Below are positions 1 through 64,000 of a stretch of 64,000 nt of DNA, one piece after another. The translations under genes and the position numbers were made by a program. The first letter of the stretch is position 1; each line of letters starts with the position of its first letter. The notes under the pieces are model-generated. The model was not told the DNA's origin, did not search any database, and was given only the letters and a program-made list of their open reading frames with translations. The stretch spans positions 27,109 to 91,108 of the forward strand of contig JAJFTD010000027.1 in assembly GCA_021373255.1 (NCBI GenBank), given 5' to 3'. Source of the stretch: a bacterium. GTDB lineage: Bacteria > Armatimonadota > UBA5829.

Positions 1-1068
1 TCGATGAAATCGTCTATATCACCGTCCATCACACGGGCCACATCGCCGGTTTCATGGCTTGTCCTATGATCTTTGACCATAGTGTAGGGTTGGAACACAT
101 ATGAGCGTATCTGGCTGCCCCATTCTATGGCTCGCAGATCACCTCTGAGTTCCGCGACCCTCTGCTCGTTCTCTTCCTGCGCGAGTTCTGCCAGCTTGGC
201 CGAAAGCACCTTCATAGCAAAATCACGATTCTTGTGCTGTGAACGCTCGTTTTGACAGGTTACCACTATTCCCGTAGGAATATGCGTGATTCTCACCGCA
301 GAATCAGTTTTATTTACATGCTGCCCACCAGCGCCGCTAGCCCGGTAAGTATCAATCTTTATTTCATCAGGGTTTATATTTATCTGAACCTCATCATCAA
401 TCTGCGGAATTACATCCACAGCCGCGAACGATGTATGCCTGCGCTTGTTGGCATCAAACGGTGATATTCTCACCAATCTATGCACACCGCGCTCGCTTTT
501 GAGGTATCCATAGGCGTTCCTGCCTTCGACCAGCACGGTAACGTTTTTAGACCCAGCAACATCTCCCGGCACACTATTAACTATCTCGGTCCGATAACCA
601 CGCCGCTCCGCCCATCTGAGATACATTCTCAACAGCATATCCGCCCAGTCGCAGGCCTCAGTCCCACCTGCACCGGCGTTAATCTCTACAATGGCGTTTG
701 CGGAATCATGCTCACCAGAGAGGAGTGTTTGCAGCTCAAACTGCTCGTAGGCGCGCTCAATCGACGCTAATTCTTCGCGGAGTTCATCTGCATCAGACCC
801 GTTATCATCTTCTACCATCTCTGCCAATTCCAGCAGGTCATTCACACGTGACTGCAAATCCAGCAGAGGGTCGATAATGGCCCTGAGTTCGGAGAGGTGT
901 TTTAGTATATTCTGAGCTTCCGAGGCGTCGTCCCAAAAACCAGGTGCCCCAGTCTGCTCCTCAAGTCTTTCTATTTCTTCCCGTATTCTAGGAAGGTCAA
1001 AGATGCCCTCCCAGCTCTTCGAGGTCTCGCCGTATTACGGCGGCTTTTTCAGTTTCGTAGTTCAGCAT
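1..1068 (-). CDS. prfB: Peptide chain release factor 2, with a programmed +1 frameshift. The gene is 3'-truncated by the window edge. Frame-0 ORF runs 1068..1000, with an in-frame TGA at 999..997, then continues in the +1 frame.
   Basis: Minus-strand translation from the ATG at 1068 gives MLNYETEKAAVIRRDLEELGGHL, then CTT TGA C (plus-strand TCAAAG at 997-1002), preceded by an internal SD-like GGGAGG. The +1 frame continues LDLPRIREEIERLEE... and contains SPF and the SGAGGQHVNKTDSAVRITHIPTG (GGQ) motif. The gene is immediately downstream of secA. Confidence 0.85.
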
Positions 1069-1160
1069 AATTACTCCAAAATAGGTGCTACGAATAACTC
1101 TTATTCATTGATAGCTTTGGGGCTGAATTCGGAAATCCAGCCCCAGCATGTCTATGAATT

Positions 1161-4100
1161 TTAATTGCCCAGCTTACCCAGGCAGCATTTCTTGAACTTC
1201 TTGCCGCTTCCGCACGGGCACGGGTCGTTGCGTCCGATTTTGCCTGTCATATGTGCAGTGCCTGTGGCTCTGGCAGTCATCTGTGGTTGGCCGTCGCCCA
1301 TTCCCTGCGGACCCTCGGCGGAAAGCTCCACTGCGTTCTCGTAAGTCAAACGCCTGCGTCTTGGAGGCTCCTGGGTCTGGACTCGATACATTATATGGGC
1401 CATATCTTCCTGGATGCTATCCAGCATTCCCTGGAACAGGTCGTAGGCTTCTTTTTTGTATTCGACCAACGGGTCGCGCTGAGCGTAACCGCGCAGACCG
1501 ATTCCCTCACGCAGGAAATCCATCGCGTCCAGGTGATCGATCCACTTGCGGTTGATCAAGTCCAGAGTTACATGACGCTCGATCTCACGCATCAGCTCAA
1601 CGCCGATCTCCTGTTCCTTGGCTGCATAGCTGTGATCCACGACCTCAGCCAGCATATCCTCAAGCTCATCGCGTCTCTTGCCCTTGAGAGCGTCGGGCTT
1701 TACGTAAAGCTCCAGCGGAAGGATCTCATTTACGTTATGGAACAGCCCATTGGTATCCCACTCGCTCGGGGCAACTCCTTCGGAACAGTAGTTGTTAATA
1801 GCCGCTACCATCGCCTGGTGCAGGTATTCGACCACCGTAGCCCTCAGGTCTGCGCCTTCGAGTATCATCCTGCGCTGGCCATAAATGGTCTCGCGCTGGA
1901 CGTTCATAACGTCATCGTACTCCAACACGTGCTTTCTCATGTCGAAGTGGTGCAATTCGACTTTCTTCTGCGCACGCTCAATAGCTTTAGAGAGCACCTT
2001 ACCCAGGCTGCCCTCGTGCTCGATAGCCTCGTGCTCCTGCCAGCTCTGGAACATCCACGAGTTGGTTTTGTCTCCAAACAGCCGCATGAGTTCGTCTTCA
2101 AATGAGACGAAGAACTTGGACATACCCGGGTCGCCCTGGCGTCCAGAACGTCCTCTGAGCTGGTTATCGATTCGCCTGCTCTCGTGTCGCTCCGTACCTA
2201 TAATGTAAAGCCCACCCCTGAGGACGACATCAAGTGTCCTGGGGTTGGCAGCCGCATCGGCGTATTTGTCCGGGTTGTGCATCTTCCATGAGTCGAAGTC
2301 CCATGTGAGGTCGGCCATATCGAACTCAGGCCCCTCGGGCTCCTCCTCGCCATCTGGAAGCGGAGCGCCGCCCGGGATGATGTCAACACCACGACCGGCC
2401 ATGTTGGTCGCGATTGTAACAGCCCCACGGCGTCCGGCTTGAGATATGATCTCAGCTTCCATCTCGTGATACTTGGCGTTGAGAACGCTGTGGACGATGC
2501 CTTCCTTGAGCGCCTCATACAACTTTTGTTTACCGCTTGGCCTTATGCCGAGCAGCGTCGCAAGCTCGTCGAGGTTCTTCTCGTTAAGCATATTAAGCTC
2601 AACACCGAGCTTCTTAGCCAGCTTGCCAAAGTTGTTAATCCCCAATGTGCTGAACTTTGCATTCAGCAGGTCATAGGACTCCTGCTTCTCTTCTTTGGAA
2701 ATATCATCTGCCGCTTCCAGGCGGGAACGCAGTAGCACCGTGGCCGCCAGCAGTTGCAGCCGCTCGGAGAGCAGCAGTTCGCTTATACGCTCAGATACTT
2801 CAATAGACCTGGTTCCGACCAGCACCGGCTGTTCGCGAGTATAAGCCTTGAGCACTTCGAGCATTATGCCTCTGAACTTGGCCTCTTCGGTCTTGAAAAT
2901 TACATCAGAGACATCCTTGCGTATTACAAGCCTGTTAGTTGGAATCTCGGCGACGTCCAGCGCATAGATCTTACGGAACTCTTCCTCTTCAGTCTTAGCC
3001 GTACCAGTCATACCTGATAATTTGTTGTAAAGCCTGAAGTAGTTCTGGTAGGTGATGGTTGCCAGAGTCTGGTTTTCCTCTTCGACCCGGCATCCTTCCT
3101 TTGCTTCAACAGCCTGGTGAAGCCCGTCGCTCCATCTTCGGCCGAACATCAGACGCCCGGTGAACTCGTCAACGATGGTAACCTGACCGTCCTTCACCAC
3201 ATAGTCGATGTCCTTCTTAAATACCGCGTGGGCTTTAAGGGCGGCGTTGACATACTGGTTAGTTTCCAGGTTTTCAGGGTCGCTGAGGTTTCCGCATCCG
3301 GTGATCTCTTCAACCTTGTGCGTGCCCTCTTCAGTGAGCATCGCAGTCTTGGCTTTCTCGTCGACGGTAAAATCGCGGTCCTTCGACAGCCTGCGCACAA
3401 CCTTGTCCATCTTATAATACATATCACTAGAGCGGTTGCCAGGCCCGGATATGATAAGTGGAGTTCTCGCCTCGTCAACGAGAATGGAGTCCACCTCGTC
3501 GACTATCGCGTAGTTAAGCTCCCTCTGGACCAGGTCTTCGGCTCTGAACGCCATGTTGTCGCGCAGGTAGTCGAACCCAAACTCGTGGTTGGTTCCGTAA
3601 GTGATATCGCAAGCATATGCTTCTCTGCGGCTCACCGGCCTCAGTCTATCCCAACCGTTTGGATCGTCCGCCACGTAGTCCGGATCGAATATGAACGAAT
3701 TGCTGGATTCCCTGCTCTCGGCGCTTTGGCCGTGGATCGATCCGACCGTGAGGCCCAGCATGTGATAAACAGGCCCGTTCCACCGCGCGTCGCGCTTGGA
3801 TAGGTAGTCGTTCACAGTAACCAGGTGAGCGCCCTTACCTGATAATGCGTTCAAATACAGAGGCAGCGTTGCGACAAGGGTCTTACCCTCACCGGTTCTC
3901 ATCTCGGAGATTCGCCCCTGGTGCAGCACCATACCACCGATCATCTGCACGTCAAAGTGCCGGAGACCAAGTACACGCATAGCGGCCTCACGCACCACCG
4001 CGAACGCCTCTACCAGTAGGTCGTCCAGGATCGCACCGTCAGCAAGCCGTTTGCGGAACTCGTCCGTCTTACCTCTAAGCTGTTCATCGCTCAGGGCCTT

Positions 4101-4199
4101 TAACGATGGTTCCTGAGCATTGATTTGCTCAGCTACTTTTCGGAATTTTTTTATCTCACGCTCATTTGCGTTGAAGAGTTTCAGAATACTCATTTCCAC
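1161..4199 (-). CDS. secA: Preprotein translocase ATPase SecA (1012 aa, with a C-terminal zinc-binding tail)
   Basis: The N-terminus reads MLKLFNANEREIKKF...DVQMIGGMVLHQGRISEMRTGEGKTLVATLP (Walker A / DEAD-like motor). The C-terminus has the CPCGSGKKFKKCC zinc motif. Length and domain order fit SecA. Confidence 0.95.
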   Translation of the reverse strand: MEMSILKLFNANEREIKKFRKVAEQINAQEPSLKALSDEQLRGKTDEFRKRLADGAILDDLLVEAFAVVREAAMRVLGLRHFDVQMIGGMVLHQGRISEMRTGEGKTLVATLPLYLNALSGKGAHLVTVNDYLSKRDARWNGPVYHMLGLTVGSIHGQSAESRESSNSFIFDPDYVADDPNGWDRLRPVSRREAYACDITYGTNHEFGFDYLRDNMAFRAEDLVQRELNYAIVDEVDSILVDEARTPLIISGPGNRSSDMYYKMDKVVRRLSKDRDFTVDEKAKTAMLTEEGTHKVEEITGCGNLSDPENLETNQYVNAALKAHAVFKKDIDYVVKDGQVTIVDEFTGRLMFGRRWSDGLHQAVEAKEGCRVEEENQTLATITYQNYFRLYNKLSGMTGTAKTEEEEFRKIYALDVAEIPTNRLVIRKDVSDVIFKTEEAKFRGIMLEVLKAYTREQPVLVGTRSIEVSERISELLLSERLQLLAATVLLRSRLEAADDISKEEKQESYDLLNAKFSTLGINNFGKLAKKLGVELNMLNEKNLDELATLLGIRPSGKQKLYEALKEGIVHSVLNAKYHEMEAEIISQAGRRGAVTIATNMAGRGVDIIPGGAPLPDGEEEPEGPEFDMADLTWDFDSWKMHNPDKYADAAANPRTLDVVLRGGLYIIGTERHESRRIDNQLRGRSGRQGDPGMSKFFVSFEDELMRLFGDKTNSWMFQSWQEHEAIEHEGSLGKVLSKAIERAQKKVELHHFDMRKHVLEYDDVMNVQRETIYGQRRMILEGADLRATVVEYLHQAMVAAINNYCSEGVAPSEWDTNGLFHNVNEILPLELYVKPDALKGKRRDELEDMLAEVVDHSYAAKEQEIGVELMREIERHVTLDLINRKWIDHLDAMDFLREGIGLRGYAQRDPLVEYKKEAYDLFQGMLDSIQEDMAHIMYRVQTQEPPRRRRLTYENAVELSAEGPQGMGDGQPQMTARATGTAHMTGKIGRNDPCPCGSGKKFKKCCLGKLGN

Positions 4200-4389
4200 C
4201 AGCCGAATGTATAATATACGAGGAAAAAGGGAAACGTCGGGCTTATCCCGCAGCTTCCCCAGTGGGTCAAAATCTGACTAAATCTTGATTGTACGATATC
4301 ATAAATGCCCCCTACTGTCAATTAAGCAGGCGAAGAAGCTGGGCAGGATAATTGTGCCCTGATGCGAAACATGTCAAGCGTAAGGTGAT

Positions 4390-4412
4390 GGCTTCGGCTG
4401 CGTGCCGAAGCG
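4390..4412. repeat. GC-rich hairpin GGCTTCGG-CTGCGTG-CCGAAGC. It is a short member of the dispersed GCTTCGG...CCGAAGC hairpin family also seen at 33914, 59909 and 60029.
   Basis: Perfect 8-bp inverted repeat read directly from the sequence. The stem sequence is shared with the other loci. Confidence 0.4.
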
Positions 4413-4545
4413 GAGTGTGCTGTATTGATTACAAAAAGCAACAAACCGAATAACATTGCCAGGCGTCTTCTTGCAGGATGCCTGCTATTCTTTATACTGC
4501 TTTTTATGGCATTTTCGTTCGATGTTTCTTACGGAGAGAAAAAAA

Positions 4546-5486
4546 TGCCGCTGGGGAGCGTAATACGTGTGGTCTGTTCGCACGTGCCGGTGCTGGGTTA
4601 CGGCCTTGCGCAGGATGTGCCGGAACTGGATCGCGCGGTAGTGTGGGGTATCCGTGTCCCCAGAGCTGTACTTGCTCTGTTAGTCGGGGCTCTGCTGGCA
4701 ATGGCTGGGGCAGCTCTCCAGGGACTGCTCTTAAACCCGCTGGCTGACCCGTATACTGTCGGTGTCTCGTCGGGAGCGGCGCTTGGGGCAGGGGTTGCCA
4801 CTATGCTCGGCCTTGCCGGTGTTGCCGGCGGATATGGAGTCCCGCTTGTCGCATTTATCTTTTCAATGGGCGCGATGTTCATTGTATATTCTCTCGCCAG
4901 GTCGGCTGGACGAGTCTCTATACATTCTTTTTTGCTCGCGGGGATTGTTGTCGGTTCATTCCTATGGGCTATGTTGAGTTTTGTGCTCGCGCTCACAGCA
5001 GGTGACCCGGCGCAGGCCCAGGGCAAGATAATGGCATGGTTACTCGGCAGCTTTGATGCGGCTGACCCATGGGGCTATGTTCGCATAGCCGCACCGTTTG
5101 CTATATTCGGCCTTGTCGCGCTCTATGCTTTCGCGCGCGACCTCAATGTTTTCGCAATGGGTGAGGAGACAGCCCGTCATCTTGGCATCGAGACTGAAAA
5201 CCTGAAGATCATTATAATTGCCGTCGCTTCCCTTATCACCTCAGCGGCTGTGGCTGTCAGTGGGATTATCGGGTTTGTAGGGCTGGTAGTTCCGCACATC
5301 TGTCGCAAGCTATTCGGTCCTGATCACAGAGTTTTGATCCCCACCGCCGCCCTCGCTGGTGCTACGCTCACCGTTCTTGCAGACCTTGCCTCCCGCGCAG
5401 TAATGCCTCCCAGTGGCCTACCTGTTGGAATTGTTACCGCAATGCTGGGTGCTCCGTTCTTCCTTTACCTGCTCAAAGCCAAGTAA
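4546..5486 (+). CDS. FecCD/BtuC-family ABC transporter permease (iron-siderophore / cobalamin type)
   Basis: Polytopic Gly/Ala-rich membrane protein (RVPRAVLALLVGALLAMAGAALQGLLLNPLADPYTVGVSSGAALGA...) typical of the FecCD family. Start placed at the ATG after GGAGAG (MPLGSVIRVV...). The track ORF begins upstream at 4425. Confidence 0.8.
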
Positions 5487-5597
5487 TATTGCCGGGTAAT
5501 GTTGTCATGATGTTCCATATGTAGTCAATAATCGACCTGCGTAACTTGCCTGGTTCCCTGACATGCTAATAAATGTGACATAAATGGTGTAAAAGTA

Positions 5598-5626
5598 TTG
5601 ACAGCTTCTGCAGGATTTGGCATAAT
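5598..5626 (+). promoter_or_regulatory. Sigma-70-like promoter TTGACA-17-CATAAT upstream of the PEP-CTERM gene
   Basis: TTGACA at 5598-5603 and CATAAT at 5621-5626 with a 17-nt spacer. Confidence 0.45.
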
Positions 5627-5674
5627 AAGATTGTGCTTAGCTGCTATATCTCAACAAGAAAAGAGGTGATATTA

Positions 5675-6355
5675 TTGCTTAAGAAGCTGTTGACAGTTGC
5701 TGTAGTGTGTGGACTTCTGGTCTGTGCTGTTGGTGCGTGGTCCGCTAGCTACACATTCAAACCTGCTGATGCTGATCTTGAGGATTTACCTCACGGCTCG
5801 CTCTATATGTGGGGAGTCTCAGATTGGATTTTACCTAGCAATGAGCAGATCGTCAGTGCAAAGTTGACTATCCACAATATCTACGACAATATCCTCTTCG
5901 ATGATGACCATCTTTATATCCATCTGTTGGATACGGCTGTGGGCCGGAGTGGCATGCCTGATAAAGCAAATTGGCATTCTGCTATCACAAACGGGAAGTC
6001 ATCTAGTTACAAGCGGATAACTAAAGAATATTGCGATTCGAACTGGATTGGTGACAGCAACAGAAATGGAGACAACTTCGCTGGACAGGGTATAGAACTG
6101 GGAACTTGGAGCGATCCTGACGGATGGTTCTGTTCTGATACTATTTCCTTTGACGTACCTATGACCAGTCTTTCATGGCTTTCCGACGGTGACTTCGGCA
6201 TTGGAATTGATCCGGATTGCCATTACAATAACTGTGGAGTCGACTTTACTATAACAACCTCAGTCCAACCGGATGTTCCTGAACCGATGAGTTTTGTGCT
6301 TGCTTCGCTGGGACTCAGCGCCATAGTTGGAACTAAGAGACTTCGCAAAAAATAA
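5675..6355 (+). CDS. Secreted PEP-CTERM sorting-domain protein (predicted exosortase substrate)
   Basis: N-terminal signal peptide (LKKLLTVAVVCGLLVCAVGAWSA). The C-terminus has VPEP, a hydrophobic helix (MSFVLASLGLSAIVG), and a basic tail (TKRLRKK), which is the PEP-CTERM architecture. RBS GAGGTG sits 6 nt before the TTG at 5675. The alternative start is the ATG at 5633. Confidence 0.65.
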   Translation: MLKKLLTVAVVCGLLVCAVGAWSASYTFKPADADLEDLPHGSLYMWGVSDWILPSNEQIVSAKLTIHNIYDNILFDDDHLYIHLLDTAVGRSGMPDKANWHSAITNGKSSSYKRITKEYCDSNWIGDSNRNGDNFAGQGIELGTWSDPDGWFCSDTISFDVPMTSLSWLSDGDFGIGIDPDCHYNNCGVDFTITTSVQPDVPEPMSFVLASLGLSAIVGTKRLRKK

Positions 6356-6387
6356 GCAGGGATGCAGCAATTATACAGGATGTTAAG

Positions 6388-6425
6388 AGGCAGCGAGGTG
6401 CGGATGCCACGCTGCCTTATTCATT
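6388..6425 (+). terminator. Candidate intrinsic terminator after the PEP-CTERM gene
   Basis: 8-bp stem AGGCAGCG/CGCTGCCT (6388-6395 / 6410-6417) followed by TATTCATT. Confidence 0.35.
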
Positions 6426-6502
6426 GTACTGCCCAAGCCTTCTCGTTTTACATCTTATATGATAAAATATTGCTCGCATGCTTGATTTTAGGAGTGGATT
6501 AA

Positions 6503-7057
6503 ATGCATATTCTGACTCAAGTCAAAACACGAACCCTTAGCGGTCGCCGCGCTGTGGTTGCGTCACTTATCGGAGCGGCGTTTACTGCTGTTTGCGCGCA
6601 AGTTGCATTCTATCTGCCCGGCAATCCCGTGCCTGTTACGGCGCAGGTATTTGCGGTTATCTGCTGCGGAATGGTGTTGGGCAGTAAATATGGAGCGCTG
6701 TCACAGATCGAATACCTGGTTGCCGGTCTGATGGGTGCGCCTATTTTTACGGGGTTCAAAGCCGGTCCGATTGTCCTGGCTGGACCTACCGCTGGTTACC
6801 TGATCGGGTTTATCTGTGCGGCTTATGTCGTCGGACGACTTCTCGAATCATCGCCCAGACGCTCATTTGCGCCCGCTGTTATTGGTGGTTTGATGGGCGT
6901 TGGAGTGATCTACGCCTTTGGCGCGGGATGGCTCGCTGTGTGGGGTGGGTCTGCATTTCCCGGGTTTGCTGCATGGATATTTGGTGCTGCGCCGTTTATT
7001 GGAGTGGACGCAGTGAAAGTCGTGCTGGCCGCGATGCTCTGTGTTGGGCGCAAGTAG
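6503..7057 (+). CDS. bioY: BioY-family biotin transporter (ECF S-component)
   Basis: 184-aa polytopic membrane protein. The YLPGNPVPVTAQVFAVICCGMVLGSKYGALSQIEYLVAGLMGAPIFTG region is typical of BioY. Confidence 0.75.
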   Translation: MHILTQVKTRTLSGRRAVVASLIGAAFTAVCAQVAFYLPGNPVPVTAQVFAVICCGMVLGSKYGALSQIEYLVAGLMGAPIFTGFKAGPIVLAGPTAGYLIGFICAAYVVGRLLESSPRRSFAPAVIGGLMGVGVIYAFGAGWLAVWGGSAFPGFAAWIFGAAPFIGVDAVKVVLAAMLCVGRK

Positions 7058-7121
7058 CCTGACTTAAAACAGATGAATGTTAATGGGGTCGGAGGTATCC
7101 GGCCCCATTGTCATATCTATA

Positions 7122-9026
7122 CTATCGAAACACCACTGTTCCGAACCTGTCCGGGCTGTGGAAACTGCCGTATGGAACTGCCCACGTGATATACTCCACA
7201 GTGCCGGTTGTCGTCCTGTTCCTCGTAAGGTTTAGAGCCCACTTCGTCCCCGGAGTTGGCGAGTTTGCCCCCAGCGTCTTAAATGGTATGGCAATCTCTG
7301 TTGTATAACCTTGAGCACTAACCCTGGACATAGTTTGCCAATTGCCGTTCCATCCGGGATTGAATACTTTCTGGTCGAACATCGTTCCCAGCGTGTTGGT
7401 CGACAGATGATAATATGTCCGTCGCTGGTCCGTGGGATCGACGAATACCTCCACTGAATCATCATAAAAAGTCGGTCCGTCCCGCTTGGTTACCGTCGCC
7501 TTGATCTTATCCGCCAACGGCTCTGTGGCATTAAAACCTATATACACATTCGTATCATCATAAGTAAGTAAAGCCGTGGTTCGCACCGGCGCTGGTCCGC
7601 CATTGGGAGTATAGCTCAACTCTATCTGCGCTGCCGACTTCCATCCGGGGTCATCAAGATTCCCGTCTATTGTGATCGGAGACGCTGTCTTTGATATGTC
7701 TACCGCAGGCAGCGGTATTACATTCTCTGGAATATTGAGCGGCGGTTTTGTGGGCGGCATATACGGTGTGTCCTGCTCTCTGTACTGGGCGTAACAGGCC
7801 AGCGCATCAGACTGAGCAGCGAAATGGGTTTCCAGCCTTCGGTCTCCCTCCTTGCGCGCTTGCACAGCCCGGTCGCACAGCAGCATACTCTTCTCCCATG
7901 TATCTCTGAACGGCAGTGATGCCGGTAGTGCATAAGGTCCAGATTTTAGGGCTGATGCCTGTGGTTCTCCGAAGTAGGATGATGCAAACAGCGCCTGCCC
8001 ACTCGTCAGCAGTTCCCGTGTTATTCCGATTTGCTCCACCGTCTGCGCCGGGTTGTCCTTTTGCATGTGCAATCCGATTCCGGGCACGACCAGCGTTTTG
8101 CATTTCACAGCGCACTGCTGTTGAGATACGAGGCGGGTGAAACTCGTGTTGTTGTTCGTATACGCCATCGGGGTCAGGAAGTCTACCCATTTGTTGTCCG
8201 CCCAGTTCACCCAGTTCTGCATCAGGTTCATGCGGGCTTCATCAGGGCTGGAACCGACCGCTGCGGATATCTTCGCTTCCGGCTTGATTGCATGAGTCTG
8301 GAGGGCGATGCGTTGAACAAACGTGTTGACCTGCCGTTCCCTGAACTTGTTCCAAAAGACTTGATCGAGTGTAAGTCTGTCTATGTTTACCGGGTCAATC
8401 CCATACTGCTTATTGAATAGTGATCTAGCCGACTGACCATAGCCATAGGGAATCGGTGATTCAACTTCGTAGCGTATGTAGTCGAGGTGAATACCATCTA
8501 CTTCGTAATTATTAACCAGTTCCGCGAACAGACTCGCTAGAAAATCTCTCGCCTCGGGGATAGTAGGGTCGATCCACAGCCCACCATTCGGCGAAAGCTC
8601 TTCTCCATACTTACTCTGGTTTGCCCAATCCGGGTGAGCCGTTAAAATTGCTCCCCTGTCCTTTGTGTAGCCCACACGGAATACCCACACCCACGGATGC
8701 ACTTCCATTCCCAGCTTGTGGGCCTCGTCGATCATCGGCGGTAGAGGGTCCACTGCTCCCACGAACCTCGGGTCCCTGGCTAACAGCTTGGTGGGGTATG
8801 CGACATACCCGCGTGCTATCACCTCAGGCATGAGCACGTTGATATTGGCCTTATGATATGAGCGCACTAAATCTCGGATGCCGGCATCCGTCTTCGGGAT
8901 GGCGTCGGAATTCACCCACACCGCCCTTACCTCTACCAGTGGGTTCACTTGTTCGTATATAACACCTTCGCTCCCAAACGCCGCGCCTGCAGCAATGGCA
9001 AGCAGAGCAACAATCCATTTCAACAT
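7122..9026 (-). CDS. Secreted glycoside hydrolase-like family 10 (GHL10/DUF187-type) protein with a C-terminal CBM9/DOMON-like carbohydrate-binding domain
   Basis: Signal peptide MLKWIVALLAIAAGAAFG. The VRAVWVNSDAIPKTDAGIRDLVRSYHKANINVLMPEV...HPWVWVFRVGY block is characteristic of the GHL10 TIM-barrel. The C-terminal DGNLDDPGWKSAAQIELSYTPNGG segment resembles CBM9. Start trimmed to the ATG at 9026. Confidence 0.65.
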   Translation of the reverse strand: MLKWIVALLAIAAGAAFGSEGVIYEQVNPLVEVRAVWVNSDAIPKTDAGIRDLVRSYHKANINVLMPEVIARGYVAYPTKLLARDPRFVGAVDPLPPMIDEAHKLGMEVHPWVWVFRVGYTKDRGAILTAHPDWANQSKYGEELSPNGGLWIDPTIPEARDFLASLFAELVNNYEVDGIHLDYIRYEVESPIPYGYGQSARSLFNKQYGIDPVNIDRLTLDQVFWNKFRERQVNTFVQRIALQTHAIKPEAKISAAVGSSPDEARMNLMQNWVNWADNKWVDFLTPMAYTNNNTSFTRLVSQQQCAVKCKTLVVPGIGLHMQKDNPAQTVEQIGITRELLTSGQALFASSYFGEPQASALKSGPYALPASLPFRDTWEKSMLLCDRAVQARKEGDRRLETHFAAQSDALACYAQYREQDTPYMPPTKPPLNIPENVIPLPAVDISKTASPITIDGNLDDPGWKSAAQIELSYTPNGGPAPVRTTALLTYDDTNVYIGFNATEPLADKIKATVTKRDGPTFYDDSVEVFVDPTDQRRTYYHLSTNTLGTMFDQKVFNPGWNGNWQTMSRVSAQGYTTEIAIPFKTLGANSPTPGTKWALNLTRNRTTTGTVEYITWAVPYGSFHSPDRFGTVVFR

Positions 9027-9052
9027 TCTGAGCCCCCAACACGTCAACTGTA

Positions 9053-9082
9053 TTGACGATACGGATTCTTTTACCCTAGAAT
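9053..9082 (+). promoter_or_regulatory. Promoter TTGACG-18-TAGAAT for the Cys-rich ORF/nth operon
   Basis: TTGACG at 9053-9058 and TAGAAT at 9077-9082. Confidence 0.4.
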
Positions 9083-9123
9083 CATGTTGCATTACCGATA
9101 CGCGCAACACAGCGCGTTTCCCC

Positions 9124-9147
9124 GTTTCGGGAACAAGTTCCCGAAAC
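9124..9147. promoter_or_regulatory. 24-bp perfect palindrome GTTTCGGGAAC-AA-GTTCCCGAAAC, a candidate operator. A near-identical copy lies at 35704-35727.
   Basis: Read directly from the sequence. It lies between the -10 element and the RBS of the ORF starting at 9171. Confidence 0.6.
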
Positions 9148-9170
9148 ACCGAAGAAAAAGGAGATCGAAC

Positions 9171-9365
9171 ATGGCCTGTGACAGGACCAATGAAAACAAT
9201 AAGAAATGCACCTGCACTTATTCCGGCTGCTCCAAGCACGGCAAGTGCTGCGAATGCCTGCATTATCACCTGAGTATGGACCAGCTACCTGCATGCTGCT
9301 TCCCCTCTGAGGTCGAAAAGACCTACGACCGCTCGTTTGAAGCATTCATGAGGTGTCATTCATAG
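9171..9365 (+). CDS. Small cysteine-rich protein of 64 aa with 8 Cys, probably metal-binding. It overlaps the nth start.
   Basis: MACDRTNENNKKCTCTYSGCSKHGKCCECLHYHLSMDQLPACCF... RBS AAAGGAGA sits 7 nt upstream of the ATG. The 3' end overlaps nth by 13 nt. Confidence 0.5.
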   Translation: MACDRTNENNKKCTCTYSGCSKHGKCCECLHYHLSMDQLPACCFPSEVEKTYDRSFEAFMRCHS

Positions 9366-10033
9366 TGCCTGAAGAAACTCTCTTACAAAAGCAAGATCGC
9401 CTGTGCAAAATAATCGAGATACTCAGACGTGAATATCCAGACGCCACGTGCACGCTGGACTATACTACTCCGCACCAGCTCATGGTGGCTGCCATCCTGG
9501 CCGCGCAGTGTACTGACGAGCGCGTGAACCAGGTTACACCGGAACTCTTCCGTGAATATCCCGATGTGGAAGCATTTGCCAACGCCGACCAGACCGAGCT
9601 TGAAAACAGAATTCGCTCTACGGGTTTCTTTAAGAACAAGGCCAAGGCTATTATCGCATCAGCCCGTGAGATTATACAGAATTTCGGCGGCCGCGTGCCT
9701 GAAACCATAGAGGAACTGACCAGCCTGAGCGGGGTGGGGCGCAAGACCGCGAACCTGATCATCGGCGACGCCTACAGCAAGCCCGCTGTAATTGTCGACA
9801 CACACGTCAAGCGAATAAGCAAGCGTCTGGGTCTCACCGAAAAAGAAGACCCTACCAAGATCGAGTTCGACCTGCGCGAAATCCTACCCGAGGAGGAGTC
9901 CACTCATTTTAACCATCTTATAGTGGCCCATGGCCGCGCCATCTGCAAAGCGCCCACACCAAAGTGCGAGATTTGCCCATTGGTAGAGCTTTGTCCCACC
10001 GGCAGACAGAGAATGTCGCTAACATTGCAGTAA
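9353..10033 (+). CDS. nth: Endonuclease III (DNA-(apurinic/apyrimidinic site) lyase, HhH-GPD with 4Fe-4S)
   Basis: HhH-GPD core LMVAAILAAQCTDERVNQVTPELF...LTSLSGVGRKTANLI...DTHVKRISKRLGL. C-terminal FCL cluster C-x6-C-x2-C-x5-C (CKAPTPKCEICPLVELC). The start appears to be the GTG at 9353. Confidence 0.9.
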   Translation: MSFIVPEETLLQKQDRLCKIIEILRREYPDATCTLDYTTPHQLMVAAILAAQCTDERVNQVTPELFREYPDVEAFANADQTELENRIRSTGFFKNKAKAIIASAREIIQNFGGRVPETIEELTSLSGVGRKTANLIIGDAYSKPAVIVDTHVKRISKRLGLTEKEDPTKIEFDLREILPEEESTHFNHLIVAHGRAICKAPTPKCEICPLVELCPTGRQRMSLTLQ

Positions 10034-10051
10034 GCGTGGCTTGCTGCAATG

Positions 10052-11473
10052 TTACTCTGAGTCCGTCGACGACTGCGCCTTAGGCAGGTAAAGCACTGCT
10101 GCATAGTTTGTCAGGTACTTTTTGGCGACACGCTGGACATCTGCGGAAGTTACCTTCTCCACTGCGTCCGGGAACCCGGCGTACATTTGATAGCTCGCGC
10201 CCACGGTTTCCAGCCATCCAAGCTCAAAGGCTCTATCCAGCATGTGTTGGTGTGACAGCGTGTAAGAGCCAACAGTATAGCCCTTGGCACGCTCCAGATC
10301 TTTTTCTGAGAGCGGCTTGTCCTTGACCTGCTCCACCTGCTCCAGCATCGCATTCTTTACATCATCGAGCACCAGTTCCGGCCCAATGTCGCCAATAGCA
10401 AACTTAAATGGATCGGTGATGATATACGCCACCAAGTGGCTCTGGTATTGCAGCCTGGGATACATAACTCCAACATCGTAGCCCAACCCGCGCTTCTGCC
10501 GCAGTTCACGGAAGAATATAGAGCCCTTGCCCCCGCCTAATGCGTTTGCGAGCACGGACACTGCCGGGTAGTCTTCTGAGTTCACACTCGGCGCGAGCCA
10601 ACCCATCATCAAGCACGCGGCTCCCAAGTCCACTTCCGAAGCGTGGAACTTGCTGCGGTCCAGTTCCTCATCAGGCATTCCCCGATTTGTTGGAAGCTGA
10701 CTCTTTGGAATTCCTGCAAACGCCTTTTCAGCGCGGTCCACAGCTTGATCTACTGTTACATCACCCGCCACAGCTATCACAATGTTGTTCGGCACATAGT
10801 AAGTGGAATGGAATTTGGTCAAATCCCGCGTGTTTGCCAGCTTGATGGTGCGTGCGAAGCCCAACTCCGGCCGCTTATAGCCGTTATCTTCGTAGAGCTG
10901 TTGCTTCAGGTCAAGATAGGCCTTTTCAAATACATCGTCGCTTTGCGCGTTGATGCGCCGCGTGAGGTCGGTCCTGACTTCCTCAACCCACTTGCCCTCG
11001 AAGTTCGCGTCCGTGATACATTCTCCAATCAGCGACATTGCCCTATTGAACATAACTGATGTGGTGACTGTCCTTATCTCAGCAAAGTCCTGGTGCCATT
11101 GCGCTGCGATGTTGCCTCCGACGCCGTCGGCCACCGCAGCGACTTCCTCGGCGGAACTCATTCGTGTGCTGGCCAATAGAAGCTGCGCCACATAGTTGCC
11201 GATGCCTGCGTTCTGAATACTCTCCTGAGCGGTTCCGGTCTTTATCATTGCAATTACCGCTACTATACCGCTGCCCTTTTCCGGCTTTACGACTAATGTA
11301 AGGCCGTTGTCGAGCACCTTCTTCACGATCTCCTGCTTACCCGTTTGTTGGGCGAGGGAAGGGGAAATTGATATAGCGAGAAAGATAGCTATGATTATTA
11401 ATCGCGAAAACACGAGAGGGCGAAAACGCGAAAATGGATTTCCTATTTGTTGATTTTTAACGCGTCTGGTCAT
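10052..11473 (-). CDS. M16-family peptidase subunit lacking the HxxEH motif (non-catalytic partner). Secreted.
   Basis: Insulinase-like fold (NGLTLVVKPEKGSGIVAVIAMIKTGTAQE...YYVPNNIVIAVAGDV) without the zinc-binding HxxEH. Its start ATG overlaps the upstream gene's TGA (ATGA). Confidence 0.8.
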   Translation of the reverse strand: MTRRVKNQQIGNPFSRFRPLVFSRLIIIAIFLAISISPSLAQQTGKQEIVKKVLDNGLTLVVKPEKGSGIVAVIAMIKTGTAQESIQNAGIGNYVAQLLLASTRMSSAEEVAAVADGVGGNIAAQWHQDFAEIRTVTTSVMFNRAMSLIGECITDANFEGKWVEEVRTDLTRRINAQSDDVFEKAYLDLKQQLYEDNGYKRPELGFARTIKLANTRDLTKFHSTYYVPNNIVIAVAGDVTVDQAVDRAEKAFAGIPKSQLPTNRGMPDEELDRSKFHASEVDLGAACLMMGWLAPSVNSEDYPAVSVLANALGGGKGSIFFRELRQKRGLGYDVGVMYPRLQYQSHLVAYIITDPFKFAIGDIGPELVLDDVKNAMLEQVEQVKDKPLSEKDLERAKGYTVGSYTLSHQHMLDRAFELGWLETVGASYQMYAGFPDAVEKVTSADVQRVAKKYLTNYAAVLYLPKAQSSTDSE

Positions 11474-12807
11474 TTTGTTCCTCCCTGGTTCGGTTGCAAA
11501 ATGACGATTACGGCATGGTTTGGGTCGAGATAGCTCTTAGCGACTCTGATGATGTCGTCATTTGTGATTCCCTGCACGCAGTCGATATATTTCTCGGCGA
11601 ACTCGGGATCTGACACGGCAAAGTAGAACCCATCGGAGTTTGCCCGCCCACCATAGGTCTCGTTCTCGAATGCGAACTGGCCCAGCAGATAACGCTTAGC
11701 CTGTGCGAGGTCAAAGTCGGATATCCCCTGGCTCTTTACCTCGGCAATCTTAGCAAAGATGGTATCCCGCGCCTTATCGACGTTAGCCTCTGACGTCGCT
11801 GCTATGAGCGAGATCATTGCAGGGTCTTTATGAGTCAGAAAATCGGCTGTGGTCTCCGTGGCAAGACCCATTTTCTTTACGAGTTCGTCGGTCATCCAGT
11901 TGGTTTGCCCAAAACCAATGTAAGTGAGCAACAGATCAGTGGCGCATACATCGGTATAATCCGAACCTTTGGGACCAAGAAATGCTATTCCCACATAATT
12001 GTTGTTAAACGGCATTTTCACCGTCTTCACGACTTGCTTCTCAGGCGGCAATACCTGCCGGTTTGCGGTCTGAGGTTGGGCTGTGTTCGGCATCCCCTGA
12101 CACGCCTTGCCGATAGCGTCCATAGCCTGCTGCATGTCTATATCGCCCATCAGCACCACGGCCATGTTTCCGGGAACGTAATACTTGTGATAGTAATCCA
12201 GCACATCCTGCCTGGTGAGTTTATCCACTGATTCGACAGTTCCCTCTATAGGCAGCGCATATGGGTGGTTCCCGTAGAGCTCGTGGGCAAGCAGGTCTTT
12301 GCACACCTCGAACGGTTTTGTCTGCTTCTTGGATATCTCCTGAAGGACAATCGTCCGCTCGCGGTCCATTTCGTCTTCTTTGAACTGCGCGCCCGTAACC
12401 ACATCGAAGAGCACATCCAGCGCCTTGGGAAGATAACGCGACGGCACCGTAGTGCTGAAGTGCGCCCAGTCACGTGACGTATGCGCGTCTAATGTTGCCC
12501 CGAGGCTTTCCATTTCCAGGTCCACGTCGCCCGCTTCCCGCTTCTTGGTCGAGCCGAACGCCAGGTGCTCTATGAGATGGGAGACACCATTGATCGCGTC
12601 GGTCTCGTTGATGGTTCCGGCTTTTACCCACACGTCCACTCCCACCAGTTCCACCGAATGGTCTTCCTGGAGGATGACTGTGAGGCCGTTGCCCATACGG
12701 GTAATCTTCATTGCGGAAGTCTGGGCGGATGCGTGGCAGCCCAGTGAAAAGAGGAGAATTGCGGCTAGGAATATTCTTTGTGCCATAAATGCTCCAGATA
12801 ATAGCAC
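11470..12807 (-). CDS. M16-family zinc peptidase (catalytic subunit, HxxEH). Secreted.
   Basis: GVSHLIEHLAFGSTKKR carries the inverted zincin HxxEH motif. There is a signal peptide. The gene is translationally coupled to the downstream M16 partner. Confidence 0.85.
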   Translation of the reverse strand: MLLSGAFMAQRIFLAAILLFSLGCHASAQTSAMKITRMGNGLTVILQEDHSVELVGVDVWVKAGTINETDAINGVSHLIEHLAFGSTKKREAGDVDLEMESLGATLDAHTSRDWAHFSTTVPSRYLPKALDVLFDVVTGAQFKEDEMDRERTIVLQEISKKQTKPFEVCKDLLAHELYGNHPYALPIEGTVESVDKLTRQDVLDYYHKYYVPGNMAVVLMGDIDMQQAMDAIGKACQGMPNTAQPQTANRQVLPPEKQVVKTVKMPFNNNYVGIAFLGPKGSDYTDVCATDLLLTYIGFGQTNWMTDELVKKMGLATETTADFLTHKDPAMISLIAATSEANVDKARDTIFAKIAEVKSQGISDFDLAQAKRYLLGQFAFENETYGGRANSDGFYFAVSDPEFAEKYIDCVQGITNDDIIRVAKSYLDPNHAVIVILQPNQGGTK

Positions 12808-12975
12808 CAGCCACTACCGATGCTGACTAATCCATATTATAATATGTTGTAGCTCAGATTGCGAGCTTTGTGGCATTACGGGTGATAAATGGGTCTACGG
12901 AGAAGTTTTTCGTGTGACGCGAGACTCCCGGATGCCGAACGCAAGACTAATAAAACGTGAAAAGTGGCTTAATTT

Positions 12976-14103
12976 ATGATTGGTAGCCTTGAAGGAATAG
13001 TTGACCGCAGACATTTTAAGAACCTTGATGTGTCCCTTATAGCTATAACAGCCGCGATTGTTCTGTTTAGCTGTGTTGCAATTTACAGCGCGAGCCGTGG
13101 TGGGGCTGCGGGGACCGGATTTGTAGAACGGCAGGTGATGTGGGCTGTGCTTGGGGCCATTGCCGCTGCCGTGATGGCGTCTATAGACACATCCCTATAC
13201 CACAGATACGCGCGTAAACTCTACATACTCAATATCTTGATGCTTGCGGCAGTTCTGGTCACGGGTCATTCGTCCAAGGGCGCACAGCGTTGGATTGGGT
13301 TTGGCACAATGAAGATCCAGCCTTCGGAGTTCGCGAAGATCATATTAATCATCTGCCTGGCGGTGTTTTTTGTGCAGCGCCGGGATACCCTTCGTACAAT
13401 GAAGACCTTCGTGCACTCACTTGTCTACCTCGGGGTGCCTATGCTCTTTATCTTCAAACAACCTGATCTTGGCACCAGCCTCGTGCTGATCTCTATATGG
13501 ACTGTAATGGTTTTCGTAATGGGCACCGATATCAAGAACCTGCTGATCTTCGGTGGGCTGGGTGTTATGCTCGCACTAACGGCATGGTACGTGCCTGGTG
13601 TAATGAAAGATTACCAGAAGATGAGGATAATCAGCTTCGTAAATCCCGCCGCTGACCCACTTAAGAGCGGTTATCACGTCACACAGTCCCGCATCGCTAT
13701 CGGTTCAGGCAAGATGGCAGGCAAGGGCTTCCTTAAGGGCACGCAGCGTGAATTGCACTTCATACCCGAGCAGCATACCGACTTTATCTTTACCGTGGTT
13801 GGCGAAGAATTGGGATTTGTCGGCGCAGCCGGGCTGGTGCTGCTTTACTTTGGCATGATCTGGCGCGGCTTGTTGATCATGGCCGCTACCGAAGATGCCA
13901 CCGGCCGTGCGATATCAGCCGGTATAGTAGGCATGTTCATCTTCCACATATTTGTTAACATCGGTATGACCCTGGGGATTATGCCCGTAACAGGTGTCCC
14001 CTTGCCAATGTTCAGCTACGGCGGCAGCAGCCTTATGGCAAACTTAATGGCCATCGGCCTGCTGGAGGGAGTAAGCATGCGGCGGCACAAGATTAATTTC
14101 TAG
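12976..14103 (+). CDS. rodA: SEDS-family peptidoglycan glycosyltransferase (RodA/FtsW)
   Basis: 375-aa, 10-TM protein with FtsW/RodA blocks (GFGTMKIQPSEFAKI, QPDLGT, QSRIAIGSG, HTDFIF, PLPMFSYGGSS). Confidence 0.85.
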   Translation: MIGSLEGIVDRRHFKNLDVSLIAITAAIVLFSCVAIYSASRGGAAGTGFVERQVMWAVLGAIAAAVMASIDTSLYHRYARKLYILNILMLAAVLVTGHSSKGAQRWIGFGTMKIQPSEFAKIILIICLAVFFVQRRDTLRTMKTFVHSLVYLGVPMLFIFKQPDLGTSLVLISIWTVMVFVMGTDIKNLLIFGGLGVMLALTAWYVPGVMKDYQKMRIISFVNPAADPLKSGYHVTQSRIAIGSGKMAGKGFLKGTQRELHFIPEQHTDFIFTVVGEELGFVGAAGLVLLYFGMIWRGLLIMAATEDATGRAISAGIVGMFIFHIFVNIGMTLGIMPVTGVPLPMFSYGGSSLMANLMAIGLLEGVSMRRHKINF

Positions 14104-14192
14104 GAAGAGTTGGCGGTTGCCAGTTAGCATAACAACATTCCGCCATCCCTTCCCGACTCCCGGACCCCCGAACATTCGGACTCCCGGACTCT

Positions 14193-15269
14193 TTATATCC
14201 CTATAAACTCTTTCGTTGCCGAGGTCAAAATCTCATAACCGGTATCGGTCACCAACACATCGTCTTCTATCCTGATACCGCCCCAGCCTTCGATGTAAAT
14301 GCCGGGCTCAACAGTGGTCACCATCCCCGGCTCCAGCACTATATCACTACTCTTGGAGAACGCAGGGCCGTCGTGGACTTCTATCCCCAGCGCATGGCCG
14401 AGGCTGTGACCAAAGTTTTCGCCGTAGCCCTTTGAGGTGATGTAGTCGCGTGCGACGGCGTCTATTTCGCGACCGGTCTTTCCTGGGGCGATTGCTTCTA
14501 TGGCTCGTATCTGGGCATCAAGGACGATCTGATAAATCTCGCGCTGTTTGTCATCAGGTTTACCGAGACAAATTGTGCGGGTGATGTCGGCGTTGTAGTG
14601 GTCCAGCGTCGCGCCATAGTCCATCTTTAAAAGATCACCGAACTGCAAAATAGCATTCGTTGGGCTATGGTGAGGGCACGCCGAGTTGGCACCGGTTGCG
14701 GCTATTGTCTCAAAGCCGACTTCGTCCGCTCCCAGTTTGCGCATTGTGAAGTCAATGGTTAGTGCGACATCCTTCTCCCTGAGCCCTGGCCTGATCTCAC
14801 GAGTTATTGTGGTGAACGTGTTGTCCACTATTTCGCATGCTCTGCGTATGAGCTCGATCTCGTGTGAATCCTTAACAGCTCTGAGCCTCTCGACCAGCCC
14901 ACTCGTTGAGCGCAGCTTAATCCGCTCGTCCACAGTCCTCCGAAGCAGCCTGTGTGACGCGACAGTTAAATCACCGGCTTCAAACCCGCATGTAGTCGGC
15001 TTGAGTTCATTAATCAATTTACCAGCGGCTGATATAGTAGGTCCAGATGTGTAATCACGCACCTCTGTGCCCTTACACTCTTCGCGAGCCTGGATCGAAT
15101 AACGCGGGTCCACGAGGATGTATGAACTCTCTTCAGTAACCACCACCGCCGCTGTCGACCCAGTAAACCCGCTGAGGTAGAAGACATTTGGCATGTACGT
15201 GACCAGCACCGCGTCGATTTTTCTTGCCGCCATCTGGCTGCGTAACTTGTTCAACCTGTCGTTATGCAT
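14193..15269 (-). CDS. M24-family Xaa-Pro aminopeptidase / prolidase
   Basis: N-terminal creatinase-like domain plus the pita-bread fold, with metal ligands in [16 protein letters not shown]...[13 protein letters not shown]...[16 protein letters not shown]. Confidence 0.85.
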
Positions 15270-15699
15270 CTTTTGCCAACTCCACCACCGCGCGTAATCC
15301 CAGGAGGTAACTGTTCACTCCAAGCCCTACGATCTGTCCCATAGCCACCGGCGCGATCACGGACTGATGCCGGAACTCCTCGCGCGCGTGAATATTAGAT
15401 AGATGGACTTCCACTGTAGGTATTCTCACAGCCGCGATGGCATCGCGAATGGCGTAGCTGTAGTGGGTGTAGGCTCCTGGGTTGATCACAATCCCTTTTA
15501 CCGTGTTGGTCGCCGCTTGAATCAGGTCGATGATCCCGCCCTCGCTGTTGGATTGATGTATCTCCAGCTCAACCCCCAGCTCATTAGCCAGCGCCGAGCA
15601 CCGCTGATTCACCGACTCCAGCGTCTGCACCCCATAAACCCCGGTCTCCCGCGTCCCCAACAAATTCAAGTTCGGACCGTGTATCAATAATATCTTCAT
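15262..15699 (-). CDS. aroQ: Type II 3-dehydroquinate dehydratase
   Basis: [18 protein letters not shown]...[17 protein letters not shown]...[13 protein letters not shown]. Start trimmed to MKILLI. Confidence 0.9.
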
Positions 15700-15712
15700 C
15701 CCACACCCCAAT

Positions 15713-16441
15713 CTACAATCTACAATCTAAATATGCTTTTACCGTGGCCTGTGTATCTCCGTCGGCTCGGACTTCACCTTTATCGAACCAGATAGTTCTC
15801 GATGCCACCGCGCGTGCTGCTTCCAAGTCGTGGGTTACAAACACGATGGTTTTACCAGCAGCTTTGAATGCGTCTATTCTCTTGTAACACTTTTCCTGAA
15901 ACGCCGCATCTCCTACCGCCAAGACCTCGTCTATGAGCAGGATATCCGGGTCAGTTTCAACCGCTACGGCAAATCCCAGCCGCATCAGCATACCCGCCGA
16001 GTAAGTCTTTACCGGTGTGTCTATGAAATCATTGAGCTCTGAGAAATCTATGATCTGGTCGATTTTGTCGCGAACCTGTGCGGTGCCCAGGCCCATAACG
16101 GCGGCGTTAAAAAATATGTTCTCACGACCTGTCAATTCAGGATGAAACCCTGCGCCCAGGTCCAGCATAGTGGACATCCGCCCATCTACCTCAACACTTC
16201 CGCCAGTGGGCTTGTAGACCCGTCCGATGATCCTCAGCAGCGTGCTCTTTCCCGAGCCGTTTCTGCCGATAATCGCGACAGTTTCACCGTGGTCGATGGT
16301 GAACGATAGCTCTTTGATAGCCACCAGCTTCTGCGGCCGTGCGTGCCTGAACGAGAGAATTGCGGACTTCAATGAGGTCTGCTTCTCCCGTATCATATCG
16401 AAAATCTTGGTTACGCTGTGCAGTTGAATCGCTGGTTTCAT
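15713..16441 (-). CDS. ABC transporter ATP-binding protein of the polysaccharide/teichoic-acid exporter type (Wzt/TagH/KpsT-like)
   Basis: Walker [10 protein letters not shown], signature [11 protein letters not shown], and Walker [13 protein letters not shown]. Its start ATG overlaps the stop of the upstream ABC-2 permease. Confidence 0.85.
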
Positions 16442-16442
16442 C

Positions 16443-17294
16443 TTATACCCGCTCCGCGAACACCCATTTGCGGGCGTTGAAGAAAGCATAACCACCAACA
16501 GCAACCAGCACACATACAATGGCGCATATTGCGAGCATGCCATAGTCCAATGGTAAACTTTGTATCTGCTCGCCCCTCACTCCACCATGAAACGCTGGAA
16601 GCATGGTTTTTCGATAAGCCTCCGTGAGCATGTTCAAAGGGCTAAGTAAATAGAGCTTGAACAGCAGTGTCCTGTGGGCCTCCGGCAGCCGAGTGTAGAC
16701 CAGTTCCGACACATACATAACCGGCGTCAGGTAGAACATCACATTCATCAATACCGTAAGGATATACTTGGTGTCTTCATAGAACACATTCAAAGCCGAC
16801 ACCACAAATGTAAGCCCTACCAGCAGCAGGAACTGCAAGCCCACCAGCACCGGGAGCCAAAGCACCGTCGGTAATATGGGCGAGCCGTGAAGGAATATGT
16901 AGTAGAACAGCAGATATGCGAAAAACACCACCAGCGCCAGGATAAAGTGGATCAGATTTGCAACCACTACCGACAGCGGCAGCAGCTCACGTGGAAAATA
17001 GACCTTCCTGAGCAGGTCGCGGTGAAGCAGTATGACTTGGCTTGAGTCCAGCAGCGCGTATTGAAAGAACATCCACGGCAGATAGCCGCCGAGCAGATAT
17101 GCGGAGTAGTTCGGTATGTCCAACCTCATGACATACTTGACTACCACCGTTATAGTCGCCACTTGCACCAGCGGGTTGGCCAGCGACCAGAAAAAGCCCA
17201 GCGCCGAGTTTTTGTAGCGGACTTTGAGGTCGCGCAGGACCAACTGCATCAGCAAGTTTTTGTATTTAGCAAGCTCTCTTAGTTCATCTATCAT
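16443..17294 (-). CDS. ABC-2 type transporter permease (Wzm/TagG-like)
   Basis: 6-TM protein with the N-terminal LVLRDLKVRYKNSALGFFWSLANPL motif of ABC-2 exporters. It sits directly upstream of the Wzt-like ATPase. Confidence 0.85.
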   Translation of the reverse strand: MIDELRELAKYKNLLMQLVLRDLKVRYKNSALGFFWSLANPLVQVATITVVVKYVMRLDIPNYSAYLLGGYLPWMFFQYALLDSSQVILLHRDLLRKVYFPRELLPLSVVVANLIHFILALVVFFAYLLFYYIFLHGSPILPTVLWLPVLVGLQFLLLVGLTFVVSALNVFYEDTKYILTVLMNVMFYLTPVMYVSELVYTRLPEAHRTLLFKLYLLSPLNMLTEAYRKTMLPAFHGGVRGEQIQSLPLDYGMLAICAIVCVLVAVGGYAFFNARKWVFAERV

Positions 17295-17492
17295 AGGGCT
17301 ATATAATAAGCTCCAGCAAGTTCGAGTATAAGCTGATGAAGAGCAAAAGTCAAACTTGTATCTCTGCCTTATCGAACTTCCTGTAACGCCACATCCGTAT
17401 TCCGTAATAGTAAATCAAGTTTGATATGCCCTGCAGCTCATCAGTGCTCGCATTAGTGATGCGGGCGAGACGGGGAGGTTGATGCGAGGTTA

Positions 17493-19055
17493 ATGCGAGG
17501 AGTATTGCCAGAAGAGAGAGAAACTACACAACGTCATCCCGGATATCCTCCAGAAGACGAAATGTATTACAACAAACCGGTAGAAAAAAACACCGGCAGG
17601 CCGAGCTTTAACAGCTTGGCGAGGAAGCATTGGAAACGCCTTATCCAGTTGGCGGCGCTGTCGGCTGTGGCGCTGACGCTATACGCGCGTGTGAGCGCTC
17701 CTACATCGGTGCATGTTACCACAGTAAAAACTGTTACTACTGCTGAGACCATAGGTGTGGCCGGCAAAGTTCGTGGATCAAGAGTAACGGACCTCGGCTT
17801 GGATGTGGCTGGGGTAATCCAACGGATATATGTGAAAGATGGCGACTCAGTGAGCGCCGGTCAGCTTCTGCTTGCGCTGGGACAGTCCGATTTAGCGGCG
17901 GGCGCCAGGGCTGCTAGGGCTGGTCTCGATAGTGCCGCTGCCGAACTCGATCGCGCCAGCCGTGGGCCGCTTCCTTCCGAGATAAGCGCTGCAAAGGCTG
18001 ATCTCGCGCAGGCGCAGGCTGTGGGCAGGGCGAAGGTAGCCCAAGCTGAGGCAAGGCTCCGCAACACCAGGCGCGGCGCGCGTCCCGACGAACTCGCGGA
18101 GGCGCAATCCGAACTTCAGCGCAGGCAAGAATTGCTGAATAAGTCGCAAATTGACCTCAAGCGAACCGCAAGGCTTGTAGCAGCCGGTGCGCTTGCGCAG
18201 TCCCAGCTTGACGAAGCCAGAACAGCCGTCAGCACCACCCAAGCAACAGTCGATGCTCAAAGGGCACATATTCGCTTGATGAAAGCAGGCGGCAGTGCTG
18301 ATGAGGTCGCAGAGGCAAGAGCAGCGATTGCCGAAGCCAGGGCTAGCTGGACCACCAGCGTTCAAGCCGCTCGCGCGAGGCTCAATACTGTCCTTTCCAA
18401 TCCAAGACCTGAGGAGATCAATGCCGCACGTGCCAGGATGAACCAGGCTCAAGCGGAGTATGAGCGTGCCATCGATGTATCTAACAAGACCGAACTGCGC
18501 GCCCCGTTTAGCGGCATAATTGCTGACATTCCTGTTGAAGACGGCCAGTCGGTTTCTCCGGGCGAAAAATTGATGATCCTCCATGAGATGAGCAGGCCCA
18601 TAATTGAAGTCGAAACCGATGAAGAAAACCTCGGTGTCCTTGCCATAGGCCAGCGCGCGGTGGTGACTGCTGACGCATTCCCGGGCAGGCAATTGGATGC
18701 TGTTGTGACAGACCTCGGTTCCAGAGTGAACTCCGAGCGTGGCACGATTCAAGTTCTTCTTCGACCGGTGCAGTCGGCAAGTTGGCTGCGGCCGGATCTG
18801 ACTGTGGACGTTAATATCATTACTAATAACTCTGCCAGCCGGATCATTCTACCTGCTGATTCGGTCACCAGGCATGGTGGGCGCACGGTGGTGTTGGTTA
18901 TCAGGAATGGCAAGGCTGTTGTTGTTCCGGTCACTGCCGGGGCTGCGGGTGAGAGCGGCGTTGTGGTAACAGGAAATCTCAGAGATGGCGATCAGGTGAT
19001 CAGGAATGCGTCCGGCGTGACTGTCAACAGCGATGTTAGGGCCGCCCGGAGGTAA
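17493..19055 (+). CDS. HlyD/MacA-family periplasmic adaptor (membrane fusion protein)
   Basis: Membrane anchor, biotinyl/lipoyl-like hairpin, long coiled-coil (AEARLRNTRRGARPDELAEAQSEL...), and beta-barrel domains. The true start may be an internal Met such as MYYNKP. Confidence 0.8.
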   Translation: MRGVLPEERETTQRHPGYPPEDEMYYNKPVEKNTGRPSFNSLARKHWKRLIQLAALSAVALTLYARVSAPTSVHVTTVKTVTTAETIGVAGKVRGSRVTDLGLDVAGVIQRIYVKDGDSVSAGQLLLALGQSDLAAGARAARAGLDSAAAELDRASRGPLPSEISAAKADLAQAQAVGRAKVAQAEARLRNTRRGARPDELAEAQSELQRRQELLNKSQIDLKRTARLVAAGALAQSQLDEARTAVSTTQATVDAQRAHIRLMKAGGSADEVAEARAAIAEARASWTTSVQAARARLNTVLSNPRPEEINAARARMNQAQAEYERAIDVSNKTELRAPFSGIIADIPVEDGQSVSPGEKLMILHEMSRPIIEVETDEENLGVLAIGQRAVVTADAFPGRQLDAVVTDLGSRVNSERGTIQVLLRPVQSASWLRPDLTVDVNIITNNSASRIILPADSVTRHGGRTVVLVIRNGKAVVVPVTAGAAGESGVVVTGNLRDGDQVIRNASGVTVNSDVRAARR

Positions 19056-19057
19056 TA

Positions 19058-20311
19058 TTGAGTAAATTTGAATTCAAAGTTGCCTGGCGGCACTTGCTCA
19101 CCAGCCACGGCCAAACTGAACTTACTATGGGTGCGGTAGCTGTTGGTGTGTTATTGGTAGTATTTTTATCGTCGCTTATCAATGGACTTCAGGTCGGACT
19201 TATTGAGGATGTTGTAGGATCTATTCCGCATATCACTGTTGAGGCATCTACGCCTGGGGCAACGCCTTTATGGAAGATTCCAGGCAAAGGTGGGGTAGGC
19301 GGGCTGGTTGTTACCAAGCTCGAAAAGATGTCCACACAAAAGCGCAAAATCCGCCAGTGGCAGCGCGTGTCGGATACTATCTCACAGCTTCCCGGAGTAG
19401 AAGCCGTCGCTCCGACTGTCGAGGGCAGCGGCTTCGTAAGCCGTGGTGTGAAGAACCAGGGCATCATCATAATCGGCATTCTGCCGTCGGAGCAAATGCG
19501 GGTTATGTCGCTTAAGAACCGCGTGCTTGAAGGCGACATCAGCAAGGTAGACCAGCAGAACGCGGCTATCGGGGTGAAGCTCGCTGATGATATCGGCGCT
19601 ACCATAGGCAGCCGAATCAGGCTTACATCTGATGCGGGGATCACGCAGACCTATAAAGTTGCTGCAATCTTCGATATGGGCATTGATCAGGCCAATGACG
19701 CCTGGGTCTATACAGGTCTTCGCTCAGCACAGGCGCTGCTGAACGTCGGTAAAGATGTCACCACAATCAACGTCCGCTCAAAGAGCATATTTACAGCAGA
19801 TAAAGTGGCGGACCAGATCAAGAGCTTCTCGCCACTTCTTGTCACCAGTTGGATGGACTCAAACAAGGCGTTCCTCGATACCCTGCGCTCACAGAACACC
19901 GCTGCCGTGATCATCCAGGCTATGACTCTGCTCGCATCGGCGTTTGGCGTGGCGAGTGTGATGATCGTGTTCGTGGTCCAGAAAGCGCGTGATATAGGAA
20001 TTCTCAAGAGCATGGGGGCCACAGCGCGGCAGATCCAGGGCATATTCGTGCTCGAAGGGCTGGGTGTCGGGATCGGCGGCGCGCTGTTGGGTGCCGGTAT
20101 CGGCACGGGCTTGTGCTTCCTTGTGCAAAATTTGTATCTGCCTGGTGAAACTTTCGGCGGTAAGCCTGCCACTATTATCCCGATGCAATGGGATATCTCC
20201 TATGTGCTTGCGGCATCGGCTGTTGCGATTGCCGTAGGGCTGCTCAGCAGTGTGGTCCCCGCCCGCCGGGCTGCGAAGCTCGACCCTGTGGAGGCAATAA
20301 GACGTGGATAA
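19058..20311 (+). CDS. FtsX-like ABC transporter permease (MacB/LolE family)
   Basis: N-terminal TM helix, large periplasmic domain, and C-terminal 3-TM FtsX domain (ILKSMGATARQIQGIFVLEGLGVG). Confidence 0.85.
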   Translation: MSKFEFKVAWRHLLTSHGQTELTMGAVAVGVLLVVFLSSLINGLQVGLIEDVVGSIPHITVEASTPGATPLWKIPGKGGVGGLVVTKLEKMSTQKRKIRQWQRVSDTISQLPGVEAVAPTVEGSGFVSRGVKNQGIIIIGILPSEQMRVMSLKNRVLEGDISKVDQQNAAIGVKLADDIGATIGSRIRLTSDAGITQTYKVAAIFDMGIDQANDAWVYTGLRSAQALLNVGKDVTTINVRSKSIFTADKVADQIKSFSPLLVTSWMDSNKAFLDTLRSQNTAAVIIQAMTLLASAFGVASVMIVFVVQKARDIGILKSMGATARQIQGIFVLEGLGVGIGGALLGAGIGTGLCFLVQNLYLPGETFGGKPATIIPMQWDISYVLAASAVAIAVGLLSSVVPARRAAKLDPVEAIRRG

Positions 20312-21044
20312 TATTTTAGAACGGCCTGTTGTAGAGACTGTCAAACTCTCGAAGAGATACGGCGATGGCGTGGGCACGTGGGCTCTACGCGGTGTCGACT
20401 TCTGCGCTCGCCCGGGTGAATTTGTGGCGGTGGTCGGTGCATCAGGATCAGGCAAAAGTACCTTGCTCAACATGATAGGGGCGCTCGATCGTCCGACTTC
20501 AGGTTTCGTGAAGATTAATGGACAAGATACCTCCAAGCTCGATGATAATGGCCTTGCGGCTCTGCGTGGCGGGACTCTTGGGTTCATATTCCAGTTTCAT
20601 TACCTTCTAAATGAGTTCAGCGTGCTGGAAAACGCCTTGATGCCGCTCTCGATCTGTAATGGCGGACCGACTTCAGACGATGTGGAGTGGGTGAAGTCAC
20701 TTCTCAAGCGCGTGGGGCTGGCGGACCGAATGAAGCACCGTCCGGGGCAGCTTTCCGGTGGTCAGCAGCAGAGGGCTGCAATCGTGCGTGCCTTGGCAAA
20801 CCGCCCCAAGGTGATCCTCGCTGACGAGCCCACCGGCAACCTGGACAGCCAAAATGGCGCACTGGTTTTTGATCTCCTTAGAGAACTCAACTCGCTGTTT
20901 GGTATAGCGTTCCTGCTGGTGACTCACGATGACCGCCTTGCACAAGAGGCTGAACGAATAGTGATGGTTGAAGACGGTCGCATAGTTGCTGACTATGAAG
21001 TTGCCCGCGTGGAAGAAGAGATAGACGATCGACCAATAGCATAA
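20304..21044 (+). CDS. ABC transporter ATP-binding protein (MacB/LolD-type)
   Basis: Walker [14 protein letters not shown]-loop, signature LSGGQQQRAAIVRAL, and Walker B ILADEPTGNLD. It overlaps the upstream permease by 8 nt. Confidence 0.9.
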   Translation: MDNILERPVVETVKLSKRYGDGVGTWALRGVDFCARPGEFVAVVGASGSGKSTLLNMIGALDRPTSGFVKINGQDTSKLDDNGLAALRGGTLGFIFQFHYLLNEFSVLENALMPLSICNGGPTSDDVEWVKSLLKRVGLADRMKHRPGQLSGGQQQRAAIVRALANRPKVILADEPTGNLDSQNGALVFDLLRELNSLFGIAFLLVTHDDRLAQEAERIVMVEDGRIVADYEVARVEEEIDDRPIA

Positions 21045-21207
21045 TTGTCGGACACTATGCATTATATTTGACATAAGACTGTAACCTGTATGGACGCGAC
21101 TGACATCCAACTGGTCGATGTTTTTGCACGCGGGCTATTTTGTTAATATCTGACCATTGATTGTGGAGTAGAACTACAAAAAAGCGAAACTTTTGTGGCA
21201 ATAGCCC

Positions 21208-21236
21208 TTGACAATTTGCTCTGTGCAGGATATCAT
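21208..21236 (+). promoter_or_regulatory. Sigma-70-like promoter TTGACA-17-TATCAT upstream of the STAS gene
   Basis: TTGACA at 21208-21213 and TATCAT at 21231-21236. Confidence 0.45.
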
Positions 21237-21313
21237 ACACATCACCTGGCACACTGTTACATCACGAACCATAACTACGTACATCTACTACGCAGAGAGC
21301 AGGGCTTGTGTTT

Positions 21314-21685
21314 ATGGACGTTGTTCAAGGAATGACGCTGTCCACAGTGCAGGAGGATGACAGGGTTGCCATCCAACTGGAAGGCGAACTGGATTTCGCA
21401 TCAGCCCAGAGGCTGATTGATGCAATCGAGGATTGCCTTGTGGAGCAAACTAAGGTTTGCTTGATCAATTGCCAGCAAGTGACATTTATTGACACTGAAT
21501 GCCTCAAGTCGATCATCTACATGAAACATAACCTGGCCACCAGGGGCATAGATCTTTGTATTGAACAGTGCAGCACTCAGGTTTCCAGAGTTATAAAGAT
21601 GCTTGGTTTAACAGAGTTCTTCCAAATGCCATTGACATTACAATCCGAGCAGGCTGCCTCATCTACACCCCGTTCATTCATCTGA
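21314..21685 (+). CDS. STAS-domain protein (anti-sigma-factor antagonist, SpoIIAA/RsbV-like)
   Basis: About 120 aa with the STAS pattern (VAIQLEGELDFASAQRLIDAIEDCL...VTFIDTECLKSII). The alternative start is the GTG at 21308. Confidence 0.75.
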   Translation: MDVVQGMTLSTVQEDDRVAIQLEGELDFASAQRLIDAIEDCLVEQTKVCLINCQQVTFIDTECLKSIIYMKHNLATRGIDLCIEQCSTQVSRVIKMLGLTEFFQMPLTLQSEQAASSTPRSFI

Positions 21686-21791
21686 GCTTTTCCACGAAGG
21701 ATATTGACGCGGAAACGCGAATATAGTACAGTCTAAGACTGTTAGCCCGCGATATTTCCACTGTGTTTGCGGTAAGTAAGCGGCTTAGGAA

Positions 21792-22565
21792 GTGAGTTTT
21801 GCCGGAATGAGTCAGGACGCGTCAACATTCGAAGATATAGCCAATGATCTTGTTGCTTATGTGAGTGAGTCAGGTGGGGATGTGCAGCGTCACATTGTCG
21901 CCCCAGCAATGTTGGATATGATTGGGCCGGTTACAGGCAAACAGATCCTTGAGCTATACTGCGGCGCAGGCTATCTTTCCAGAAGGCTGGCTGCCCTTGG
22001 GGCCAATGTTACGGCTGTTGATAGCTCCGAGCGGCTTATTGGGATCGCGGGTGAGATCAAGGAGAGGGAGAGCGACGATATAAATTATGCCGTTGCCGAG
22101 CCCACCGATCTATCCGTGATCGAAGACGCCACTTTCGATGATGTCGTATGTAATATGGGTCTGATGATGACTCGTGACCTGGCAGGTACGGTTGCTGAAT
22201 TAGCGCGGTTGGTAAAGCTGGGTGGGCGGTTTATCTTCTCTGTCCTGCACCCGTGTTTCTCCATGCCGGATGCGTGTTGGGCTAAGGATGAAGACGGCAG
22301 GTTCCTTTACGAAACAGTGGATAACTATTTCACCGAGAGTTGGTGGCCTTCGGAGCTTGCTTCCAGCATCAGGAGTGGGCAGAAGAAGATCAAGCACCGC
22401 ACACTCTCGCGTTACATCAATGCTTTGGGCGCACGCGGGTTTAATGTCCGAAGGGTGATCGAGCCCAGGCCGTCCCCCGAGATATTGGCAGTAAAACCCG
22501 ACCTCGAGATATATGATCGTCTGCCTGTGGTGATGGTCGTTGAAGCCATCTTCCCCTTTATTTGA
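21792..22565 (+). CDS. Class I SAM-dependent methyltransferase
   Basis: Motif I ILELYCGAGYLSRRLAALGANVTAVDSSE and downstream Rossmann-like motifs. Confidence 0.85.
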   Translation: MSFAGMSQDASTFEDIANDLVAYVSESGGDVQRHIVAPAMLDMIGPVTGKQILELYCGAGYLSRRLAALGANVTAVDSSERLIGIAGEIKERESDDINYAVAEPTDLSVIEDATFDDVVCNMGLMMTRDLAGTVAELARLVKLGGRFIFSVLHPCFSMPDACWAKDEDGRFLYETVDNYFTESWWPSELASSIRSGQKKIKHRTLSRYINALGARGFNVRRVIEPRPSPEILAVKPDLEIYDRLPVVMVVEAIFPFI

Positions 22566-22566
22566 T

Positions 22567-22827
22567 ATGAACTCAAATGGCAAGCATACAACAAGTCTCT
22601 CTCCAAAAGAACGCAGGCGCAAGGCCCTGATGTGGTGGCTCATCGTGCTAGTAGCCTGGGCTTTTTATGCTATCACAGATTCCATACCGGAACGTATGCC
22701 ACCGCCTGCCGGAGATGACTCGATCCCATTCATTACCAGCCACCTACGCGCGGAGTCCGGCAATATGTTCACAAGCTCATCCACCACACTCCCCCTTACA
22801 CGCCATGAGGTATCATCTGGTGAATAG
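22567..22827 (+). CDS. Hypothetical small single-pass membrane protein (possible anti-sigma-like partner of the downstream gene)
   Basis: One TM helix (ALMWWLIVLVAWAFYAI) after a basic cytoplasmic segment. It overlaps the downstream ORF by 23 nt. Weak call. Confidence 0.3.
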   Translation: MNSNGKHTTSLSPKERRRKALMWWLIVLVAWAFYAITDSIPERMPPPAGDDSIPFITSHLRAESGNMFTSSSTTLPLTRHEVSSGE

Positions 22828-23575
22828 GCTGAAGATTGCTGCTGTTGTCGCAGGAGTTTTAGCGTTGGGGCTGCTAGTGTGTCCCCGGAATCCTCAGATA
22901 GATGCCAATAAACTTCTCCATAGAGTTATTGCTGCTGACCAGAGGGTGAGCTACACAGCCACACAGGATTACACCTGCCTGTATCGAGGCAAGACCCTAC
23001 GATCAAAAGCCAAGGTTGTCCACAAACCCGGCGACGGCCGTCTGGCCTCACTGGTATGTCGCAATTACATCCCACTCGTGGAAGGACAAGAACGCGTTGC
23101 CGGTAGAGTTGCGTGGGTGCTGCGCCTCAAGCCGAAACAGAAACGTTTCCCGTGGAAGCAGTTGTGGGTTGATAAGCGGACATCAATAGTTCTGGCATCG
23201 CGCGACTGGTCATCCGCCAACACTCTCAAACGCTCGATGAAGACGATAGGCGCCATCCAGTATATATCTAGCTCGACACTCCCAAAAACCGTTCTAACTC
23301 CAATTCATGCTATGCCAGTAACTGCGCCTGAATATATACCCGCAGGTTTTGAACTCGTAAGTGCAGAGCGTTCACACTTGGTCTATTCCGATGGCTTATA
23401 CTCCATAAGCATTTACATCAGCAAGATAGCTGAACAAGGGACCAAGTTCGCTGCTCCGCGTGATTGGGGCCAGGGGCTTATTCTTATCGGTAGAACCAAA
23501 GGCAGAAAAATTGTTGTTACGGCAGACCTTCCACCAAAGGAGATTGAAAGAATCGCTCATTCGATTGGTCGCTAG
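22805..23575 (+). CDS. Secreted LolA-fold protein with MucB/RseB-like N-terminal domain resemblance
   Basis: Signal-like N-terminus (RLKIAAVVAGVLALGLLVC), then VSYTATQDYTCLYRGKTLRSKAKVVHKPGDGRLASLV...WVLRLKP, which resembles RseB/LolA-type proteins. Judged by eye only. Confidence 0.4.
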   Translation: MRYHLVNRLKIAAVVAGVLALGLLVCPRNPQIDANKLLHRVIAADQRVSYTATQDYTCLYRGKTLRSKAKVVHKPGDGRLASLVCRNYIPLVEGQERVAGRVAWVLRLKPKQKRFPWKQLWVDKRTSIVLASRDWSSANTLKRSMKTIGAIQYISSSTLPKTVLTPIHAMPVTAPEYIPAGFELVSAERSHLVYSDGLYSISIYISKIAEQGTKFAAPRDWGQGLILIGRTKGRKIVVTADLPPKEIERIAHSIGR

Positions 23576-23692
23576 GCCTCTATACGGTTTGGCGTAAGGG
23601 CACACAGGGAATCAATCAGGTGTTCCGAGATTCGTTAATGACGAGTTTTGGAGCACCTTTTGTTATGTACATGGTGCCGAGGAGGACTTGCC

Positions 23693-23920
23693 GTGACGAT
23701 TCAGGATGAAGCACTGGCCGGCAGGGTCAGCAATGCAATGACACAGGACAGGCGTATCGGTGGGCAAGCTATCGCCGTTCGAGTTGCTGAGAGCGAGGTA
23801 TTCCTCAAGGGAATTGTGGATACCCAGGAAGAACGGGACCTTGCTGTACTGATTGCGCAAGGGGTTACTGGTGTGCGGCAAGTCAATGCCGACGAACTGC
23901 GGGTCAGGGAGGGATCATAA
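23693..23920 (+). CDS. BON-domain protein
   Basis: About 75 aa: VTIQDEALAGRVSNAMTQDRRIGGQAIAVRVAESEVFLKGIVDTQEERDLAVLIAQGVTGVRQVNADEL. RBS AGGAGG sits 6 nt before the GTG. Confidence 0.6.
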   Translation: MTIQDEALAGRVSNAMTQDRRIGGQAIAVRVAESEVFLKGIVDTQEERDLAVLIAQGVTGVRQVNADELRVREGS

Positions 23921-26349
23921 TGAGCTATGGTCACTTTTCCGATGACGGTAAAGAATATATAGTTACCCGTCCTGATACCCCTCGGCCTTGGATCAACTAT
24001 CTCACCAATGGCCGGTATTGTGCGTTGTGTTCGCAGACGGGTGGGGGGCACTCGTTCTTTGAAACTTCCGGTTACAACCGTGTGACCCGCGAGTATCCGC
24101 AGTTAGTCGTTCTACAGGACAGGCCCGGGCGCTATGTTTTTCTTCGAGATGCCGAAACGGGCGATTACTGGAGCGCCAACTGGCAGCCCGTATGCGATAA
24201 ATTCGATTCATTCGAGGCGCATCATGGTATCGGCTACACATCGATCATGTCATCATCTCACGGCATCGACAGTTGTATTACCTATTATGTACCTCCTAGG
24301 GATGATGTCGAGGTTTGGATGATCAGCCTGAAGAACTCTTCAGATAAGCCGCGAGAGATTCAGGCATTTCCTTATGTGAAGTGGGACCTTGCCAACTTTG
24401 CCTACAGCGCGGTGGAGTCCAGCTTCGCGTCGCTCTTTAACGAGGTGAGCGTCGAGGATCACACCATATTTGTCAGCACTCGCTTTTGGAATATCACCTC
24501 GGGCACGACCGGCAACCCGAACACGCGGTGGGACAAGTGGGCATTTATGACATCCACTGCACCTATTGAGGCTTACGATTGTCTGGACGAAGAGTTTATG
24601 GGGATGTACCGCAGCCTGGCAAACCCAATTGCTATCGAGGAAGGCCAACTCCGAAACAGTTGTGGCAACGGCCGGGAAATTATGGCCTCGTTCCAGCACA
24701 GGTTCAGTCTACAGCCTGGCGAGGAAGTTAAGTTCATAATCCTGGTGGGTGTCGCTTACCGTATGGAAGATGCATTTCATCTTCGCGACCGATACGACGA
24801 CTGGGGTGAAGCCGAGAGGGGTCTTGTGGAACTTGACAGGCATTGGGACAGCTACCTCAGCCGCACTCAGGTTGCAACACCCAGCCGTGAGTTTGACCTC
24901 AGCGTGAACACGTGGAACAAGTATCAGGCGTGGGTGACCTCGCGCTGGAGCCGGATGGATTCATATTACGTCGCCGGTAGCTCGATCATCGGGTTCAGAG
25001 ACAGTTGGCAGGACATGCTTGCCATACTCCCGAACGACGTCGAATGGGCCCGGGAGCGGGTGGTTTATATGCTCGAGCACCAGTTCCCTGACGGAAGCTG
25101 CCTGCACAACTGGGACCCGCTTACCAACATCGGCGTTAAAACCGGCCATTCAGACGACCCTATGTGGCTGGTGCTGGGTGTATTGGAGTATCTCAAAGAA
25201 TCCGGTGATCTGATGTTTCTTGATGAAGCCATACGCTATTATGACGGCGGTTCAGAGACTGTCCGGCAGCATATTGTTCGGGCATTGGATTACACACTCG
25301 CCCACATGAGTGACCGTGGTCTGCCTTTGATCATGGCTGCGGACTGGAATGATGGGCTGGATTATGTGGGCAGGCAGGGTCGTGGTGAGAGCAGCATGGT
25401 TGCTGGTCACCTGGCATGGATGCTTCGTGAAGTAGCTTCCTTGCTTTGGTTCGTGGGCAGTGACGCGCTCGCACAGAAATACGTGGAGGCGCGTGACCAC
25501 CTCGTTCGCAACATAAATCAATATCTTTGGGATGGTGAGTGGTATATCCGAGGCACCCGTGATGATGGTGAAGCATTCGGCTCGTCTCGAAATATAGAGG
25601 GGAGAATCTATATAAACAGCCAATCGTGGATGGTTCTCGGTAGCGCAGCGTCCCGAAATCGTGCGATCCGGTGCATGGACTCTGTAAAGAAGCATCTGGA
25701 TACTCCTTACGGCCCGGCACTTTTTCTGCCCGCTTACCGTGAGCCCGATCCAAAACTCGGTATCATAACCCGCTTTGCGCCCGGCACTAAGGAGAACGGC
25801 ACTATATTCTGCCATCCGACAGCGTGGGTGATTATGGCGGAATGTATACTCGGCCGTGGAGATCAGGCGTGGGAGTATTGGAAGCAGGTATCGTTTGTAC
25901 ACAGGGGGGCTGAGCCTGATGTATATAAGGTCGAACCCTATGTGTATTGTGAATATGTTCACGGGCCCGATTCTGGATACTTCGGCCAGGGCGAGTTCAG
26001 TTGGATGACCGGTACCGCTGCATGGATGTGGAGAGTGTGTATGGATTGGATATTGGGCGTGCGCGCGGAGTTGAGAGGACTGCTGATAGATCCATGCATC
26101 CCATCGGAATGGGACGGGTTCAAGGTTAACCGTCATTTCAGAAAGTGCAATTATGAGATAGAGGTTGAGAACCCTGACCACGTATCACAGGGTGTACGCG
26201 CAATCTTTGTTGACGGAGAGTGTCACACTTCTCACTTACTGCCCCTGTTTCCCCCTGGTGAAACCCATCAGGTAAAAGTAGTAATGGGCGAGCCAACTGG
26301 TGGGGTTGAGGTAGTCGCGGAACTAACTGTGGAGCGGATTAGTACATGA
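23920..26349 (+). CDS. GH94-like glycoside phosphorylase (cellobiose/cellodextrin/chitobiose phosphorylase family)
   Basis: 809 aa. The N-terminus MSYGHFSDDGKEYIVTRPDTPRPWINYLTN and an (alpha/alpha)6 catalytic region match the length and start of cellobiose-phosphorylase-type enzymes. Family assignment is by recollection. Confidence 0.6.
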   Translation: MSYGHFSDDGKEYIVTRPDTPRPWINYLTNGRYCALCSQTGGGHSFFETSGYNRVTREYPQLVVLQDRPGRYVFLRDAETGDYWSANWQPVCDKFDSFEAHHGIGYTSIMSSSHGIDSCITYYVPPRDDVEVWMISLKNSSDKPREIQAFPYVKWDLANFAYSAVESSFASLFNEVSVEDHTIFVSTRFWNITSGTTGNPNTRWDKWAFMTSTAPIEAYDCLDEEFMGMYRSLANPIAIEEGQLRNSCGNGREIMASFQHRFSLQPGEEVKFIILVGVAYRMEDAFHLRDRYDDWGEAERGLVELDRHWDSYLSRTQVATPSREFDLSVNTWNKYQAWVTSRWSRMDSYYVAGSSIIGFRDSWQDMLAILPNDVEWARERVVYMLEHQFPDGSCLHNWDPLTNIGVKTGHSDDPMWLVLGVLEYLKESGDLMFLDEAIRYYDGGSETVRQHIVRALDYTLAHMSDRGLPLIMAADWNDGLDYVGRQGRGESSMVAGHLAWMLREVASLLWFVGSDALAQKYVEARDHLVRNINQYLWDGEWYIRGTRDDGEAFGSSRNIEGRIYINSQSWMVLGSAASRNRAIRCMDSVKKHLDTPYGPALFLPAYREPDPKLGIITRFAPGTKENGTIFCHPTAWVIMAECILGRGDQAWEYWKQVSFVHRGAEPDVYKVEPYVYCEYVHGPDSGYFGQGEFSWMTGTAAWMWRVCMDWILGVRAELRGLLIDPCIPSEWDGFKVNRHFRKCNYEIEVENPDHVSQGVRAIFVDGECHTSHLLPLFPPGETHQVKVVMGEPTGGVEVVAELTVERIST

Positions 26350-26373
26350 TAAGCATTTGCAGCTAACCTGTAG

Positions 26374-26760
26374 GGGCGAAGCACTTGCCCTTCGATTGCC
26401 GTATTTGCTGTAATCTTAAACGCAAGTGCTTCGCCCGCATGTGGCGGGTTTGCTATGCTGCGGGAACTTACCTGGTGGAGAATTCACGCATATGCTGTCA
26501 GCGTCGTTCCCGCAGGATATTAAACCATCAAGCTATCCGAGGGCGAACGCACGAATAAACGTTTGGTGATGGCATTCAAATAGATGACCTGCTTGATGGG
26601 AGGCGATCTCCGAATCGCCTCCCCAAAGCCAATGCCGGATTTCCGAATCCGGCTTCTTCGGCACAGGTTTTGGGGTTCGGAGACCCCATTCTTGGCCTTG
26701 AGGTGGCGATTCGGAGATCGCCACCTATCAGGGTTTCTGCAGGATATCAAACCATCAGGC
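26374..26760. repeat. Highly structured intergenic block made of several nested elements. A 15-bp inverted repeat runs 26374-26388 / 26422-26436. Direct repeats GCAGGATAT(T/C)AAACCATCA(A/G)GC sit at 26512-26533 and 26739-26760. Between them are four related hairpins: P1 26599-26622, P2 26634-26653, P2b 26672-26687, P3 26702-26725.
   Basis: P1 is GGAGGCGATCTCCGAATCGCCTCC. P3 is GGTGGCGATTCGGAGATCGCCACC, which is the reverse-complement core of P1 with a compensatory change. P2 is GCCGGATTTCCGAATCCGGC. P2b is GGGGTTCGGAGACCCC. All were read directly from the sequence. Confidence 0.55.
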
Positions 26761-26786
26761 CATCCAGCCATCAGACCCATAACGTC

Positions 26787-26815
26787 TTGTCAATAGGCTT
26801 CCACCCTGATAGAAT
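26787..26815 (+). promoter_or_regulatory. hsp20 promoter TTGTCA-17-TAGAAT
   Basis: TTGTCA at 26787-26792 and TAGAAT at 26810-26815. Confidence 0.45.
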
Positions 26816-26829
26816 GATGCTCTAGTAGG

Positions 26830-26848
26830 GGCACACATAATATGTGCC
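26830..26848. promoter_or_regulatory. 19-bp near-perfect palindrome GGCACACATAATATGTGCC between the -10 element and the RBS of hsp20 (candidate repressor operator)
   Basis: 18 of 19 positions are self-complementary. It lies about 15 nt downstream of the -10 and 9 nt upstream of the AAGGTGA RBS. Confidence 0.45.
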
Positions 26849-26868
26849 TGGGAAATAAGGTGACTTGC

Positions 26869-27324
26869 ATGATGTTCAAATCTTATGACGAGATGCTTGA
26901 GGAGTTGGAGCGAGAGATGCGTCGTGTGTCTGATGATATGCTGCTCCATATGTTTCGGATATCGAGCACCTCGGGTGATGTGTGGTCGCCCAGAGTCGAT
27001 GTATATGAGACTGCCGATGCTGTGGTTGTGAAAGTATGTGCCGCAGGGCTGGAGCCAGGCCAGATAGAACTGACCCTATCTGGAGACGGCAGGTTTCTCA
27101 CGCTGCGAGGCATGAGAGTCGAGCAGGATGAGGACAAGGGGCAGAGGATTCGCTATCATCAGTTGGAGGTATACTACGGGCCATTCGAACGCGTGGTGTC
27201 CCTGCCAAACGAGATTCCTCTTGAGCGCGACAGCCTTACCGCGAATTACAAAGACGGATTTCTGAAGGTAGTGCTGCCGAAGATTCAGCAGCCGACACCT
27301 ACGAAGATAGACATAGAAGAATAG
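26869..27324 (+). CDS. Hsp20/alpha-crystallin family small heat-shock protein
   Basis: Alpha-crystallin domain (VDVYETADAVVVKVCAAGLEPGQIELTLSGDGRFLTLRGMR...YGPFERVVSLPNEIPLERDSLTANYKDGFLKVVLPK). RBS AAGGTGA. The start is the ATG at 26869 or 26872. Confidence 0.9.
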   Translation: MMFKSYDEMLEELEREMRRVSDDMLLHMFRISSTSGDVWSPRVDVYETADAVVVKVCAAGLEPGQIELTLSGDGRFLTLRGMRVEQDEDKGQRIRYHQLEVYYGPFERVVSLPNEIPLERDSLTANYKDGFLKVVLPKIQQPTPTKIDIEE

Positions 27325-27458
27325 ACCCGGACATGATGCCGGGATTTGGCGCGGTAACTAACTCGGAGCATCGCATCGGATTATACTCTTGGACCGGTGT
27401 GACTTTGCGCCCAGGCACTGTGTTGCCCTGCTCCGAGGTGAAGTGATGGAGGTTATTT

Positions 27459-29918
27459 GTGGATACAAAACTTGAGGAGCACAATGGTGAGGCTATTCTC
27501 CTCGAAGGTGAGGGGCTTGGGGATAGGAATATAGCAATCCCTGATGAGCTGAGTCTGCTCCCTATTAAAGATACTGTACTGTTCCCGATGGTGGTGATGC
27601 CGCTCATTGTCTCACGTGAGAGTTCGATGAAGCTGGTTGACGACGCCGTCGTAAGTGATACACGTATAATCGCACTGTCCACGCTTAAAGACCCAAATGT
27701 GGAAGCCCCGCAGATATCCGACATTTACCCAGTCGGTGTCGCGGCGGCAATTCATACGATGCTTCGGCTCCCTGAGCACCAGAGGCTGATCGTTCAGGGC
27801 CTCAAGCGAATTAGGATAGTCGAGCTTATACAATCCGAGCCATATATCCGTGTGAGGGTAGAAGAGATTCCCGACGTTCGCGACTGGACTGATGACGAGG
27901 ATGTCGAGATAGAGGCGCTGCGGCGCAACGTCGGTCAGGCGTTTCAGAAAGTGGTCACGCTGTCGCAGAATCTGCCCGATGAGCTGCAGAATATTGTCAC
28001 CAGTATCGCCAGACCAGGTGTGCTGGCTGACACCATTGCTCTGCATCTGCCCATAGAAATAGCCGAGAAACAGGATTTGCTGGAGACTGAGGGGACACGC
28101 GCGCGCCTGCGCAAGTTGCTCACCATCCTCCTTCGCGAAGTCGAAGTCCTGGAACTGGGCAGCAAGATCCAATCGCAGGTCCATTCAGAGATGGGCAAAA
28201 TGCAGAGGGAGTATTATCTTCGCGAGCAAATGAAAGCCATCCAACGCGAGCTTGGTGAGGGTGATGAACGAACTGCGGAAGTGGAAGAACTGCGCGGCAA
28301 GATCACTGAGTCCAAGATGCCCGAAGAGGCTGAGAAAGAGGCTTTGCGAGAACTGGACCGGCTGAGCCACATGTCGCCCGCTGCGCCTGAATACACAGTC
28401 GCCAGGACGTATATAGACTGGCTCATAAGCCTGCCTTGGGAAACGTACACCATAGACAATCTGGACATCCCCGTGGTCCACAGAATCCTGGATGATGACC
28501 ATTTCGGGCTCGATAAAGTCAAAGACAGGATTTTAGAATACCTATCTGTTCGGAAGTTCAAAGCTGAGGGGGAGATGCGTCACCCGATCCTTTGTTTTGC
28601 AGGACCTCCTGGAGTTGGTAAGACATCACTGGGCAAGTCTATCGCCAGTGCATTGGGGCGGAAGTTTGTGAGGATGAGTCTTGGTGGAATCCGCGACGAA
28701 GCCGAGATCAGAGGCCACAGGCGGACCTACATAGGCGCGCTTCCGGGCCAGATCATCCAGAGTATCAGGCGCTCCGGTTCCCACAACCCCGTGTTTATGC
28801 TCGATGAGATCGACAAGGTCGGTGCGGACTTCCGTGGTGATCCGTCTTCGGCACTGCTTGAGGTGTTGGACCCGGAACAGAACTCGACATTCAGGGATCA
28901 CTATCTTGAGGTGACATTCGATCTTTCCAAGGTCTTATTCATAACGACGGCTAACGTGCTCGACACCATTCTGCCGCCGTTGAGAGACCGAATGGAGATA
29001 CTTGAGATCGCCGGTTATACTGAAGAGGAAAAGCTGGAGATCGCCAAGCGCCACCTGATTCCCAAGCAGCTCAATGAGCACGGCCTTATGAAGACCAAGC
29101 ACATCACGTTTACCAAAGACGGCATCGTTGAGCTGATTCGTGGCTACACGCGTGAGGCCGGAGTGCGAAACCTTGAGCGACAGATCGCTTCGATCTGCCG
29201 TAAGGCCGCGCGCGAGTTTGCTGAGGGGCGTGAGAAACCGGTGAAGGCCAATGCCGCGCAGGTGCATGCATATCTTGGTGTACCCAGATATACTTATGAA
29301 GAGCTGGCGGATAGGACCGACGAGCCGGGTGTTGCCGTAGGGTTGGCGTGGACTCCCACGGGAGGCGATGTGCTGTTTATTGAAGCTACCAGAATGGAGG
29401 GTGGCAAGCAGCTTACCATTACCGGTCAACTTGGCGACGTAATGAAAGAATCTGCCCAAGCGGCTCTCAGTTATGTGCGAAGCCATGCGGATGAACTCGG
29501 CATTGCTGCCGATTTCTACAAGTCATCTGACCTGCATCTGCATGTGCCCGCCGGTGCGATACCCAAGGATGGCCCGTCAGCTGGTGTTACGATGGCCACC
29601 GCGCTTGCATCGTTATTGAGTGGCCGGAAAGTGAAGCCGAGGTTGGCGATGACCGGCGAAATCACTCTTCGCGGGAAAGTATTGCCTGTGGGAGGTCTCA
29701 AAGAAAAGATTCTGGCTGCGCGCAGGGCAGGGGTCGAAACAGTGATCGTGCCCAAGGAAAACCGTAAGGATGTGGAAGAAGATGTGCCGCAGGATGTTCG
29801 GAAAGATTTGAAGATCATCTATGTGGACGATGTCTCTCAGGTTCTCTCAGAAGCTCTTGAACCAAATGGAGCCAGGAAGCATTCCACTCGAAAACATAAG
29901 GCTGCAGCCAGTGTTTGA
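27459..29918 (+). CDS. lon: ATP-dependent Lon protease (LonA)
   Basis: Lon N-domain (LSLLPIKDTVLFPMVVMPLIVSRE). AAA+ Walker A GPPGVGKTSLGKSIA and Walker B VFMLDEID. Protease domain with DGPSAGVTMATALASL and the catalytic Ser/Lys region. The start is a GTG with RBS GATGGAGG. Confidence 0.95.
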   Translation: MDTKLEEHNGEAILLEGEGLGDRNIAIPDELSLLPIKDTVLFPMVVMPLIVSRESSMKLVDDAVVSDTRIIALSTLKDPNVEAPQISDIYPVGVAAAIHTMLRLPEHQRLIVQGLKRIRIVELIQSEPYIRVRVEEIPDVRDWTDDEDVEIEALRRNVGQAFQKVVTLSQNLPDELQNIVTSIARPGVLADTIALHLPIEIAEKQDLLETEGTRARLRKLLTILLREVEVLELGSKIQSQVHSEMGKMQREYYLREQMKAIQRELGEGDERTAEVEELRGKITESKMPEEAEKEALRELDRLSHMSPAAPEYTVARTYIDWLISLPWETYTIDNLDIPVVHRILDDDHFGLDKVKDRILEYLSVRKFKAEGEMRHPILCFAGPPGVGKTSLGKSIASALGRKFVRMSLGGIRDEAEIRGHRRTYIGALPGQIIQSIRRSGSHNPVFMLDEIDKVGADFRGDPSSALLEVLDPEQNSTFRDHYLEVTFDLSKVLFITTANVLDTILPPLRDRMEILEIAGYTEEEKLEIAKRHLIPKQLNEHGLMKTKHITFTKDGIVELIRGYTREAGVRNLERQIASICRKAAREFAEGREKPVKANAAQVHAYLGVPRYTYEELADRTDEPGVAVGLAWTPTGGDVLFIEATRMEGGKQLTITGQLGDVMKESAQAALSYVRSHADELGIAADFYKSSDLHLHVPAGAIPKDGPSAGVTMATALASLLSGRKVKPRLAMTGEITLRGKVLPVGGLKEKILAARRAGVETVIVPKENRKDVEEDVPQDVRKDLKIIYVDDVSQVLSEALEPNGARKHSTRKHKAAASV

Positions 29919-29936
29919 TAAACAATGAATAAAATA

Positions 29937-29963
29937 GCCCGGAGATCACTCTCCGGGCTTTTT
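29937..29963. terminator. Bidirectional intrinsic terminator between lon (+) and the PRTase gene (-)
   Basis: GCCCGGAGA-TCAC-TCTCCGGGC stem followed by TTTTT. It is A-rich on the other side. Confidence 0.7.
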
Positions 29964-30611
29964 CTATCTCCGGTCCTCTGCCTTGAGCAAAGCCAGCACA
30001 TCATCGTCTGTCAGATCACGCCATTGCAAATAAAAATCCGCCACTGCGAATGGCACTGAACTGCTCACTATCTCAAACACACATTCATCGGCTGCCTGCT
30101 CGATTATTGCCGCTGCTGATCTGGATGCTACTGGGGACGCGACAATTACTTTGGAGGCCATCTTTGAACGTGCTGACTTAATCGCTGCCAGCATTGTGTA
30201 ACCGCTGGCGAGCCCGTCGTCAAGTATTATCACTACTCGTCCGGCAAGATCGCTGGGTGGCTTGCCGGACGCGTATAGTTCAGCCCTGCGGATTGCTTCT
30301 TGCTTTTGTTCTTCGATTACCCTGTCTATCTGGGCTTTGGTCAGGCGTAAGCCGTGGAGAATTGCATCGTTGAGTATCACCGACCCATCAGGCGTTACTG
30401 CCCCAAACCCGGCCTCGGGATTTGAGGGGATGGGAAGTTTCCTCACGACCGTGACATTCCACTCCAAATTCAGTTGCTTGGCGATCATTGAGGCAACCGG
30501 CACTCCGCCGCGCGGGATCGCCAGTATGATTGCGCCGCTGTTGTTGTAGTTCGTGAGCTTTTTTGCGAGCCTGCGTCCGGCGTCGATCCTGTCCTCGAAT
30601 ATGGTATTCAT
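29964..30611 (-). CDS. Predicted phosphoribosyltransferase (COG1926-like PRTase domain protein), paralog 1
   Basis: PRTase signature VIILDDGLASGYTML (PRPP-binding loop) and the N-terminal AIPRGGVPVASMIAKQL motif. Confidence 0.75.
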   Translation of the reverse strand: MNTIFEDRIDAGRRLAKKLTNYNNSGAIILAIPRGGVPVASMIAKQLNLEWNVTVVRKLPIPSNPEAGFGAVTPDGSVILNDAILHGLRLTKAQIDRVIEEQKQEAIRRAELYASGKPPSDLAGRVVIILDDGLASGYTMLAAIKSARSKMASKVIVASPVASRSAAAIIEQAADECVFEIVSSSVPFAVADFYLQWRDLTDDDVLALLKAEDRR

Positions 30612-30612
30612 A

Positions 30613-31281
30613 TCACTCCAATTCTCGTTCCCGCGCTTTGTGCAGCAGGTTTATGACCTCATCATCAGAAACCTGCTCAAAGTCGCGATACCAGTATCCG
30701 ACGGCAATAAATGAGGTTGGAGTTTTGAGGCAGACGATTTCGTCAACATATGGCTGCAGAGATTCCAGAGAATCGGGAGGAGCCACCGGGACTGCTAATA
30801 TGATGTGCTGAGCTGCAAGATTTCTTACTGCTATTGCTGCAGCCCGCATTGTATACCCCGTGGCGATCCCGTCATCTACCAGCATAGCCACTCTTCCTGC
30901 CACGCTAGGCGGCTCCGTAGTGCCTCGATACGCCAGCAGCCGCCTATTGATTTCCGTTAGCTGTGTCTCAGCTTCGCGATCCACATATTCCTGGCTTACG
31001 CCCAGCAGCCTTATCGTGCGCTCGTCCAGCATCCGCTCATGATCTCCCCAACTGGCAACCGCCCCGATTGCGAGTTCCGGCTGCATGGGTGCCCGCAGCT
31101 TGCGGGGAACTATCACATCAAGGTCAAACCCCAATCTGTCAGCTATTTCGGAGGCGACAACAACCCCGCCGCGAGGAATAGCGAGCACTATGCAGTCGGA
31201 GTCTTTGTAGCTCTCCAGTGCCCTGGCAAGCTCCTCGCCTGCTTGGCGTCTATTAAAATAAGGCTCGGCTTGTCTGTGCAT
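30613..31281 (-). CDS. Predicted phosphoribosyltransferase (COG1926-like), paralog 2, immediately upstream of paralog 1
   Basis: AIPRGGVVVASEIADRL and VAMLVDDGIATGYTMRAA. Same architecture as its neighbour, with about 35-40% identity by eye. There is a 1-nt gap between the genes. Confidence 0.75.
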   Translation of the reverse strand: MHRQAEPYFNRRQAGEELARALESYKDSDCIVLAIPRGGVVVASEIADRLGFDLDVIVPRKLRAPMQPELAIGAVASWGDHERMLDERTIRLLGVSQEYVDREAETQLTEINRRLLAYRGTTEPPSVAGRVAMLVDDGIATGYTMRAAAIAVRNLAAQHIILAVPVAPPDSLESLQPYVDEIVCLKTPTSFIAVGYWYRDFEQVSDDEVINLLHKARERELE

Positions 31282-31380
31282 GGTGTATCAGGTATACCCC
31301 CATAAGTTGCAAATGATGCTCGTTTTGAATCACAGACATTACCATAATATCTTATCAAAACTAATTGAGACTAATATGAG

Positions 31381-31487
31381 TTAATGTGTGTTCATTATTG
31401 TACCATTATAGCGGGTTGTCAAGAGATAACAGTTGAACTATAATGTGCGTGAATATGTGGTCGCTGTGCCTACTGTTAATGTGCGTT
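31381..31487. promoter_or_regulatory. Three direct repeats of TAATGTG(T/C)G in the AT-rich leader of the histidine kinase gene (candidate regulator binding sites)
   Basis: TTAATGTGTG at 31381, ATAATGTGCG at 31440, and TTAATGTGCG at 31477. A degenerate copy AATATGTGG follows at 31451. Confidence 0.35.
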
Positions 31488-31518
31488 CGACGACGAAATG
31501 CCATTAGGGAGTCTACCC

Positions 31519-33873
31519 ATGACGGCCTTCACTTCATCCAAAACAGTGATAGTTGCGGGTGTCGATCTGAGGATTGTTCGAGTCAACGATAGACTTGTTG
31601 ATGACCCACAATCCAAGGATACTCACGTCTACTCTCTAAAGGGCGTGTCTTTGCTCGATTATATTACTGAACTAGATAGACATGAAGTGGAGCAGATATG
31701 TGCACGCATTCTTGCAGGCGAAATGTTTCCCGGAGGCGCCAGAGTTTGCAGGAGAATTGTTGATAGTCCTGCGTGCTCCTCGGGAAAAGCCGTGATATTG
31801 TTAGGCCCGCATACTGATAGTGAAGGCGCTGTAGATGGAGTCATATTTGCACGATTTTGCCTTGATGAACGCGTTGAGACACCAATGCATGGCCCCGATC
31901 CGGAAACACTATATGATTATGTAGTCAACAACTCCAACGATATGGTGTTTATACTGGACAGCGATGGTACTTTGGAATTTGTGAATCGTCGTGCAGAAGA
32001 ACATCGAGGAGTGCCGTATAGTGATATTGTTGGCCGGCACTTTAGTGAGATATGCTACCCGGACGATATATCCGCCCTTCAACGGATACTGGATAACATT
32101 CAGATTTCGCGAGAGCCTGTGCATAACCTCCGCTTTCGCGTGGTGCTTCCCGATGGTTCGATCAGGCGATTAGTGGCCAATGGCGGGACGGTGAGTGTTA
32201 ATGGTAACGAGAAGTACCTGTGCATTGCCAGAGATATTACTGAGTATATCGAGCTTCGCGAAAAGCTGACGGTCCGCAATAAGGCGCTGGCCGCACTTAC
32301 TGATGTAATCATTTCCCTATCAGATGCAGGACATTCGGATAAAGCGCTGCGACTCGGTTTGAGCAAGATTTTAGATCTATTGGGTTTGCAGCAGGGCGCG
32401 GTCCTCCTTAGCAACACGCGTGGAGTGATGAAACTGAACACACACTGTGGATTCAATGAAATGGCGCTCAGTAATCCTGCGAAAAGGTATTTAATTGAGC
32501 TGGCAAGCTTATGTGCGTCGACAGGAGAGATGATCTTTGTTGATGACACGCTGTGTAATGATCATGGAACCCCGGAACTCCGTCAGGAAGCGTATCGCTT
32601 TGGTATTAGGGCATCGGTTTATGTGCCTTTGAAGCGTGGCGAGACTGTGAATGCGGTCCTTGCTCTGGGGGTGCCGCCATCCACTGAGCTGAGCGTTGAG
32701 CAGATGGAGTTTGTGAGGCTCGCGGTGGGTGTGCTTGGGCCTGCTGTCGAAAATGCTCGGCTCCACGTTGACCTCACCCATCAAGTTCAAGACTTGGCGA
32801 TGCTGGATGAGCTCATGAAATCCGTTAACGCGAGAAAAGACGTTCGCAGCATACTGGAGTCTTGCGTTAAGCAATTATCCGATGTGATAGAGGATGGTGT
32901 CGCAGTTATTGTGCTGTTCGGGGTTGATGGTAGTGTAGATGTGTTCCAATACCCGAAAGTCTGTCCGATGGCACACATTGACCTTGCAAGGCTGTCACTT
33001 GGGGTGATGGAACGCTTTATGGCAATGGCCAGCCCGCACATTGTTGACGACTACTCTGAGATGCCTATGAACCATCCTTTAAGTGATCAAATGGTTGCCA
33101 ATGGTTCAGGTGTGGTTTTGCCGCTCAAGTGTCTTGAAGGGCTGCGTGGGACACTTATGGTCTGGTCACCCGAAACCGGCAGGTTCGGCAAGCGGGAATC
33201 TCAGGTTTTGGAGTCGGTGGCGGAGCATGTGGTAATCGCGTTAACCAACGCTCGGCTTCATGAAGCTGAGAGAGCTCGGTCTCTGGAGATGGAAGCGATC
33301 GCGAAAGAGGCCCATCATCGCATCAAAAATAATCTCCAAGCCATTTTAGGCCTGCTTGCAATTGGTGAGATGGAAGGAGAATCAGCAATTGCAAGATGCA
33401 GGCGCCAGTTGAAGGCGGTTGCAGCAGTGCATGATATGCTGGTAGTAAAAGAATGCGGATCAGCAGATATATCATTAAGCGAATGCCTTGCAAAGGTGGC
33501 AGAACAGGCGCTTCTGGCTACGGGGTGGGGGAACACTGTGGAACTGACTGTCGAAAGTGACGGCCTAACCATTCGTCCTGACGCTGCAACAGCCGTAGGT
33601 ATTATCGTAAATGAGTTTGTATGCAATGCAGTGGAGCACGGGCTAGGTGAATGTGTTGTGAATGGTAAAATAGCTATTCGCGCATATCGTGAGGGCTCCA
33701 AGATATTGATAGAGGTTGTGGACAACGGAGTTGGATTCCCGCCAGGATTTGAAGTGCCGGAGAGGGCGGACAGCGGACTTGGGCTCGCAGCTTCACTGGC
33801 AACGTACGGACTTGGTGGTCGCCTGGAGCTTGAACGTGTCGACGATAAGACAATCGCCCGCATTACGTTTTAG
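31519..33873 (+). CDS. Multi-sensor signal-transduction histidine kinase (PAS plus two GAF domains, HisKA_2/HWE-type kinase core)
   Basis: PAS region (VNNSNDMVFILDSDGTLEFVNRRAEEH...). GAF-like regions. H-box EAHHRIKNNLQAIL (HisKA_2 type). HATPase_c with G-boxes (VVDNGVGFP...SGLGL). RBS AGGGAG sits 7 nt before the ATG at 31519. Confidence 0.85.
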   Translation: MTAFTSSKTVIVAGVDLRIVRVNDRLVDDPQSKDTHVYSLKGVSLLDYITELDRHEVEQICARILAGEMFPGGARVCRRIVDSPACSSGKAVILLGPHTDSEGAVDGVIFARFCLDERVETPMHGPDPETLYDYVVNNSNDMVFILDSDGTLEFVNRRAEEHRGVPYSDIVGRHFSEICYPDDISALQRILDNIQISREPVHNLRFRVVLPDGSIRRLVANGGTVSVNGNEKYLCIARDITEYIELREKLTVRNKALAALTDVIISLSDAGHSDKALRLGLSKILDLLGLQQGAVLLSNTRGVMKLNTHCGFNEMALSNPAKRYLIELASLCASTGEMIFVDDTLCNDHGTPELRQEAYRFGIRASVYVPLKRGETVNAVLALGVPPSTELSVEQMEFVRLAVGVLGPAVENARLHVDLTHQVQDLAMLDELMKSVNARKDVRSILESCVKQLSDVIEDGVAVIVLFGVDGSVDVFQYPKVCPMAHIDLARLSLGVMERFMAMASPHIVDDYSEMPMNHPLSDQMVANGSGVVLPLKCLEGLRGTLMVWSPETGRFGKRESQVLESVAEHVVIALTNARLHEAERARSLEMEAIAKEAHHRIKNNLQAILGLLAIGEMEGESAIARCRRQLKAVAAVHDMLVVKECGSADISLSECLAKVAEQALLATGWGNTVELTVESDGLTIRPDAATAVGIIVNEFVCNAVEHGLGECVVNGKIAIRAYREGSKILIEVVDNGVGFPPGFEVPERADSGLGLAASLATYGLGGRLELERVDDKTIARITF

Positions 33874-33913
33874 AACAAGCGAGAGATCTTTTAATCGCAA
33901 AAAGGACAAAGAG

Positions 33914-33946
33914 ATAACGCATGTTGCTTCGGACTGCGGAGCTGCC
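33914..33946. repeat. REP-like element copy TTGCTTCGGACTGCGGAGCTGCCGAAGCC, followed by a second GC-rich mini-hairpin
   Basis: Nearly identical (1 mismatch) to 59909-59941. Its inverted copy is at 60029-60063. Confidence 0.5.
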
Positions 33947-34039
33947 GAAGCCGCCGGGCGCGCCATCATCTCAACGATTCAATTGTATAGAATCACAGCA
34001 GTTAATAACGCGTACCAAAAATAGGGAGCGTGGGTCAAT

Positions 34040-34654
34040 TTGGGTTACAGAGTCCTAGTAGTAGAAGACGATCCGGTAGTGGCAGTTGGTATTGTGTCGA
34101 TTCTCCAGGAGGCTGGTCATGAAGTTACTGGTGTGGCGAGAAGTGGCGAAGAGGCTTTGGAGATATCGGCGAGCAATTCTCCAGAGATAGCGCTGGTTGA
34201 TGTGAAGCTGCCTGGTATGGACGGCATCAAGACTACGCGGAAGTTGGTCGAGCAGGGCAGCCCGGCGGTCATTATGCTGACTGCATATGCCGACAAGAAT
34301 TTGGTCGAGGGTGCGGCTCAGGCAGGAGCGTTTACTTATCTGCTCAAACCTGCTGATAAAGAGACGTTACTCGCCAATCTGGAGATTGCTACAGCCAGGT
34401 GGTCGGAGTTTGCTGAACTGCGAAAGGAAGCAGAAGACACCCGGACGGCGTTAGAGACGAGAAAGCTGTCGGAACGTGCAAAGCACGTAATGATGGAGCG
34501 GTTGTCCTGGAGTGAAGAGACCGCATTTGCACACATGCGCCATAAGTGCAGGAATCAGAACAAGACAATGCATCAGGTGGCTGAAGAGATTATCGCTGCT
34601 GATGAAGCCTTTATGGGGGTTATAGACAAAGACCCTCCAAAGAAAGATAAATAG
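34040..34654 (+). CDS. ANTAR-domain response regulator (REC + ANTAR, AmiR/NasT-type antiterminator)
   Basis: REC domain with the phospho-acceptor motif (VLVVEDD...IALVDVKLPGMDG). The C-terminal ANTAR motif is LETRKLSERAKHVMMERLSWSEETAFAHMRHKCRNQNKTMHQVAEEII. TTG start with RBS AGGGAG. Confidence 0.85.
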   Translation: MGYRVLVVEDDPVVAVGIVSILQEAGHEVTGVARSGEEALEISASNSPEIALVDVKLPGMDGIKTTRKLVEQGSPAVIMLTAYADKNLVEGAAQAGAFTYLLKPADKETLLANLEIATARWSEFAELRKEAEDTRTALETRKLSERAKHVMMERLSWSEETAFAHMRHKCRNQNKTMHQVAEEIIAADEAFMGVIDKDPPKKDK

Positions 34655-34658
34655 GATT

Positions 34659-34698
34659 GCGCCGCATTCCGGGAGAGACGGAATGCGGCGCTTTTGTT
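34659..34698. terminator. Intrinsic terminator after the ANTAR regulator gene (bidirectional context)
   Basis: 13-bp stem GCGCCGCATTCCG/CGGAATGCGGCGC with loop GGAGAGA, then TTTTGTT. Confidence 0.75.
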
Positions 34699-34747
34699 GG
34701 GAGAGGACAGAAACCGATTCACCCGAAACCTCATTATTAATACGGGT

Positions 34748-34975
34748 TTACTCGGTTGCATTTGCCAGTTTTGCTGGCGATAGTACGCGGCGCAGGTGTT
34801 CTTTGTATGCCTGCGGCTGTGTTGCCAGGCCGGCATCTACCGTTCTGGGATAGCTGATTTGGCCGCACACCTGGCAGTAGTAAGATCGTGCCCCGCTTGC
34901 TTCCGGCACGAGCTTTGCGAATTCCCTGCAATGAGGGTTTTCGCAGCTAACCACGTCAACTAAAGTGATCAGCAT
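34748..34975 (-). CDS. Small zinc-ribbon-like protein of about 75 aa with CxxxxC...CxxC
   Basis: MLITLVDVVSCENPHCREFAKLVPEASGARSYYCQVCGQISYPRTV. RBS GAGGAG sits 9 nt upstream. No recognisable family. Confidence 0.35.
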   Translation of the reverse strand: MLITLVDVVSCENPHCREFAKLVPEASGARSYYCQVCGQISYPRTVDAGLATQPQAYKEHLRRVLSPAKLANATE

Positions 34976-35139
34976 GATAACCAACTCCTCATTTTAGTTG
35001 TTCCGCAGGAGGCAGGGTGGGGATGCTGTGAGACCTACCGGTTTCACGGAATTTTCCATTGACATAGCAGGCGTGCTCTGTTAAACTACAAGTCCACAGT
35101 TGTGGTGAATAGTTCAGCCCAGGAGGTAGGAAGACCAGG

Positions 35140-35577
35140 ATGTCTATCGGAGTTGATTCCATAACCACAGTCTCTGTCAAGAGTTGCCCGGACTACCTTT
35201 CTCACCTCAGGCTCATTATGTCCTGTGTGGCCGACAGTGTCGGGATGGACCAGCAGGAGGCTGATGAAGCAAGGCTGGCTGTTACCGAAGCCTGCGTTAA
35301 TGCAATCAAGCATGGATCACCTCGCGGTTCAGATGATGTTGTAATGATCACCCTCAAAACCTCGGAAGGCACTATCACCGTGGATGTTACAGATAACGGC
35401 TGCCTGGATGAAGACCAGGTGGAAAAGAGCCGGGGTCTTGGTGTGGGGCTTATGAAGAAGCTGGCTGATAGTGTGCAGTTTGTCAAGCACAAGACCGGGC
35501 TTACAGTCAGGTTGACCAAGCGTGCTAAAAATGCTGACCGGGTGGTGGCCTCGCCGTCACAAATGAGCCGCAATTAG
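35140..35577 (+). CDS. Anti-sigma regulatory factor (Ser/Thr protein kinase, RsbW/SpoIIAB-like GHKL ATPase)
   Basis: N-box AVTEACVNAIKHG and G-boxes VTDNGCLD...GLGVGLMKKLADSV. About 145 aa, which is typical for this family. Confidence 0.75.
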   Translation: MSIGVDSITTVSVKSCPDYLSHLRLIMSCVADSVGMDQQEADEARLAVTEACVNAIKHGSPRGSDDVVMITLKTSEGTITVDVTDNGCLDEDQVEKSRGLGVGLMKKLADSVQFVKHKTGLTVRLTKRAKNADRVVASPSQMSRN

Positions 35578-35663
35578 ATTTTGGTTATAATGTATTTCCT
35601 CCTCTGAGCACGGCAGTGCGTCCCCTGTTTTCGGAATAAGTTTACGAAACGCTTCATATACTG

Positions 35664-35692
35664 TTGACTTGCTGAGCATGGGTCACTAGAAT
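35664..35692 (+). promoter_or_regulatory. Promoter TTGACT-17-TAGAAT for the TPR protein gene
   Basis: TTGACT at 35664-35669 and TAGAAT at 35687-35692. Confidence 0.45.
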
Positions 35693-35703
35693 TCTAATAA
35701 GGC

Positions 35704-35727
35704 GTTTCGGGAACTTGTTCCCGAAAC
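35704..35727. promoter_or_regulatory. 24-bp perfect palindrome GTTTCGGGAAC-TT-GTTCCCGAAAC (second copy of the 9124-9147 operator-like element)
   Basis: Identical 11-bp arms with only the central dinucleotide differing (TT versus AA). It lies between the -10 element and the RBS of the downstream gene. Confidence 0.6.
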
Positions 35728-35777
35728 AGAGAACGCGCTATCTCGCTTAAATGATCAGTTTCAACAGGAGTGTCGCT

Positions 35778-38351
35778 GTGTACAGACGTACTCGTGTATT
35801 AATTCTCATTGCATTGGTTGCTTCTTTTTTGCTCGGTTCGATAGCATTTGCTGCGCAGCCGCCTCAAGCTGCCCAAAAACATTTCCAGGCTGCTATGGAT
35901 TATCAGAAAGCTGGAAAGTTTAACAAGGCACTTGATGAATATCGGGCTCTGCAGAAGATTGTCCCCAATTCACCTATTCCGCTGAACAATATGGGCATCA
36001 TCTACATGCGCATGAATCAGTTCAGCAATGCCGAATCTGCATTCAGGAAAGCTCTCGGGCTTGATCCGAAGAACGATTTTGCGCTCGATCAGCTGACCCG
36101 AGTGCTTGTTAGTAGGAACAAGAATCGAGAGGCACTTACTTATGCCAGAAAACTCCTGGGTAAGAAGCCGAAGGATTCCAGCGTGCGTTTCCTGTTTGGG
36201 GTAGTTAATCTCAGATTGAAGAATTATGACGCTGCGGTGGACAGTTTTAAGACCACTTTGCATATGAGCCCTAATAACCCTGAGGCTCTCTACAATCTCG
36301 GCCTCTGCTATGTGCAGATGAAAAAGTGGGGCGATGTGATCGAGACTATGGAGCGCCTTTCAAAGCTGACTCCCGGCATTGGCCAACCGGCTATGATGGC
36401 TGCTTATGCTGCTGAGCAGATTGGCGATAAGGACCGTGCGATTGGGTTCTATGAGTCTGCAGCCAACTCCAAAGACGCCGCTCTTCCAGCGCTGATGAAT
36501 CTTTCTCGCATCTATTCCAAGACCAACAAGGAAGATAAACTCGCTGGAGTACTGACAAAAGTAATCAAGCTATCGCCGAACGATTATAATGCGAACCTTC
36601 AGCTTGGAGCTATTTATTACCAAAAGAACAAGCTAAAAGAAGCTGAGCAGCGATTCCTTGCGGCTCGCAAGTCCAATCCCAAGGATGCTGCGATCAATGT
36701 TCGGCTGGCGTTGACTCAAGTTCGCTTAAACAAGCAGAAAGAAGCTCTTGCCAGTGCAAACGCCGCCCTGAAAGGCGACCCAAAGAGCAAGCCTGCAATG
36801 GAAGTTTACGGTTTCGTGCAGGAGAACAATCGTAAGGCAAACGAAGCAGTGACGATGTATAAGAAGTGGGAGCAGTATTATCCCACTGATCCGCTTCCGA
36901 ACCGTAAATTAGCTGCAGTTTATTGTTACCAGGGCAAGAGTGCTGATGGATACGCTCAGTATGAAAAGGCTATAAAAAAGGCTCCAAAGGATGTGGACAT
37001 TGTTCTGGACTATGCATCTGCGTTGGAGCAATCCCAAGCATTTGACAAAGCCACTGCGCAGTATAACAAAGCCCTGGAGCTTAAGCCCGACTCCGCAGAT
37101 GTTATGATGAAGACTGCGAATTGCCTGCGAAGGCAGTCTAAGAATGATGATGCTATCGCGATGCTCGAAAAGGCTATTAAAGCTGAACCTAAAAACGAGC
37201 AAGTCTACATAAATCTGGCCGGTATCTACCGGACGAATAATAATATAGACAAGACTGCTGAGCAGTATAAAAAGATACTGGAGTTCTCGCCGAAATCGGT
37301 GCAGGCTCTGAACGCGCTTGCAGGCGTATACGATGAGCAGAAGAACTATGACGGCGAGATCGAGATATATCGCAAACTTCAGGAGATCGATCCCAAGAAC
37401 CTTGACTATCTCTCCCGCGTTCCTGCAGTGTATGACCAGGCTGGGAAGTTGGATCTGGCTATAGAAGAATCCAGGAAGATTGTCCAATTTCAGCCCAAAG
37501 AACTGAGTTTCCGCGCTACGCTGGGGAGATACCTTGAGAAGAAAGAAGATTACGCTGGCGCTCTCGAGCAGTATACGGAGATATCGAAGAACGAGCAGCC
37601 TGATCCCAAGGCGTGGGGATTCGAGCACGCTGGTGCAATGCTTGAGAAGTTAAACAAGCCTGATGAGGCTATTGCATCCTATAAAAATGCCGTCACCACC
37701 AAACCTAACTTCGGTGGTTCTCTGCAGGCTCTGAAGAAACTTTACGATGCTCAGAAGAAGACTGATGAGTTCCAAGCTTACCTCGGCACTCTCGTCGAAA
37801 CCGGCAAGCCCGATGCGCCGTATCGTTTTTACTACGACCAGTTCAAAGCTGCCGGTAAGTCTGACGAAGCAACGAAGACACTTGCCGCCCTCGCTCAGAA
37901 GCACGCCGACAACTTCAATCTGCACGGCGTCCTTGCCTCTGCCTACGCTGACAGTGGTCTCAATGACAAAGCTGTGGACGAATACAAGGCGATCATTGCA
38001 AAGAACCCGAATGACGTAAGGTCGAATCGGGAGCTCGGCGCTCTCTACAAGTCGATGGGTAAGGATACGGAAGCGGTGGCTTGCTATGAAGCTGTAAAAG
38101 GATCGGTCTATGGCGATACCAAATTCACCCTGGAGCTTGCCCAGCTTTACGAAAAATTGGGCAGGACTTCAGACGCGATCAAGGCATATAGAGACTACAT
38201 CGCAATTGATCCTGCCAATCAGGAGATTAAGATAAAGGTAAAGCAGTTAGAAAGCGGCAACACCAACCCCGCACCTGCGGCACCTGCCCCCACGATTGAG
38301 GCAATACCTGGACCCATAGTTGCACCTGCACCCCAAACTCCAGCTCCTTAA
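35778..38351 (+). CDS. Large secreted TPR-repeat protein (at least 15 TPR units) with a C-terminal Pro/Ala-rich tail
   Basis: Signal peptide, then reiterated TPR consensus (W-LG-Y...A...F...A-P). The C-terminus is NPAPAAPAPTIEAIPGPIVAPAPQTPAP. GTG start with RBS AGGAG. The alternative start is the ATG at 35751. Confidence 0.8.
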   Translation: MYRRTRVLILIALVASFLLGSIAFAAQPPQAAQKHFQAAMDYQKAGKFNKALDEYRALQKIVPNSPIPLNNMGIIYMRMNQFSNAESAFRKALGLDPKNDFALDQLTRVLVSRNKNREALTYARKLLGKKPKDSSVRFLFGVVNLRLKNYDAAVDSFKTTLHMSPNNPEALYNLGLCYVQMKKWGDVIETMERLSKLTPGIGQPAMMAAYAAEQIGDKDRAIGFYESAANSKDAALPALMNLSRIYSKTNKEDKLAGVLTKVIKLSPNDYNANLQLGAIYYQKNKLKEAEQRFLAARKSNPKDAAINVRLALTQVRLNKQKEALASANAALKGDPKSKPAMEVYGFVQENNRKANEAVTMYKKWEQYYPTDPLPNRKLAAVYCYQGKSADGYAQYEKAIKKAPKDVDIVLDYASALEQSQAFDKATAQYNKALELKPDSADVMMKTANCLRRQSKNDDAIAMLEKAIKAEPKNEQVYINLAGIYRTNNNIDKTAEQYKKILEFSPKSVQALNALAGVYDEQKNYDGEIEIYRKLQEIDPKNLDYLSRVPAVYDQAGKLDLAIEESRKIVQFQPKELSFRATLGRYLEKKEDYAGALEQYTEISKNEQPDPKAWGFEHAGAMLEKLNKPDEAIASYKNAVTTKPNFGGSLQALKKLYDAQKKTDEFQAYLGTLVETGKPDAPYRFYYDQFKAAGKSDEATKTLAALAQKHADNFNLHGVLASAYADSGLNDKAVDEYKAIIAKNPNDVRSNRELGALYKSMGKDTEAVACYEAVKGSVYGDTKFTLELAQLYEKLGRTSDAIKAYRDYIAIDPANQEIKIKVKQLESGNTNPAPAAPAPTIEAIPGPIVAPAPQTPAP

Positions 38352-38385
38352 GAGCAGGGGAAGTAACTATAAACTACGCGCAAAT

Positions 38386-38422
38386 AAAAACGGCCCACCA
38401 ATTGGTGGGCCGTTAGTTTTTC
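38386..38422. terminator. Bidirectional intrinsic terminator between the TPR gene (+) and rpoD (-)
   Basis: AAAAACGGCCCACC-AATT-GGTGGGCCGTTAGTTTTT. Confidence 0.75.
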
Positions 38423-38440
38423 TATATAAGAACTCAAAGC

Positions 38441-39556
38441 TTACTCAAGATAATCTCTGAGCTTTTTGCTTCTGCTCGGGTGTCGCAGCTTCTTCAGCGC
38501 CTTGGCCTCTATCTGGCGGATTCTCTCCCTTGTCACTTTGAAGTGTCTTCCGACCTCTTCAAGGGTGCGGGAGTAACCGTCGTCCAGGCCAAACCGCATC
38601 TTCAGCACGTCACGCTCGCGTGGTGTCAGCTTGTTAAGCGACTCCTCGATCTTCTCACGCAGAATCAGGTTGCTCGCTGCCTCCGCAGGAGATATAGCTT
38701 CCTGATCTTCGATGAAGTCCGCCAGGTGGCTGTCTTCCTCTTCGCCGATAGGGGTCTCGAGGGACAGCGGCTCCGGTGCAATTCGGATGATCTCACTCAC
38801 CCTGTCCGGCGGAACGCCCATCTCACGCGCGATCTCATCCAGCGAAGGTTCTCTCCCGAGATCCTGCAGCAATTGGCTGGATGTCTTAATGTATCTGTTT
38901 ATTGTTTCGACCATGTGCACCGGTATTCGGATTGTCCGGCCCTGGTCGGCAATAGCGCGCGTGATCGCTTGCCTGATCCACCACGTGGCATACGTGCTAA
39001 ACTTATAACCTTTGCGATAATCGAACTTCTCAACCGCACGGATAAGGCCGATGTTGCCTTCCTGGATGAGGTCCGGGAAGCTCATTCCGCGCCCGGAATA
39101 TCTTTTGGCGATGCTTACCACCAACCTCAAGTTGGCTTCGGTCAGCACAGCCTTGGCTTCCTCGTCACCCGCCTCAATTCTTTTTGCGAGATGAATCTCT
39201 TCATCCATGGTTAGCAGCGGTGTTTTACCAATCTCCCGCAGCCACATTCTAACCGAGTCATCCAGCGGCATTCCTTCCATTTCGGCAAGGTCTACCTCTG
39301 CATGCTCAGCCTCTTTAGTGCCATGGTCCTCTTCTTCAAGCTCGTCAAAACCAGCGGGCTCTTTTACTTTTTCAACTACTCGAATCCCTTCATCCGCGAA
39401 GGTTTGCAATATATCATCAACCTGCTCCGCGTTGAGATCTTCATGGCTGAGGGTGTCGTTGATCTGATCATAAGTCAGAACGCCACTGCGTTTCCCTTCT
39501 TCAATTAGCTTCTGCAGCCTATCGCTGCCTTTTAACTCAACAGCCACTTCAGTCAT
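38441..39556 (-). CDS. rpoD: Primary RNA polymerase sigma factor (sigma-70 family, regions 1.2-4.2)
   Basis: Region 2 ([43 protein letters not shown]) and region 4.2 ([33 protein letters not shown]). The gene is downstream of dnaG (MMS-operon arrangement). Confidence 0.95.
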
Positions 39557-39641
39557 CTCCCTTCAACTGGCGGAGCTCGATCAAGCACTCAATTACTAGA
39601 TGTATGCTCATAACGTCAGTTTAACTCAATATATCAGCCTT

Positions 39642-41468
39642 TTAGCGGCGCCATGGACCAGAAGTCTCCCGGACCAGCCGGGCCCATTCTTCATACTCCG
39701 GGTCCCCTCGCTTTATGGATCCTTCCTGGATCTTTTGAGCGAGTGCGCGCGCTCTTTGGCGCTGTTCATTCTTTCTATGGTCTAATATAACTTCTATCAG
39801 TTCGTCAACTGGATAGTTGAACGCTGATTCATCTATTCCTACCAGCAGGCCTGTAAGAAGCCTGTCTGCAGGAGTGTTTGCGACCTCAGATCGCAATGCC
39901 TCCTGATCTATTTTTCCCGTCTCGGAGTATACTCTACTCACTGCTTCCGCGAGCAGGCGCGTAGATTCACCACTAAACTCCTTCGGCGGAAGGGCATCAA
40001 ATACCTTGCCCGCATCAAGGTTTCGAAGAATAATTATACCCAAAAGGAGTCGCTCCGAACGCTCCACCAAACTAATTTTTACGCGAGGTTTTTGCGACGT
40101 CTGCGGTGACCCGCCTCGCTGTTGCCCAATTGCCGATGGCGAAGCGTTTCTGGATGCTCGAATCCTGATCCGGTTTATTTCACCACGTAAATGATCTTCT
40201 GCAAGAGTCGTGCCTGTGCTGAAGTTTGGATGATATTTTGCCAAATACCTGATCAGCCTCTCGCGTTCCACTGCACTTTCAACTTCAGCAAGAATGCCGA
40301 TAACTTCGTTTAAGGCGCTGACTTTTCCTTCATCATTATTTAAGTCATATTTTGCCAGCGCCAAACCCACGCGATAATCGGGTATCGGCTGCGCCCCTTC
40401 TATCAGCGACGCAAACCGCGAAGTGTCTCCGCCCCGCAGCATACTATCCGGGTCTTCGCCTTTGGGCATACTTAGAATACGTGTAATAAACCCCGCGCGT
40501 TCAAAAATCGGCGAACTTCTTAGGGCGGCGGCCATTCCGGCCGAGTCCGCATCAAACGACAGCACCACATTCTTTGTGAATCGTGCTATTAGATTTACGT
40601 GTTCCTCGGTGAGGGCCGTTCCCATCGTAGCCACTGTATTGGCAAACCCCGCCTCTTGTGCGGCAATGGCATCCATGTAGCCCTCGACAACAAGCAGCCG
40701 ATCCTGAGAAACCGCCTCTCGCCGTGCAAAGTTCAACCCATATAGGGTCTTGTTCTTAATGAACAGCGCGGTTTCCGGTGAGTTCAGGTATTTCGGTTCA
40801 CCTTCACCGATTATTCGCCCACCGAAGGCAATTATCCTCTCTGATGTATCCAAAATCGGGAAGATCAGCCGGTCGCGAAAACGGTCGTAGAACCCCTGCG
40901 AGTTCTCTCTTGGCACGATCAGCCCCGCCTTCACTGCGTCTGCAGGGCTTACTCGCTGCTGCCTGAGATGATTGGTAAGCGCATCCCATTCAGAGGGAGC
41001 ATATCCAAGGCGATACTTGTCTACTGTTGTGTCTGTGAGCCCACGCTTCGCCAGATACTGTTTTACCTTTGAAGACCGCGCTAACATGGACCTAAAGAAC
41101 GAGCACGCGATGTTGTTCGCCCTGATTATGCAATCTCTCTCACTGAGTTCTTTTGCAATTTTTTCAGAGTGCTCAATTTCGATCCCAACTTTGCGTGCGA
41201 GCAGTTCCGCGGCTTCGGAAAACGTCAGGCTATCTATCTTCTGAACAAAAGAAAAGACGTCTCCTCCTTCGCCACACCCGAAGCATTTCCACAACTGGCG
41301 TTCCGGGTCCACGTGAAAGGAGGGCGTCTTCTCATTGTGAAAAGGGCACAGCCCTTTGAATGTCCTGCCGGTTTTCCGTAGTGCGACGTGGGCAGAGATG
41401 ATCTCCACCAGGTCGCACCGTTCGCGGATTTCCTCCACGGGGTAACGGAAGGAGTTCAACTTCATCAC
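39642..41468 (-). CDS. dnaG: DNA primase
   Basis: Zinc-binding domain (CPFHNEKTPSFHVDPERQLWKCFGCGEGGD). TOPRIM region (LLVVEGYMDAIA...FDADSAG). C-terminal helicase-interaction domain. Confidence 0.9.
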   Translation of the reverse strand: MMKLNSFRYPVEEIRERCDLVEIISAHVALRKTGRTFKGLCPFHNEKTPSFHVDPERQLWKCFGCGEGGDVFSFVQKIDSLTFSEAAELLARKVGIEIEHSEKIAKELSERDCIIRANNIACSFFRSMLARSSKVKQYLAKRGLTDTTVDKYRLGYAPSEWDALTNHLRQQRVSPADAVKAGLIVPRENSQGFYDRFRDRLIFPILDTSERIIAFGGRIIGEGEPKYLNSPETALFIKNKTLYGLNFARREAVSQDRLLVVEGYMDAIAAQEAGFANTVATMGTALTEEHVNLIARFTKNVVLSFDADSAGMAAALRSSPIFERAGFITRILSMPKGEDPDSMLRGGDTSRFASLIEGAQPIPDYRVGLALAKYDLNNDEGKVSALNEVIGILAEVESAVERERLIRYLAKYHPNFSTGTTLAEDHLRGEINRIRIRASRNASPSAIGQQRGGSPQTSQKPRVKISLVERSERLLLGIIILRNLDAGKVFDALPPKEFSGESTRLLAEAVSRVYSETGKIDQEALRSEVANTPADRLLTGLLVGIDESAFNYPVDELIEVILDHRKNEQRQRARALAQKIQEGSIKRGDPEYEEWARLVRETSGPWRR

Positions 41469-41520
41469 CTGCCGGTGTTGATTAATATACAGCCACCTAA
41501 GGATAGCCGCAGTAAGAAAG

Positions 41521-42342
41521 CTACTTTTGTGTAATTTCTGTGGGAACCATCGCGACGGTTACACCAACAAGTTTATTATTGAGGAACGTGAACAGCGCCC
41601 GATTTTTATTGACGTAGCTCACCCTCAGGAACCGCCCGACATATGTCTGAGATTCGGGATAACCGCATACCCAAAGCACCAGCTTATAGGTATCACCCAA
41701 CTGCAGGCCGGTCCTGGTCTTGGAAAGACCCCAAGGTCCGCGACCGCCGGTGGTTATCTGTGTAACGAGACCGTCGGTAACAATAAACTCCAGCGTAATT
41801 CCGCTTGGGAGGTCATATGTCCACGTCACTTCTTCTTCGCCAAGCGCGGCACTTGTGCTGCCACTGGACTGCTGTGTGGGCGCTGAGGGCATCCCCGGCA
41901 TTCCAGGCATCCCTGGCATACCAGGTATTCCGGGAGCAGACATCCCCGGCAGGCCAGGCAGGCCTCCACCAAGTGAAGACGGCGCCATTCCAAGCAGATT
42001 AGCCGCACTAGCAAGACCCGGCATTGGTGCTGCGGGTGTTTGAGTATCAGCCCCCTGGGCCTCAACTGAACTAGTTCCTACGGTAATCCTGCTCGGGTTG
42101 CCCCATTTAGACAGGACTTCCTTAGCCGGTCGACCCAGCTTGATACCGGCAAGCGTGGATTCGGGCAGATTGCTGCTGTGGAACGAGCGTCCCGATGCTA
42201 TTGCAGAGCCCTTCACTATCTTTGCCGGCACATAAAGTTTGCCATAACTAGCTTTCTTTGCGGCAAAAGATGTGCCTGAAGCTACCATCAATACAAATAC
42301 GGCTGCCGCAACACCGGCAGACGCCTTTCGAAGCAAGTACAT
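41521..42342 (-). CDS. Hypothetical secreted protein with an internal (G-M/I-P) low-complexity tandem repeat
   Basis: Signal peptide MYLLRKASAGVAAAVFVLMVASGTSFAA, and the repeat GLPGLPGMSAPGIPGMPGMPGMPGMP encoded by roughly 9-nt periodic DNA repeats at 41890-41950. RBS GGGAG. Confidence 0.45.
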   Translation of the reverse strand: MYLLRKASAGVAAAVFVLMVASGTSFAAKKASYGKLYVPAKIVKGSAIASGRSFHSSNLPESTLAGIKLGRPAKEVLSKWGNPSRITVGTSSVEAQGADTQTPAAPMPGLASAANLLGMAPSSLGGGLPGLPGMSAPGIPGMPGMPGMPGMPSAPTQQSSGSTSAALGEEEVTWTYDLPSGITLEFIVTDGLVTQITTGGRGPWGLSKTRTGLQLGDTYKLVLWVCGYPESQTYVGRFLRVSYVNKNRALFTFLNNKLVGVTVAMVPTEITQK

Positions 42343-42510
42343 TGAACCTAACTCCCTAGAGAAAAGCTGTGTTATCTTTGATTCATTTGCTTTTGAAACA
42401 ACACGCACTCTATATGCTCTTATACTCCGCATCAACAATCTCCTTCGTGGCTGGCCCGATTTTTGATCTGTGTATTTTATTTAATCGTGAACACTGCAGA
42501 CGAAGCCACT

Positions 42511-44295
42511 TTATTTAGCAATGCGCACCATATCGGCTATAGTAACAAACTCATAGCCCCTTTTTCTAAGTGCATCAATAATCCCCGGCAATGCTTGAAA
42601 GGTGACCCCTTCAAAGTTATGCATAAGTATTATGCCGCCGGGTCTTGCAGTTGCGACCACATAATTCTGCATTTTTTGTCGATTAGTGCCTTCTTCACCG
42701 GCACAATTTGTGCTCCAATAGACCGCCTGCATTCCAAACTGCTTCATAACTGCCGGCAGCTTCTTACCCGCATGTGCCCCTGGGGGCCGCAGGAAGCTCG
42801 TTCCATGCCCGGTAATCGAGCGCACCATCACCGCACACGCAGCCACTTCCCGTTGGATTTCCTCGGTTGACAGATACTCCAAAGCACGATGATTATATGT
42901 ATGATTCTGAATATCATGCCCCTCGGCTGACATTCGCTTCAGCACGTCTGGGAAAGCCGCCACCTGCTTACCCACCACAAAGAACGTCGCCTTGACGCCT
43001 TTCGCCTTGAGCACGTCCAATAGCTTGGCGGTATCTTTCTTTGGTCCATCATCAAACGACAGCGCTATCAGTTTTTTGCTCGTTTGCACTTCAAACAGCT
43101 TCGCCTCTGTGCCCGACGATGCTTTTAGGCGCGAAAGCTGGTCCACAGAGTCAAGATACTCTGGATCAGCGGCTATTGCGCGTTCCAGTGCAGCCAGCGA
43201 GATGTCTTCTTTGCGGATTTTCATTGCACACTGGGCCAGGTTGTAGTTAATTGCAGCCCGGGATGGCTTGAGCACCATCATACCCCATAACCTGTCCCAA
43301 AGTTTTGCCGATTCTGCCGGATCGATATTCTTCGGCTCGGGCGATGCCACGATGTTCTTTACAGCAACGCCCATTGTCTTTTCGCTCACGATTGAGCCTA
43401 CATCATCCATCCCCTGGATTTTCACTGTATGCGTGCCGTTTGCCACATCAGTGGTATCCCACGAATACGTAAAGGGTGGGTTGTTCGTAATCCCCACCAG
43501 CCTGTCATCCACAAAGAACGAAACCATAATCACGCTGCGAGCTTTTCTCAAGTCAGCCCTCAGCGAGATAATACCGGAGACTGTCGGCAGGTTGCTCACC
43601 CCCACCGGCGCCGACGCCTGATGCAACTCAGCCGGTTTGATCGGCCAGTTCGGCGTCGCAACGGGCCCACTGCGCAGAAATGTCATCGAACACCCGAGTC
43701 GCTCGCCAAACGGGCTTCCTGTTACCTTAGACTGTAGATCGCTCCAAACTGCCAGCGCATCGGAATGCCGCCCCTGGCTCATCAGCCATATCGCATTCAT
43801 CGCTTGTGCCGCCTGGTCCTCGGTATCAGGAGTGTTGCTGTAAGAGCCCGATACTATCGATTTTACATAAGCAATTGCGCCAGAAGCGTTGATCTCAGAA
43901 TTCTTGGTCTGAGCGTCGGCAAAGCATGCCGCCGCTTTGCTGAACTGCCGTTTGCTCAGATATACCAGCCCTTTACCGTATATGGCCTGAGCGCACTTTT
44001 TATCCATTCCCTGCGCGATTCCGAACTCGGCTGCTGCGTCGTCGAGGCGATTTCCGCACATCAGTGCGAATCCCATCGCCACGTGCGCCAGCGGATCGTT
44101 CGCGTTGACTCCCAGGGCCTTCTTTAGACCAATTACAGCTTCCTGTGACCCACCGGTCTGAAGTGCGTCCAACGCACCTGACACGCGCTCCAAATACTCC
44201 TCAGGCGCACCAAAACCCGCACTGCTACTAATTGAGAGCAGCGCTATGATTATCCACAACAAATAAGTGTATTTCAACACATCCAAAATATGCAA
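42511..44295 (-). CDS. Secreted multidomain protein with N-terminal TPR repeats, an Ig-like domain, and a C-terminal CE4 (NodB-type) polysaccharide deacetylase
   Basis: The C-terminus has LSFDDGPKKDT...HTYNHRAL... (the NodB homology motifs). TPR-like helices are in the N-terminal half. Confidence 0.75.
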   Translation of the reverse strand: MHILDVLKYTYLLWIIIALLSISSSAGFGAPEEYLERVSGALDALQTGGSQEAVIGLKKALGVNANDPLAHVAMGFALMCGNRLDDAAAEFGIAQGMDKKCAQAIYGKGLVYLSKRQFSKAAACFADAQTKNSEINASGAIAYVKSIVSGSYSNTPDTEDQAAQAMNAIWLMSQGRHSDALAVWSDLQSKVTGSPFGERLGCSMTFLRSGPVATPNWPIKPAELHQASAPVGVSNLPTVSGIISLRADLRKARSVIMVSFFVDDRLVGITNNPPFTYSWDTTDVANGTHTVKIQGMDDVGSIVSEKTMGVAVKNIVASPEPKNIDPAESAKLWDRLWGMMVLKPSRAAINYNLAQCAMKIRKEDISLAALERAIAADPEYLDSVDQLSRLKASSGTEAKLFEVQTSKKLIALSFDDGPKKDTAKLLDVLKAKGVKATFFVVGKQVAAFPDVLKRMSAEGHDIQNHTYNHRALEYLSTEEIQREVAACAVMVRSITGHGTSFLRPPGAHAGKKLPAVMKQFGMQAVYWSTNCAGEEGTNRQKMQNYVVATARPGGIILMHNFEGVTFQALPGIIDALRKRGYEFVTIADMVRIAK

Positions 44296-44585
44296 ACCGG
44301 AGATAATCCGGCGTTATTCTCCTTGCCAGTAGTATGACGACACAAGGCACCGAATAGTTCGGCAATTCTTCTGCGGCTCTGGGGGATACAAAGCCTTAAA
44401 CCTTACGAAACATTCAGGAAACAATTTCTAGAGATAATAGTTGCAAAGTTTACCGGTCCGGTGCTATAAATTGTAGCATGGATATGCAAGGGCGCATCTC
44501 ATACTGGCTATGTGAGCCTGGACTCTAACCCGTGCTATTAATGATAATGCGGGCTAACACAGTAGCGAGAGAGGAACAGCAGCAA

Positions 44586-46700
44586 ATGAGTAATGGAATC
44601 GAAAGCGAGTCGGTCAGCAATGTATACGGCTCCAATGTCTTTAACGAAGCGATCATGCACGAGCGACTGCCAAAGGATGTATACAAGTCTCTGAAGCGCA
44701 CGATCGACGAGGGCGCGCCCCTTGATCCCTGCATTGCCAATGTAGTGGCCAGTGTAATGAAGGATTGGGCCATCGAAAAGGGTGCAACGCACTTTTGTCA
44801 CTGGTTCCAACCGATGACTGGAGTTACCGCCGAGAAGCATGATGCTTTTATTTCCCCAACGGTTGATGGACGCACCATTCTTGAATTCAGCGGCAAAGAG
44901 CTGGTTAAGGGCGAACCTGATGCCTCTTCATTCCCGTCAGGCGGGCTTAGGGCCACTTTCGAGGCTCGCGGCTATACAGCATGGGATTGCACTTCTCCGG
45001 TCTTTGTAAAAGAGAACGGCGCAAATATATCCCTTTACATCCCGAGCGCGTTCTGTTCATATACCAGCGAGGCACTCGATAAGAAAACCCCTCTGCTGCG
45101 CTCTATGGATGCCCTCAACAAGCAGTCTATGCGTGTGCTGCGCGCCCTTGGCAACACAACTTCCCATCGCGTGGCTGCGACACTCGGCCCGGAACAGGAA
45201 TACTTCCTTGTAGATGCCGAGTTCGCCAAGGACCGCCTGGACCTGACCCTCACCGGCCGCACTCTGTTTGGAGCGCCTTCGCCCAAGGGCCAGGAGATGG
45301 AAGACCACTACTTCGGCGCTATCCATGAGCGCATCGGTTCGTATATGCGCGAATTGAACCAGGAACTGTGGATGCTGGGTGTAGCTGCCAAGACGCAGCA
45401 TAATGAAGTCGCCCCGGCTCAGTATGAGTTGGCCCCGATTTTCGCGACTGTAAATGTCGCCACCGATCACAACCAGCTTACCATGGAGACTATGCAGAAG
45501 GTGGCTATCCGCCACGGTTTTGTCTGCTTGCTTCACGAGAAGCCGTTCGCCGGTGTGAATGGAAGTGGCAAGCATAACAACTGGAGTGCTGTTACTGATG
45601 ACGGTATCAACCTGCTTGAGCCAGGTAGCTCACCGCACGACAACGAGCAGTTCCTGATCTTCCTGATGGCTGTTATCCGCGCGGTTGATAAGAATGCCAA
45701 AATGCTGCGCGCAAGCGTCGCCACCTCGGGTAACGACCATCGTCTCGGCGCGAATGAAGCTCCGCCTGCGATCGTATCGATTTTCCTTGGCGACCAGCTC
45801 ACTGACATCTTCAAGCAGCTCGAAGTTGGTGGAGCCACCAGTTCCAAGGCCGGTGGCGAGTTGAAGCTGGGTGTAAGCACCCTGCCCAAACTCCATAAGG
45901 ACTGCACCGACCGCAACCGCACTTCGCCGTTTGCGTTCACAGGCAACAAGTTCGAGTTCAGAATGGCTGGCTCCTCACAGTCAACCGCCGGCCCGAACTT
46001 TGTATTGAACACGATCATCGCCGATGTTCTCTGCGAGATCGCTGATGAGTTGGAGAAGGCTTCCGATGTAAGCGTCAAGGCTCAGGAAATTCTTCAGAGA
46101 TTTGCCAATGAGCACAAGAAGATCATCTTTAATGGCGACAACTACACCAAGGAATGGGAAAAAGAAGCCGAGAAGCGCGGTCTTCCAAACATTCGCAACT
46201 CCGTAGACAGCCTTGAAGCGATGATCGACCCTGAAGTAGCCAGGCTGTTCGAGACTCACGGTGTTCTCACCAATGGCGAACTGCATGCCCGTTATGAGAT
46301 TCTCCTTGAGAGATATGTTAAGGAGATCAACATCGAGGGCCTTACCGCTGTGCATATTGCCAAGAGGCAGATCATGCCCGCAGCGATTGAATATTCAGGT
46401 ATGGTAGCTAATGCTCTGAACGCGACCAAGGCCGCCGGTGTTACATCCAAGGCTCAAGCCAAGCAGCTCAGTGATGTGGCAGCATTGATCGATGAACTCC
46501 AGGTCGGTATAGTGAGCCTGGAAGAGGCTGTTGAGAAGGCTTCTGATGTTGATGGCGTGAAGAAGCAGGCCATTGCCTACCGCGATCTGGTCATCCCCGC
46601 AATGAGCACCCTACGCGCGGTTGTAGACCAACTCGAGACAATGGTCGATGCGTCCATCTGGCCGCTGCCGACTTATGCTCAGATGCTTTTCGTGCGCTGA
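44586..46700 (+). CDS. glnN: Type III glutamine synthetase
   Basis: About 705 aa. The N-terminus MSNGIESESVSNVYGSNVFNEAIMHERLPKDVYKSLKRTIDEG matches the GSIII N-terminal domain, and there is a GS catalytic core. Start trimmed to the ATG after GAGGAA. Confidence 0.85.
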   Translation: MSNGIESESVSNVYGSNVFNEAIMHERLPKDVYKSLKRTIDEGAPLDPCIANVVASVMKDWAIEKGATHFCHWFQPMTGVTAEKHDAFISPTVDGRTILEFSGKELVKGEPDASSFPSGGLRATFEARGYTAWDCTSPVFVKENGANISLYIPSAFCSYTSEALDKKTPLLRSMDALNKQSMRVLRALGNTTSHRVAATLGPEQEYFLVDAEFAKDRLDLTLTGRTLFGAPSPKGQEMEDHYFGAIHERIGSYMRELNQELWMLGVAAKTQHNEVAPAQYELAPIFATVNVATDHNQLTMETMQKVAIRHGFVCLLHEKPFAGVNGSGKHNNWSAVTDDGINLLEPGSSPHDNEQFLIFLMAVIRAVDKNAKMLRASVATSGNDHRLGANEAPPAIVSIFLGDQLTDIFKQLEVGGATSSKAGGELKLGVSTLPKLHKDCTDRNRTSPFAFTGNKFEFRMAGSSQSTAGPNFVLNTIIADVLCEIADELEKASDVSVKAQEILQRFANEHKKIIFNGDNYTKEWEKEAEKRGLPNIRNSVDSLEAMIDPEVARLFETHGVLTNGELHARYEILLERYVKEINIEGLTAVHIAKRQIMPAAIEYSGMVANALNATKAAGVTSKAQAKQLSDVAALIDELQVGIVSLEEAVEKASDVDGVKKQAIAYRDLVIPAMSTLRAVVDQLETMVDASIWPLPTYAQMLFVR

Positions 46701-46729
46701 TTGTAGAGTTCGTATACACTGAACCAAAT

Positions 46730-46756
46730 AGCCGGGGCATTTGCCCCGGCTATTTG
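46730..46756 (+). terminator. Intrinsic terminator after glnN
   Basis: AGCCGGGGC-ATTT-GCCCCGGCT followed by ATTTG. Confidence 0.6.
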
Positions 46757-46839
46757 CATATCAACCATAAACTGGCTGACAACCATCACCTATTAGGCGT
46801 AGAATAGATATGAAATTTGCAAGAGATATGGAGATATAA

Positions 46840-48273
46840 GTGGAGCAATCATCCAATTCATCAGCCGCCAAGCATGGCCGGGACATGACCCGTGGAAGTA
46901 TACCTAGACACCTGATTATCTTTTCAATACCAATGCTTGCCGGCAACATTATTCAGACCGCCTATAGCATCGTCAACGCTGTATGGGTGGGTAAGGGACT
47001 GGGCAAGGCTGATCTTGCCGCTGTTACGGTCGGGTTTCCGATCATATTCATGCTGCTGGCGATTGCAATCGGCATTACTCAGGGAACCAGCATCCTTGTG
47101 TCACAGTTCGCCGGAGCACGTAACTGGGAACGGCTCAAGAATGTCGTACAGACATCCACTGTTTTACTGTTGGGGCTAAGTTCTGTATTGTTTATTCTCG
47201 GCGAGTTTACCACTCCATGGATTATGCATAAAATGCAGACTCCACCGGATGTGTATGTTCTTGCCGTCGACTATATGCGCATATTCTTGTGCATGATTCC
47301 ATTTAGTTACGGCACGTTTCTCGTGGTTTCGATGCTGCGCGGGATCGGCGATTCCAAGACGCCCCTGTATTTCCAGACCGGGGCGCTGCTTCTGACTGCG
47401 ATTTTTGATCCGATTCTGATGTTCGGTTGGTTGGGCTTCCCGAAAATGGGGTTAAACGGAACCGCTGTGGCAAGCGTAGTGATGCAGGGTATTGGACTGG
47501 TAGCTTTATTCATCTACTTGTATAAGAGAGATCACATAGTAGCGCCGGATTGGCTGCACCTTCGCGTGGATTGGCCCATGTTCTGGCTGATAACAAAGAT
47601 AGGGTTGCCTTCGGTTGTTCAGCAATCCTTGGTATCTATTGGAATGTTGGTTGTCATAGGGTTTGTGAATGCTTTTGGAGAGAATGCGATCGCGGCGTTT
47701 GGTGCTGGTATGCGCATCGATCAGGTCGCATTCCTTCCCGCGATGACTTTTAACGCTGCAGTTGCAACCGTTGTTGGGCAAAATATCGGGGCAAAGAAAA
47801 TAGAGCGCGTGAAGGATGTCTTCGGGTGGGCCGTGCTGCTGTGTGTAGGAATTACGCTATTTGTCTCTGCGATCTCGTTTTTTACGCCAAGGTTCCTGCT
47901 GCACATGTTTGTTGATGATTCTAATGTTATGAATATCGGGGTGAATTATCTCCGCATCGCTGCGATTACTTATATATTTTTCTCGGTTTTGTTTGTGGCG
48001 AATGGAGTCATCAATGGTGCCGGTCACACCCTCATTTCAACGCTTATTTCGCTTATCTCGCTGTGGGTTGCTCGTGTTCCGTTGGCGGCTTATCTGTCGC
48101 ATCGGATGCATAGGGTTGAGGGGATATGGTATGCAATACTTATAAGCTCTGCTATAGCTATGATTGCTGGTCTGATCTGTTATTTCTCCGGAATATGGAA
48201 GCGCCCGGTGGTGAAGCATGACATATTGGATAATGCTGCATCCACCGGGGCAAGTGAAGCTGTGACAGTGTGA
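46840..48273 (+). CDS. MATE-family multidrug/oligosaccharide efflux transporter
   Basis: 12-TM protein with the N-terminal MATE motif (IPMLAGNIIQTAYSIVNAVWVGKGLG) and an internal repeat. GTG start. Confidence 0.85.
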   Translation: MEQSSNSSAAKHGRDMTRGSIPRHLIIFSIPMLAGNIIQTAYSIVNAVWVGKGLGKADLAAVTVGFPIIFMLLAIAIGITQGTSILVSQFAGARNWERLKNVVQTSTVLLLGLSSVLFILGEFTTPWIMHKMQTPPDVYVLAVDYMRIFLCMIPFSYGTFLVVSMLRGIGDSKTPLYFQTGALLLTAIFDPILMFGWLGFPKMGLNGTAVASVVMQGIGLVALFIYLYKRDHIVAPDWLHLRVDWPMFWLITKIGLPSVVQQSLVSIGMLVVIGFVNAFGENAIAAFGAGMRIDQVAFLPAMTFNAAVATVVGQNIGAKKIERVKDVFGWAVLLCVGITLFVSAISFFTPRFLLHMFVDDSNVMNIGVNYLRIAAITYIFFSVLFVANGVINGAGHTLISTLISLISLWVARVPLAAYLSHRMHRVEGIWYAILISSAIAMIAGLICYFSGIWKRPVVKHDILDNAASTGASEAVTV

Positions 48274-48275
48274 TC

Positions 48276-50810
48276 TTACTCAACCATTATTGAGGCAGTA
48301 CTAGCCAGCATTATCGGCGGCGTAATTCGGAGTGAAGCCCATCCATTCGAGTTCGCCGCCGCTGTGCGTACGCCATTGATGCGCACTGCCCGCGCGTTGG
48401 TCTTTAGCTTAATGCTGCCGACTGGACCTCGATACTTGATGTTAGGTCCTCGCTCTTCGAATGACATTTCTATGCATTCTACTGCGTCTGGAGAATCAAT
48501 GAGCAGGTTACCATCCCACATTACCCACGACCCGTGGCATAGAGTTATCGTTACCGGCTCGCCATTGATCAATCGCACTGCGGCTAATTTCGCATCACTC
48601 TGTAAACGCTGGTTTGAGTTATCACCTGCGTCTTGCAGGTATACATAATCTTCTATTTCTTCGACACAGCATCTCAACATGCTGCCTTGCAGGGAGACAT
48701 CAATCTTTTTCTCATCTCGTGCTGGTGCCAGCACCGCGAGGAAACTTGCCTGCTTGCCACGTTGATGACATCGGACCAGCGGCACTGTGCGGTTCATTGT
48801 TTCGGCAAAGCATTCTCCAATTGACACTGCGCCTCCGCCATCACAATGCCACATAGTAAATGATAGCACCCCATTGCCGGACTTCCAGTCGATTCTGCAC
48901 GATTCGTCTAGCCTCAGCGCCATCTCCGTTTTTACAGAATGTAAATCCGGCATGACTGCATCTGCCTGACTATACTTGCCGATTATCTCCGGTTTCCCTT
49001 CGCATCGCATCAGCCAGTCATAATCATGATCCTGCTCGCTGGATAATTGATCCCTTACGATACAAGCGTCACCAAGTAATATAATTGTACGTGTATGAGT
49101 CACTCCAGGATAACAATCAACCGCAGCGCACTCCACAGCCTGCAGGAACGAATTCCCGCAATGTCCAACCAATGCACAGTTCTCTGTGGGCTCCTGTGAG
49201 TTTCCATCCACCAGTACTGTATTATGGCACGCCGTGCTTCTGCACCAATCGGATAATTTCTGCCCTTGCTCAGGTGCTCCATAGTCGGGCACCATCACTT
49301 CGTCGTTAGCATACAGTGTGAACCCGAGTTTGCCCAGATGGTTGCTTGTGTGGCAGGAGCCATAGTCTATGGTTACCGCCGCGCCTCCGAGGCTCTTCAG
49401 GCAGCACACCCCGATATCACTGAAGTTCCTGCTCTTGAACATTGGTGTCGCAATTCTGCCTGGCAGGTCTCTGCCAAACAGAAATGCATAGAAACCAGCC
49501 CGCATGAACCTAACTGAGTGCTCCATATGGTCTTCATTAGCAGGTGATTCTCTATATTTGTAGCCCTTTTTCAGGACCCAGGCAAACAGCATCTCGTTCC
49601 AGCGTCTGTATGCGACCTCGTATAAATCCAGTGGCAGGAATGAATCGAAACAGCCATCATCAATAATCGGCAACCGGAACGATGGATACATATAATGCAG
49701 CGGTGAAACGAACATGCATTTCAACGATTTGCCTGTTGGATGCTCCGGCGAGTATACATCGATTCCGCAGCGGTACAACCCCTCGGCAAAATGGATAAGA
49801 GCTTCAATTGCTTTGAAGTGAGACCCATTTGCTGATTCTGCCCACAGGCCAGCAGGGCTGATATGATTGCTGATCCATTCGCGAAACAGCGCGAGTGCCT
49901 TATGGATCAGTTGTGCGTCCTTTAGCGTCAGCCCAATCACGCCTGCTGCAGCTAAATGCCATGCCGCAGGTATGCCATCAGCATCAAGTTGGGCTAAAGA
50001 TATCCCAATCGGCTTGAGTAACTGCTGCTCCACGCTCGCTCGTTCTTCTTCAGTCAGGCTTCGGGCATAATACACGAGGTCATAAGCCTGAGCCAAGGCA
50101 ATCGCCCATTCAGCTTCGGCTTGCGAGTTGTGAAGTATTAATGTGGAGAGGGGATCATTACTCGATTCAGAATACAATCGAGCATACGCAACTAATATCT
50201 CTGCAGCTTTATCCGCATATGCACGCTCTTTTTCTATACCATAGGTCAAAGCCAGCGTCAGAGCCGCACCGGCTAGCCGCATGTGCTGCATATGCCGAAC
50301 AGCGCCATCGTAAACTTCGCCGGAAACAGTCCTTGAGCACACCGAGCAGGTATAAGATGCAGATATTTGAAGATCATCAGGTGGGCACAGAGGGGCTCCG
50401 CACTCGCACACGAACATTCCGGCGTCACCGCCGCGTTCTGGGATTACAATCTCCCTTTCAAGCCACTGGTTAGCAACAGAAAGTATACCGGCGCTGACAT
50501 ACAAGCCGTGTTTCATATTAGCGGGTTGAAGATATAAGGCCCGCTTCCATCCATCCTTGGTTAGCCCGCGGCGCAGAACGCTTAGTTCTCTCTCATTCAC
50601 GAGCACGAACGGCCTCGGACTAGACTTCACAGCCCGTTCCAGTTGTGCAGGGTTGGCAGAACTATCTGCGGTAAGCACCAGCGGCGAGGGTTTAGTTGCC
50701 GCCCTCGTGTTCCACTCGATCATGTAATCTTGCTCCAAACTTGCAATCACCAGTTCCCGCTTTTGTTCACCAGAGACAGATATAAGAAAGACAAACCATG
50801 TACGTGCCAA
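48276..50810 (-). CDS. Heparinase II/III-like / alginate-lyase-like polysaccharide lyase family protein
   Basis: 844 aa. The N-terminal (alpha/alpha) toroid region and C-terminal beta-sandwich resemble heparinase II/III-family (PL12/PL17/PL21-like) proteins. Family assignment is by eye only. Confidence 0.5.
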   Translation of the reverse strand: MARTWFVFLISVSGEQKRELVIASLEQDYMIEWNTRAATKPSPLVLTADSSANPAQLERAVKSSPRPFVLVNERELSVLRRGLTKDGWKRALYLQPANMKHGLYVSAGILSVANQWLEREIVIPERGGDAGMFVCECGAPLCPPDDLQISASYTCSVCSRTVSGEVYDGAVRHMQHMRLAGAALTLALTYGIEKERAYADKAAEILVAYARLYSESSNDPLSTLILHNSQAEAEWAIALAQAYDLVYYARSLTEEERASVEQQLLKPIGISLAQLDADGIPAAWHLAAAGVIGLTLKDAQLIHKALALFREWISNHISPAGLWAESANGSHFKAIEALIHFAEGLYRCGIDVYSPEHPTGKSLKCMFVSPLHYMYPSFRLPIIDDGCFDSFLPLDLYEVAYRRWNEMLFAWVLKKGYKYRESPANEDHMEHSVRFMRAGFYAFLFGRDLPGRIATPMFKSRNFSDIGVCCLKSLGGAAVTIDYGSCHTSNHLGKLGFTLYANDEVMVPDYGAPEQGQKLSDWCRSTACHNTVLVDGNSQEPTENCALVGHCGNSFLQAVECAAVDCYPGVTHTRTIILLGDACIVRDQLSSEQDHDYDWLMRCEGKPEIIGKYSQADAVMPDLHSVKTEMALRLDESCRIDWKSGNGVLSFTMWHCDGGGAVSIGECFAETMNRTVPLVRCHQRGKQASFLAVLAPARDEKKIDVSLQGSMLRCCVEEIEDYVYLQDAGDNSNQRLQSDAKLAAVRLINGEPVTITLCHGSWVMWDGNLLIDSPDAVECIEMSFEERGPNIKYRGPVGSIKLKTNARAVRINGVRTAAANSNGWASLRITPPIMLASTASIMVE

Positions 50811-51193
50811 TGCACTGTGGTATCTTATTTGTCCTCAAACAATGCGGGGGTAACTGCGCGTCATGCCAGCGCTCACTATCGGCCGCAGCGCCCGTCAACT
50901 GCCAGGAACGGGCGATCCCACCGAGACGGTGTCTATAAGCTTGAACGCTACGACTTCATAATACTTCTCCCGCACTCTCGTGAAATCCTGCACGAAATTG
51001 ACTATTAACTATCGATATCAAAATAAAACTCAGCGGATAACAATGCAAGGGTGTTGACGTGCTCGGGTCATTCTTCTTGTATCTGACGTCTACCATGGGT
51101 AACGAATCACGAGTTGGCCTTACTTGTACGACGATATTGAAGACGGTGGCTTAAGGAAGCGGAGTGCAAGGAGCGAGTACAGGGGTGGGGGAA

Positions 51194-51994
51194 TCAACTG
51201 TTGTGCTTGCGCATTTCGTGAGTGAATGCCTCGAAATACGCTTCAAATGTGCCTATGTCGCGCCGGGTTTCTCCGTCACCCAGAGCAACGCACCATATCG
51301 GGTTGCCGGAGTTAAGCATCAAGCCAATGGAGTCAGTAATCTGATACTCTCCCTTGGCTCCTGTGGGTGTCTGTTCAATGTAGCGGAAGATACTGGGGTC
51401 AAACGCATATCTGCCGGCTATGGCATACCGGCTTGGTGCTGCCTCTGGGGTTGGTTTCTCTACCAAGCCATCAATTTGAAACAGCGGCGCCACGCCGTTC
51501 ATTGGTTTCACTATGCCATATCGTGAGACTTCTTCGAGTGGGGCCTCTTCCACAGCAATGACACACGCCGCATCCGTATCTCTGTAAGCATCAATCAGCC
51601 GAGTATATGGCGACACAACCTGGTTGGTCTCTATTGTGGAGTCACCGAGCACTACTGTAAAAGGTTCGTCGCCAACCCATTCCCTGGCGCAGTAGATGGC
51701 GTCAGCAAGACCTTTCTGCTCGTCCTGAAAGACATAGTCGAATTTAATACCGTTCAGGGACTCTCCAAAGTGGGTGCGGATGGCTGTCTTTTCTTCTGAG
51801 ATCACGAACAACACTTCCGTAATTCCAGCTTCGGCAATCTCATCGATAATGTGCTCGAGGACAGGCTTTTTTCCGAGGGGCATTAATTCTTTGGGGACGG
51901 CTTTTGTGAGCGGCATCAGCCTGGTGCCTTTGCCAGCCGCAGGAACGACTGCTTTGGTAATGCTCTTAAGTTTGTTGTTCGAGCAGTTCACCAT
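51194..51994 (-). CDS. galU: UTP--glucose-1-phosphate uridylyltransferase
   Basis: AVVPAAGKGTRLMPLTKAVPKELMPL...(GalU N-terminal signature) and VLGDSTIE. It lies immediately downstream of the tRNA operon. Confidence 0.85.
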   Translation of the reverse strand: MVNCSNNKLKSITKAVVPAAGKGTRLMPLTKAVPKELMPLGKKPVLEHIIDEIAEAGITEVLFVISEEKTAIRTHFGESLNGIKFDYVFQDEQKGLADAIYCAREWVGDEPFTVVLGDSTIETNQVVSPYTRLIDAYRDTDAACVIAVEEAPLEEVSRYGIVKPMNGVAPLFQIDGLVEKPTPEAAPSRYAIAGRYAFDPSIFRYIEQTPTGAKGEYQITDSIGLMLNSGNPIWCVALGDGETRRDIGTFEAYFEAFTHEMRKHNS

Positions 51995-52028
51995 GTGCCT
52001 CTAGATTGACTTGCTGATACGGGGAAAA

Positions 52029-52104
52029 TGGAGCCGACGGAGGGATTCGAACCCACGGCCTGAGCTTTACGAAAGCCCTGCTCTACCTCTGAGCTACGTC
52101 GGCC
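52029..52104 (-). tRNA. tRNA-Thr (anticodon CGT), with encoded CCA
   Basis: Manual fold: acceptor GCCGACG/CGTCGGC, D-arm GCTC...GAGC, anticodon loop TTCGTAA, T-arm GTGGG-TTCGAAT-CCCTC, discriminator T, then CCA. Confidence 0.8.
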
Positions 52105-52113
52105 TAAAATGGG

Positions 52114-52189
<76 letters not shown>

Positions 52190-52319
52190 ACGTCGTTCGA
52201 TTCATGTCGAAGTCGGAGGCTCAAAGCCCACATTATTCCTGATTGCATTGCGGCTACGTCATTATTACTTGCCGTATCCGCGTTTTGTGAATAATGTGGT
52301 TTAGGACCTCCGACCAATG

Positions 52320-52396
52320 TGGCGGGGATGACGAGACTCGAACTCGCGACCTCCTACGTGACAGGCAGGCGCTCTAACCAACTGAGCTACACCCCC
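52320..52396 (-). tRNA. tRNA-Asp (anticodon GTC), with encoded CCA
   Basis: Manual fold: acceptor GGGGGTG/CATCCCC, D-arm GCTC-AGTTGGTTA-GAGC, anticodon loop CTGTCAC, T-arm GCGAG-TTCGAGT-CTCGT, then GCCA. Confidence 0.85.
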
Positions 52397-52404
52397 ACAT
52401 TTAC

Positions 52405-52480
52405 TGGTGGGCGAAGAGGGGCTCGAACCCCCGACATCTTCCTTGTAAGGGAAGCGCTCTCCCAACTGAGCTATTCGCCC
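52405..52480 (-). tRNA. tRNA-Val (anticodon TAC), with encoded CCA
   Basis: Manual fold: acceptor GGGCGAA/TTCGCCC, D-arm GCTC-AGTTGGGA-GAGC, anticodon stem CTTCC/GGAAG with loop CTTACAA, T-arm GGGGG-TTCGAGC-CCCTC, then ACCA. Confidence 0.85.
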
Positions 52481-52526
52481 AGACTATCCAGGATCGCCCT
52501 TTGCTCCGCGCCCATGCGCGAAACTA

Positions 52527-52555
52527 AGTATACCAAAAACAGCTAGGGCTGTCAA
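52527..52555 (-). promoter_or_regulatory. Promoter TTGACA-17-TATACT driving the tRNA operon (minus strand)
   Basis: The minus strand reads TTGACAGCCCTAGCTGTTTTTGGTATACT, about 45 nt upstream of the tRNA-Val 5' end. Confidence 0.5.
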
Positions 52556-52844
52556 TTACTGACCGGATAAAAAAGCAGGCGCCACCTTGCGCACCCGCTC
52601 ATCCGCCCAATTTATACCCTACGGCGAATCCACGAAAAGTATATCATTTCAAACTTATGGCTGTCAACAGAAAAAGCCCTGCTACTACAAATTATCGGAA
52701 CTACATACGCCAGGGATACGTAATGTAATTGTAAATCGCTTGCGACTTCCTTTCTCCTTCCCGTAATTGCCTGCATGGTCAGGCAAATGAAACAAGGCCC
52801 ACCGGCTTCCCCTCAGCCGATGGGCCCTTTCATTTATACCTAAT

Positions 52845-53234
52845 CTATACCCATCGCTCGAAAATCTCTTCAAATTCCTCTTTGCTGGCTTCTCTTACCG
52901 GTGAAAACGAGATGATTGTCACAGTTTCCAGCGGGGTCACCACACGGTCGTATATGCGGGTCAGCAGGGTCATTACGTCCTCAGCACTCCGAAATTCCAA
53001 ATTTTCTTTCTCGACTTCCATCATGCTGAGGTTGCCAACGTTTTTCACTATGACATCGTCAATGACCGCCGTAAACAACTTCTGCCGAACCTGATACCTG
53101 CGCCCAACAGTGATCCACACAATCTGGCCACTCTTATACTTATCAGACTTGTCACCAAGCCTTATAGTCGCGCTCTTGCGCCCCCGCATCAGGGCGTCCG
53201 CGTATAATTCAGGGTAAAAATTCAATGCAAACAT
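52845..53234 (-). CDS. ASCH-domain (PUA-like fold) protein
   Basis: 129 aa. The N-terminus (ELYADALMRGRKSATIRLGDKSDKYKSGQIVWITVG) fits the ASCH beta-barrel pattern. Judged by eye. Confidence 0.5.
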   Translation of the reverse strand: MFALNFYPELYADALMRGRKSATIRLGDKSDKYKSGQIVWITVGRRYQVRQKLFTAVIDDVIVKNVGNLSMMEVEKENLEFRSAEDVMTLLTRIYDRVVTPLETVTIISFSPVREASKEEFEEIFERWV

Positions 53235-53295
53235 TTCCGTACTCCAATACCATACAAAGTAGCATTATAAAACGCGAGGGCTATAGTGTCAATAT

Positions 53296-53648
53296 TGCGC
53301 GTTGCCTCACGGGAGATGTCATCGAAATCGATTCGTTGCCTCACATAAGAATGTTACCGAAACGTCGCTTGTGTGTTGTCGCGATAGAGGAGATAACACC
53401 TTGCTTTCCCTTTTCCATCCTTGGTATCGACTCAGATAATGGTGGTGAGTTCATCAATGCTCATCTGATGCGCTACTGCACGCGTAACACCATCACATTC
53501 ACGCGCGGACGACCTCCAACTCAACCCGGCAGCGCTACTGCGTGACATTAACGCACTCGTAGGAGAGCTATATCAAGCACTCACTGAGTGACATCTCTCG
53601 TGAGGCAACGATAAGCATTACGGTAACATTTTCTCGTGAGGCAATACG
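53296..53648. mobile_element. Degenerate miniature IS (about 350 bp) with paired subterminal inverted repeats enclosing a transposase fragment
   Basis: Left end: CGTTGCCTCACGGGAGATGTCA at 53301-53322 and CGTTGCCTCACATAAGAATGTTACCG at 53335-53360. Right end carries inverted copies: TGACATCTCTCGTGAGGCAACG at 53588-53610 (21 of 22 match) and CGGTAACATTTTCTCGTGAGGCAATACG at 53621-53648. It lies directly beside the tRNA cluster. Confidence 0.55.
53395..53545 (+). pseudogene. Transposase/integrase catalytic-core remnant (DDE rve-type, IS481/IS3-like), lacking N- and C-terminal parts
   Basis: GIDSDNGGEFINAHLMRYCTRNTITFTRGRPPTQ corresponds to the DNGxEF...LTRPYHPQTNG block around the third catalytic residue of DDE integrases. 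The surrounding ORF has no other integrase domains. Confidence 0.5.
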
Positions 53649-53673
53649 GGAATCCGCAGAGTGGGATTGGGGA

Positions 53674-54159
53674 TTAGGGGATAGGGGGTGGCGAAGGTAA
53701 GTTAAGAGTAAGGCGCTGGTTTATTGCCTGGACCCAGGCATCTCGTTTTTTAGAGAGGAAGCAGACCCTCTTTCCGCCCTTCAAATCGAGGAAAAAGTGA
53801 GGAATGGCGTTCATATATGAGATGAATGGTCGGTTGTCAGTTGAAACAGATATAATCATATCTATAGGAAACACGACTGTTTTTTCATTGATAACGTTCT
53901 TGAAGATTATCTGCTGGCCAATAAACATAGCAACACCGCAGCCGTTGTGCCAGTTCCAAAAACCTCCCTCATTATACAATACTTTGTCAGGACCTAATAT
54001 AATGTTTTCGTGGTTGAGAGCAGCCGAAGTGCGCATGTTATCAGCAAACCGTGATAAGTTTAGCCATACTAGAATTATCCAACAACCGCCGATTAGTATG
54101 CCACTTAGCAGAGAGACTATAATTATATTTCTTAATATATCTGAAGACATATTAGCCAT
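53674..54159 (-). CDS. Hypothetical membrane-anchored protein in an AT-rich islet
   Basis: N-terminal TM helix (IIIVSLLSGILIGGCWIILVWL) followed by a roughly 120-aa domain with no recognisable motifs. Local GC is clearly below the window average (53800-54240). Confidence 0.35.
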   Translation of the reverse strand: MANMSSDILRNIIIVSLLSGILIGGCWIILVWLNLSRFADNMRTSAALNHENIILGPDKVLYNEGGFWNWHNGCGVAMFIGQQIIFKNVINEKTVVFPIDMIISVSTDNRPFISYMNAIPHFFLDLKGGKRVCFLSKKRDAWVQAINQRLTLNLPSPPPIP

Positions 54160-54236
54160 TCTCCATAAATCTAGGATATCTCAATAACACCTTGGATCTA
54201 TTTATAATGATATCTGATGTCAACCTTAGGATGGAT

Positions 54237-55076
54237 CTAGAATATTGGCTCCAATCCCACCGCGGCCTGCTTTAGCCGCTCTATCTCATCCTGCTCTATG
54301 GGTTTGAACTTCTCAGCTACATCCAATGCCATCTCAAACAATTCCACATGCCCGGGAGGCATTGCCACATTGATGTCCTGGGACAGCGTAAACCTCAGCG
54401 CCAGCGCGGCCAACTCAGGGTCGTCGTTGGGCATATACCAGCACTTGTTCCACTTGTGCTCTTCGTGTTCCGGCCACGGTTGCAGCGCCATCGATTTCAT
54501 CGCTGCCCTGCCCATACCCTTCCGGGCTGCCTCCTCAAGCACCTGAAGACCAACACCTTTGTTATACCAATAGGAAAAGTTTATCGGGAATAGAATGCTG
54601 TCGAAGTCGAACCTGTTCATCGCGTCCAACGCGACTTCAGGAGTATGGGTCGTGATACCGATGTTTCTGATCAAGCCTTCTTCTCTGGCTTTGATAAAGG
54701 TCTTCATTGCACCGTCTGCGCCGAAGATCACATCCAGTGTTGCGCAATCAGGCACACCGTGGAATTGGAAAATATCAAAGTGGTCAGTACGCAAACGCTT
54801 GAGAGACCTGTGGAGCGACTCCTCCGCTGCCTCGCTGGTGCGCTCAGCCGTCTTGCATGCCAAGACCACGCCATCACGTAGTCCATCAAGCGCGGGCCCT
54901 AAGCGTTCCTCAGCGTCACCGTAACCCGGTGCCACGTCAAAATAATTGACTCCACGATCTATCGCCATTGCCACAGCGCGATTGGCGTCTTCTTGCGTCG
55001 CGCTCATAACCACGATTCCACCGAAACCAATAATCGAGACATCAAGCCCCGTTTTGCCAAATCTGCGATATTCCAT
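54237..55076 (-). CDS. Aldo/keto reductase family oxidoreductase
   Basis: MEYRRFGKTGLDVSIIGFGG...NYFDVAPGYGDAEE...HGVPD... is canonical for AKRs. The track ORF extends upstream to 55550, but MEYRRFG is the family-typical start. Confidence 0.85.
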   Translation of the reverse strand: MEYRRFGKTGLDVSIIGFGGIVVMSATQEDANRAVAMAIDRGVNYFDVAPGYGDAEERLGPALDGLRDGVVLACKTAERTSEAAEESLHRSLKRLRTDHFDIFQFHGVPDCATLDVIFGADGAMKTFIKAREEGLIRNIGITTHTPEVALDAMNRFDFDSILFPINFSYWYNKGVGLQVLEEAARKGMGRAAMKSMALQPWPEHEEHKWNKCWYMPNDDPELAALALRFTLSQDINVAMPPGHVELFEMALDVAEKFKPIEQDEIERLKQAAVGLEPIF

Positions 55077-55274
55077 AACAAGATAATATAACTGACAGCC
55101 GGGCTTTTCAAGTGTTACACAACGTGAACAAGACCAACTAACGCACAACGCACAACGCGCCAACGCATAACCGTCCCGTTGCCATTGCCAAATTTGCAAT
55201 TCCTTTCTAAAATATACTGGCAGCGTTTGTATGTGAATGCAGGGCTCGCTGCCTACCGAGCTAGGAGGAATCGA

Positions 55275-56321
55275 ATGAAACTGGATGGCACCTGGACAGC
55301 TATTGTCACGCCTATGAATGCTGATTTCAGCGTAAACTGGGAGGGGCTGGAGAAATGCGTTGAGTTCCAGATATCTCAGGGTATCACGGGCGTGGTGCCC
55401 GTCGGAACCACTGGTGAGTCTCCCACGTTGACTTGGGAAGAGCACACTCAAGTGGTAGATCGCGTATTGGCCCAGTGCAAAGGCAAGTGCGGCGTGTTGG
55501 CAGGCGCGGGAAGTAACTCTACCTCCGAAGCTATTGTGAGTGCCGGTCACGCGGTGTCATCAGGAGCCGAGGCTGTGCTGGTTGTGGACTGCTATTATAA
55601 TGGTCCTTCCTCTCGCGAACTGCGTGATGAATATTATGCGGTGCTTGCACGAGAGTTTCCTAATACCTCAATTGTACCTTACATAATCCCCGGCAGGTCA
55701 GGCACTGCGCTTGCTTGCGAGGACCTTGCCCTGCTTGCAGCTCAGTATCCGAATATTGCTACTGTCAAGGAAGCAACGGGTGACCTAGAGCGAATGGCGA
55801 AGACACGCTCACTCATCGGTGATGGCTTCTCAATAATGAGTGGAGATGACGACCTCACTTTCAAGATGATGTCTGACACTAGAATCCGGGCTAATGGCGT
55901 AATATCAGTTGTATCAAACGTTGCGCCGGCGGCTTTGCAGAAGATGGTGAAGTTGGCTTCAAGTGGCGACCTCGAGGGCGCCGGAAAGATGAGCGAAGCC
56001 CTTGCCCCGCTTCTGGGTATAGTCACTGTAAAGGTGAACAACGAGCGTGTGCTGCATTCCGGCGATAAAGTTACTGTTTCGGATAAATACAGGAACCCTG
56101 TCGCAATCAAGACACTTATGTCAGGGCTTGGATTACCGTCGGGCCCGGGACGCAGGCCATTGGGCAAAATGTCGAGTGCCGGTGTTAAGGTCGTAAGGGA
56201 TGCTGTGAAGCAGGTCTGGGATAATAACCCCGAGGTCCTGCAGCCGGCGAGCGACTTTTTTGGCATAAACATAGCCGCAAGATTAGCCGACGACTCCGTG
56301 TGGGAAGCCTTGGCGCTGTAG
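55275..56321 (+). CDS. DapA-family class I aldolase (dihydrodipicolinate synthase / N-acetylneuraminate lyase family) with a C-terminal extension of about 55 aa
   Basis: GVVPVGTTGESPTLTWEEH, and the Schiff-base lysine region ATVKEATGD. RBS AGGAGG sits 7 nt before the ATG. It is about 348 aa, against roughly 290 aa for canonical DapA. Confidence 0.7.
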   Translation: MKLDGTWTAIVTPMNADFSVNWEGLEKCVEFQISQGITGVVPVGTTGESPTLTWEEHTQVVDRVLAQCKGKCGVLAGAGSNSTSEAIVSAGHAVSSGAEAVLVVDCYYNGPSSRELRDEYYAVLAREFPNTSIVPYIIPGRSGTALACEDLALLAAQYPNIATVKEATGDLERMAKTRSLIGDGFSIMSGDDDLTFKMMSDTRIRANGVISVVSNVAPAALQKMVKLASSGDLEGAGKMSEALAPLLGIVTVKVNNERVLHSGDKVTVSDKYRNPVAIKTLMSGLGLPSGPGRRPLGKMSSAGVKVVRDAVKQVWDNNPEVLQPASDFFGINIAARLADDSVWEALAL

Positions 56322-56346
56322 GGTTCCTTTCTGAGGAGGGGCCTAT

Positions 56347-56778
56347 ATGTTAATCAGAGCCTTGATCTTTATTATAGGTTTGCTCATTACTGCATTAGGC
56401 GTAACCCAGATTTTCTTTACGTCGATGTGGATGCGCTACTTGCCGTCGTTGGTTTCTGTTCCGATGATTCGGAACTGGGGTATCGCTGCCCTGGTTGCTG
56501 GGGCACTACTGCTGATAGGCGCAATCGCGAATCTGGTCAGGCTACGGTGGTTTGTATTGTTCTTGGGAGCGCTGACGCTGGCCGGTGGCATTTTAATGGT
56601 AGTAAGGCCTGGCCTCTCGCATCATTTCATAGAGCAGTTCTTGCTGGACCGTTCACCGTCAGTGCAGCGTACGATATTGCGCGGCAGTGGAGTGCTGCGG
56701 GTTGTCATAGGAATTGCACTTATGTATGCCGCGGCAGCATTACCGCCGAGGCGCAACGGCGGGCGAATCTGGTCGTAA
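56347..56778 (+). CDS. Hypothetical small 4-TM membrane protein
   Basis: Hydrophobic segments only. No family recognised. Confidence 0.35.
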   Translation: MLIRALIFIIGLLITALGVTQIFFTSMWMRYLPSLVSVPMIRNWGIAALVAGALLLIGAIANLVRLRWFVLFLGALTLAGGILMVVRPGLSHHFIEQFLLDRSPSVQRTILRGSGVLRVVIGIALMYAAAALPPRRNGGRIWS

Positions 56779-56869
56779 CCCAGCCGGAACGGTTGAGCCG
56801 TTAGTGGCGTATGAATTACATGTCAGCTCATCATCCGTAAAACGGATTATCACTGGACGGGTCAGGTTT

Positions 56870-58645
56870 ATGAATCTTTACCGTATACTTCCCACAGCAC
56901 TACTGGCCGTATTGCTGCTTAGCTCACATCCTGTGCTTGCCGATACAGACAAGACATCAATTGCCACTGTTAAGGACGCGCGTCTGGACCAGAAACTCGA
57001 TTTTTCAGCCGATGGACAGCGTATCTCTGAAGTGTTTGCGCGCATCAGCCAGTCCACTGGTGTCACGCTGGCCGCCGGGCTCGATGCCAACGACTGGATG
57101 GTGCGAGACCGAAAGGTTATCCTGTATGTAAAAGCGATGCCCCTGCGTGACCTGATGCGAGAGGTTTCATCCTTGTTGCATTTCGAGTGGCGCGTGATGG
57201 GCGATGGTGACAAGCGTACCTACGGTTTGTGGCAGGATGATGCAAGCTATGCCGAGGAGCAATCCCTGCGCACCAGTGCGGAAGATGCGAAGACCAAGCA
57301 GTTCCGCGAGAAGCGTGAAGGCGTGCTCTCAGACATGGCGAGTGTGGTCGCTCTGAGCAAAGCTGATTCTGCTAAATTGGCTTCTAGCGACCCCTGGCGT
57401 TATGTGCTTGCCACCGATGCTCTTGGTAAGGATGTTGTCGCGTTTTTCAAGTCTTTTCCTGATGCCAGGAAAGGATTTGTCGATGGCAGTGAGGTAAGTT
57501 TCTCCGTTGCCACTCTTTCACCGGAGTTGCAAGGAGTGGTAAAGAGTATTGCTGAATCTTATGAATCTCTTTCGCGCCGCATCGGGGAGCAGGGGGATCA
57601 TTCGGAACTGCTTAGCAAGTTCGATAAACTTCAGATCATCATTAACCGCCACACCCTTAAAGATACCGCTGCGATGACCTCCGGGAGTATGCTTGGTGGG
57701 ATTAGTATCAGCAACGGTCAGGATACGCTGTTCGTCCCAATTTTCGATCCATCCAGTTCGATGGCTAAGGCATTAGGCCGGGCTATTGTGAACCTGCAGA
57801 CGGGGCTGTCCAAGGATGAAGTCGCCAATCGTCTTCAAAAAGACCTTGCGGAGGCTTCCACTGCTCCTTCCGCTGCGGCAAAAGACCCCGCGAGCACGAG
57901 CACAGACCCGGCAATAGCTACGCAGATAGCCCTGTTCAATACTGATACCATCGCGCCCCTGCCAACCGTCCTCAAGTCGCTTGCCGCAAAGACCGGCATG
58001 AACGTGATATCAGATTACTTCCCCAGCAAGCCCGCGACAATCACAGGCGGCGTAAAATCGTTGGGTAAACAGTTGGAGGTAATCCGTTCAGCATACGGGT
58101 CGACTTGTGAGAAGACAGGCAGGATTTTGAAGTTTAGGGACAAAGAATGGTTCAGCAAGCGCGCGTGGGAAATTCCACAGGTGTGGCTCGATTACTGGGC
58201 TGTCAGCGCCAAGCAGAACAATGGCCTGCCCATAAGTGACCTTGTGCAGATCGCAAAGCTCAGGGATGCGCAACTGGACAATGCCATAGCTACTAACCCT
58301 GTCCTTGTAGGAGCCGGAGCGGGTGAAGCTGTGAGAAATCGCGAGATACTGCGTTTCTACGGTTCTTTGACTTTCGATCAACAGAAACAAGCTGCCACAC
58401 AGCGCCTGTCTGTAAGTTCGCTTACGGATGACCAGTGGAAAGCACTCCAAAAAGCATTATCTACTAAGGGTGCGGCGTATGCTGCGGCTGAGAAGGGCAA
58501 TCAATTCATCCAGTATACGCAATCGGGCACGGATATGGTGGAGAACCACTTCGCCTACTATCCCGCTGATAACGAACCTGCTGTGGAGTTTAAAGTGAGC
58601 ACGGGCGGGGTCTACGGTCTTGCCGATATGAACACCAATAAGTAA
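56870..58645 (+). CDS. Hypothetical secreted protein (591 aa) with N-terminal secretin-N/STN-like repeats
   Basis: Signal peptide [24 protein letters not shown]. The segments [41 protein letters not shown] and [21 protein letters not shown] resemble STN/secretin-N type domains. Weak call. Confidence 0.4.
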
Positions 58646-58656
58646 CAGGCGCGCAG

Positions 58657-59847
58657 TTGCCTGAGCGGAGGGTGAAGGTGATCAATCGCGGGGTTTTAAT
58701 AGTGCTGGACTCCGTGGGCGCGGGTGCGCTGCCGGACGCTGACGAATATGGCGATGCCGGTTCAAACACGCTTTCGCACGTTGCAGATTCGGTTGGCGGT
58801 CTTCATCTACCCAATCTGGAGCAAATGGGCCTTGGCAACATCATCCAGATAGCCGGTGTGCCGCCGGCTGATCATCCAACTGCCTGTTACGGCAGAATGG
58901 CAGAAGTATCCAAAGGCAAAGACACCACCACTGGGCACTGGGAGATGATGGGCATCATAACCGAACACCCATTTCCCGTCTATCCGCACGGCTTTCCCGA
59001 TAATGTGATGGAGAAGTTCGAGTCCACCATCGGTCGCAAGACTCTGGGTAACAAAGCCGCATCCGGCACAGAGATTATCAAGGAACTCGGTGAAGAACAC
59101 ATTCGCACGGGATACCCTATAGTCTATACCAGCGCCGACAGCGTCTTCCAGATTGCGTGCCATGAAGATGTGATCCCCATTGACGAACTCTACCGCATGT
59201 GCCAAATCGCCCGCGAGATGCTGGTCCCCCCGCACAACGTCCAACGGGTCATTGCCCGGCCATTCACAGGCAGCCCCGGCAATTTCACTCGCACTGAACG
59301 CCGTCGCGACTTCGCACTTGAGCCCCCGGTCGAAACTCTGCTAGACACCATAGCTGTATGCTGCGGTGAGGTCATCGGCATCGGCAAGATTGAAGATGTA
59401 TACGCGGGCCGAGGAATCACATCAGCAATACACACAGGCAACAATAAAGAGGGCATCGCCGCCACTATTGCAGCGATCATTGGCGACGAGGGTAACCTGA
59501 TTTTCACTAACCTGGTGGATTTCGACATGCTCTACGGCCACAGAAACGACTCCCATGGTTACGCGGCTGCCCTGGAAGAGTTCGATGTAGCCCTGCCGGT
59601 GATACTGGATGTTCTTAAAAAGGAAGATTTACTAATTATTACTGCTGATCACGGCTGCGACCCCACTACCCAGAGTACCGACCATTCCCGCGAGTACGTG
59701 CCGCTGTTGGTCTACGGTAAAGATATATCTCAGGGAATTAATCTGGGCGTTCGCTCATGTTTTTGTGACATCGCTGCTACCCTCGCCCAAATCCTTGGCT
59801 ATTCCTACTCATTACCCGGCCATAGCTTCGCTGCAGACATTTCATGA
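58657..59847 (+). CDS. deoB: Phosphopentomutase
   Basis: [27 protein letters not shown]...TTGHWEMMG...DHGCDPTT. The possible true start is the GTG at 58678, which follows GGAGGG. Confidence 0.9.
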
Positions 59848-59885
59848 TGGTTTCAGGTCTGTGACCCAAGTCCCACCTATTGCGA

Positions 59886-60107
59886 ATCTGCGATCCAATG
59901 TGACATAGTTGCTTCGGACTGCGAAGCTGCCGAAGCCGGCCTCGCAGAGGCCGAGAAGACCACGTTTCGTATAATTCACAGGCTTGGTTTATAACCGGTA
60001 CATTGTTTCGCCGCCTTCGGCGGCGGCTTCGGCAGCTCCGCTACGCTCCGCAGTCCGAAGCAACCTCAGTTTGTTCGCTAGCTTTCGACAACACTGATCT
60101 GCGATCC
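59886..60107. repeat. REP/MITE-like composite: two inverted copies of the roughly 33-nt element (59909-59941 and 60029-60063) flanked by 11-bp direct repeats ATCTGCGATCC (59886-59896 and 60097-60107)
   Basis: Left arm: TTGCTTCGGACTGCGAAGCTGCCGAAGCC. Right arm reverse complement: TTGCTTCGGACTGCGGAGCGTAGCGGAGCTGCCGAAGCC (carries a 10-nt internal duplication). Each arm is followed by a second GC-rich mini-hairpin. The direct repeats were read directly. Confidence 0.55.
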
Positions 60108-60342
60108 GCTCCCTTACACCTCCCCCTCTGTATACTTAGTGCTAGCTTGTCGACAGTATGGGCGCTTGGTTGACAAACCAGGGCTTGCATGTACGGTCGA
60201 CGTTATATTTTGTGCACCATGGGGTAAGCCCTCTAGGAACGTTTCCAAGTGAGATATTCGGAAATGGTCATCACCTGCATCACAGAGATACAGCGCACCT
60301 AACTATTGCAACGATGCAGCAATCGGGGGCGTAAGAGGCCAC

Positions 60343-62304
60343 ATGAAGAACAATGTTATAGGTATCCTCGCTAATATCAGGGCACGATTGTGCGTACCTG
60401 TGTTGATGACTGCAGACGCGGCAGCGTTGCTCGCGTCCATTGCACTGGTTCACATCTTGCGATTTGATAATATGCCGTGGGAAGCAATCTATAGACAATA
60501 CCTGCAGCCACACGCTCTGAGCGTGCCTGTTGTGGCAATTCTCTATATAACAATCTCAGCATCGTTCCGCCTCTACAGGTGCGCTTGGCGGTTTGCGAGC
60601 ATTGAGATGTTATGGGGTGTGGTGTGGGCCAACACAGTGGGCTTATTCGGGCTTATTGCAGTGCAAGTTTTGATGGATGGCTATGCGTTTCCATGGTCGG
60701 TGCTGGTGATGCTATGGTCTATTAACATTGTACTCGCCGGCGGCGTGAGGGTGTTCCTCAGGGTGCTCAGTATCGCGCAAAAGAGCGGGTGGGGGTCAAT
60801 CGTCTCCCTCGGAACAAAAGACAATGCCAAACGTGCCGTTATAATGGGCACGGGTATGGACGCTGTGCGCACGCTCAGAACTCTTCGTGAGGACCCCATG
60901 CTGAATTATGATGTCGTAGGTTTCCTCGATGATGATCCTAGAAAGAACGGAATGTATATCAGCAATGTGCAGGTGCTGGGGCCGCTGGACAAAGTAAAGC
61001 AGATGGTGGCTGATAAGTGCGTGGATGAGGTAATTGTTGCGCTTCCAGAGGTGGACCGCAGTGAGGTGCGCGAGTCTATTATGGCTTGCAGAAAGCACAA
61101 GGTTCCGGTTAAGTCTGTCCCTATTCTACGTGATGTACTCAGCAAGGCATCTACTACGCAGTTGGAGGAGTTTTCGGTGGAAGACCTGCTGCGTCGCGCG
61201 CCTGTGGATACTTCTGTAGCAGATATTGGCGGTTACATTACCAACAGCCGGGTTCTCATTACGGGTGCGGGAGGCTCTATTGGCTCTGAAATATGCAGGC
61301 AGGTCGCCTCACTCAATCCTGCGTCACTAATCTTGCTTGGCCACGGTGAGAACTCAATCCATTCAATATACCATGAGCTCTTGCGCACGTTCCCGCAGAT
61401 AGCGGACAAGATTCATTACGTCATAGCCACAACCGCGAACCAGCGCAGGATTAAGCAGGTGTTCAGGTATTACCGGCCTCAGGTGGTCTTCCATGCCGCC
61501 GCGCATAAGCACGTTCCGATGATGGAAACCAACGAGCAGGAAGCAGTCCTTAACAACGTGCTGGGGACATATAACGTGGCTGCAGCGAGTGGTGAGCACG
61601 GGGTAGAGCGGATCGTATTGATATCTACCGACAAGGCCGCCGACCCCTGCTGTGTAATGGGTGCAACTAAATGGCTTTGCGAAGAAGTATTCCGTGCAGC
61701 GGCAGTTGTGTGGAACAGCACAGCTTTTGTGACAGTCAGGTTCGGTAACGTGCTGGGGAGCAGAGGCAGCGTGGTGCCGTTGTTCAAGGAGCAGATCAGG
61801 CACGGAGGACCGGTTAAGGTCACGCACCCGGAGATGACGCGATTTTTCATGACGATACCGGAAGCCGTAAGACTTGTGCTTGAAGCCGGAGCGGTTGGCC
61901 GAACTGGTGAGCTTTACCTGTTGGATATGGGCAAGCCGGTTAAGATTCTGGACCTTGCACGAGATATGATCCGCCTGTGCGGGCTGGAACCTGATATAGA
62001 TATCGGCATTGAGTTCACAGGCGTGCGACCAGGCGAGAAGCTGCACGAGCGCCTGACATCATCACGTGAACAGATTGAGGCGAGCCCGTGGAAGGGCCTA
62101 TCCATAGTCCACAGACCTAACAATTTCTCGCCGGATCAGATACTGAACACCGTAAGCACCCTCGAAGAAGCAGTATCCTTCGGTAGTGATGCAAAGGTGC
62201 GCAGGCTGTTGGACGAGTTAACCCCGTCTGATGAGAAGCAAGCCCAAGTCTCTAGTCCCAGAGACTTGGAGAATGTGGAGACAGCATCCCGACAGGCGAT
62301 GTAG
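60343..62304 (+). CDS. Membrane-anchored CapD/WbpM/PglF-type nucleotide-sugar 4,6-dehydratase/epimerase (polysaccharide biosynthesis protein)
   Basis: N-terminal 4-TM domain, then a Rossmann motif VLITGAGGSIGSEICRQ, catalytic region HAAAHKHVPMME, and STDKA (the YxxxK-family SDR core). The length of 653 aa fits CapD. Confidence 0.85.
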   Translation: MKNNVIGILANIRARLCVPVLMTADAAALLASIALVHILRFDNMPWEAIYRQYLQPHALSVPVVAILYITISASFRLYRCAWRFASIEMLWGVVWANTVGLFGLIAVQVLMDGYAFPWSVLVMLWSINIVLAGGVRVFLRVLSIAQKSGWGSIVSLGTKDNAKRAVIMGTGMDAVRTLRTLREDPMLNYDVVGFLDDDPRKNGMYISNVQVLGPLDKVKQMVADKCVDEVIVALPEVDRSEVRESIMACRKHKVPVKSVPILRDVLSKASTTQLEEFSVEDLLRRAPVDTSVADIGGYITNSRVLITGAGGSIGSEICRQVASLNPASLILLGHGENSIHSIYHELLRTFPQIADKIHYVIATTANQRRIKQVFRYYRPQVVFHAAAHKHVPMMETNEQEAVLNNVLGTYNVAAASGEHGVERIVLISTDKAADPCCVMGATKWLCEEVFRAAAVVWNSTAFVTVRFGNVLGSRGSVVPLFKEQIRHGGPVKVTHPEMTRFFMTIPEAVRLVLEAGAVGRTGELYLLDMGKPVKILDLARDMIRLCGLEPDIDIGIEFTGVRPGEKLHERLTSSREQIEASPWKGLSIVHRPNNFSPDQILNTVSTLEEAVSFGSDAKVRRLLDELTPSDEKQAQVSSPRDLENVETASRQAM

Positions 62305-62518
62305 TGCCAAAGTGTGGGATTTATTGTTGAAAGATGCTTTTGCTAGTCGGAAAAAGTAAATAGTATGATGGAGTTCTAGTAACTACTGGTTTCATCCGCA
62401 CTCGACACAGGAGACGCATGACGCCCGACGCCTGACGCAAGACGCATGACACTCCCTTCCCCCAAGCGACATAGATCGTTATAATAGGGGTAGTTCGATC
62501 AATGAAGGTGTTATCATC

Positions 62519-63223
62519 ATGCGCAAGTGTGTAGCTGCTCTACCTGTTCTTATACTGGCAATTATCTACACTGTAGGTTGTGGAGGCGTTGAGCATCGCG
62601 CCGAAAACAAGATTGCAGAGGGCCTCAAGAATCGTATTGGACCGGCGAAGTCATACAAGGTTGATATATCCTCATCTCCGCTCAAACTGCTCAAGGGCAA
62701 GATGGACGCTCTGAACATCGTTGGGCAAGATGTACAACTAAAGAGTGGCATCCAAATTGCCAAGCTCAATGTCTCAATCAAGGATCTTAGATTCGATCCT
62801 GATACACAGCAGATCAAAAGTGCGTCTTCATGCACCTATTCGGCCAAAATCAACGAGGCTGAGCTGAACAAATATCTCACAAAGACCTACAACGACATTC
62901 CCAATTTGCAAGTGGCGCTTAATGATGGGTATGCTACAGTTACCGGCAAGCCGACCATTACCGGGCTGGGAGTGAACATAAAAGCCGACGCGGGTTTGAG
63001 CGTGCGCAATGGGAGCAAGGTAGTCCTTGAACTCAGGAGCATTTCAGCGGCAGGAGTTCCAGCGCCGGGGTTTGCACGGGAGTATATAGAATCTAAAGTA
63101 AATCCGGTTTTTGATGCCACCAGCCTCGGCTTCGATGCAACTATCGATGATATCGCTGTACGGCATAACAATGTGACCATCACAGGCATGCTGGATGTGG
63201 CAAAGGTAGGAGCTGGAGGCTAG
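62519..63223 (+). CDS. Lipoprotein, DUF2993/LmeA-like (putative lipid-binding)
   Basis: Lipobox ...IIYTVGC at the end of the signal peptide, followed by a beta-rich domain of about 210 aa. Family assignment is tentative. Confidence 0.4.
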   Translation: MRKCVAALPVLILAIIYTVGCGGVEHRAENKIAEGLKNRIGPAKSYKVDISSSPLKLLKGKMDALNIVGQDVQLKSGIQIAKLNVSIKDLRFDPDTQQIKSASSCTYSAKINEAELNKYLTKTYNDIPNLQVALNDGYATVTGKPTITGLGVNIKADAGLSVRNGSKVVLELRSISAAGVPAPGFAREYIESKVNPVFDATSLGFDATIDDIAVRHNNVTITGMLDVAKVGAGG

Positions 63224-63963
63224 CGGGTATGCTTAGCGGTTAGCTTCCTAAGGTAATTTGCGTCGCGCTTCAAGGACTCCAGCATAGAGCATTCGCAGAG
63301 ATGTTCACCTTTAAGGAATTCCGCTTCCACATAGCCGTCAAAGCTGTGTTGACTCAGCAGGGATAGCAGGTGATCGTAGTCCACCAGGCCGTCCTCAATC
63401 CAACACGTCTCCAGCTTGCCCGGCTGCACCGATGAGGGCTTGTAGTTTTGAGCGTGTACGTTTACTACATAATCACCAAGCATGCCGATGTAGCGATCTA
63501 GATCAGGCTCCAGGAAGTTCACAACCTGGAAGTTTACTTTAATGTTGGGCACGTTTGCTTGCTCTATAAGTCGCAGGACTCCTTCAGGAATCGAACACAG
63601 CGTGCCCGCGTGCATCTCCACTGCCAGGCTCATTCCCGCATACTCCGCCCTCAAAGCGAACTCGCGAATGCTCTTCACCACGAGGTCTCTAAACTCCGGG
63701 CTAGCTTCATAAGGCTCGCGGTTACCAGCCCATATCCGTATAACACGTGCACCGAGTATCTTCGCGATTTTGATCGCATCCGCAGACTTTTGCTCAAAAT
63801 CCGGCAAGCAAGGGCGAGCATATGAGCCCACCATTGGCACGGCAAGGTGATTGGAGCAAAGGCGCTCCCGGACCAGTTTGGTGTGGTATTCATCGAACTC
63901 ATCAGGCATATGAGGAGGCCTGGCAGATATCTCCACACCCATAAAACCAGTCTCAGCAGCCAA
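63220..63963 (-). CDS. Sugar phosphate isomerase/epimerase (xylose-isomerase-like TIM barrel). The N-terminus may extend beyond the window.
   Basis: VIRIWAGNREP...EYAGMSLAVEMHAGT...NFQVVNFLEPD are typical AP-endonuclease-2/xylose-isomerase-like TIM-barrel motifs. Confidence 0.65.
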   Translation of the reverse strand: MAAETGFMGVEISARPPHMPDEFDEYHTKLVRERLCSNHLAVPMVGSYARPCLPDFEQKSADAIKIAKILGARVIRIWAGNREPYEASPEFRDLVVKSIREFALRAEYAGMSLAVEMHAGTLCSIPEGVLRLIEQANVPNIKVNFQVVNFLEPDLDRYIGMLGDYVVNVHAQNYKPSSVQPGKLETCWIEDGLVDYDHLLSLLSQHSFDGYVEAEFLKGEHLCECSMLESLKRDANYLRKLTAKHTR

Positions 63964-64000
63964 GTCAAGCGCGTGGAAGATGTCGTATTTCCTGAGAGAG

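Follow-up and report, generated by a model that had tools for sequence, protein, structure and literature searches.

A putatively mobile family of small hairpin repeats with 11-bp flanking duplications in an uncultured Armatimonadota clade

Results

The DNA analysed here, a stretch of 64,000 nucleotides from an Armatimonadota genome (hereafter the window), contains a 495-nt gap between deoB, encoding phosphopentomutase (58657-59847; PF01676), and capD, a CapD-type polysaccharide biosynthesis gene (60343-62304; PF02719). This gap holds a doublet of hairpin units that an earlier note, made from the sequence alone, had flagged as REP-like. The deoB product is 100% identical to a phosphopentomutase (P0001) of an Armatimonadota MAG, a second MAG has an identical deoB as well (protein MEN6584340.1), and a locus reached through the uvrA product P0126 (L022; MAG GCA_039683435.1, contig JBDKRM010000068.1) overlaps the window at an offset of 54410 and extends 13.3 kb past its right end. 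The copy counts given below for the window genome cover the resulting 77 kb, and a genome-wide number is an extrapolation from them. The nearest relative compared has a deoB that is 74% identical and has not kept the gene order 3' of deoB; the UvrA nearest to that of the window genome is 87.6% identical. The features of the doublet and of the two other sites discussed are as follows.

59858-59885, + strand: left part of the target, a double-hairpin module D'-D, whose remainder lies at 59886-59896 and 60108-60112
59886-59896, + strand: left 11-bp direct repeat ATCTGCGATCC, putative target-site duplication; exact, and with its upstream flank the left half of the interrupted D'-D
59897-59907, + strand: left tail of the insert, 11 nt, AATGTGACATA, between duplication and left arm; other copies differ here
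59908-59937, + strand: left arm, 30-nt core, with stem GCTTCGG/CCGAAGC around a GCGAAGC mini-hairpin; 75.6 bits
59937-59953, + strand: second hairpin C-GGCCTC-GCA-GAGGCC-G, GNA triloop, C:G closed
59954-60009, + strand: doublet spacer, starting with GAGAAGACCACGTTTCGTATAAT; the start is partly conserved in the L004 doublet
60009-60025, - strand: second hairpin of the right arm, C-GCCGCC-GAA-GGCGGC-G; core 60010-60024, closed by C60025:G60009
60025-60064, - strand: right arm, 40-nt long form of the core, GTTGCTTCGGACTGCGGAGCGTAGCGGAGCTGCCGAAGCC on the - strand; 68 bits; same form at L004 3672-3711
60065-60096, + strand: right part of the insert, module X CTCAGTTTGTTCGCTAGCTTTCGACA at 60065-60090, then a 6-nt tail, ACACTG, at 60091-60096
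60097-60107, + strand: right 11-bp direct repeat ATCTGCGATCC; the downstream flank GCTCC continues the D module
33907-33978, + strand: solo copy w1, second subtype, core 33923-33952, 54 bits; between a PAS-GAF histidine kinase gene and an ANTAR response regulator gene
4391-4411, no strand assigned: doubtful short relative GCTTCGG-CTGCG-TGCCGAAGC; R1 E about 1.2 (+) and about 4 (-)

The 30-nt core, GTTGCTTCGGACTGCG(A/G)AGCTGCCGAAGCC, lies on the + strand at 59908-59937 and 33923-33952, and its 40-nt long form on the - strand at 60025-60064. Both deoB-capD copies reported earlier, one of them inverted, are thus real, as is the copy between histidine kinase and response regulator, which had been placed at 33914-33946 and in fact starts nine nucleotides further on. 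The 15-mer TTGCTTCGGACTGCG has three exact matches in the window, against 0.19 expected at up to two mismatches. We built a covariance model, R1, from nine copies; on the window R1 returns three significant sites only, at 75.6, 68.0 and 54.2 bits. The short relative that had been listed at 4390-4412 is borderline (R1 E about 1.2 at 4391-4411) and may be either a decayed copy or an unrelated hairpin. We rejected a further R1 match at 1023-1069 as a copy, as it is the prfB frameshift region.

The arm cores of the window doublet are 87 nt apart, and the 11-bp repeats do not abut the arms: 11 nt separate repeat and arm on the left and 32 nt on the right. A full homologue of the doublet is present in the related MAG MFD01112.bin.2.12 (L004 3925-3672, which is L025 12943-13196), again with a 30-nt left arm, a 40-nt right arm and a conserved start of the spacer. 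Because this homologous doublet has a 40-nt arm too (3672-3711), diverged in sequence from that of the window, the additional 10 nt are conserved in the right arm rather than the product of recent slippage, for which they had been taken. Module X is seen again, with two mismatches, at L022 12922-12898 on the - strand, next to a truncated core (score 44 against a shuffle maximum of 26), so the repeated unit reaches beyond the inverted arms.

A second subtype comprises the sister copies w1 and L022 9760 (copy 9744-9815), which have about 17 nt upstream of the core in common and in which the tail GCCGGRCGCRCCAT replaces the second hairpin; this tail is also found at L022 17140. The claim that a second mini-hairpin follows each copy therefore holds for most arms, where the hairpin also covaries, while the GCCGGGCGCGCC cited for the 33923 copy is part of this tail. 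Several other small modules co-occur with the unit, namely module X, the D'-D hairpins, TTAATCGCG repeats and short tandem repeats, which makes the comparison with mosaic REP/BIME elements an apt one.

Each arm forms a 7-bp stem, GCTTCGG/CCGAAGC, with a 12-nt loop containing GCGAAGC or GCGGAGC, and most arms are directly followed by the second hairpin. Across copies, four of the six pairs in the second stem show compensatory changes and 98% of cells are paired; the covariation score was reached by none of 500 shuffles, and shifting the partner column lowers pairing in this stem to 24-50%. Read on the arm's own strand, the loops of the second hairpin are GCA (seven), GAA (three) and GGA (one), that is, GNA with C:G closure in 11 of 11. 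In most copies the first stem does not vary. The compact doublet of L029 is an exception: the usual U-A third pair is replaced there by A-U in one arm and by G-C in the second. These two arms would mismatch each other, which argues that local hairpins, and not a long foldback alone, are under selection. As RNA, the 200-nt insert has a predicted fold of -92 kcal/mol (z = -7.2).

Every well-preserved unit contains mini-hairpin motifs (GCGAAGC, GCGGAGC, CCGAAGG, C-GCA-G) familiar from DNA. Oligonucleotides d(GCGAAGC) and relatives fold into nuclease-resistant mini-hairpins with a Tm of about 76 C, and as DNA, hairpins of this type far exceed their RNA counterparts in stability (PMC13037366); for d(GNA) triloops, a C:G closing pair is about 3 kcal/mol more stable than G:C (PMC3201870). 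Since the hairpins of the unit carry these strand-specific DNA motifs, the pattern suggests that the functional form is single-stranded DNA. UvrA identity among family-bearing genomes is 81-88%, and strong conservation of the arm and the GNA loops at this distance points to selection for recognition.

Other identities for the unit were considered and rejected. An intrinsic terminator does not agree with the lack of a T-tract, with a terminator scan that was negative at the unit, or with copies that occur in both orientations and upstream of genes. Targets of ANTAR proteins are two tandem hairpins with hexanucleotide loops bearing a conserved A1 and G4; the loops here have 12 nt (5 nt in an alternative fold) and 3 nt, and only one of the five loci adjoins an ANTAR gene. 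A small-RNA gene was rejected together with these two readings. For an integron attC site, the ends GTTGCTT...AAGCAAC stand in the wrong order relative to RYYYAAC...GTTRRRY.

Family members occupy five loci in the 77 kb, at 33923 and 59908/60064 in the window and at 9760, 12942 and 17140 in L022, and relatives occur in other assemblies, in keeping with the dispersed family of hairpin units that the earlier note described. Members and relatives outside the window include the following.

L022 9760, + strand: intergenic, between the divergently oriented AP_endonuc_2 and uvrA genes
L022 12942, - strand: truncated core directly 3' of uvrA
L022 17140, - strand: third member beyond the window end
L008 15943-15762 (- strand) and L029 9697-9782: diverged relatives in GCA_054641875.1
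L029 13801-13823: diverged fragment, detected only through 23 nt that match the L008 insert exactly in BLAST
L026 20994, - strand: diverged relative
L028, GCA_039679645.1: diverged fragment

A scan of species-representative genomes found true copies in MFD01112.bin.2.12 only (L001 and L004), the two other matches being chance hits inside ORFs; genome-wide, this MAG has just two exact 19-mers. Metagenomes contributed three further true copies (L005-L007), and ERZ27297473 has a homologous member as well. At least three other Armatimonadota assemblies carry relatives at non-orthologous sites. Among same-clade stretches sampled, L027, L023/L024 and L009-L011 yielded no family members.

Every copy is intergenic, a point that the earlier note had proposed to check, and copies lie in either orientation in 3', 5', convergent and divergent gaps. 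Their neighbours differ by genome; examples are uvrA/ybjQ in the MFD genome, whereas the window genome has copies at deoB/capD and at histidine kinase/response regulator, and GCA_054641875.1 has them at glycosyltransferase/DHDPS and at phd/uvrA. Copies thus sit at different loci in different genomes, rather than at a few orthologous sites, the pattern that would have favoured a conserved terminator or attenuator motif. The inverted pairing seen after deoB is likewise recurrent, with doublets in the window (59908/60064), at L004/L025 and at L029, and singlets are also present.

Searches against catalogued sequences returned nothing related. At the Rfam gathering threshold only tRNAs pass in the window, and E-value searches with the element and the three metagenome loci matched plant miRNA-precursor models, which match any long hairpin, and nothing relevant. 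A viral-contig scan with a 17-mer gave ten matches, all by chance and inside coding sequence; plasmid BLAST with the 200-bp insert gave no match; and a literature string search for the core met unrelated primer sequences only.

The 11-mer ATCTGCGATCC flanking the window doublet is exact, as had been reported, at 59886-59896 and 60097-60107 and occurs nowhere else in the window (0.05 expected). We looked for equivalent repeats at the other members by taking, for each, the best 11-mer that its upstream 45 nt share with its downstream 120 nt. Exact 11-bp flanking repeats emerged at three members and a 10/11 match at a fourth.

Window doublet: ATCTGCGATCC at 59886 and 60097, 200-bp insert 59897-60096
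L022 12942: TATCTGGGTGA (+ strand) at 12869 and 12946, around a 66-nt insert immediately 3' of the uvrA stop
L008: TGGTGTCGAAG at 15965 and 15776, 178-nt insert; the left copy ends 11 nt before GTTGC
L022 17140: 10/11 repeat, ATCTGG(T/C)ATAT

Among 20,000 random anchors in the 77 kb, an exact repeat was found at 59 (0.3%) and one of at least 10/11 at 4.3%. In the three exact cases, identity ends at precisely 11 nt on both sides, and the duplication length is fixed at 11 bp in all four duplication-flanked inserts. All three duplicated sites of the window genome contain ATCTG. The L008 case is less clean because its right repeat overlaps a CGAAGCAAC string resembling the family's own right end; the target there may itself be an old copy.

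The outer ends of the four duplication-flanked inserts, compared by eye, differ from one another, and terminal inverted repeats were not seen. GTTGC lies 11, 3, 26 and 11 nt from the duplication, the 11-nt offset of the window doublet being present also in L008, and the inverted arms lie 3-32 nt inside the insert boundaries. Flanking duplications did not rise above background at about 11 of 15 members (w1, L022 9760, the L004/L025 doublet, L001, L005-L007, L026, L028 and L029), which are presumably older.

Removing 59897-60096 together with one copy of the repeat reconstructs an empty site, TCTGTGACCCAAGTCCCACCTATTGCGAATCTGCGATCCGCTCC. It aligns without gaps at 33 of 44 positions with an uninterrupted double-hairpin module downstream of uvrA (L022 12983-13027, TCTGTGATCTGGGACCCAGATTTTGCGGATCTGTGATCCGCTCC), with a score of 48 against a shuffle maximum of 33. 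The left repeat goes with the left flank of the module and the right repeat with its right flank, as insertion near the dyad with an 11-bp duplication predicts. Within the 77 kb the string GATCNNNGATC occurs only three times, confined to the right repeat copy and the uvrA-downstream module. The reconstructed empty sites are TTGCGAATCTGCGATCCGCTCC for deoB-capD and TTAGCCCTATCTGGGTGAGGGTTCAC for the position after uvrA.

These comparisons support reading the 11-bp repeats as putative target-site duplications, which several copies would have acquired by moving. The earlier proposal of a target-site duplication around a non-autonomous insert of about 200 bp is strengthened by the two further members with exact 11-bp repeats and by the paralogous uninterrupted target module.

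Discussion

We consider it reasonably probable that the window doublet belongs to a small non-autonomous, mobile palindromic family spreading within an uncultured Armatimonadota clade. The unit as we picture it would be bipartite: an arm of 28-40 nt, in which a 7-bp stem (GCNTCGG/CCGANGC) encloses a GCGNAGC mini-hairpin, followed by a hairpin whose stem sequence is free and whose GNA triloop is always closed by C:G. A dedicated enzyme, whose existence we infer, would act in trans, recognising the arm's own strand as single-stranded DNA through the internal DNA hairpins of the element and so mobilising it. Integration would duplicate exactly 11 bp of the target, implying cuts staggered by 11 bp, and would be directed preferentially to the middle of other small, ATCTG-containing palindromes. 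The 200-bp insert at 59897-60096 would then have landed in a D-type hairpin downstream of deoB, and the elements would exist both as REPIN-like inverted doublets and as singlets. Neither the 77 kb nor the other loci examined contain a transposase of any type, RAYT/Y1 included.

The nature of the enzyme is where alternative accounts come in. Transposition by HUH/Y1 enzymes of the IS200/IS605 type is not known to leave a target-site duplication, so service by a RAYT and a duplicated target fit poorly together. A true REP/REPIN family moved through single-stranded DNA by a single-copy RAYT (HUH/Y1), its 11-bp repeats having arisen in some other way, is nevertheless plausible, if unlikely. It would account for hairpins that appear optimised for single-stranded DNA and for the absence of terminal inverted repeats, both of which would suit an HUH/Y1 enzyme; a doublet with two conserved arms and a less conserved, compensating spacer, accompanied by singlets, is what REPINs show, and the asymmetric insert tails recall an asymmetric REPIN intermediate (PMC3116915). 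Three exact 11-bp duplications and an interrupted target stand against duplication-free IS200/IS605 transposition, however. The 5' GTAG of many REP classes is also absent, the unit beginning with GTTG instead; no gene for a Y1 transposase turned up in the window or at the other loci examined; and the two exact 19-mers of the related MAG are far below typical REP numbers.

The variable ends, which share no terminal inverted repeats, are equally unlike a classical DDE-type MITE. Fitting neither a RAYT, which leaves no duplication, nor a classical MITE, which has terminal inverted repeats, the family may rely on a different enzyme or intermediate. One such scheme, which we regard as rather unlikely, is an undescribed mode of insertion in which single-stranded DNA with hairpins, produced by an HUH enzyme or a reverse transcriptase, is integrated at a palindrome dyad by an enzyme whose cuts are staggered by 11 bp and which reads the internal mini-hairpins instead of the ends of the element. 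It would explain the lack of terminal inverted repeats together with the variable ends, the strict 11-bp duplications and the conservation of GNA. An account with no dedicated transposase, in which hairpin segments were copied in as filler at palindromes broken by cruciform or hairpin cleavage and the staggered ends were filled in, seems improbable to us. Variable ends without terminal repeats are in its favour, as are targets that are small palindromes struck near the dyad, and inserts A and B of the duplication-flanked set, which have module X in common and different ends. A duplication length constant at 11 bp across two genomes, however, is more usual for an enzyme of fixed geometry, and conservation of the arm and the GNA loops across genomes implies selection for recognition.

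Two further readings dispense with mobility. A role mainly as structured RNA (cis-regulatory, stabilising a 3'-UTR or acting as a small RNA, with ANTAR targets and terminators also considered) we judge very improbable, despite covariation in both hairpins, the very stable predicted fold (z = -7.2) and the positions of w1 and w2 just 3' of same-strand genes, w1 preceding the ANTAR response regulator. Rfam gives generic long-hairpin noise only, T-tracts are missing after the hairpins, where the terminator scan was negative as well, and loops of 3 and 12 nt are unlike the paired hexaloops of ANTAR targets. The copies face both ways in 5', 3', convergent and divergent gaps, GNA triloops stabilise DNA specifically, and the flanking duplications would be left unexplained. 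Hardly credible is a non-mobile, conserved protein-binding or terminator motif flanked by chance repeats: a 30-nt core identical across distant genomes is what one might expect of a binding site, but members sit at non-orthologous sites and are patchily distributed among relatives, three exact 11-mer flanking repeats contrast with a background of 0.3%, and an interrupted target is seen.

The mobile family favoured here can be set against several described groups. E. coli BIMEs offer a similar mosaic of a principal palindromic unit and small motifs, with unrelated sequences; target duplications are not known from BIMEs. Correia, RUP and ERIC MITEs are likewise non-autonomous, intergenic elements of 60-200 bp with target duplications of fixed length; in contrast to classical MITEs, the Armatimonadota inserts lack terminal inverted repeats, their conserved part is internal or subterminal, and their ends vary. 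Duplications from staggered cuts are typical of DDE transposases, and those of the IS4/IS231 group typically measure 10-13 bp; IS231 itself favours quasi-palindromic target sites, usually with a duplication of about 11 bp. IS1397 and ISKpn1, full IS3-family elements that insert into the loops of REP palindromes with 3-4-bp duplications, resemble the present family in choosing the centre of small palindromic repeats, whereas the Armatimonadota elements have no transposase.

The likeness to the REPIN/REP-RAYT system of Pseudomonas fluorescens and enterobacteria lies in short, GC-rich extragenic palindromes that occur as inverted doublets and singlets (PMC3116915). REPINs consist of two conserved inverted REPs with a compensating spacer, can fold alternatively into a long hairpin or a clover, and give rise to singlets as derivatives (PMC3116915). 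The window family differs in its 11-bp duplications, in a longer, bipartite arm, in the lack of a 5' GTAG, in a copy number that seems to be low in one host at least, and in a host phylum, Armatimonadota, that lies outside the Pseudomonas and enterobacterial hosts described for REPINs (PMC3116915). The same d(GCGNAGC) and d(cGNAg) mini-hairpins are found at single-stranded DNA priming sites and in phage N4 promoters (PMC13037366, PMC3201870); elsewhere, then, they serve as single-stranded DNA signals in phage and plasmid origins and promoters, whereas here they belong to dispersed chromosomal repeats.

The family is thus a new one in an unusual phylum, within the known general kind of small palindromic mobile repeat and with an atypical combination of features. 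Such repeats are best described in proteobacteria, and their mode of movement is still largely inferred; the elements described here add clear insertion footprints, namely 11-bp duplications and an interrupted target of which a paralogous copy is intact, from a poorly known, uncultured phylum. Elements of this sort break MAG assemblies, seed spurious ORFs and can alter the expression of neighbouring genes. Between deoB and capD, the doublet hairpin predicted in read-through RNA (about -90 kcal/mol) may affect the transcripts of the two genes.

A hairpin module as apparent insertion target

The D'-D module consists of two hairpins centred on GATC-TGY-GATC. It was found intact downstream of uvrA, in a locus of the same genome that overlaps the window (L022), and interrupted after deoB, and it appears to be a favoured insertion target.

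L022 12975-13030: D'-D module, intact, downstream of uvrA
Window 59858-59896 plus 60097-60112: D'-D module, interrupted, after deoB

In a relative (L028, from GCA_039679645.1), uvrA is followed by 1.4 kb of non-coding DNA that holds two copies of a ~50-nt element, GGGAYC..AGTCCCGGAYACATGCRTCGGGGGTTCAAACCCCC..GATC (L028 3200-3250 and 4445-4500), which includes a tRNA T-arm-like hairpin. The string GACCCAAGTCCC is common to L028 and window 59864-59875.

Repeats adjoining GTTGC units

GTTGC units, the two-hairpin intergenic repeats, have further repeats as neighbours. A second short family, TTAATCGCGAAAACACGARAGRGCGAAAACGCGAAAWTGG, has four copies, three of which precede a GTTGC unit by ~25-100 nt; 7-8-nt short tandem repeats (AAGGTCAY x4, GTTGACR xn, CCTGTAA xn) also adjoin the units.

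Window 11398-11433, window ~33885-33905, L022 9655-9690 and L001 229-258: TTAATCGCGAAAACACGARAGRGCGAAAACGCGAAAWTGG copies
L022 9694-9741, L006 965-1025, L005 772-799 and L007 520-547: 7-8-nt tandem repeats by GTTGC units

Two metagenome contigs carry the unit inside a larger composite repeat (L005 860-905, L007 420-462). This composite opens with CTCCCTCTCCCCTYGCGGGAGAGGGCCGGGGTGAGGGGG, itself a further hairpin repeat, and has GATCCCTTCCCT and heptamer repeats at its end.

The solo window copy, w1, occupies the 166-nt gap between a PAS-GAF-HisKA_2 histidine kinase gene and that of a receiver-ANTAR (RNA-binding antiterminator) response regulator, which together span window 31498-34654. We considered w1 as an ANTAR target; it does not have the look of one.

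Operator-like and other palindromes

At least three promoter-like gaps of this genome contain the same perfect, operator-like palindrome, GTTTCGGGAAC-NN-GTTCCCGAAAC, which is present also in the related MAG MFD01112.bin.2.12 (L001); one of its copies is followed by a small Cys-rich ORF starting at window 9172. The palindrome is probably a transcription-factor binding site.

Window 9109-9151, window 35704-35727, L022 21051-21091 and L001 7827-7855: copies of the palindrome

Self-comparison of the window revealed two other perfect or near-perfect palindromes (38389-38414 and 46725-46756) and, 90 nt apart, the two halves of an inverted repeat (26602-26632 with 26692-26722); any of these may be a terminator or some other hairpin module.

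Other genes and assembly

Just downstream of secA, the release-factor-2 gene starts at window 1000-1066 (- strand) and carries a classic programmed +1 frameshift site, ...CTGGGAGGGCATCTTTGACC, in which an SD-like GGGAGG is followed by CTT TGA C.

Window 52032-52480, - strand: four-gene tRNA cluster

In MFD01112.bin.2.12, uvrA is split into ORFs of 733 aa and 133 aa (L004 4268-6867, the same region as L025 10001-12600), and several nearby flagellar genes are likewise fragmented; these breaks are probably frameshift errors of that assembly.
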